Assembly: GCA_025922915.1 (NCBI GenBank)
Contig: JAICGY010000045.1
Span: 1-16,199 of the forward strand
Direction: 5' to 3'
Length of the DNA: 16,199 nucleotides
Source of the DNA: Candidatus Methylomirabilota bacterium
GTDB lineage: Bacteria; Methylomirabilota; Methylomirabilia; Rokubacteriales; CSP1-6
The notes beneath the pieces were generated by a model that ran no database searches, had not been told where the DNA came from, and saw only the letters and a program-made list of their open reading frames with translations. Positions 1 through 16,199 of the stretch are shown here, piece after piece (within the stretch, counting starts at the first letter, position 1; every line of letters begins with the position of its first letter). The translations under genes were made by a program, and so were the position numbers.

Positions 1-1244
1 AGCGCGAGGCGGCCAAGATCCCCGACGTGCCGGCCGACACGCCCGTGCGCGAGATCCGCAAGGCGGCGGTGATCGGCGCCGGGACGATGGGCGGCGGCAT
101 CGCCATGAACTTCGCCAACGTCGGCATCCCCGTCACCGTCGTCGAGGTGGGCCAGGAGCCGCTCGACCGCGGCCTCGCCGTCGTGCGCAAGAACTACGAG
201 GCGACCGCCTCCCGGGGGCGGCTCACCGCCGCCGACGTCGAGAAGCGCATGGGCCTCATCCAGGGCACCACCGACTGGAACGCCATCCGGGACGCCGACA
301 TCGTGATCGAGGCGGTGTTCGAGGAGATGCCGATCAAGAAGGAGGTCTTCGCCCGCCTCGACGGTCTGGCCAAGCCCGACGCGGTGCTCGCGACCAACAC
401 CTCCACCCTCGACGTCAACGAGATCGCCTCGGCCACCAGGCGGCCGGAGAGCGTGATCGGCATGCACTTCTTCAGCCCGGCCAACGTGATGCGGCTGCTC
501 GAGAACGTGCGGGGCGCGAAGTCGTCCAAGACGACCATCGCCACGGCCATGACGGTGGGACGCCGGATCAACAAGGTCCCCGTGCTGGTCGGCGTGTGCT
601 ACGGTTTCGTGGGCAACCGGATGCTCCACCAGCGCGGCATCCAGGCCGAGAAGCTCATCCTGGAGGGGGCCCTGCCCCACCAGGTCGACAAGGTCCTCAC
701 CGACTTCGGCTTCCCGATGGGCCCCTTCGCCATGGGCGACCTCGCCGGCCTGGACGTCGGCTGGCGCATCCGCAAGGGGCGCGGCGTGAAGTCGCCCGTC
801 GCCGACCGCATCTGCGAGCTCGGGCGGTTCGGCCAGAAGACCGGCGCCGGGTGGTACCGCTACGAGAAGGGCGACCGCACCCCCATCCCCGACCCCGACG
901 TCGAGAAGATCATCGTGGACGTGGCGACCCAGCAGGGCCTCACGCGCCGCCACCTCTCCGACGAGGAGATCCTGCAGCGCCTGCTCTACCCGATGGTCAA
1001 CGAGGGCGCGAAGATCCTCGAGGAGAAGATCGCCATCCGGGCCAGCGACATCGACGTGATCTGGGTGTACGGCTACGGCTGGCCCGTCTACCGCGGCGGC
1101 CCCATGTTCTGGGCCGACCAGATCGGCCTCAAGGCCCTGCGGGACCGCATGCGCGAGTTCAAGGAGCGGACCGGCGATGGTTTCTGGACGCCGGCACCTC
1201 TCCTCGACCGGCTCGCCGACGAAGGGAAGGGCTTCACGGCCTGA
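1..1244 (+). CDS. 3-hydroxyacyl-CoA dehydrogenase, probably the C-terminal half of a FadB/FadJ-type multifunctional fatty-acid oxidation protein; 5' partial, with the codon phase beginning at nt 3 and the first in-frame GTG at nt 27
   Basis: The translation carries the NAD-binding fingerprint AVIGAGTMGGGIA, the MHFFSPA motif, and two C-terminal 3HCDH-type helical domains. The 26 nt upstream of the GTG at nt 27 are in frame with no stop. They encode REAAKIPDVPADTPVREIRK, which resembles the FadB linker just before the dehydrogenase domain, so the window most likely begins inside a fused gene. The stop is TGA at 1242-1244. Confidence 0.85.
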   Translation, partial: REAAKIPDVPADTPVREIRKAAVIGAGTMGGGIAMNFANVGIPVTVVEVGQEPLDRGLAVVRKNYEATASRGRLTAADVEKRMGLIQGTTDWNAIRDADIVIEAVFEEMPIKKEVFARLDGLAKPDAVLATNTSTLDVNEIASATRRPESVIGMHFFSPANVMRLLENVRGAKSSKTTIATAMTVGRRINKVPVLVGVCYGFVGNRMLHQRGIQAEKLILEGALPHQVDKVLTDFGFPMGPFAMGDLAGLDVGWRIRKGRGVKSPVADRICELGRFGQKTGAGWYRYEKGDRTPIPDPDVEKIIVDVATQQGLTRRHLSDEEILQRLLYPMVNEGAKILEEKIAIRASDIDVIWVYGYGWPVYRGGPMFWADQIGLKALRDRMREFKERTGDGFWTPAPLLDRLADEGKGFTA

Positions 1245-1278
1245 CGTCCCGGGGGCGATCGGCTCCGGCGTCGCGATC

Positions 1279-1298
1279 GGCCGGGCCCGGCGGGCCGG
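1279..1298. terminator. GC-rich palindromic cluster between convergent genes, including a perfect 12-nt palindrome GCCGGGCCCGGC and GGCCC/GGGCC pairing; possible bidirectional terminator
   Basis: It lies in the 70-bp gap between the convergent 3' ends of the dehydrogenase gene (1244) and the PLD gene (1315). Self-complementary GC runs are visible directly. There is no U-tract, which is common in high-GC genomes. Confidence 0.3.
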
Positions 1299-1314
1299 TC
1301 ACGACGTCAGCCGA

Positions 1315-2568
1315 TCACAGCTGGTTCCGCAGCGGCAGGAAGAACCACTCGAACACGCGCCCGGCGCCCCGACGCCTCCACGCGTCGTACGTGACCTCGC
1401 GCGCGAACTCCAGATCCTCCCGGAAGACGTCGTCGAGACGCCCGGCGACGGTCGCATCGTAGAACGCGACGTTCAGCTCGTGATTGAGGGCGAATGATCG
1501 GTTGTCGAGGTTGGCGCTGCCGATGCTCGCCCACGTGCCGTCGATCACCAGGGTCTTGGCGTGCAGGAGCGCCGCCGTGTACTCGTAGACCTTCACCCCG
1601 CCCCGCAGCGCCGCGCCCAGCGCCTGCCGGCTCGCCACCCGGACGACGCGATCGACGGTGTTGTCGACCTGTCCGGCGATCAGCACCGACACCTTGACGC
1701 CGCGCCGGGCCGCGTTCACGAGCGCCTCGCTGATCCGCCGGTCGGGGACGAAGTACGGCGTCGTGATGTTGATCGACGATCGCGCCGACTCCAGGGACAG
1801 CAGGAAGAGGTTGTAGGCCTCCGAGCTGCCGCCCGCCGGCGAGCTCCTCACGCACTGCGCGACGACGTCGCCGCGGCGCGCCAGGTCCGGGAAGTACGCG
1901 TCGCCGCCCAGCAGCATGCCGGTCCGCTCGCGCCAGAGCTCGGCGAAGGCGGCCTGCAGATGGCGCACGATCGGCCCTTCCACCCGGACGTCGGTCTGGC
2001 GCCACCGCCCCGGCTGCCGGCCGTTGCCGGTCCACTTCGCACCGATCCCGGAGCCGCCCGTGAACCCGACGCGCCCGTCGATCACCAGGATTCGCCGATG
2101 CGTACGGCGATTCACCCGGCGCATGTCGAGCGGGTTGAGCGGACGGAAGCGCTCGACGTGGCATCCGGAGCGCCGAAGCGTCGTGCGGACATGGTCGGAC
2201 ATCCGGTGCGAGCCGACGGCGTCGACCAGCACGTTGACGCCGACACCGGCCCGGCAGCGCTCGGCCAGCGCGTTCGCCACCTCGTCGGCGAGCGGTCCGT
2301 CCTCGTAGAGGTAGGTCGTGAACGTGATCGTCGTGCGCGCGCGGCGGATGGCGGCCAGCATGGCGGGAAAGATCTCGTCGCCGTCGAGCAGGATCGTCGC
2401 GGCGTTGCCGGGAATACGCGGCGACAGCGTGTGCGCTTCGATCGTCCGCGCGAGCGACGCGTCACTGGCGGGGACGTCCGGGACGATGTAGTGTGGCCGC
2501 GGCTGGGCGCATCCCGCGACCGCCGGGAGCAGGAGAAGCAGCACCGCGAGCCTGGAAAACGGTTTCAT
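1315..2568 (-). CDS. Phospholipase D / cardiolipin synthase family lipoprotein (ClsB-like) with two HKD-type motifs
   Basis: The true start is the ATG at complement 2566-2568 (MKPFSRLAVLLLLLPAVAGC...). The N-terminus is a lipoprotein signal with lipobox VAGC. The second HKD motif is canonical (HAKTLVIDGTWASIGSANLDNRS). The first is degenerate (HRRILVIDGRVGFTGGSGI). The stop is TGA at 1315-1317. The listed 624-aa ORF over-extends upstream into non-homologous Arg/Ser-rich sequence. Confidence 0.8.
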   Translation of the reverse strand: MKPFSRLAVLLLLLPAVAGCAQPRPHYIVPDVPASDASLARTIEAHTLSPRIPGNAATILLDGDEIFPAMLAAIRRARTTITFTTYLYEDGPLADEVANALAERCRAGVGVNVLVDAVGSHRMSDHVRTTLRRSGCHVERFRPLNPLDMRRVNRRTHRRILVIDGRVGFTGGSGIGAKWTGNGRQPGRWRQTDVRVEGPIVRHLQAAFAELWRERTGMLLGGDAYFPDLARRGDVVAQCVRSSPAGGSSEAYNLFLLSLESARSSINITTPYFVPDRRISEALVNAARRGVKVSVLIAGQVDNTVDRVVRVASRQALGAALRGGVKVYEYTAALLHAKTLVIDGTWASIGSANLDNRSFALNHELNVAFYDATVAGRLDDVFREDLEFAREVTYDAWRRRGAGRVFEWFFLPLRNQL

Positions 2569-2797
2569 CGATCGGGCGGATCTCGGGCGCCGCCGCAACG
2601 GGGAGTGCAGGGGCACCGTACTGTCGAGCCACGCAATCCGCGCGCCAAAGCCTCGCACCGCCAGGTCGCTGACACATGCGGCACGGTCCAGGACAGCCGC
2701 CCTCGAGCCACCGATCGAGCCGCGATCACGTTTCGCCAAAAACAGCACATAGTTACATGGTGGGGGACCTCGAACCTCACGGGACCGTCGAGACGCC

Positions 2798-5700
2798 ATG
2801 CGCTGTCCGTCCTGCCAGGCCGAGAATCGCCCCGGCGTGAAGTTCTGCGAGCAGTGCGGCGCCCGCCTGGAAGGCGTCTGCCCCTCGTGCGGCGCGCCGG
2901 TGCCGCCCTCGAGCCGGTTCTGCGGGGAGTGCGGCGCCCCGCTCGGCCCCGCCTCCCCGCCGCTGCCCCGGGCGGCGCCCGCGGCGGCCGGGCCGGCGCC
3001 GTTCACGTCGCCGCGGGCGTACACGCCGGCCCACCTCGTGGAGCGCATCCTCAAGGACGGCGCGGCGCTCGTCGGAGAGCGCAAGCAGGTCACCGTGCTG
3101 TTCGCCGACGTGTCGGGATTCACGTCGCTGTCGGAACGGCTCGATCCCGAGGACGTGCACGGGCTCATCAACCGGGCGTTCGAGCTCATGCTCGCCGAGA
3201 TCCACCGCTACGAGGGCACGGTCAACCAGTTCCTCGGCGACGGCCTCATGGCCCTCTTCGGCGCGCCCCTCGCGCACGAGGATCACGCGCAGCGGGCGGC
3301 GCTGGCCGCGCTCGGCATGCAGGGGGCGCTCGCCCGCTTCCGGCAGGAGCTGCAGCGTACGCGCGGCGTGGAGTTTTGCGTCCGCATGGGCCTCAACACG
3401 GGGCTCGTGGTCGTCGGCGCCATCGGCGACAACCTCCGCATGGACTACACGGCGGTCGGCGACACCACCAACATCGCGGCCCGGATGCAGCAGCTCGCCG
3501 AGCCGGGACAGATCGTGGTCGCCGAGGGCACGGAACGGCTCATCGCGCCGTACTTCGACCTGCGGGCCCTCGGCACCTTCACGGTCAGGAACCGGACGCA
3601 GCCGGTGGCGGGGTGGGAGCTGGGGCCCGCGCGCGCCGGGGTGTCGCGACTCGCCGCGCGCGCTGCCCACGGGCTGTCGCCGTTCGTCGGACGCGACGAT
3701 GCGCTGGCGGCGCTCGAGCGGGCGTGGAGCGCGGCCCGCGCCGGGCGCGGCCAGGCCGTGCTCGTGGTGGGCGATCCGGGAATCGGGAAGTCACGGCTGC
3801 TGCTGGAATTCCGCCGGCACGTCGGCGGCGCCGCCGTCTGGATCGAGGGCGACTGCATCTCCTTCGGCCAGTCGGTGCCCTTCCTACCGATCGCCGCGAT
3901 GCTGCGCGCCCACCTCGGCATCGACGATCAGGACGACGAGCGCGCCATCGTGGGCAAGATCGAGCGCGGCGTCGGCTTCCTCGGCGAGGACGCGACGCGC
4001 GTGACGCCGTACCTGAGGTTCCTGCTCTCCGTGGATCCCGGCGATCCGGCGATGGCCACCGTGGACCCGCTGTTGCGCCGCGAGCGCATCATCGCGGCCG
4101 TCCTCGGCCTGCTCGCGGCCTGGAGCCGTCAGCGGCCGCTCGTGCTCGTGGTCGAGGACGCGCACTGGATCGACAGCGCCTCCGAGGATGTGCTGAAGGC
4201 CTTCATGGAGAGCCTCCCCGGCCTGGCCATCCTGCTCGTCATCACCTACCGGCCCGTCTATCAGCAGCCCTTCGGCGATCGGACCTACTACTCGCGCATC
4301 GCCCTCCAGCCGGTGGACGAGGACGACGCGGGGCGGATCGTCCGCACGACCCTCGGGGTGTCGGATGTCCCGCGCGAGCTCGGCGTGGCGATCGCCTCGC
4401 GGGCCGAAGGCAACCCGTTCTTCCTCGAGGAGCTCGGGCGCTCCCTCGTGGAGAGCGGCGCCGTGCACGCGGAGAACGGCCGCCTCGTGCTCGCGCAGCC
4501 CGTGGCGACGCTCGCGGTGCCGGAGACCGTGCAGGACGTCATCGCCGCGCGCATCGACCGTCTCGACGAGCCACAGAAGCGGACCGTGCAGACCGCGTCG
4601 GTCATCGGCCGCGAGTTCGGGCTGACCCTCCTGCGGCGCGTGTCCGCACTCCGCGACCAGCTCGAGCGGAGCCTGCGCGAGCTGAAGCGCATCGAGCTGA
4701 TCTACGAGAAGGCCGGCTTCGGCGAGCCGGAATACGTCTTCCGCCACGCGCTCACCCAGGACGTGGCGTACGCGTCGCTGCTGCAGGCCGAGCGTCGCCG
4801 GCTGCACGGCGTGATCGGCCTGGCGATCGAGGACCTGTACGCCGGCCGCCTCGAGCCGCGGACGGAAGCGCTCGTCTACCACTTCACCCGGGGCGAGGTC
4901 TGGGACAAGGTCGTCCGCTACGCGCGCGACGCCGCCGAGCGCGCCGCCGCCCTGTGCGTCGACGACAAGGCGATCGAGCACTACCGGACCGCCCTCGTCG
5001 CGCTCGGTCATCTGCCCGAGACGGACGCCCACGGGCGCGCCGGCGTCGAGATCCGGCTCGCCATGCGCGCGCCGCTCTGGCGGGCCGGCCGACCGGAGGA
5101 GCTGCACGCGCTCTTCACCGAGGCGGAAACCCTGGCCACGCGCTGGGGATTCGCCGACCCGCTCGACACCATCTATGCCTTCCTCGTGCAGTATCACTGG
5201 GCGCGGGGCGAGCAGGACCGCGCCCTGGAGTACGGCGGACGCTGTCTCGAGCGCGCGGCCACGCGCGGCGATCTGGGCCTGCGCGTCACCGGCCTCTACT
5301 ACATGGCGCACGCCTGCCTGACCCTCGGGCGCTTCGCCGACGTCGTGCGCCACGCCGACGAGATGCTCGGCCGCCTCGCCGGACGCGAGGGCGAGCGCTT
5401 CGGCCTGTCCGGGTTGCCGGCCGCGGGCGTCTGCACCGACGCCGCGCAGGCGCTCCTGGCCGTGGGCGACACCGAGCGCGCGTGGCACTACGCGCGTCGG
5501 GCGCGGGCCATCGCCGACGCCGCCGGCCACGTCTACAGTCAGATGGTCGTGGCCCAGATGGACGGAGTGCTCCTCGCCGGCACCGGGCGCATCGACGAGG
5601 CGATCGCCACCCTGGAAGCCACCGCCGCGACCTGTCGGGAGAAGAACTTCGTGGGGCAGCTCATCAACGCGCTCCACGGGCTGGGCATCGCCTACGCCGA

Positions 5701-6052
5701 GGCCGGCCGTCCCGCGGACGCGGTGCGCGCCGCTCGGGAGTCGATCGAGCTGCAGGAGCGAGCGCGCGTCTCGGTGAACCGGGCCGACAAGCTGGCCACG
5801 CTGGTGGCCCCGTACGCGGCCCTGGGCGACTTCGAGCGCGCGGAGGCGACGCTTCGCGAGGCGCTCCGCTACGCGGAGCGGCAGGGCGAGCGTCCCGGGG
5901 CAGCGCTGGCCCTGCTCGCCGGAGCCCGGCTGGCGCTGCGTCGCGGAGATCGGCCGGAAGCCGAGCGCCGCCTCGACGCCGCGCGGACGATCGCGCGCGA
6001 GCTGGGGATGCGCCCGCTCCTCGAGCGCGCGGAGCGCTGGTTGGCCCCTTGA
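2798..6052 (+). CDS. Multidomain signalling protein: N-terminal double zinc ribbon, class III adenylate/guanylate cyclase (CHD) domain, STAND/AAA_16 (MalT/AfsR-like) P-loop NTPase, and C-terminal TPR-like alpha-helical repeats
   Basis: Residues 1-50 have four CxxC pairs (CPSCQ...CEQCG...CPSCG...CGECG). Residues ~96-275 carry cyclase motifs: VTVLFADVSGFT, FLGDGLMALFGAP, GLNTGLVVVGAIGD and GDTTNIAARMQ. Walker A is VLVVGDPGIGKSRLL at aa ~325-335, and Walker B is LVLVVEDAHWID. The long Ala/Leu/Arg-rich helical C-terminus resembles TPR-like repeats. No LuxR HTH is evident at the C-terminus. Confidence 0.85.
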   Translation: MRCPSCQAENRPGVKFCEQCGARLEGVCPSCGAPVPPSSRFCGECGAPLGPASPPLPRAAPAAAGPAPFTSPRAYTPAHLVERILKDGAALVGERKQVTVLFADVSGFTSLSERLDPEDVHGLINRAFELMLAEIHRYEGTVNQFLGDGLMALFGAPLAHEDHAQRAALAALGMQGALARFRQELQRTRGVEFCVRMGLNTGLVVVGAIGDNLRMDYTAVGDTTNIAARMQQLAEPGQIVVAEGTERLIAPYFDLRALGTFTVRNRTQPVAGWELGPARAGVSRLAARAAHGLSPFVGRDDALAALERAWSAARAGRGQAVLVVGDPGIGKSRLLLEFRRHVGGAAVWIEGDCISFGQSVPFLPIAAMLRAHLGIDDQDDERAIVGKIERGVGFLGEDATRVTPYLRFLLSVDPGDPAMATVDPLLRRERIIAAVLGLLAAWSRQRPLVLVVEDAHWIDSASEDVLKAFMESLPGLAILLVITYRPVYQQPFGDRTYYSRIALQPVDEDDAGRIVRTTLGVSDVPRELGVAIASRAEGNPFFLEELGRSLVESGAVHAENGRLVLAQPVATLAVPETVQDVIAARIDRLDEPQKRTVQTASVIGREFGLTLLRRVSALRDQLERSLRELKRIELIYEKAGFGEPEYVFRHALTQDVAYASLLQAERRRLHGVIGLAIEDLYAGRLEPRTEALVYHFTRGEVWDKVVRYARDAAERAAALCVDDKAIEHYRTALVALGHLPETDAHGRAGVEIRLAMRAPLWRAGRPEELHALFTEAETLATRWGFADPLDTIYAFLVQYHWARGEQDRALEYGGRCLERAATRGDLGLRVTGLYYMAHACLTLGRFADVVRHADEMLGRLAGREGERFGLSGLPAAGVCTDAAQALLAVGDTERAWHYARRARAIADAAGHVYSQMVVAQMDGVLLAGTGRIDEAIATLEATAATCREKNFVGQLINALHGLGIAYAEAGRPADAVRAARESIELQERARVSVNRADKLATLVAPYAALGDFERAEATLREALRYAERQGERPGAALALLAGARLALRRGDRPEAERRLDAARTIARELGMRPLLERAERWLAP

Positions 6053-6109
6053 CCGTCGCCAAACGGCGAGCACGTCACCGCTCGGGCCGCGCCTGACCCG
6101 GCGCCCCGC

Positions 6110-6124
6110 CCCGGCCCGGCCCGG
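6110..6124. repeat. Short tandem repeat (CCCGG)x3, preceded by CCCCG and CCCCGG variants, in a convergent intergenic region
   Basis: Read directly: cccgg cccgg cccgg at 6110-6124. It sits between the 3' end of the cyclase-STAND gene (6052) and the 3' end of the PLP-enzyme gene (6149). Confidence 0.5.
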
Positions 6125-6148
6125 CGACGGTCTTCGGGCGAGGGCGCC

Positions 6149-7360
6149 CTACGCGTCGCTGAACGCGCGGTCGAGGGCCTGCGCGAGGTCGGCGATGAGG
6201 TCGTCCGCGTCCTCGATGCCGACGGAGTACCGGATCAGGTTGTCCTTGATGCCGATCTGCAGTCGCTCCTCGGTCGTCAGCTCGTAGAAGCTCATGAGCG
6301 CCGGCTGCTCGACGAGGCTCTCCACGCCGCCCAGGGAGACGGCCAGGTGCGGGATGGTGCAGGCGTCGACCACGCGGGTGGCGGCGTCCAGATCGCCACG
6401 CACCTCGAACGAGACGACGCCGCCGCAGCCGCGCATCTGCCGCCGGGCGACGTCGTGCTCCCGGTGGGTCGGCAGCCCCGGGTAGTGGACGGCGCCGACG
6501 CGCGGGTGGGCGGCGAGGAACTCGGCGATGGCCTGGGCGTTCGCGTTCTGGCGCTCCATGCGCAGCGCGAAGGTCTTGATCCCGCGGATCAGCAGGTAGG
6601 CCGCGAAGGGATCCACGATGGCGCCCGTGATGCCCTGCATGCCCCGGATGGCGTCGACCAGCTCGCGCGCGCCCAGGACCGCGCCCGCGAGCAGGTCGTT
6701 GTGGCCGCCCAGGTACTTGGTGGCCGAGTGCATGACGAGGTCGACGCCCCACTCCAGCGGGCGGACGTTGTAGGGCGTGGCGAAGGTCGCGTCGATGACC
6801 GTCTTCACGCGGTGCCGGCGCCCGATGGCCGCGAAACGCTCGAGGTCGAGGACGCGGTTGTAGGGTGTGGTCGCCGACTCGCTCAGCAGCACCCGGGTCG
6901 TGGGCCGGATCGCGTCCTCGAGCGCCTCGTAGTCCCCCGCCGGCACGGTCGACACCTCGATGCCGTAGCGGTGCAGCGTCTGGTTGAGGAACTGCCGCGT
7001 GCGCCGGTAGCTGTCGTCGGTGACGACGACGTGGGCGCCGCGCGACAGCATGGCGAACAGCGCCGTCGTCATCGCCGCCATGCCGCTGGCGAAGAGCAGG
7101 CAGTCGCCGGCGCCCTCCAGCGCCGCCAGCTTGGCCTCGGCGATGCGCTGGGTGGGATTGCCGTACCGCCCGTACTCGACGCGCTCGATCTTGCCGTCGA
7201 AGTGGTCCTTGAGCTCCTGGGTGTCCGCGAACGTGTAGGTGGCCGTCTGCACGATCGGCGTGGCCAGGGCATGGGCCGGCTTGGGCCGCGGCTCCCCTCC
7301 GTGGACCGACAGCGTGCTGGGGCCGAGCGGCTTGCGGGGCGGGTCGATGCGCTCGCTCAT
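6149..7360 (-). CDS. Cys/Met-metabolism PLP-dependent enzyme (cystathionine gamma-synthase / cystathionine beta-lyase / O-succinylhomoserine sulfhydrylase family)
   Basis: The 403-aa product starts MSERIDPP at the ATG at complement 7358-7360. The PLP-lysine motif is HSATKYLGGH. Fold-type I Cys/Met family signatures DATFATP and GIEDADDLIADL are present. The stop is TAG at 6149-6151. The listed 877-aa ORF is an in-frame read-through into the non-coding shadow of thrC. Confidence 0.85.
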   Translation of the reverse strand: MSERIDPPRKPLGPSTLSVHGGEPRPKPAHALATPIVQTATYTFADTQELKDHFDGKIERVEYGRYGNPTQRIAEAKLAALEGAGDCLLFASGMAAMTTALFAMLSRGAHVVVTDDSYRRTRQFLNQTLHRYGIEVSTVPAGDYEALEDAIRPTTRVLLSESATTPYNRVLDLERFAAIGRRHRVKTVIDATFATPYNVRPLEWGVDLVMHSATKYLGGHNDLLAGAVLGARELVDAIRGMQGITGAIVDPFAAYLLIRGIKTFALRMERQNANAQAIAEFLAAHPRVGAVHYPGLPTHREHDVARRQMRGCGGVVSFEVRGDLDAATRVVDACTIPHLAVSLGGVESLVEQPALMSFYELTTEERLQIGIKDNLIRYSVGIEDADDLIADLAQALDRAFSDA

Positions 7361-8706
7361 CAGGACACCAGCAGCCGGGACTTCTCGACGTGGCGTGCGA
7401 TGGCCCGGGCCACGCGCTTGGGGTCGGCCGGCATCTCCACGGGCTTCGCCCGGTGCGTGGCCTTGATACCCTCGAGTGCGCCCATGTGGTAGGCGGCCTT
7501 CTGGTCGGCGAACTTCAGCCCGTTGGCGGTCGAGATGACGACCACGCGCTCGCCGGAGCGGATCACCTTGCGGTCGACCAGCTTGCGCAGGGCGGCCAGC
7601 GCCACGCCCGTGTGCGGGCAGTTGAACATGCCGGTGCGATCGGCGCGCGCGGCCTCGTCGGCCAGCTCCTGCTCGGTGGCCTGCTCGACGACCCCGTTGA
7701 ACCGCTGCAGGGTCCGGATCGCGCGCGTGACACTCACCGGGTTGCCGATCTGGATGGCCATGGCCAGGGTCGGCTGGGCGGTGACGGGCTCGAAGCGCTT
7801 GAAGTCCTCCAGGAAGGACCGGTAGAGCGGGTTGGCGCGCTCGGCCTGGGCCAGGCAGATGCGCGGCAGCCGGTTGACGAGCCCGAGCTCCTGCATCATG
7901 AGGAAGCCCTGCCCGAGCGCGTGGACGTTGCCGAGGTTGCCGCCCGGGATGACGATCCAGTCCGGCACCTCCCAGTCGAACTGCTGGACGATCTCGATGG
8001 CGACGGTCTTCTGGCCCTCGAGGCGCAGGCTGTTCATCGAGTTGGCCAGGTAGATGCGCTTCTCCTTCGTGATCTCCTGGACGACGGCCATGCAGCCGTC
8101 GAAGTCCGTGTCGAGCGAGAGCACGAGGGCGCCGTTGGCGAGCGGCTGCACGAGCTGGGCGATCGAGACCTTGTCGCGCGGCAGCAGGACGACGGCCGGG
8201 ATGCCGGCCGCCGCGCAGTAGGCCCCCAGCGCCGCCGACGTGTCGCCGGTGGAAGCGCAGGCGACGGCGTCGAGCGGGACCCCCGTCGCCATCATCTCCT
8301 TCACCACCGACACCAGCACCGTCATGCCGAGGTCCTTGAACGACCCCGTGTGGGAGTTGCCACACTGCTTGATCCAGAGGTCCTCGACGCGGAGCGACTT
8401 GCCGTAGCGGTCGGCCCAGAGCAGGTTCGAGTTGCCCTCGTACATCGACACGATGTTCTCGTTGTCGATGAAGGGCACCACCCACTCCTTCTTGCCCCAG
8501 ACGCCGGAGCCGTAGGGATAGGCGTTGCGCCGGTAGCGGTCCTCGAAGAGCTGGATCCAGCCGGCCGCCGAGCGCGAGCGCAGGGCCTCCATGTCGTGCT
8601 GGACCTCCAGGAGGTCGCCGCAGGTCGGGCAGCGGTAGATGACCTCCCGGAGGTCGAACTGGCCCGGGCAGCCATTGATGCACGCAAACCACGCGTTGTA
8701 GGCCAT
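7360..8706 (-). CDS. thrC: Threonine synthase (long form with an N-terminal Cys-rich zinc-ribbon-like segment)
   Basis: The 448-aa product starts [17 protein letters not shown] at the ATG at complement 8704-8706. The PLP-binding motif is GSFKDLGMT. It contains the glycine-rich PLP-phosphate loop [15 protein letters not shown], and other threonine synthase fingerprints. The TGA stop at complement 7360-7362 overlaps the downstream ATG, giving TGATG. Confidence 0.9.
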
Positions 8707-8772
8707 GCCGGGACCAGTATAGCCCGCCGGGCCGGCTTGACAGCCCGCGGCGGGCGGCCCGATGATCCCGCC
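8707..8772. promoter_or_regulatory. Divergent promoter region. A near-consensus -10 TATACT on the minus strand (8716-8721) lies 9 nt from the thrC ATG. On the plus strand, TTGACA (8737-8742) is followed 18 nt later by GATGAT (8761-8766), placing a start near the ATG at 8773. Both genes may be leaderless or have very short leaders.
   Basis: The hexamers were read directly from the sequence. No recognisable Shine-Dalgarno precedes either start codon. Confidence 0.35.
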
Positions 8773-9513
8773 ATGACCACACTCGAGCGGGCGGAAGCGG
8801 CCGAGCACGCGCTGAGCCAGGAGCTGGACCGGCTCGTCATCGTGAAGTCGGTGATCTACACCTCGGGCGAGCGCGACCCGCGGGTGCCGGCGCCGCGGCC
8901 GCCGGCCGAGGGCAGACGCCACCTCATGGGGCACGACCCCCGCCTGCCCCGCATGCCCGACCGGCCGACCCTGTTCGACTTCTTCCGGTATCGCTTCGCG
9001 CCGGCCAGCCACCTGCTCCAGAGCGCGCGCCTGGCCCGGAAGAACGGCCTCGACGAGAAGATCGTCCTGGCCTGCCTGCTCCACGACATCGCCATCGCGG
9101 GCTTCATCCGGGGCGACCACGGGTACTGGGCGGCGCAGCTGGTCGAGCCCTACGTCGACGAGGAGGTCGCCTGGGCGATCCGCTACCACCAGGCGCTGCG
9201 GTTCTACCCCGACGAGTCGGTCGGGTACCGGTACCCGGACCTGTACGCGACGCTCTTCGGCCCGGACTACCGGCCCGAGCCGTACATCGAGCGGGCGTAC
9301 CGGTACGCGCGCGACCACCGCTGGTACATGACGGCGCGGCTGCTCACGGTCAACGACCTCTACGCCTTCGATCCCGACGTGCAGGTGGAACTGGAGGAGT
9401 TCACGGACATCGTCGGCCGGCACTTCCGGCAGCCCGAGGAAGGGCTCGGCCTCGACGCGAGCCCGTCGGCCCACATGTGGCGCACCATCATGTGGCCCAC
9501 CCGGTACCTGTAG
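8773..9513 (+). CDS. HD-domain protein resembling the myo-inositol oxygenase (MIOX/DUF706) family, short form, 246 aa
   Basis: The protein starts MTTLERAE at the ATG at 8773. Motifs [19 protein letters not shown] and [14 protein letters not shown] parallel the MIOX motifs LVGLLHDLGK, GDTFPVG and MIRFHSFYPWH. The stop is TAG at 9511-9513. The family call comes from remembered motifs, not from a search. Confidence 0.55.
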
Positions 9514-9563
9514 CTCCCGGACCCGAATCTCTCACCGCGAGCCCGCCTCGCCGGAGCGCTGAC

Positions 9564-10472
9564 ATGACCACGTCCGTCGGATTCATCGGTGTCGGCAACA
9601 TGGGCAACCCGATGGCAGGCAATGTCTTGAAGGCCGGGTTCCCGCTGACGGTCTTCGACAAGCACGCGCCGGCCATGGCCAACCTGGTCGGGGCGGGAGC
9701 GAAGGCCGGCGGGTCGGCGGCGGACGTCGTCGACCGCTCGGAGATCGTGCTCACCTGCCTGCCCGCCTCGCCCGACGTCGAGGCTGCCTACCTGGAGCCG
9801 GGCGGCCTGGTCGAGCGCGCGCGGCCCGGGATGATCCTGATCGACCTGAGCAGCGTCCTGCCCTCCACGCCGCGGACGATCGAGCCCCGGGCCCGCGCGC
9901 GCGGCGTGCACTTCCTGGAGGCGCCGGTCAGCGGCGGCGTGAGCGGGGCCCGCGCGGCCACGCTGGCCGTCATGGTGGGCGGCGACGCCGCCGTGCTGGA
10001 GCGGGCCCGCCCGGTTCTCCGGGCCCTGGGCCCGAACGTCTTCCACGTCGGCGCCGTCGGCGCGGGCAACACCGTGAAGGCGATCAACAACATGATGTCC
10101 TGCGTGAACGCGCTCGCCATGATGGAAGGGGTCGCGGTGGGGCTGAAGGCCGGCCTCGACCCGATGACGATCTACGAGGTCGTCAAGGCGAGCAGCGGGT
10201 CCAGCAAGTCGCTCGAGCGCCTGCCCACCGCCATCGTCCCCCGCAAGTTCGACCCGGGCTTCAAGGTCCGGTTGATGAACAAGGACCTCGAGACCTTCAC
10301 CGCCATCGCGAAGGAGCTCCACGTGCCGGTCAGCTTCGCCAACGTCGCGCAGCGCTACGAGCAGATGGCGATGGCGGCCGGCCTCGCCGATCAGGACACG
10401 AGCGTGGTCATGACGCTGATCGAGCGGCTGGCGGCCATCGAGCCGCCGGCCGGGGGCAAGCCGGGAGCCTGA
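9564..10472 (+). CDS. NAD(P)-dependent beta-hydroxyacid dehydrogenase (3-hydroxyisobutyrate dehydrogenase / tartronate semialdehyde reductase family)
   Basis: The true start is the ATG at 9564 (MTTSVGFIGVGNMGNPMAGN, a Rossmann GxGxxG). The listed ORF starts earlier, at the GTG at 9477 inside the 3' end of the upstream gene. Family motifs include LEAPVSGG and GAGNTVKAINNMM. A GGAG lies 7 nt upstream of the ATG. Confidence 0.85.
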   Translation: MTTSVGFIGVGNMGNPMAGNVLKAGFPLTVFDKHAPAMANLVGAGAKAGGSAADVVDRSEIVLTCLPASPDVEAAYLEPGGLVERARPGMILIDLSSVLPSTPRTIEPRARARGVHFLEAPVSGGVSGARAATLAVMVGGDAAVLERARPVLRALGPNVFHVGAVGAGNTVKAINNMMSCVNALAMMEGVAVGLKAGLDPMTIYEVVKASSGSSKSLERLPTAIVPRKFDPGFKVRLMNKDLETFTAIAKELHVPVSFANVAQRYEQMAMAAGLADQDTSVVMTLIERLAAIEPPAGGKPGA

Positions 10473-10515
10473 CAGATCCGGGGGGCTCCGGGCGCCTCAC
10501 CCCCCAACGCTCGCA

Positions 10516-10540
10516 CCCGCCCCGGCCAAGCCGGGGCGGG
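10516..10540. terminator. Strong GC hairpin (10-bp perfect stem CCCGCCCCGG / CCGGGGCGGG with loop CCAAG) between convergent genes; putative bidirectional intrinsic terminator. A second, weaker G6...C6 hairpin lies at 10480-10505.
   Basis: The inverted repeat was read directly. It sits in the 92-bp gap between the dehydrogenase 3' end (10472) and the NMT1-like gene 3' end (10565). There is no U-tract. Confidence 0.5.
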
Positions 10541-10564
10541 GCGCGGTACGGCGATGACGCCCCG

Positions 10565-11452
10565 TCAGGCGGCGGGCGGCGAGGCCACCACGTCCTCGTA
10601 GCGGTGGCGCCGGGTGATCAGGCCGGCGTGCTGGAAGACGTCGAGGGTGGCCTCGAAGGCGGGGCGCGTGATCTCGACGTGGGGCGTCCAGCAGCCGAGA
10701 CGCTGGTAGGCGGCGATGGTCGCGGTCAGCACCGCGCGGTCGATGCCGGGGAAGAACGACGCCTCCGCCTCGGCGATCCCGGCGGCCGGCGTCTCGACGA
10801 CCCAGGCGCGCGCCTTGCGGTACGCCCGCATGAACCTGCGGGCCGCCTCGGTGCCGAGCCAGTCGCGCGTCGCGGCCAGGCTCGAGAAGGCGCAGGGACC
10901 GATCGCGTCGCCCACGGAGGCCACGATGTGGCCGGCGCCGTCGTGCTCGAGCTGCTGCGGCGCCGGCCCCTGCTGGTGGATGTAGTCCCCCTCGCCCTTG
11001 CGGAAGGCCTGGTCCATCTGCCCGCTCGGCACGTCCAGCGCCTGGATGGCCGCGTAGTCCAGCCCGCGCCGGTGGCACGCGTACTTGAACATCGCCAGCG
11101 GCTGCCCGCCGTGATCGACGAGGACGCGCCGGCCCCGCAGCCGCTCCCAGGTGAAGCCGGGGTCCGCCGCGCGGGCGGTGAGGAAGAAGCCGTCCTTCTC
11201 GTTGATCTGCGCGAAGTGGACGGCCGGCGGCGTCTGCCCCTTCTCGAGCGGCCCGAACCCCTGCGAGGGCGCGGACTGCACGACGTGGGCGGCCCCGCTC
11301 ACGAGCGCCTCGATCGCGGACTTGCCGGCCGGCGCCACCGTGTGGCGGGGCTCGAAGCCCTCCTCCTTCAGGAAGCCGCCGGCGATGGTGGCGATCAGCG
11401 GCGTGTAGAAGGCGGAGAAGCGCGTGAACTGGATGCCGAGCTCGGTGCTCAC
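10565..11452 (-). CDS. NMT1/THI5-like (SsuA/TauA-type periplasmic-binding-fold) protein with no detectable signal peptide
   Basis: The start is the GTG at complement 11450-11452, preceded by a perfect AGGAGG at 6-nt spacing. The product begins (M)STELGIQFTRFSAFYTPLIATIAGGFLKEEGFE. The listed 702-aa ORF is an upstream in-frame extension through the amidase gene in a different frame. Confidence 0.7.
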   Translation of the reverse strand: MSTELGIQFTRFSAFYTPLIATIAGGFLKEEGFEPRHTVAPAGKSAIEALVSGAAHVVQSAPSQGFGPLEKGQTPPAVHFAQINEKDGFFLTARAADPGFTWERLRGRRVLVDHGGQPLAMFKYACHRRGLDYAAIQALDVPSGQMDQAFRKGEGDYIHQQGPAPQQLEHDGAGHIVASVGDAIGPCAFSSLAATRDWLGTEAARRFMRAYRKARAWVVETPAAGIAEAEASFFPGIDRAVLTATIAAYQRLGCWTPHVEITRPAFEATLDVFQHAGLITRRHRYEDVVASPPAA

Positions 11453-11469
11453 GATGTTCCTCCTGGCCG

Positions 11470-12945
11470 TCAGCTGAGGTCGTAGCCCGGCGGGCGGCGG
11501 AAGCCGCCGATCTCGCCCCCGAGCAGCGCGGCGAAGCGGATCGGCGTCAGGTCCTCCAGGTACGGGCCGATCGCCTGCAGGCCGATCGGGAGGCCCTCGG
11601 GCGAGAGCCCGACGGGGAACGCCGTCGCGGGCTGGCCGGCCACGGTGGACACGGCCGGGTACACGAGGCCGTGCAGGTAGGGCACGGCCCGCCCGCCGAC
11701 CGTGAAGGTCAGCGTCAGGTCGCTGTCGTCCTGCGGCCAGGCGCGCTCCACGTGCGGGTAGGCGAGCACGTTGATCGCCGGGGCGAGCAGCACGTCCCAG
11801 TCGCCGAAGAAGGCGCGCCAGGCCGCGCGGTACTGCTCCCGCCGGCCGTTCCAGAGGATGTAGTCGCCCGGCGCCCCCTCGAGCCCGCGCAGGTGCGCAC
11901 GGGAGAAGTCGTCGTCGTGCTTGCGCCACATGGCGAGGCGCTGCCGGCGCGTGTCCTCGTCGACGCGCGCGCTCGTCACCGCGGACAGCAGCGCGCGGTA
12001 GAGGGCGTGGTGCTCGCGGTGGTCGCCGAGCGGCTCGGGCTGGGCCTCGCCGACGGTGCAGCCGAGGCGGCCGAGCCACGACGCGACGTCCTGCAGGGCC
12101 GCCGTGATGCGGTCGTCCACGGTCAGCCACGGGATCGCGGGCAGCACGGCCACCCGGAAGTCGGCGAGCCGGTCGTGGCGCGCGGGCGGCAGCTCGACGC
12201 GCCAGGCCACGTCCTCGCCCGTGTCGGGGCCGGCCAGGACCGACAGCGCCAGCGCCAGGTCCTCGGCGCTGCGCGCCAGCGGGCCCTGCACGCCCATCAC
12301 CACGGCGGCGTTGGGCAGCGGCGGCATCGGGAACTGGCCGCTGCGCGGCAGCAGCGTCTCGCTCGGACGGTGGCCGTACACGCCGCAGAACGCCGCGGGG
12401 ACGCGGATCGAGCCTCCGATGTCCGAGCCCACCTCGAGGGCCGTGAGCCCGGCCGCCAGCGCCGCCGCGCCGCCGCCGCTGCTGCCACCCGGGGTGCGCG
12501 TCACGTCCCACGGGTTGCTCGACCGGCCGTGGACCGGGTTGGCGGACTGCCAGTCCGCGAGCATGGGCGGCACGTTCGTCTTGCCCATCAGCACCGCGCC
12601 GGCCGCCCGCGTGCGCGCCGCGGCGGGCGCGTCGTGCTGCGAGACGAACCCTCTCCACTCGGGGACGCCGCACGTCGTGGCGAGCCCCGCGACGTTGATG
12701 GACTCCTTGAGCGTGATCGGCAGCCCCAGCAGCGGACCGCGCTCGCCGCGGGCGGCCGCCTGGTCCGCCGCGCGCGCCTGGTGGCGCGCACGCTCGAAGT
12801 CCCGCACGACGACGGCGTTCAGGCGCCCGTCGTGCCGCTCGATGCGCCGGACGTAGAGGTCGGTCAGCTCGGTCGAGCTGATCTTGCCGGCGCGCAGGGC
12901 GGCCAGCAGCTCGGTGGCACTCGCGAAGGGATCGATGTCAACCAT
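11470..12945 (-). CDS. Amidase-signature (AS) family amidase, GatA-like
   Basis: The AS signature is GGSSGGGAAALAAGLTALEVGSDIGGSIRVPAAFCGVYG, with the catalytic Ser-cisSer-Lys context. The ATG is at complement 12943-12945, preceded by AAGGAG. The TGA stop at 11470-11472 lies 17 nt from the downstream GTG start. Confidence 0.9.
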   Translation of the reverse strand: MVDIDPFASATELLAALRAGKISSTELTDLYVRRIERHDGRLNAVVVRDFERARHQARAADQAAARGERGPLLGLPITLKESINVAGLATTCGVPEWRGFVSQHDAPAAARTRAAGAVLMGKTNVPPMLADWQSANPVHGRSSNPWDVTRTPGGSSGGGAAALAAGLTALEVGSDIGGSIRVPAAFCGVYGHRPSETLLPRSGQFPMPPLPNAAVVMGVQGPLARSAEDLALALSVLAGPDTGEDVAWRVELPPARHDRLADFRVAVLPAIPWLTVDDRITAALQDVASWLGRLGCTVGEAQPEPLGDHREHHALYRALLSAVTSARVDEDTRRQRLAMWRKHDDDFSRAHLRGLEGAPGDYILWNGRREQYRAAWRAFFGDWDVLLAPAINVLAYPHVERAWPQDDSDLTLTFTVGGRAVPYLHGLVYPAVSTVAGQPATAFPVGLSPEGLPIGLQAIGPYLEDLTPIRFAALLGGEIGGFRRPPGYDLS

Positions 12946-12979
12946 GGCGCGTCTCCTTGCCGGTGCGGCCGATGATACG

Positions 12980-14584
12980 CTACTGCGCCCGGCGCCGGTC
13001 GAGGACGGTCGCCCAGTCCAGGCCGAAGCGCGCGAGGTACTTGCGCAGGCGATCGGCGTCGTTCGCGGTGGTCCGGCGCTGGCGGGAGACGGCGAAGAGC
13101 GTGCGGCCGGCGGCCGAGAGGCTGGCGGCCGAGGCGCACACGCGCAGCACCTCGGCGAGCTGCGCGCGGTCGAACCGGTCGAGGGTCTCGATGCGCCCGG
13201 GCCCGAGAAAGCGCCGCAGCGTGGCCTCCGCCTCGTCCGCGGTGGCGGGGGCCCAGAGAGCCCTGAGCCGGGCGATCTCGTCCTCGACCACCGCGGTGGT
13301 CACCCGCCCGCCGGCGGCCAGCGTGGCCATGCGCACCACCGCCGCGTTGAAGTCCCGGAAGTTGGCGGGCCAGCTCGCCTCCGCCGAGGCGGCGAACGTC
13401 AGGAACGCGGCCCGAGCCTCCCGGTTGAACGTCACCCGGGTGCCGTGGCGGGCCGCCCACTGATCCAGCTCGTAGTCGAGGTTCGGCTCCAGGTCCTCGA
13501 CGCGCTCGCGCAGTCCCGGCAGGTGGAAGGTCCACAGGTTGATGCGGGCGAGCAGGTCGTCGCGGAACCGTCCGTGGCGGACGGCCTGTCCGAGGTCGCG
13601 GTTCGTGCCGGCGATGAGCTGGAAGTCGCTGCGCACCTCGCGGTCCGACCCGACGGGCAGGAAGATCTTGTCCTCCAGCGCGCGCAGGAGCATGGCCTGC
13701 TCGTCGGGGCCGAGCTCCCCGATCTCGTCGAGGAACAGGACGCCCCTGTCGGCCGTGCGCAGGAGACCCGGGCGGGGCTGGAGCGCGCCCGTGAACGCGC
13801 CGCGCACGTGGCCGAAGAGCGCCGACATGGCCGCGTCGCCCCGGATGGTGGCGCAGTTCACCTCGACGAACGGCCCCTCGACCTGGCGGCGGGCCTTCTT
13901 CAGCTCGTAGACGCGGCGGGCCAGCTGCGACTTGCCGGCGCCCGTGGGCCCGGTGAGGAGCAGGGGCGCCGTGGAGGCGATGGCAACCTGCTCGATTCGC
14001 TCGATGAGCCGGTTGAACCCGGCGTTGCGGGTGTCGATCCCCGATTTCAGGAACGAGAGCCCCTCGCGCTGCTGCCGCTGGAAGCGGGAGGCCAGGCGGT
14101 CGTACTTCGACAGGTCCAGGTCGATGATCGTGCAGCTGCCCGGCCCGCCGTCGCTGCGCCGCCGCGGCGGCGAGGCCTGCAGGAGCCGGCCGGGGATGTC
14201 CCGCGACTCGGTCAGCAGGAAGAGACAGATCTGGACGACGTGCGTGCCCGTCGTGACGTGGACGAGGTAGCTCTCCTCCTCCGGGCGGAAGGGGTAGCCG
14301 CGGGCGAAGTCGTGGAGCGCGCCGTACACCTGCTCGAAGTCCCACGGGTCGGCGAGTGCCAGCTCGTGCAGCCGGACCTCGGTCTCCGGGGACACCGTGC
14401 GGATGTCGCCCACGATCTCCTCGGCGAGGCGCCGGAACCGCGGCTGGCTGAGGAGCTCGAAGCGGCGGACCAGCAGGTCCTCGTGACGGCACAGGTCGAC
14501 CGTCGGCCGCCACTGGCGCCAGCGGTCGGGGCCGCCGCGATCGAGGGTGCTGCCGAGCATGCCGATCACCACGTTGTCCGGCAT
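12980..14584 (-). CDS. rtcR: RtcR, the sigma-54-dependent transcriptional activator of the RNA repair (rtc) operon: N-terminal CARF-like domain, central AAA+ bEBP domain, C-terminal HTH
   Basis: It matches the remembered E. coli RtcR along its full length. The N-terminus is MPDNVVIGMLGSTLDRGGPDRWRQWRPTV. Other shared segments are PWDFEQVYGALHDFARGYPF, Walker A LLLTGPTGAGKS, the bEBP hallmark GAFTGA (HVRGAFTGA), FLDEIGELGPDEQAMLLRALE, and the C-terminal DADRLRKYLARFGL. The ATG is at complement 14582-14584. Confidence 0.9.
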   Translation of the reverse strand: MPDNVVIGMLGSTLDRGGPDRWRQWRPTVDLCRHEDLLVRRFELLSQPRFRRLAEEIVGDIRTVSPETEVRLHELALADPWDFEQVYGALHDFARGYPFRPEEESYLVHVTTGTHVVQICLFLLTESRDIPGRLLQASPPRRRSDGGPGSCTIIDLDLSKYDRLASRFQRQQREGLSFLKSGIDTRNAGFNRLIERIEQVAIASTAPLLLTGPTGAGKSQLARRVYELKKARRQVEGPFVEVNCATIRGDAAMSALFGHVRGAFTGALQPRPGLLRTADRGVLFLDEIGELGPDEQAMLLRALEDKIFLPVGSDREVRSDFQLIAGTNRDLGQAVRHGRFRDDLLARINLWTFHLPGLRERVEDLEPNLDYELDQWAARHGTRVTFNREARAAFLTFAASAEASWPANFRDFNAAVVRMATLAAGGRVTTAVVEDEIARLRALWAPATADEAEATLRRFLGPGRIETLDRFDRAQLAEVLRVCASAASLSAAGRTLFAVSRQRRTTANDADRLRKYLARFGLDWATVLDRRRAQ

Positions 14585-14711
14585 TGCCGTAGATGATCGT
14601 CTAATACACTAGCCGATGCTATACGAAAATCTGCGGGGTCGAGCAGCCGGCACCGAGGCCTATCGTCAATGAAACCGGATCGTTGCGGCTCACCACGGGC
14701 GGCTCTCGGAC

Positions 14712-14728
14712 CTGGCCCGCTGCGTGCC
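14712..14728 (+). promoter_or_regulatory. Candidate sigma-54 (-24/-12) promoter CTGGCCCGCTGCGTGCC directing transcription toward the SPFH-rtcB genes
   Basis: GG at 14714-14715 and GC at 14726-14727 are separated by exactly 10 nt. The -24 element TGGCCC matches the TGGCAC consensus at 5 of 6 positions, and the -12 element GTGC matches TTGC at 3 of 4. It lies in the divergent intergenic region next to rtcR, as expected for an RtcR target. The predicted start is near 14738-14740. Confidence 0.45.
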
Positions 14729-14746
14729 TTGCTCACCGTCCGTCGA

Positions 14747-14781
14747 CGGGGGCCACGGTGGAAGCGCGGCCGTGGCCCCCG
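14747..14781 (+). promoter_or_regulatory. Perfect 12-bp GC-rich hairpin (CGGGGGCCACGG / CCGTGGCCCCCG, 11-nt loop) at the predicted 5' end of the sigma-54 transcript
   Basis: The inverted repeat was read directly: 14747-14758 pairs with 14770-14781. It lies about 10 nt downstream of the predicted transcription start. Confidence 0.4.
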
Positions 14782-14822
14782 GGGACGGGAGGAGCGAGCA
14801 ACGCCAATGGAGCGGCAGGCCA

Positions 14823-14909
14823 GGTGGCGGATCCGGCGTGCCGGGTTCGCATGACCGATTGGGCCGTCGCGTGGTGAGGCAAGGGGTTCGAATCCCCACC
14901 GCCTCCACC
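14823..14909 (+). ncRNA. tRNA-like structured element (candidate Y-RNA/YrlA-like tRNA mimic or degenerate tRNA/tmRNA-like module). It has a canonical T-arm AGGGG-TTCGAAT-CCCCA, closed by an 8-bp terminal helix GGTGGCGG / CCGCCTCC with one U-U mismatch, then ACC.
   Basis: GGTTCGAATCC at 14885-14895 is the tRNA T-stem/T-loop consensus. The 3' tail CCGCCTCCACC resembles the CUCCACCA 3' end of tRNA-Ala and tmRNA acceptors. 14823-14830 pairs with 14899-14906. No regular D-arm or anticodon arm could be folded by eye, so a canonical tRNA is unlikely. The minus-strand reading gives the wrong T-loop polarity. Confidence 0.4.
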
Positions 14910-14961
14910 CGCCTGGCGCCGGAGGGGACCGTCCCTTCCCCGGCCGCCTGGCCCTGAAGAG

Positions 14962-14981
14962 GCCCGGCCTTTCCGCCGGGC
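14962..14981 (+). terminator. GC hairpin (GCCCGGC-CTTTCC-GCCGGGC, 7-bp stem) downstream of the tRNA-like element and upstream of the SPFH gene; possible attenuator, processing or termination signal. A second hairpin lies at 14921-14939 (GGAGGGG-ACCGT-CCCTTCC).
   Basis: The inverted repeats were read directly. There is no U-tract. They sit between the candidate ncRNA and the ATG at 15029. Confidence 0.3.
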
Positions 14982-15028
14982 GCCGGGCCCAGCCGGGTGG
15001 AGGTCCTGACTCGAGCGAGGAGCGAGCG

Positions 15029-15817
15029 ATGACATTGCCGGGGGCGCTGACGATGGCGGTGGCAACCGCGCTGGTCCTGCTGGTCGCGCGCCGCTGGCTG
15101 GTGGAGCGGGTCGTGGTGTACGAGTATCAGCGCGCGGTGCTCTACCGCCGCGGGCGGCGGCTCCGGACGCTCGGCCCGGGCGTCTACTGGCTCGTGCGCG
15201 GGGTGTCGGCGGTGGCGACCGTCGACGCGCGCTCGCGCGTGGCGGTCGTGGCCGGGCAGGAGATCCTGTCGGCGGACAGCGTCCCGTTGCGCCTCAGCGT
15301 CACGCTCCGCTACCGGGTGACGCGCCCGGAATTGGCGATCGAGGTCGCGGCCTCGTTCGCGGACACGCTGCACGCCGAGACGCAGCTGGCGCTGCGGGAT
15401 CTGGTGGCGGCGGTGACCGCCGAGGAGCTGCTGCCCCAGCGGGCGCGCCTGGCCGGAGGCCTGCACGCCGCGCTGGCGCCGCGGGCCGCGGCCCTGGGCC
15501 TGGAGCTGGAGGAGGCCGGCGTGCGCGACGTCACGTTCCCGGCGCCGCTCAAGCAGCTCTTCGCCCAGGTCGTGGAGGCGCGCCAGGCCGCGCAGGCGGC
15601 GCTGGAGAAGGCGCGGGGCGAGACGGCCGTGCTGCGCCACCTCGCGAATGCCGCCCGGCTGCTGGAGAGCAATCCGGCACTGGTCACGCTGCGCACGCTG
15701 GACGCGGCGGCGGCGAGCCGGGGCGCCATCGTGCTGGCGCTGCCGTCCCCGCTCCTGCCCGGGCCGGGGGGAGGCGTTGCCGGCCGGCCGCCGGGGCCGG
15801 AGTCGATCGGTGGATGA
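15029..15817 (+). CDS. SPFH/band-7 (stomatin/prohibitin/flotillin/HflKC) family membrane protein with one N-terminal transmembrane helix
   Basis: The N-terminal hydrophobic helix is AVATALVLLVA. The SPFH core includes VVVYEYQRAVLYRRGRRLRTLGPGVYWLVRG, ILSADSVPLRLSVTLRYRVTRPELAI and QLALRDLVAAVTAEELL. The coiled Ala/Gln-rich C-terminus (QAAQAALEKARGE) is typical of stomatin-like proteins. GAGGAG lies 6 nt upstream of the ATG. The TGA stop at 15815-15817 is 13 nt before the rtcB ATG. Confidence 0.85.
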   Translation: MTLPGALTMAVATALVLLVARRWLVERVVVYEYQRAVLYRRGRRLRTLGPGVYWLVRGVSAVATVDARSRVAVVAGQEILSADSVPLRLSVTLRYRVTRPELAIEVAASFADTLHAETQLALRDLVAAVTAEELLPQRARLAGGLHAALAPRAAALGLELEEAGVRDVTFPAPLKQLFAQVVEARQAAQAALEKARGETAVLRHLANAARLLESNPALVTLRTLDAAAASRGAIVLALPSPLLPGPGGGVAGRPPGPESIGG

Positions 15818-15830
15818 AAGCGAGGGCGTG

Positions 15831-16199
15831 ATGACGAGCGAGCGGACGTACGACGTGATCACGGGCGACGGCGCGGTCCCGATCAAGGCGTGGACCCGCG
15901 GCGTGCCGGTCGAGGCCGAGGCGACGACGCAGCTGCTGAACGTCGCCCGGCTGCCCTTCATCCACCGCTGGGTGGCGGCGATGCCTGACGTGCACTGGGG
16001 GATCGGCGCCACGGTCGGGAGCGTCATCCCGACCGTGGGCGCCGTCATCCCGGCCGCGGTCGGCGTCGACATCGGGTGCGGGATGATGGCGGTGCAGACG
16101 ACGCTCACGGCGAGCGACCTGCCGGAGAGCCTGCGCGAGGTGCGCACGGCGATCGAGCGCGCCGTGCCGCACGGTCGCGCGCCGCGGGGCCGCGATCAC
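15831..16199 (+). CDS. rtcB: RNA-splicing ligase RtcB (3'-phosphate/5'-hydroxyl RNA ligase), N-terminal 123 codons; 3' partial at the window end
   Basis: The translation MTSERTYDVITGDGAVPIKAWTRGVPVEAEATTQLLNVARLPFIHRWVAAMPDVHWGIGATVGSVIPTVGAVIPAAVGVDIGCGMMAV aligns almost residue-for-residue with the E. coli RtcB N-terminus (KMWTKGVPVEADARQQL...MPDVHLGKGSTIGSVIPTKGAIIPAAVGVDIGCGM). This ORF is absent from the supplied track because it runs off the window. Confidence 0.9.
   Translation, partial: MTSERTYDVITGDGAVPIKAWTRGVPVEAEATTQLLNVARLPFIHRWVAAMPDVHWGIGATVGSVIPTVGAVIPAAVGVDIGCGMMAVQTTLTASDLPESLREVRTAIERAVPHGRAPRGRDH

What the first reader, a model, noticed from the sequence alone, without database searches (positions are those of the whole stretch)
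12980..16199. Rtc RNA-repair locus with non-canonical cargo: rtcR, then sigma-54 promoter, structured tRNA-like leader, SPFH/band-7 membrane protein, rtcB
In E. coli the RtcR-controlled sigma-54 promoter drives rtcBA directly, and in Salmonella it drives rsr-yrlBA-rtcBA. Here rtcR (with CARF-like N-terminus, GAFTGA motif and HTH) is divergent from a 444-bp non-coding region followed by an SPFH/stomatin-like membrane protein. That protein's stop lies 13 nt before rtcB, so the two are almost certainly co-transcribed. No rsr (Ro60) gene occupies the slot. As far as I know an SPFH scaffold protein is not a standard partner of RtcB. It could indicate a membrane-associated or stress/phage-triggered branch of the RNA-repair response, by analogy with SPFH proteins in membrane stress and conflict systems. 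The rtcR CARF-like domain also links this to cyclic-nucleotide or RNA-fragment sensing. The partner and context, not the rtc genes themselves, are what may be undescribed.
Basis: partly seen in the sequence, partly recalled or inferred. Interest (0 to 1): 0.75.

Follow-up and report, generated by a model that had tools for sequence, protein, structure and literature searches.

The report
Rtc RNA-repair operon carrying SPFH–RNA module
This is a real RtcR/sigma-54-controlled RNA-repair operon that also carries a membrane SPFH protein and its own structured leader RNA, but this partnership was already predicted in 2016 and the same gene arrangement has been noted in Pseudomonas aeruginosa, so this locus is another example, not a new kind of system.

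Summary
The window has rtcR (12980-14584, -), a 444-bp non-coding region with a sigma-54 -24/-12 promoter, an SPFH/Band-7 gene (15029-15817) and, 13 nt later, the start of rtcB. The closest relative (Methylomirabilota, L001) continues into full-length rtcB and rtcA.

The claim that the partner is undescribed does not hold. Burroughs & Aravind (2016), as cited in bioRxiv 10.1101/312249, predicted RtcB next to a Band-7 protein plus a 'band 7-associated tRNA'. A 2026 paper notes an SPFH gene (PaFlo8) inside the P. aeruginosa rtc locus.

The conserved unit is the RNA plus the SPFH gene, not SPFH plus rtcB. Of 80 species-level SPFH loci, 78 have a covarying structured RNA directly upstream, and only about 7 have rtc genes within 6 kb. 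Those 7 fall in at least 3 separate SPFH clades. Searching by an RNA motif, 46 of 50 usable metagenome contigs have SPFH immediately downstream.

The RNA is a roughly 200-nt two-domain leader with one tRNA-type T-arm. It is not a cloverleaf and is not in Rfam 15. The window carries a divergent variant, placed under RtcR control in place of the module's own -10 promoter.

Function is still untested. The best guess is a Ro60/Y-RNA-like scaffold-plus-RNA cofactor.

The parts
12980..14584 (-). rtcR: sigma-54-dependent activator with a CARF-like N-terminal domain, an AAA+ domain (GAFTGA motif) and a C-terminal DNA-binding region
   Evidence: Pfam RtcR 5.8e-81 plus Sigma54_activat 7e-48. NCBIfam RNA_repair_RtcR equivalog 820 bits, cut-off 650. 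PADLOC RtcR--CARF_AAA_HTH 1.8e-254.
14585..14712 (.). Divergent control region between rtcR and the promoter. The RtcR enhancer sites are presumed to lie here but were not mapped.
   Evidence: Position only. Poorly conserved in the three-way alignment. Inferred.
14713..14727 (+). Sigma-54 -24/-12 promoter, TGGCCCGCTGCGTGC. The inferred transcription start is near 14739.
   Evidence: GG-N10-GC frame read from the sequence. Conserved in L001 (GGCACGCCCCGTGC) and L002 (GGCACGGCTCGTGC). No sigma-70-type promoter in the region.
14740..14788 (+). 5'-terminal hairpin of the transcript (core GGGGGCCACGG ... CCGTGGCCCCC). Specific to the Rtc-embedded Methylomirabilota loci.
   Evidence: Conserved in window, L001 and L002, with one compensatory C-G to U-A change in L002. 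Part of the minimum-free-energy fold.
14813..14912 (+). Leader RNA domain 1: closing stems P1/P2, long hairpin P3, then the T-arm-like hairpin GGGG-UUCGAAU-CCCC (14883-14897)
   Evidence: Covariance model R1 was built from 35 loci of other phyla, without this lineage. It hits here full-length at 34.2 bits, E about 3e-7, with the next best window hit at 8.8 bits. R1 hits 59/80 SPFH loci, always just upstream of the gene. Covariation counts.
14899..15003 (+). Leader RNA domain 2, a divergent variant. A long closing helix (CCUCCACCCG 14902-14911 with CGGGUGGAGG 14994-15003, and the GGCGCC pair) encloses two hairpins. The second has the frame GGCCCUGAAGAGGCC..GGCCUUUCCGCC.
   Evidence: In other phyla this domain has 30 predicted pairs, 29 with compensatory changes, and model R2 hits 78/80 loci. 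R2 does NOT score the window above noise. The assignment here rests on the shared architecture in the fold and on conservation with L001/L002.
15017..15022 (+). Shine-Dalgarno-like GAGGAG, 6 nt before the SPFH start codon
   Evidence: Read from the sequence.
15029..15817 (+). SPFH/Band-7 (slipin-like) protein, 262 aa, with a hydrophobic N-terminal segment that is a probable membrane anchor
   Evidence: Pfam Band_7 2.6e-28. 316 homologues at E<=1e-5. HflK models hit far below cut-off (47 vs 159 bits). No PADLOC hit.
15831..16199 (+). rtcB RNA ligase, first 123 codons. The gene runs off the window.
   Evidence: Pfam RtcB 4.8e-31. 91% identical to the N-terminus of the 407-aa RtcB of L001, which is followed there by rtcA (RTC 1.1e-77).

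Best explanation
The locus is an RtcR/sigma-54-controlled RNA-repair operon. It has taken in a widespread two-part module: a roughly 200-nt structured RNA with a tRNA-type T-arm, followed directly by an SPFH/Band-7 membrane protein. This is the 'Band-7 plus b7a-tRNA' module predicted by Burroughs & Aravind in 2016.

Proposed working:
1. RNA damage activates RtcR. In Salmonella the signal is tRNA fragments ending in 2',3'-cyclic phosphate.
2. RtcR opens the sigma-54 promoter at 14713-14727.
3. One transcript is made. It carries a 5' hairpin, the structured RNA, the SPFH gene, rtcB and, beyond the window, rtcA.
4. The RNA is the SPFH protein's own partner. Either it stays as the leader of the SPFH message or it is cut out, as YrlA/YrlB are cut out of the Salmonella rsr-yrlBA-rtcBA transcript.
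5. Together with the oligomeric, membrane-anchored SPFH scaffold it forms an RNA-protein particle that assists or localises RtcB/RtcA repair. This is analogous to Ro60 with Y RNA.

Shown here: the gene identities, the promoter motif, the homology and covariation of the RNA, the near-obligate RNA-SPFH pairing, and the recurrent but minority link to rtc genes.

Inferred: co-transcription, RNA-protein binding, processing of the RNA, and any role in repair.
For: - Gene identities.
- Promoter conserved in three loci, no other promoter or terminator.
- The RNA belongs to a family found upstream of SPFH genes in many phyla. R1 hits the window at 34.2 bits and hits 59/80 loci. R2 hits 78/80 loci, always on the same strand and directly upstream, with no hit elsewhere in 848 kb.
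- Covariation: 29 of 30 pairs in domain 2; P3 and the T-arm in domain 1.
- Searching by RNA motif: 46 of 50 usable metagenome contigs have SPFH immediately downstream.
- No other conserved protein neighbour.
- rtc genes lie within 6 kb in 7/80 loci, in three or more gene orders and at least 3 SPFH clades.
- Stand-alone modules have a -10 box at -15 to -9 from the RNA start (a -10 box within 30 nt upstream in 40/59 loci vs 13.5% of control positions). Six of the 7 Rtc-linked loci lack it. This fits the module having been placed under RtcR control.
- In Anaeromyxobacter (L016, L057) the RNA sits between rtcA and SPFH, so it travels with SPFH and not with the operon's 5' end.
- Literature: b7a-tRNA/Band-7/RtcB, and the reported swaps with Rsr/YrlA (bioRxiv 10.1101/312249); PaFlo8 in the P. 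aeruginosa rtc locus (PMC13086221).
Against: - No experiment shows that the RNA exists as a stable species or binds SPFH. The 2018 preprint says b7a-tRNA was unvalidated.
- The RNA always lies at a fixed short distance from the SPFH start codon (median 103 nt from the end of domain 1; the closing helix ends roughly 15-35 nt before the ATG). It begins at the transcript start. This is the usual signature of a cis-acting leader.
- About 90% of modules have no rtc gene nearby, so RNA repair may not be the module's core job.
- Deleting paFlo8 in P. aeruginosa gave no phenotype in growth, motility, biofilm, virulence-factor or oxidative-stress assays. Rtc-inducing stress was not tested.
- The window's domain 2 is not recognised by model R2.
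- I could not read the 2016 paper. Identity of my RNA with their b7a-tRNA rests on position and on the T-arm.
Confidence: 0.6

Rival explanations
1. The RNA is a cis-acting regulatory leader (riboswitch-like, or a sensor of tRNA or RNA ends). It controls translation or stability of the SPFH message and, in this locus, of rtcB downstream. It is not a trans-acting protein cofactor. Under this view the SPFH protein is the regulated output and the RNA is the sensor.
For: - The RNA is always on the same strand and directly upstream of the SPFH start, with near-constant spacing.
- It starts at the transcript start in stand-alone loci (-10 box at -15 to -9).
- No terminator separates RNA and ORF in the window.
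- The size, the GNRA-capped hairpin and the T-loop-type elements resemble ligand- or RNA-binding leaders.
- The 5' strand of P1/P2 can also pair with the tail after the T-arm (76.7% vs 68.3% of cells paired). That leaves room for a conformational switch.
Against: - No expression platform was found: no terminator, and no consistent sequestering of the ribosome-binding site.
- The alternative pairing is weaker and has few compensatory changes.
- No Rfam riboswitch family matches.
- The literature reports b7a-tRNA next to Rsr, and YrlA next to Band-7 genes. That argues for a separable, trans-acting RNA. I could not verify this here.
Confidence: 0.28
2. The SPFH-RNA module is an unrelated membrane-maintenance unit that landed by chance next to rtc genes in a few lineages. 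It has no functional link to RNA repair.
For: - 73 of 80 loci have no rtc gene within 6 kb.
- None of the metagenome loci found by the RNA motif has an rtc gene nearby (one carries only a distant, partial RtcR-like AAA+ match about 10 kb away), though most contigs are short.
- No phenotype for delta-paFlo8 in general assays.
Against: - Seven independent-looking co-localisations in five phylum-level groups and several gene orders, against my rough expectation of about 0.1 by chance.
- In the window and in L001/L002 the module's own -10 promoter is replaced by the RtcR/sigma-54 promoter, and the SPFH stop is 13 nt from rtcB.
- In Anaeromyxobacter the module follows rtcA by about 30 nt.
Confidence: 0.08
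3. The locus is an anti-phage or conflict system in which the SPFH protein is a membrane effector or sensor triggered by infection.
For: - RtcR has a CARF-type domain and matches PADLOC RtcR models.
- From my own knowledge, RNA repair is discussed as a counter to RNA-targeting toxins.
Against: - The SPFH protein matches no PADLOC model.
- No relatives in 2.9 million viral contigs.
- The three viral motif hits are about the number I estimate chance alone would give, and none has an SPFH gene.
- The neighbours in the window are ordinary metabolic genes, with no mobile-element or defence genes.
Confidence: 0.04

Closest known systems
Band-7 (SPFH) plus b7a-tRNA module associated with RtcB (Burroughs & Aravind 2016, Nucleic Acids Res 44:8525; known to me through bioRxiv 10.1101/312249 and from memory of the abstract)
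   Same: - A Band-7/SPFH protein encoded next to RtcB, with a predicted tRNA-like ncRNA beside it.
- The RNA here has a canonical T-arm (GGGGUUCGAAUCCCC) and sits between rtcR and the SPFH gene.
   Different: - By my analysis the RNA is not cloverleaf-like. It is a two-domain leader of roughly 200 nt, and only the T-arm is tRNA-like.
- An acceptor-type closing helix has weaker support than P1/P2.
- The window, L001 and L002 carry a divergent domain 2.
- I could not read the original paper, so the boundaries of their b7a-tRNA are unknown to me.
Pseudomonas aeruginosa rtc locus with PaFlo8 (PA14_60630) (PMC13086221, 2026)
   Same: An SPFH gene embedded among rtcR, rtcB and rtcA in a cultured model bacterium.
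   Different: - That paper does not mention an associated RNA.
- I could not fetch the Pseudomonas sequence to test models R1/R2 on it.
- The window comes from an uncultured, high-GC Methylomirabilota-like organism.
Salmonella rsr-yrlBA-rtcBA operon (Ro60 orthologue Rsr plus Y RNAs YrlA/YrlB)
   Same: - An RtcR/sigma-54-driven operon in which a scaffold protein and its structured ncRNA, with a tRNA-like part, are encoded upstream of rtcB.
- The ncRNAs are part of the operon transcript.
   Different: - The scaffold here is an SPFH protein, not a TROVE/Ro60 ring.
- No Y-RNA family of Rfam matches.
- The RNA precedes its protein gene instead of following it.
E. coli rtcR / rtcBA
   Same: A divergent rtcR, a sigma-54 promoter, and rtcB followed by rtcA (rtcA seen in the relative L001).
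   Different: E. coli has a short leader and no scaffold gene or structured RNA between the promoter and rtcB.
Stomatin/slipin and HflK/C SPFH proteins
   Same: The Band_7 domain, an N-terminal hydrophobic anchor, and a conserved helical region after the domain.
   Different: - No NfeD partner and no FtsH link.
- HflK equivalog models hit far below cut-off.
- This subfamily is defined by the RNA upstream of its gene.

Membership tests
Rtc RNA-repair operon (RtcR-sigma54-RtcB/RtcA) | RtcR activator with a CARF-like domain, an AAA+ sigma-54 interaction domain and GAFTGA | tested here: met
   Pfam. NCBIfam equivalog 820 bits, above the 650 cut-off. GAFTGA seen in the translation.
Rtc RNA-repair operon (RtcR-sigma54-RtcB/RtcA) | Sigma-54 -24/-12 promoter divergent from rtcR | tested here: met
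   TGGCCCGCTGCGTGC at 14713-14727, with the frame conserved in L001 and L002. Transcription from it was not tested.
Rtc RNA-repair operon (RtcR-sigma54-RtcB/RtcA) | Full-length RtcB ligase | tested here: inconclusive
   Only 123 codons lie in the window (RtcB 4.8e-31). The 91%-identical orthologue in L001 is 407 aa and matches the full-length RtcB model.
Rtc RNA-repair operon (RtcR-sigma54-RtcB/RtcA) | RtcA cyclase in the operon | not testable with these tools
   It would lie beyond the window end. It is present right after rtcB in L001, L002, L016 and L057.
Band-7 / b7a-tRNA module | Band_7 (SPFH) domain protein | tested here: met
   PF01145, 2.6e-28.
Band-7 / b7a-tRNA module | Conserved structured RNA next to the Band-7 gene | tested here: met
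   R1 hits the window at 14813-14912 with 34.2 bits. The family is present in 59/80 (R1) and 78/80 (R2) loci.
Band-7 / b7a-tRNA module | RNA 'strongly resembles an authentic tRNA' (cloverleaf) | tested here: inconclusive
   The T-arm is canonical. However, ARAGORN finds no tRNA in the window and none at the leader position upstream of the SPFH gene in any of the 80 loci. The acceptor-like helix has weaker support than P1/P2. No cloverleaf appears in folds of the window, L001 or L002. The original definition could not be read.
Band-7 / b7a-tRNA module | Adjacency to an RNA ligase (RtcB) | tested here: met
   rtcB starts 13 nt after the SPFH stop.
Ro60 (Rsr) / Y RNA module | TROVE-domain protein and a Y RNA | tested here: not met
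   The only ORF between rtcR and rtcB is the SPFH protein. No Rfam Y-RNA match.
tRNA / tmRNA gene | Detected by ARAGORN or by the Rfam tRNA/tmRNA models at gathering score | tested here: not met
   ARAGORN finds 0 genes. The tmRNA model scores 15.7 bits against a gathering score of 47 and matches the acceptor and T-arm ends only.
Known riboswitch or cis-regulatory RNA families (Rfam 15) | Match to a curated family at gathering score | tested here: not met
   No match in the window. None at the leader position in the 13 loci searched (the only hit, a cobalamin riboswitch in L004, lies elsewhere).
HflK/HflC FtsH modulators | Score above the NCBIfam equivalog cut-off | tested here: not met
   47 bits against a cut-off of 159.
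Anti-phage defence systems (PADLOC) | SPFH protein matches a defence-system model | tested here: not met
   0 families.

The most novel reading that the evidence does not exclude
The so-called b7a-tRNA may not be a tRNA mimic. It may be a large, two-domain structured RNA of roughly 200 nt that has never been curated. It has a T-loop hairpin, a GNRA-capped hairpin, a conserved UUNAGA-capped stem and a 17-bp closing helix. It forms the obligate 5' leader of one SPFH subfamily in many bacterial phyla. It could act as a sensor or switch, for example for tRNA elbows or damaged RNA ends, that controls or loads the SPFH scaffold. Under this reading the Rtc-embedded lineages, including this window, have remodelled domain 2 and swapped the module's own promoter for RtcR control. 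That would define a new RNA class with a protein partner of a kind not known to bind RNA.
Probability: 0.3. Interest if true: 0.65.

Novelty: new member of a known kind. Interest (0 to 1): 0.33.

Why it matters
The locus adds no new kind of system, because the RtcB/Band-7/tRNA-like-RNA association has been in the literature since 2016. It does point to a module that is still uncharacterised by experiment. An SPFH membrane scaffold is almost always preceded by the same covarying structured RNA, across Acidobacteriota, Planctomycetota, Chloroflexota, Gemmatimonadota, Myxococcota, Melainabacteria and other phyla. That RNA has no Rfam family.

If the RNA and the protein form a particle, it would be an RNA-protein complex anchored at the membrane. 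It would also be a second, independent solution, beside Ro60/Y RNA, for assisting RNA repair. The P. aeruginosa rtc locus (PaFlo8) is a tractable place to test this.

Tried and rejected
- **tRNA or tmRNA gene in the leader.** Rejected. ARAGORN finds nothing, and the Rfam tmRNA model is far below its gathering score.
- **Cloverleaf closed by an acceptor-type helix.** It has weaker pairing and fewer compensatory changes than the P1/P2 alternative (vs 30, 38). It is not homologous between the window and the main family, and it is absent in L002 (my reading; folds).
- **Thermodynamic evidence for structure in the window.** Not significant for the RNA domains. The z = -4.15 is probably driven largely by the strong 5' hairpin.
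- **Model R2 on the window.** No hit above noise. Domain 2 is assigned only by architecture.
- **Other conserved protein neighbours of the SPFH gene.** None apart from the Rtc proteins. The greedy ORF calling is crude in high-GC loci.
- **Phage or defence link.** No SPFH relatives in viral contigs. The three motif matches there are local, about chance level by my estimate, and lack an SPFH gene. No PADLOC hit.
- **Reading Burroughs & Aravind 2016.** Not held in the library under its DOI or PMC id.
- **Hughes et al. 2020.** It does not mention Band-7.
- **First sigma-54 pattern search.** It used a spacer one base too long and so missed the real site. The site was then read directly from the sequence and checked by alignment.

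Full report
**1. Observation**

- rtcR lies at 12980-14584 on the minus strand (534 aa). It matches the Pfam RtcR N-terminal domain (5.8e-81) and the sigma-54 interaction domain (7e-48). It scores 820 bits against the NCBIfam RtcR equivalog, whose cut-off is 650.
- The gap to the next gene, 14585-15028, is exactly 444 bp.
- The ORF at 15029-15817 (262 aa) is an SPFH/Band_7 protein (2.6e-28).
- Thirteen nucleotides after its stop, an ATG at 15831 opens an RtcB reading frame (4.8e-31 over the 123 codons available).
- A GG-N10-GC sigma-54 element, TGGCCCGCTGCGTGC, lies at 14713-14727. Its frame is conserved in the two closest loci.
- No sigma-70-type promoter or intrinsic terminator is found between 14500 and 16199.
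- ARAGORN finds no tRNA, and no Rfam 15 family reaches its gathering score. With permissive thresholds the tmRNA model aligns only its acceptor and T-arm ends to 14835-14910, at 15.7 bits against a gathering score of 47. 'tRNA-like' is therefore justified for the T-arm GGGGUUCGAAUCCCC (14883-14897) and not for the whole leader.

**2. Relatives and the end of the operon**

The SPFH protein has hundreds of homologues, mostly from metagenomes. A scan of one genome per species returned 80 loci. The closest are from Candidatus Methylomirabilota: L001 at 74% identity and L002 at 57%.

In L001 the order is rtcR, divergent leader, SPFH, a 407-aa RtcB, then a 340-aa RtcA. The RtcB matches the full-length Pfam model at 2.8e-130, and the RtcA matches RTC at 1.1e-77. 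The window's reading frame therefore almost certainly continues into a full rtcB followed by rtcA. This cannot be shown from the window itself.

**3. What the conserved unit is**

By tblastn, only 7 of the 80 loci have rtcR, rtcB or rtcA within 6 kb:

- L001 and L002 have the same order as the window.
- L016 and L057 (Anaeromyxobacter) have rtcR, then divergently rtcB-rtcA-SPFH.
- L011 (Omnitrophota), L059 (Acidobacteriota) and L070 (Pedosphaera) have other arrangements.

I expect roughly 0.1 such co-localisations by chance, taking a 12-kb neighbourhood in a genome of about 4 Mb and rtcB present in under half of genomes. This figure is my own estimate, not a tool result. On a neighbour-joining tree the Rtc-linked SPFH proteins fall into at least three separate clades (no bootstrap). 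The linkage is real and recurrent, but it is the exception.

No other protein neighbour is conserved.

What is conserved is the DNA just upstream of the SPFH gene. A T-loop motif lies 100-240 nt upstream on the same strand in about 70 of the 80 loci.

**4. The RNA**

I built covariance model R1 from 35 loci of other phyla, leaving out the window, L001 and L002. Its structure is two closing stems (P1 GGGAG:CUCCC, and P2), a long hairpin P3 with an AUC loop, and the T-arm hairpin.

- R1 finds the window at 14813-14912, full length, at 34.2 bits with E about 3e-7. The next best hit in the window scores 8.8 bits.
- R1 hits 59 of the 80 loci at E<=0.01. Every hit is on the SPFH strand and directly upstream of the gene, and there is no hit elsewhere in 848 kb.
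- Covariation is strong for P3 and the T-arm and moderate for P1/P2 (80.9% of cells paired against 66.8% in shuffles; 22 of 26 pairs with changes on both sides).
- An alternative helix would close a tRNA-like cloverleaf by pairing the 5' end with the tail after the T-arm. It pairs less well (68.3% against 76.7%) and has few compensatory changes.

The roughly 100 nt between the end of R1 and the start codon are also conserved. RNAalifold on 45 loci predicts 30 pairs, 29 of them with compensatory changes. The elements are:

- a closing helix of about 17 bp between the post-T-arm tail and a segment just before the ribosome-binding site;
- a short hairpin that is GNRA-capped in many loci;
- a variable, covarying stem capped by the nearly invariant CYUGCRGG-UUNAGA-CCYCCGC.

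Model R2, built for this domain, hits 78 of the 80 loci, again only directly upstream of SPFH.

As an RNA-first test I searched metagenome contigs for the 20-nt cap motif. Of the 56 contigs found, 50 have more than 250 nt of sequence downstream. In 46 of these an SPFH gene follows immediately, and one more (L127) has only a partial match further downstream. None has an rtc gene nearby (one carries only a distant, partial RtcR-like AAA+ match about 10 kb away), although most contigs are short.

In stand-alone loci a -10 box (TAnnnT) lies within 30 nt upstream of the RNA start in 40 of 59 loci, mostly at -15 to -9, against 13.5% at control positions. An extended TGnTAnnnT is present in 14 of 59 loci, against 0.7% of controls. 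The RNA is therefore the 5' leader of the SPFH transcript.

None of the 13 loci tested, nor the window, matches an Rfam 15 family at this position.

**5. The window's version**

The window, L001 and L002 carry a divergent form of the RNA. Domain 1 is recognised by R1. Domain 2 is not recognised by R2. The fold and the three-way alignment nevertheless show the same plan:

- a long closing helix (CCUCCACCCG 14902-14911 with CGGGUGGAGG 14994-15003);
- two inner hairpins;
- the frame GGCCCUG.AG...CCGCC, with the UUNAGA hexaloop hairpin replaced by a longer stem. That stem is capped by UCCG in L001 and UUCG in L002.

These three loci lack the module's own -10 box. They have instead the sigma-54 promoter and an extra hairpin at the inferred transcript start (14740-14788). 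That hairpin is conserved, with one compensatory change in L002.

The module thus appears to have been placed under RtcR control. In Anaeromyxobacter the RNA sits between rtcA and SPFH, about 30 nt after the rtcA stop. So the RNA travels with the SPFH gene and not with the operon's 5' end.

**6. What is known**

The preprint on the YrlA structure (bioRxiv 10.1101/312249) describes the earlier work. [quoted passage not shown] It also says that b7a-tRNA is occasionally found next to Rsr and YrlA next to Band-7 proteins, and that the RNA had not been validated. It cites Burroughs & Aravind 2016 for this. I could not obtain the 2016 paper itself.

A 2026 study of P. aeruginosa SPFH proteins notes that PA14_60630 (PaFlo8) is embedded in the rtc locus. 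Its deletion had no phenotype in general assays, and Rtc-inducing stress was not tested (PMC13086221).

The gene-level reading was correct.

**7. Mechanism**

The best-supported account is as follows. RtcR senses RNA damage; this part is established for Salmonella (PMC7790460, PMC10159003). RtcR activates the sigma-54 promoter, and one transcript carries the 5' hairpin, the structured RNA, SPFH, rtcB and rtcA. The RNA is the cognate partner of the SPFH scaffold. By analogy with Ro60 and Y RNA in the Salmonella operon, the pair would assist or localise repair by RtcB/RtcA.

The gene identities, promoter motif, RNA homology and covariation, the RNA-SPFH coupling and the recurrent rtc linkage are shown here. 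Co-transcription, RNA-protein binding, processing of the RNA and any role in repair are inferred.

The main rival is that the RNA is a cis-acting leader or sensor for SPFH expression. The fixed position and the start at the transcript 5' end favour this. The lack of any recognisable expression platform and the reported partner swaps argue against it.

A chance hitch-hiking explanation and a phage-defence explanation are both weakly supported.

**8. Verdict**

This is an ordinary member of a published but experimentally untested kind of locus. The residual interest lies in the RNA. It is a large, strongly covarying, uncurated leader tied to one SPFH subfamily, and its structure as derived here is not a tRNA cloverleaf.

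Noticed in passing
window 14740-14788 (+): A strong hairpin (GGGGGCCACGG...CCGTGGCCCCC, extended by CCGUC/GACGG) sits at the inferred sigma-54 transcription start. It is conserved in L001 and L002, with a compensatory C-G to U-A change in L002. It is absent from stand-alone SPFH-RNA modules. It could be a 5'-end stabiliser or a processing signal.
   Followed up: partly
window 2798-6052 (+): A large 1084-aa protein with a double zinc ribbon, an adenylate/guanylate cyclase domain, an AAA_16 ATPase domain and TPR repeats. It is unrelated to the finding.
   Followed up: no
window 11470-12945 (-): An amidase gene starts 34 nt downstream of the rtcR stop on the same strand, so it may be co-transcribed with rtcR.
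   Followed up: no
L011:4186-5702: In the Omnitrophota locus the RtcB-like sequence is split over two ORFs (215 and 253 aa) just upstream of the RNA-SPFH-rtcA block. The cause could be a frameshift, a pseudogene or an assembly error.
   Followed up: no
L103 (motif at 13725-13744, -) and L094 (372-391, +): Two metagenome contigs carry the 20-nt domain-2 cap motif but have no SPFH gene downstream, despite enough sequence. They could be chance matches or rare RNA-only copies.
   Followed up: no
L003, L005, L009, L012, L021-L023, L028, L038-L040, L043, L065, L073 (Acidobacteriota and allied loci): A subtype of domain 1 is preceded by GATATAA. It has no P4 hairpin, and the T-arm follows P1 directly. 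It scores weakly or not at all with R1 but normally with R2.
   Followed up: partly
L004:3617-3836 (+): A cobalamin riboswitch (62 bits) lies about 2 kb downstream of the SPFH gene in a Planctomycetales contig. It is unrelated.
   Followed up: no
L082:3166-3190, L083:2-26, L081:7487-7505 (viral contigs): Exact matches to the 19-nt cap motif occur in three IMG/VR contigs, without the rest of the RNA and without an SPFH gene. I estimate that chance alone would give about this many matches in a collection of this size.
   Followed up: yes

Follow-up and report, generated by a model that had tools for sequence, protein, structure and literature searches.

A two-domain RNA with a tRNA-type T-arm in the predicted leader of a Band-7 (SPFH) gene of a Candidatus Methylomirabilota bacterium, and its relatives in other bacterial phyla

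The DNA analysed here, called the window throughout, is one stretch of 16,199 nucleotides from a Candidatus Methylomirabilota bacterium (GCA_025922915.1 JAICGY010000045.1:1-16199). Two divergent genes of this stretch, encoding RtcR and a Band-7 (SPFH) protein, are separated by a gap of 444 nt, and the T-arm element that is the subject of this work lies inside that gap. RtcR matches the Pfam families PF06956 (E = 5.8e-81) and PF00158 (E = 7.2e-48), and the Band-7 protein has an N-terminal hydrophobic stretch that is a possible membrane anchor. In close relatives the full operon is visible and consists of RtcR on the minus strand, a gap of about 440 nt and then Band_7-RtcB-RtcA. The sigma-54 box upstream of Band-7 is read as GGCACG-N4-GTGC at the same alignment position in these relatives and is predicted to be the RtcR-dependent promoter of the leader, and the alignment of the whole gap shows conservation throughout, from this box to the start codon. 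No sigma-70-like promoter was predicted in 14560-15060, and a scan of the gap found neither a terminator nor a second promoter for Band-7. The features of the locus are the following:

12980-14584, minus strand: RtcR, with a CARF-like RtcR domain and a sigma-54 activator AAA+ domain, divergent
14713-14727, plus strand: sigma-54 type -24/-12 box TGGCCCGCTGCGTGC, read from the sequence, GG and GC 10 nt apart
14748-14780, plus strand: P0, an 11-bp GC hairpin at the predicted 5' end of the transcript, clade-specific
14812-15003, plus strand: the whole structured RNA, about 192 nt, a 5' domain with the T-arm and a 3' domain
14812-14816, plus strand: stem A, 5' strand GCGGC, partner 14866-14870
14823-14856, plus strand: P2 hairpin, GGU/ACC plus GCGGAUCCGG-CGUG-CCGGGUUCGC
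14866-14870, plus strand: stem A, 3' strand GUCGC, partner 14812-14816, with one G·U pair
14883-14897, plus strand: T-arm GGGGTTCGAATCCCC, GGGG / UUCGAAU / CCCC, tRNA consensus T-loop
14902-14917, plus strand: stem C, 5' strand CCUCCACCCGCCUGGC, partner 14987-15003, containing the CCUCCACC segment
14920-14942, plus strand: hairpin G, GGAGGG...CCCUUCC, within the 3' domain
14948-14979, plus strand: stem E and hairpin F, CUGGC-CCUGAAGAGGCC...GGCCUUUCCGCC-GG
14987-15003, plus strand: stem C, 3' strand GCCCAGCCGGGUGGAGG, ending 25 nt before the Band-7 start codon
15029-15817, plus strand: Band-7/SPFH protein, slipin-type, 262 aa (Pfam PF01145, E = 2.6e-28)
15831-16199, plus strand: N-terminal part of the RNA ligase RtcB (Pfam PF01139, E = 4.8e-31), truncated by the end of the window

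The T-arm is very probably one module of a structured RNA of about 192 nt with two domains, and the element of about 85 nt at 14823-14909 that had been proposed before falls within it. RNAalifold, run on 7 and then on 12 sequences of close relatives, returned P0, P2, the T-arm, stem C and the hairpins G and F. In the clade alignment of 12 sequences (A5), pairs form in 93.6% of the cells, the shifted controls giving 44-57%; changes on both sides occur at 23 pairs, and none of 500 shuffles reached the observed values. Within the clade, stem C (15 pairs, 8 with changes on both sides) is paired to 95% and P2 (10+3 pairs, 7 with changes on both sides) to 88-94%, the latter being found also in minimum-energy folds, and hairpin G (6 pairs, 2 with changes on both sides) is paired to 100%. 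Stem A is the weakest helix within the clade, with 76.7% paired; it takes the form GGGAG/CUCCC in other phyla, with changes on both sides at 5 of 5 pairs. Stem E and hairpin F constitute the most sequence-conserved motif of the family, with the consensus GCCnUGCAGGU..ACCUCCGC and many columns at least 90% identical, and hairpin F carries an anti-Shine-Dalgarno-like CCUCC. When the sequence 14808-15006 was folded on its own, stem A, P2 and stem C were recovered (z = -2.07). The consensus structure contains no helix joining the 5' and 3' termini. The P0 hairpin, with 12 pairs of which 3 have changes on both sides (RNAalifold, 7 relatives), lies outside the RNA shared by the phyla.

The T-arm, described as a textbook one in the sequence-only reading, is borne out by its location and its rarity. 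The motif AGGGG-TTCGAAT-CCCCA lies at 14882-14898, and GGGGTTCGAATCCCC has a single occurrence in the 16.2-kb window, where shuffles lead one to expect 0.01. By sequence it agrees with the tRNA consensus G53-T54-psi55-C56-R57-A58...C61. In the multi-phylum alignment the inner three pairs of the stem are invariant or nearly so and the outermost pair covaries (GC 19, AU 12, UA 8, CG 6), and most of the 80 genome loci described below carry GGGTTCRANTCCC, a motif of the GGTTCRANYC type, 100-165 nt 5' of the start of Band-7. The strand after the T-arm had been taken for a tail of tRNA-Ala or tmRNA type, ending in CCUCCACC. This segment makes up the 5' strand of stem C, a long-range helix in which the partner GGUGGAGG lies about 70-90 nt downstream, and since the segment covaries with that strand, it is not a 3' end. 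Across phyla, changes on both sides were found at 18 of the 18 pairs of stem C, and the strands of five loci illustrate this covariation:

Window: after the T-arm CCUCCACCCG, distant strand CGGGUGGAGG
Locus L084: after the T-arm CCCCCAUCCG, distant strand CGGGUGGGGG
Locus L002: after the T-arm CCCCUGCCC, distant strand GGGCAGGGG
Locus L098: after the T-arm CCCCUACCC, distant strand GGGUAGGGG
Locus L081: after the T-arm CCCUCAUCCGGC, distant strand GCCGGCUGAGGG

The members of the family in other phyla were collected through the Band-7 protein. An alignment of its homologues led to 80 genome loci from many phyla (L001-L080), and a scan of metagenomes with the single protein gave only 3 loci. 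Twenty-eight typical sequences, chosen with Methylomirabilota excluded and aligned over about 195 nt, share one common architecture, in which the 5' half is made of stem A around a long P2, a variable linker or hairpin B, and the T-arm, and the 3' half of stem C, 18 bp long, with stems D and E and hairpin F inside it. The covariance model built from these sequences (R1) matches the plus strand just 5' of Band-7 in about 90 of 93 loci, with E from 1e-46 to 1e-6. The R1 alignment was fitted to the model and so favours the model's own structure; pairing in it extends to 90.8% of the cells, compared with 40-51% after shifting, and two-sided changes mark 48 of 52 pairs as covarying (covariation score 0.60 versus about 0.1). 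In the R1 alignment together with A5, the helices A, P2, T, C, E and F are maintained by covariation. On the window itself R1 matched 14839-15009 with just 20 bits (E = 0.0037 in 628 kb and 1.5e-4 in 25 kb) and with the 5' part misaligned; therefore, the membership of the window in the family rests on its close relatives, which reach 33-53 bits, and on A5.

The RNA of the window is thus the Methylomirabilota-type version of a family that stands upstream of one Band-7 subfamily in many phyla. Its carriers include Acidobacteriota, Planctomycetota, Chloroflexota, Gemmatimonadota and Nitrospirota, and further Myxococcota, Melainabacteria, Omnitrophota, Pseudomonadota and Methylomirabilota; Anaeromyxobacter oryzisoli SG63 and Ornatilinea apprima P3M-1 are cultured carriers. 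A search of 19 diverse loci found no Rfam family over the RNA, none was found in the window at gathering thresholds, and the typical member L051 gave no match to a tRNA-clan, tmRNA or other Rfam family at E up to 10. The class is absent from Rfam, and its two-domain architecture may be undescribed. A phage origin was also considered and set aside, the scan of viral contigs with the hairpin-F motif giving three chance matches of 25 nt and no full RNA.

The partner of this RNA is Band-7 and not the rtc genes. Searches with tblastn found RtcB, RtcA or RtcR in only 8 of the 80 genome loci, none of them being present within about 3.5 kb in the other 72, and the conserved unit is therefore the RNA together with Band-7. 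The neighbours in seven sampled rtc-free loci are unrelated, an ABC transporter, a beta-helix protein and a molybdopterin oxidoreductase being among them. Methylomirabilota and a few other lineages, e.g. Anaeromyxobacter, have joined the RNA-Band-7 unit to an RtcR-controlled rtcBA operon. From the last base of stem C to the Band-7 start codon the median distance is 21 nt, with 15-27 nt in 62 of 78 loci; the Shine-Dalgarno sequence comes directly after stem C, a few nucleotides past the helix and outside the consensus helices. T is only mildly enriched after stem C, with at least five T in the following 9 nt in only 12 of 89 loci, so that read-through into Band-7 would be the rule. Stem C followed by a U-tract was rejected as an intrinsic terminator on this count and on the scan of the window, which found none. 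The RNA is predicted to be made as the first part of the Band-7 transcript, here Band-7-rtcB-rtcA. In one AT-rich locus (L004) a sigma-70-like promoter ends 16 nt 5' of the RNA; none was found in one second locus. Boxes resembling a -10 element are visible by eye in several other loci. Together, the L004 promoter and these boxes weakly suggest that the RNA may start at stem A.

By its position the element is related to a tRNA-like RNA that was predicted computationally and has barely been studied. This tRNA associated with band-7 (b7a-tRNA) was predicted by Burroughs and Aravind (2016) next to Band-7/SPFH genes, often with RtcB, as quoted in bioRxiv 10.1101/312249, and the statement of Wang et al. 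in that preprint gives it a strong resemblance to authentic tRNA and refers to it as being without experimental validation. In Pseudomonas aeruginosa the gene PA4581.1, with the annotation tRNA-Arg4, has rtcR on one side and the PA4582-PA4585 rtc cluster on the other; it is without CCA, has G20, is detectable by qRT-PCR, and its level did not follow rtc induction (PMC13637947, 2026). In our comparison, rtcR and a sigma-54 box on pGJ3-1 of Photobacterium sp. GJ3 are followed by two genes in tandem, which ARAGORN calls as tRNA-like cloverleaves, and then by Band-7 and RtcB. A Citrobacter plasmid carries rtcR, a non-cloverleaf RNA with a T-arm, Band-7 and an RlaP nucleotidyltransferase; on these loci R1 matched the T-arm only. 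Plasmid rtcR loci of other types hold VWA (Xanthomonas), Rsr/TROVE (Rhizobium, Pseudomonas sp. Leaf58) or a hypothetical protein (Methylosinus). The earlier suggestion that tRNA-like RNAs occur at this slot is sustained, with Y RNAs beside Rsr and cloverleaves beside Band-7 in Pseudomonas and Photobacterium.

The RNA of the window shares with b7a-tRNA its co-orientation with the Band-7/SPFH gene, directly 5' of it, the location between a divergent rtcR with the sigma-54 promoter and Band-7-rtcB in rtc loci, a canonical tRNA T-arm, and a CCA that is not encoded; it ends 25 nt before Band-7, which rtcB follows. However, b7a-tRNAs are cloverleaves of about 72 nt that ARAGORN or annotators call as tRNA genes, whereas the RNA described here has about 192 nt, is without an acceptor stem or an anticodon arm, and adds a second domain closed by a long-range helix. 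The Band-7 partners differ as well, with 262 aa here and 375-424 aa with an N-terminal extension at the cloverleaf loci, at about 35% identity. Since the RNA occupies the b7a-tRNA slot and carries the T-arm, yet is tRNA-like in the T-arm only, it is a structural variant that stands outside the cloverleaf family. The picture of a band-7-associated tRNA is thereby corrected, as in most lineages the Band-7-associated RNA is not a cloverleaf.

Three other kinds of RNA resemble it in part. The YrlA-type bacterial Y RNAs have a tRNA-like element and belong to RtcR-controlled RNA-repair operons (Chen et al., 2014, PMC4201824; Wang et al., 2018), and they share with the RNA of the window the conserved T-loop, the co-transcription and the proposed role of RNA partner to a scaffold protein. 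Here, however, the partner gene is Band-7 and most loci are without rtc genes. The Pfam scan of window ORFs detected no rsr/TROVE gene, in agreement with the earlier remark that rsr is absent, no Rfam family of Y-RNA type matched 14560-15060 at E up to 10, and the consensus structure shows no Ro-binding stem between the 5' and 3' ends; the RNA is therefore not of the YrlA type that had been considered. The tmRNA model (RF00023) gave the only tRNA-clan match from Rfam at E up to 10, with 15.7 bits against a gathering score of 47, in a sub-threshold alignment that covers both ends of the tRNA-like domain and that is founded on the T-arm followed by ...CCUCCACC. In other respects the two differ: the strand with which CCUCCACC covaries lies downstream, ARAGORN detects neither a tmRNA nor a tag reading frame, and L051 is without a tmRNA match. 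Riboswitches, T-box RNAs and ribosomal-protein leaders are likewise conserved multi-helix RNAs at a fixed short distance 5' of one gene family, and the T-box stem I is also built with T-loop motifs. In contrast to these structured 5' leaders, no expression platform could be recognised, nor was any Rfam match found in the 19 diverse loci.

Taken as a whole, these data are best explained by a two-domain, Band-7-linked leader RNA that may act with the SPFH protein, to which we assign a probability of about 0.6. With regard to its function, we infer that the RNA either serves the SPFH protein as a partner or acts in cis as the leader of the Band-7 mRNA. In the proposed mechanism, an RtcR-dependent sigma-54 promoter would have the RNA transcribed as the 5' leader of Band-7(SPFH)-rtcB-rtcA. 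The 5' domain presents, in this order, stem A enclosing a long P2, a variable linker and the T-arm; the strand after the T-arm does not lead back to the 5' end but pairs downstream in stem C, closing a 3' domain with G and F. The RNA would then cooperate with the SPFH protein encoded on the same transcript, either as a partner resembling a Y RNA or as a scaffold, and the exposed T-loop of tRNA type would offer a handle to proteins or RNAs able to recognise the tRNA elbow, RtcB among them at loci with rtcB. By analogy with Y RNA and Ro, it is possible, and we propose it tentatively, that the RNA is a partner or scaffold of the SPFH protein with the T-loop as an elbow mimic. The start codon follows at a tight distance, the window offers no promoter of Band-7's own, and a general terminator is lacking; these points speak against the partnership, and fit a cis-acting leader equally well or better.

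Nearly as likely as the partnership is, in fact, that the RNA is a structured 5' untranslated region which controls the translation or the stability of the Band-7 mRNA and is never a free RNA, although taken by itself this explanation also has less than even odds. Such a leader may be a riboswitch-like sensor, or an autoregulatory site for Band-7 or another protein, in which case the T-loop may have only a tertiary-structural role. In nearly all loci the RNA is on the same strand as Band-7 and directly 5' of it, at the short distance and with the Shine-Dalgarno position given above, and the anti-Shine-Dalgarno-like CCUCC in hairpin F, the most conserved motif, also favours this reading. Nevertheless, no conserved alternative pairing was found that would sequester the Shine-Dalgarno sequence or build a terminator, and the sole candidate for a switch, in which the 5' strand would pair with the one after the T-arm, is at the level of shuffles. 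Tertiary T-loop motifs normally keep less than the full tRNA-consensus T-loop retained here. In addition, the slot of Pseudomonas type is occupied by a separate tRNA-like gene, the level of which does not follow rtc induction (PMC13637947).

Far less probable is the explanation from which this work started, namely a tRNA mimic of about 85 nt at 14823-14909, with an acceptor-like helix and the CCUCCACC tail, similar to YrlA and serving as a substrate of RtcB or as a decoy for RtcR. It draws on the genuine T-arm, on the RF00023 match, which aligns the 3' end of the element, and on GAGGUGG/CCACCUC, able to pair perfectly beside the T-stem in two relatives (L096 and L099). The strands of its helix of 8 bp are present (GGTGGCGG at 14823-14830 and CCGCCTCC at 14899-14906), but they form 7 of 8 pairs, T14825/T14904 being a U·U mismatch, and a 7/8 match to CCGCCTCC arose in 56% of cases when the GC-rich upstream stretch of 142 nt was shuffled and in 15% when the 35-nt zone at tRNA-like distance was. 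The region 14815-14915 (101 nt) folds no better than its shuffles (z = -1.56), and its minimum-energy fold is without the helix, GGUGGCGG pairing there with the following CCGGGUUCGC...ACC. Within the clade the helix is paired to 64.6%, where shuffles give 60.4% and a shift by 3 gives 70.8%; a second register beside the T-stem gave 72.6% against 71.4%, and across phyla the closure of the 5' strand with the strand after the T-arm gave 54.0% against 52.5%, with 45 of 500 shuffles as high. Covariation thus accompanies neither the helix in the clade nor its counterpart across phyla; the expectation that helix and T-arm would be conserved together holds for the T-arm and fails for the helix. Because the closure of tRNA style is at shuffle level, only the T-arm is tRNA-like in the family. 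Moreover, both strands of the helix are occupied by helices that do covary, the first by P2 and the second by stem C, which also contains the ACC at 14907-14909, so that no discriminator and CCA 3' end is formed. The pairing GACGGAA/UUCUGUC was also considered, as an acceptor stem or as a switch with stem C, and was not supported by the counts.

The gene-level data agree with this outcome. ARAGORN called neither a tRNA nor a tmRNA in the window, as fits the earlier view that this is not an ordinary tRNA gene, and throughout L001-L080 the Band-7-proximal site was without a tRNA-like call; the tRNA-like genes of the Photobacterium locus (L110), used as positive control, were called. The substrate and decoy proposals do not generalise, given the 72 of 80 loci without RtcB, RtcA and RtcR nearby. 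The placing of the element in an rtcB operon leader had been broadly right, although the next gene downstream is Band-7, rtcB starting only at 15831. The invariant partner Band-7 was missing from the sequence-only reading, which was right about the T-arm and, in spirit, about the tRNA mimicry, and wrong about the helix, the tail, the size and the RtcB-centred function. Least probable of all, and refuted by the data, is a decayed tRNA 3' half left at an integration (att) site or a chance match in GC-rich DNA, for although matches to a T-arm only are typical of att sites, the window contains no tRNA gene, the T-arm motif occurs in it once, and the element keeps the same position relative to Band-7 in many phyla, within a covarying structure.

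The leader RNA that may act with the SPFH protein, our preferred explanation, can be carried one step further with respect to its origin. It may be derived from a tRNA that retained the order of a D-arm-like stem A, a variable hairpin and the T-arm, and in which the acceptor helix was rebuilt with a downstream strand; the result would be a circularly permuted and expanded tRNA fold, with the 5' and 3' ends meeting at the position of the tRNA 7/8 junction. The D-loop-like GG expected opposite the T-loop is in its place in only 56 of 85 members, and a role as a D-loop is therefore speculative. That the RNA is the obligatory partner of a membrane-anchored SPFH cage, and that it has such a permuted fold derived from tRNA, making up a widespread membrane ribonucleoprotein, is a conjecture that we regard as rather unlikely. 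If true, a membrane ribonucleoprotein would be present in many phyla, for the most part unlinked to RNA repair.

Both the RtcB/RtcA repair operons and the SPFH proteins are widespread, and their physiological roles in bacteria are poorly defined. An RNA of about 190 nt that covaries strongly, accompanies one SPFH subfamily and is occasionally placed under RtcR control provides a concrete object on which these roles can be tested. It raises the questions of whether SPFH scaffolds bind RNA, whether a mimic of the tRNA elbow may recruit RtcB or damaged tRNAs to the membrane, and whether the RNA may instead represent a new class of leaders that governs the synthesis of SPFH proteins.

Among the 80 genome loci fetched via Band-7 homologues (L001-L080), 72 had no RtcB, RtcA or RtcR within ~3.5 kb of the pair formed by the structured RNA with its tRNA-type T-arm and the adjoining Band-7/SPFH gene, and the pair was found beside unrelated neighbours in seven sampled loci of these 72. 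In Anaeromyxobacter (L017 and L063) the gene order was reversed, with rtcB-rtcA followed by the RNA and Band-7 pair. At a further comparison locus (L095, contig_71785), the Band-7 homologue adjoins fragmentary RtcB and RtcA calls together with a PheS fragment, and the covariance model built from phyla other than Methylomirabilota (R1) gave no RNA match upstream of this homologue; the appearance of this long-read contig suggests many frameshifts or a chimera.

RNAs of other shapes were observed at two other loci. On a Citrobacter freundii plasmid (L108, 2300-2450), the T-arm GTGGGTTCGATTCCCAAT is carried by a non-cloverleaf RNA, in the order rtcR, sigma-54 box, T-arm RNA, Band-7 protein (375 aa) and RlaP nucleotidyltransferase, and the locus is devoid of RtcB. 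This RNA may represent a third architecture among the Band-7-associated RNAs. In Photobacterium sp. GJ3 (pGJ3-1; L110, 2724-2865), two cloverleaf tRNA-like genes, tandem and overlapping, lie between rtcR and Band-7-RtcB; in the ARAGORN calls, the upstream gene is tRNA-???, its anticodon loop being abnormal, and the other is tRNA-Met(CAT). Neither of them encodes CCA.

Within the window, a near-palindrome, TAGATGATCGTCTAA, was noted at 14591-14606, 7 nt off the rtcR start, with the sigma-54 box following ~110 nt downstream, and all close relatives keep it, there as TTAGAYGATCRTCTAA. It is a candidate enhancer-binding site for RtcR. A GC hairpin with 11 bp and no mismatch (P0, 14748-14780) directly follows the predicted start of sigma-54 transcription; it was found in Methylomirabilota-type loci only, where covariation is present, and may stabilise the 5' end or be a site of processing. 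Farther away, the region 3200-6100 holds long ORFs on both strands without a Pfam match, for instance 1561-6096 (+) and 3884-6073 (-), and the genes flanking them encode ordinary metabolic enzymes.

The highest sequence conservation within the RNA family was found in hairpin F of the 3' domain (14953-14977; family consensus GCCnUGCAGGU-loop-ACCUCCGC), many columns of which are at least 90% identical. This hairpin retains a C·C mismatch and contains CCUCC, an anti-Shine-Dalgarno-like motif, and it is likely that it serves as a binding site or a tertiary contact.
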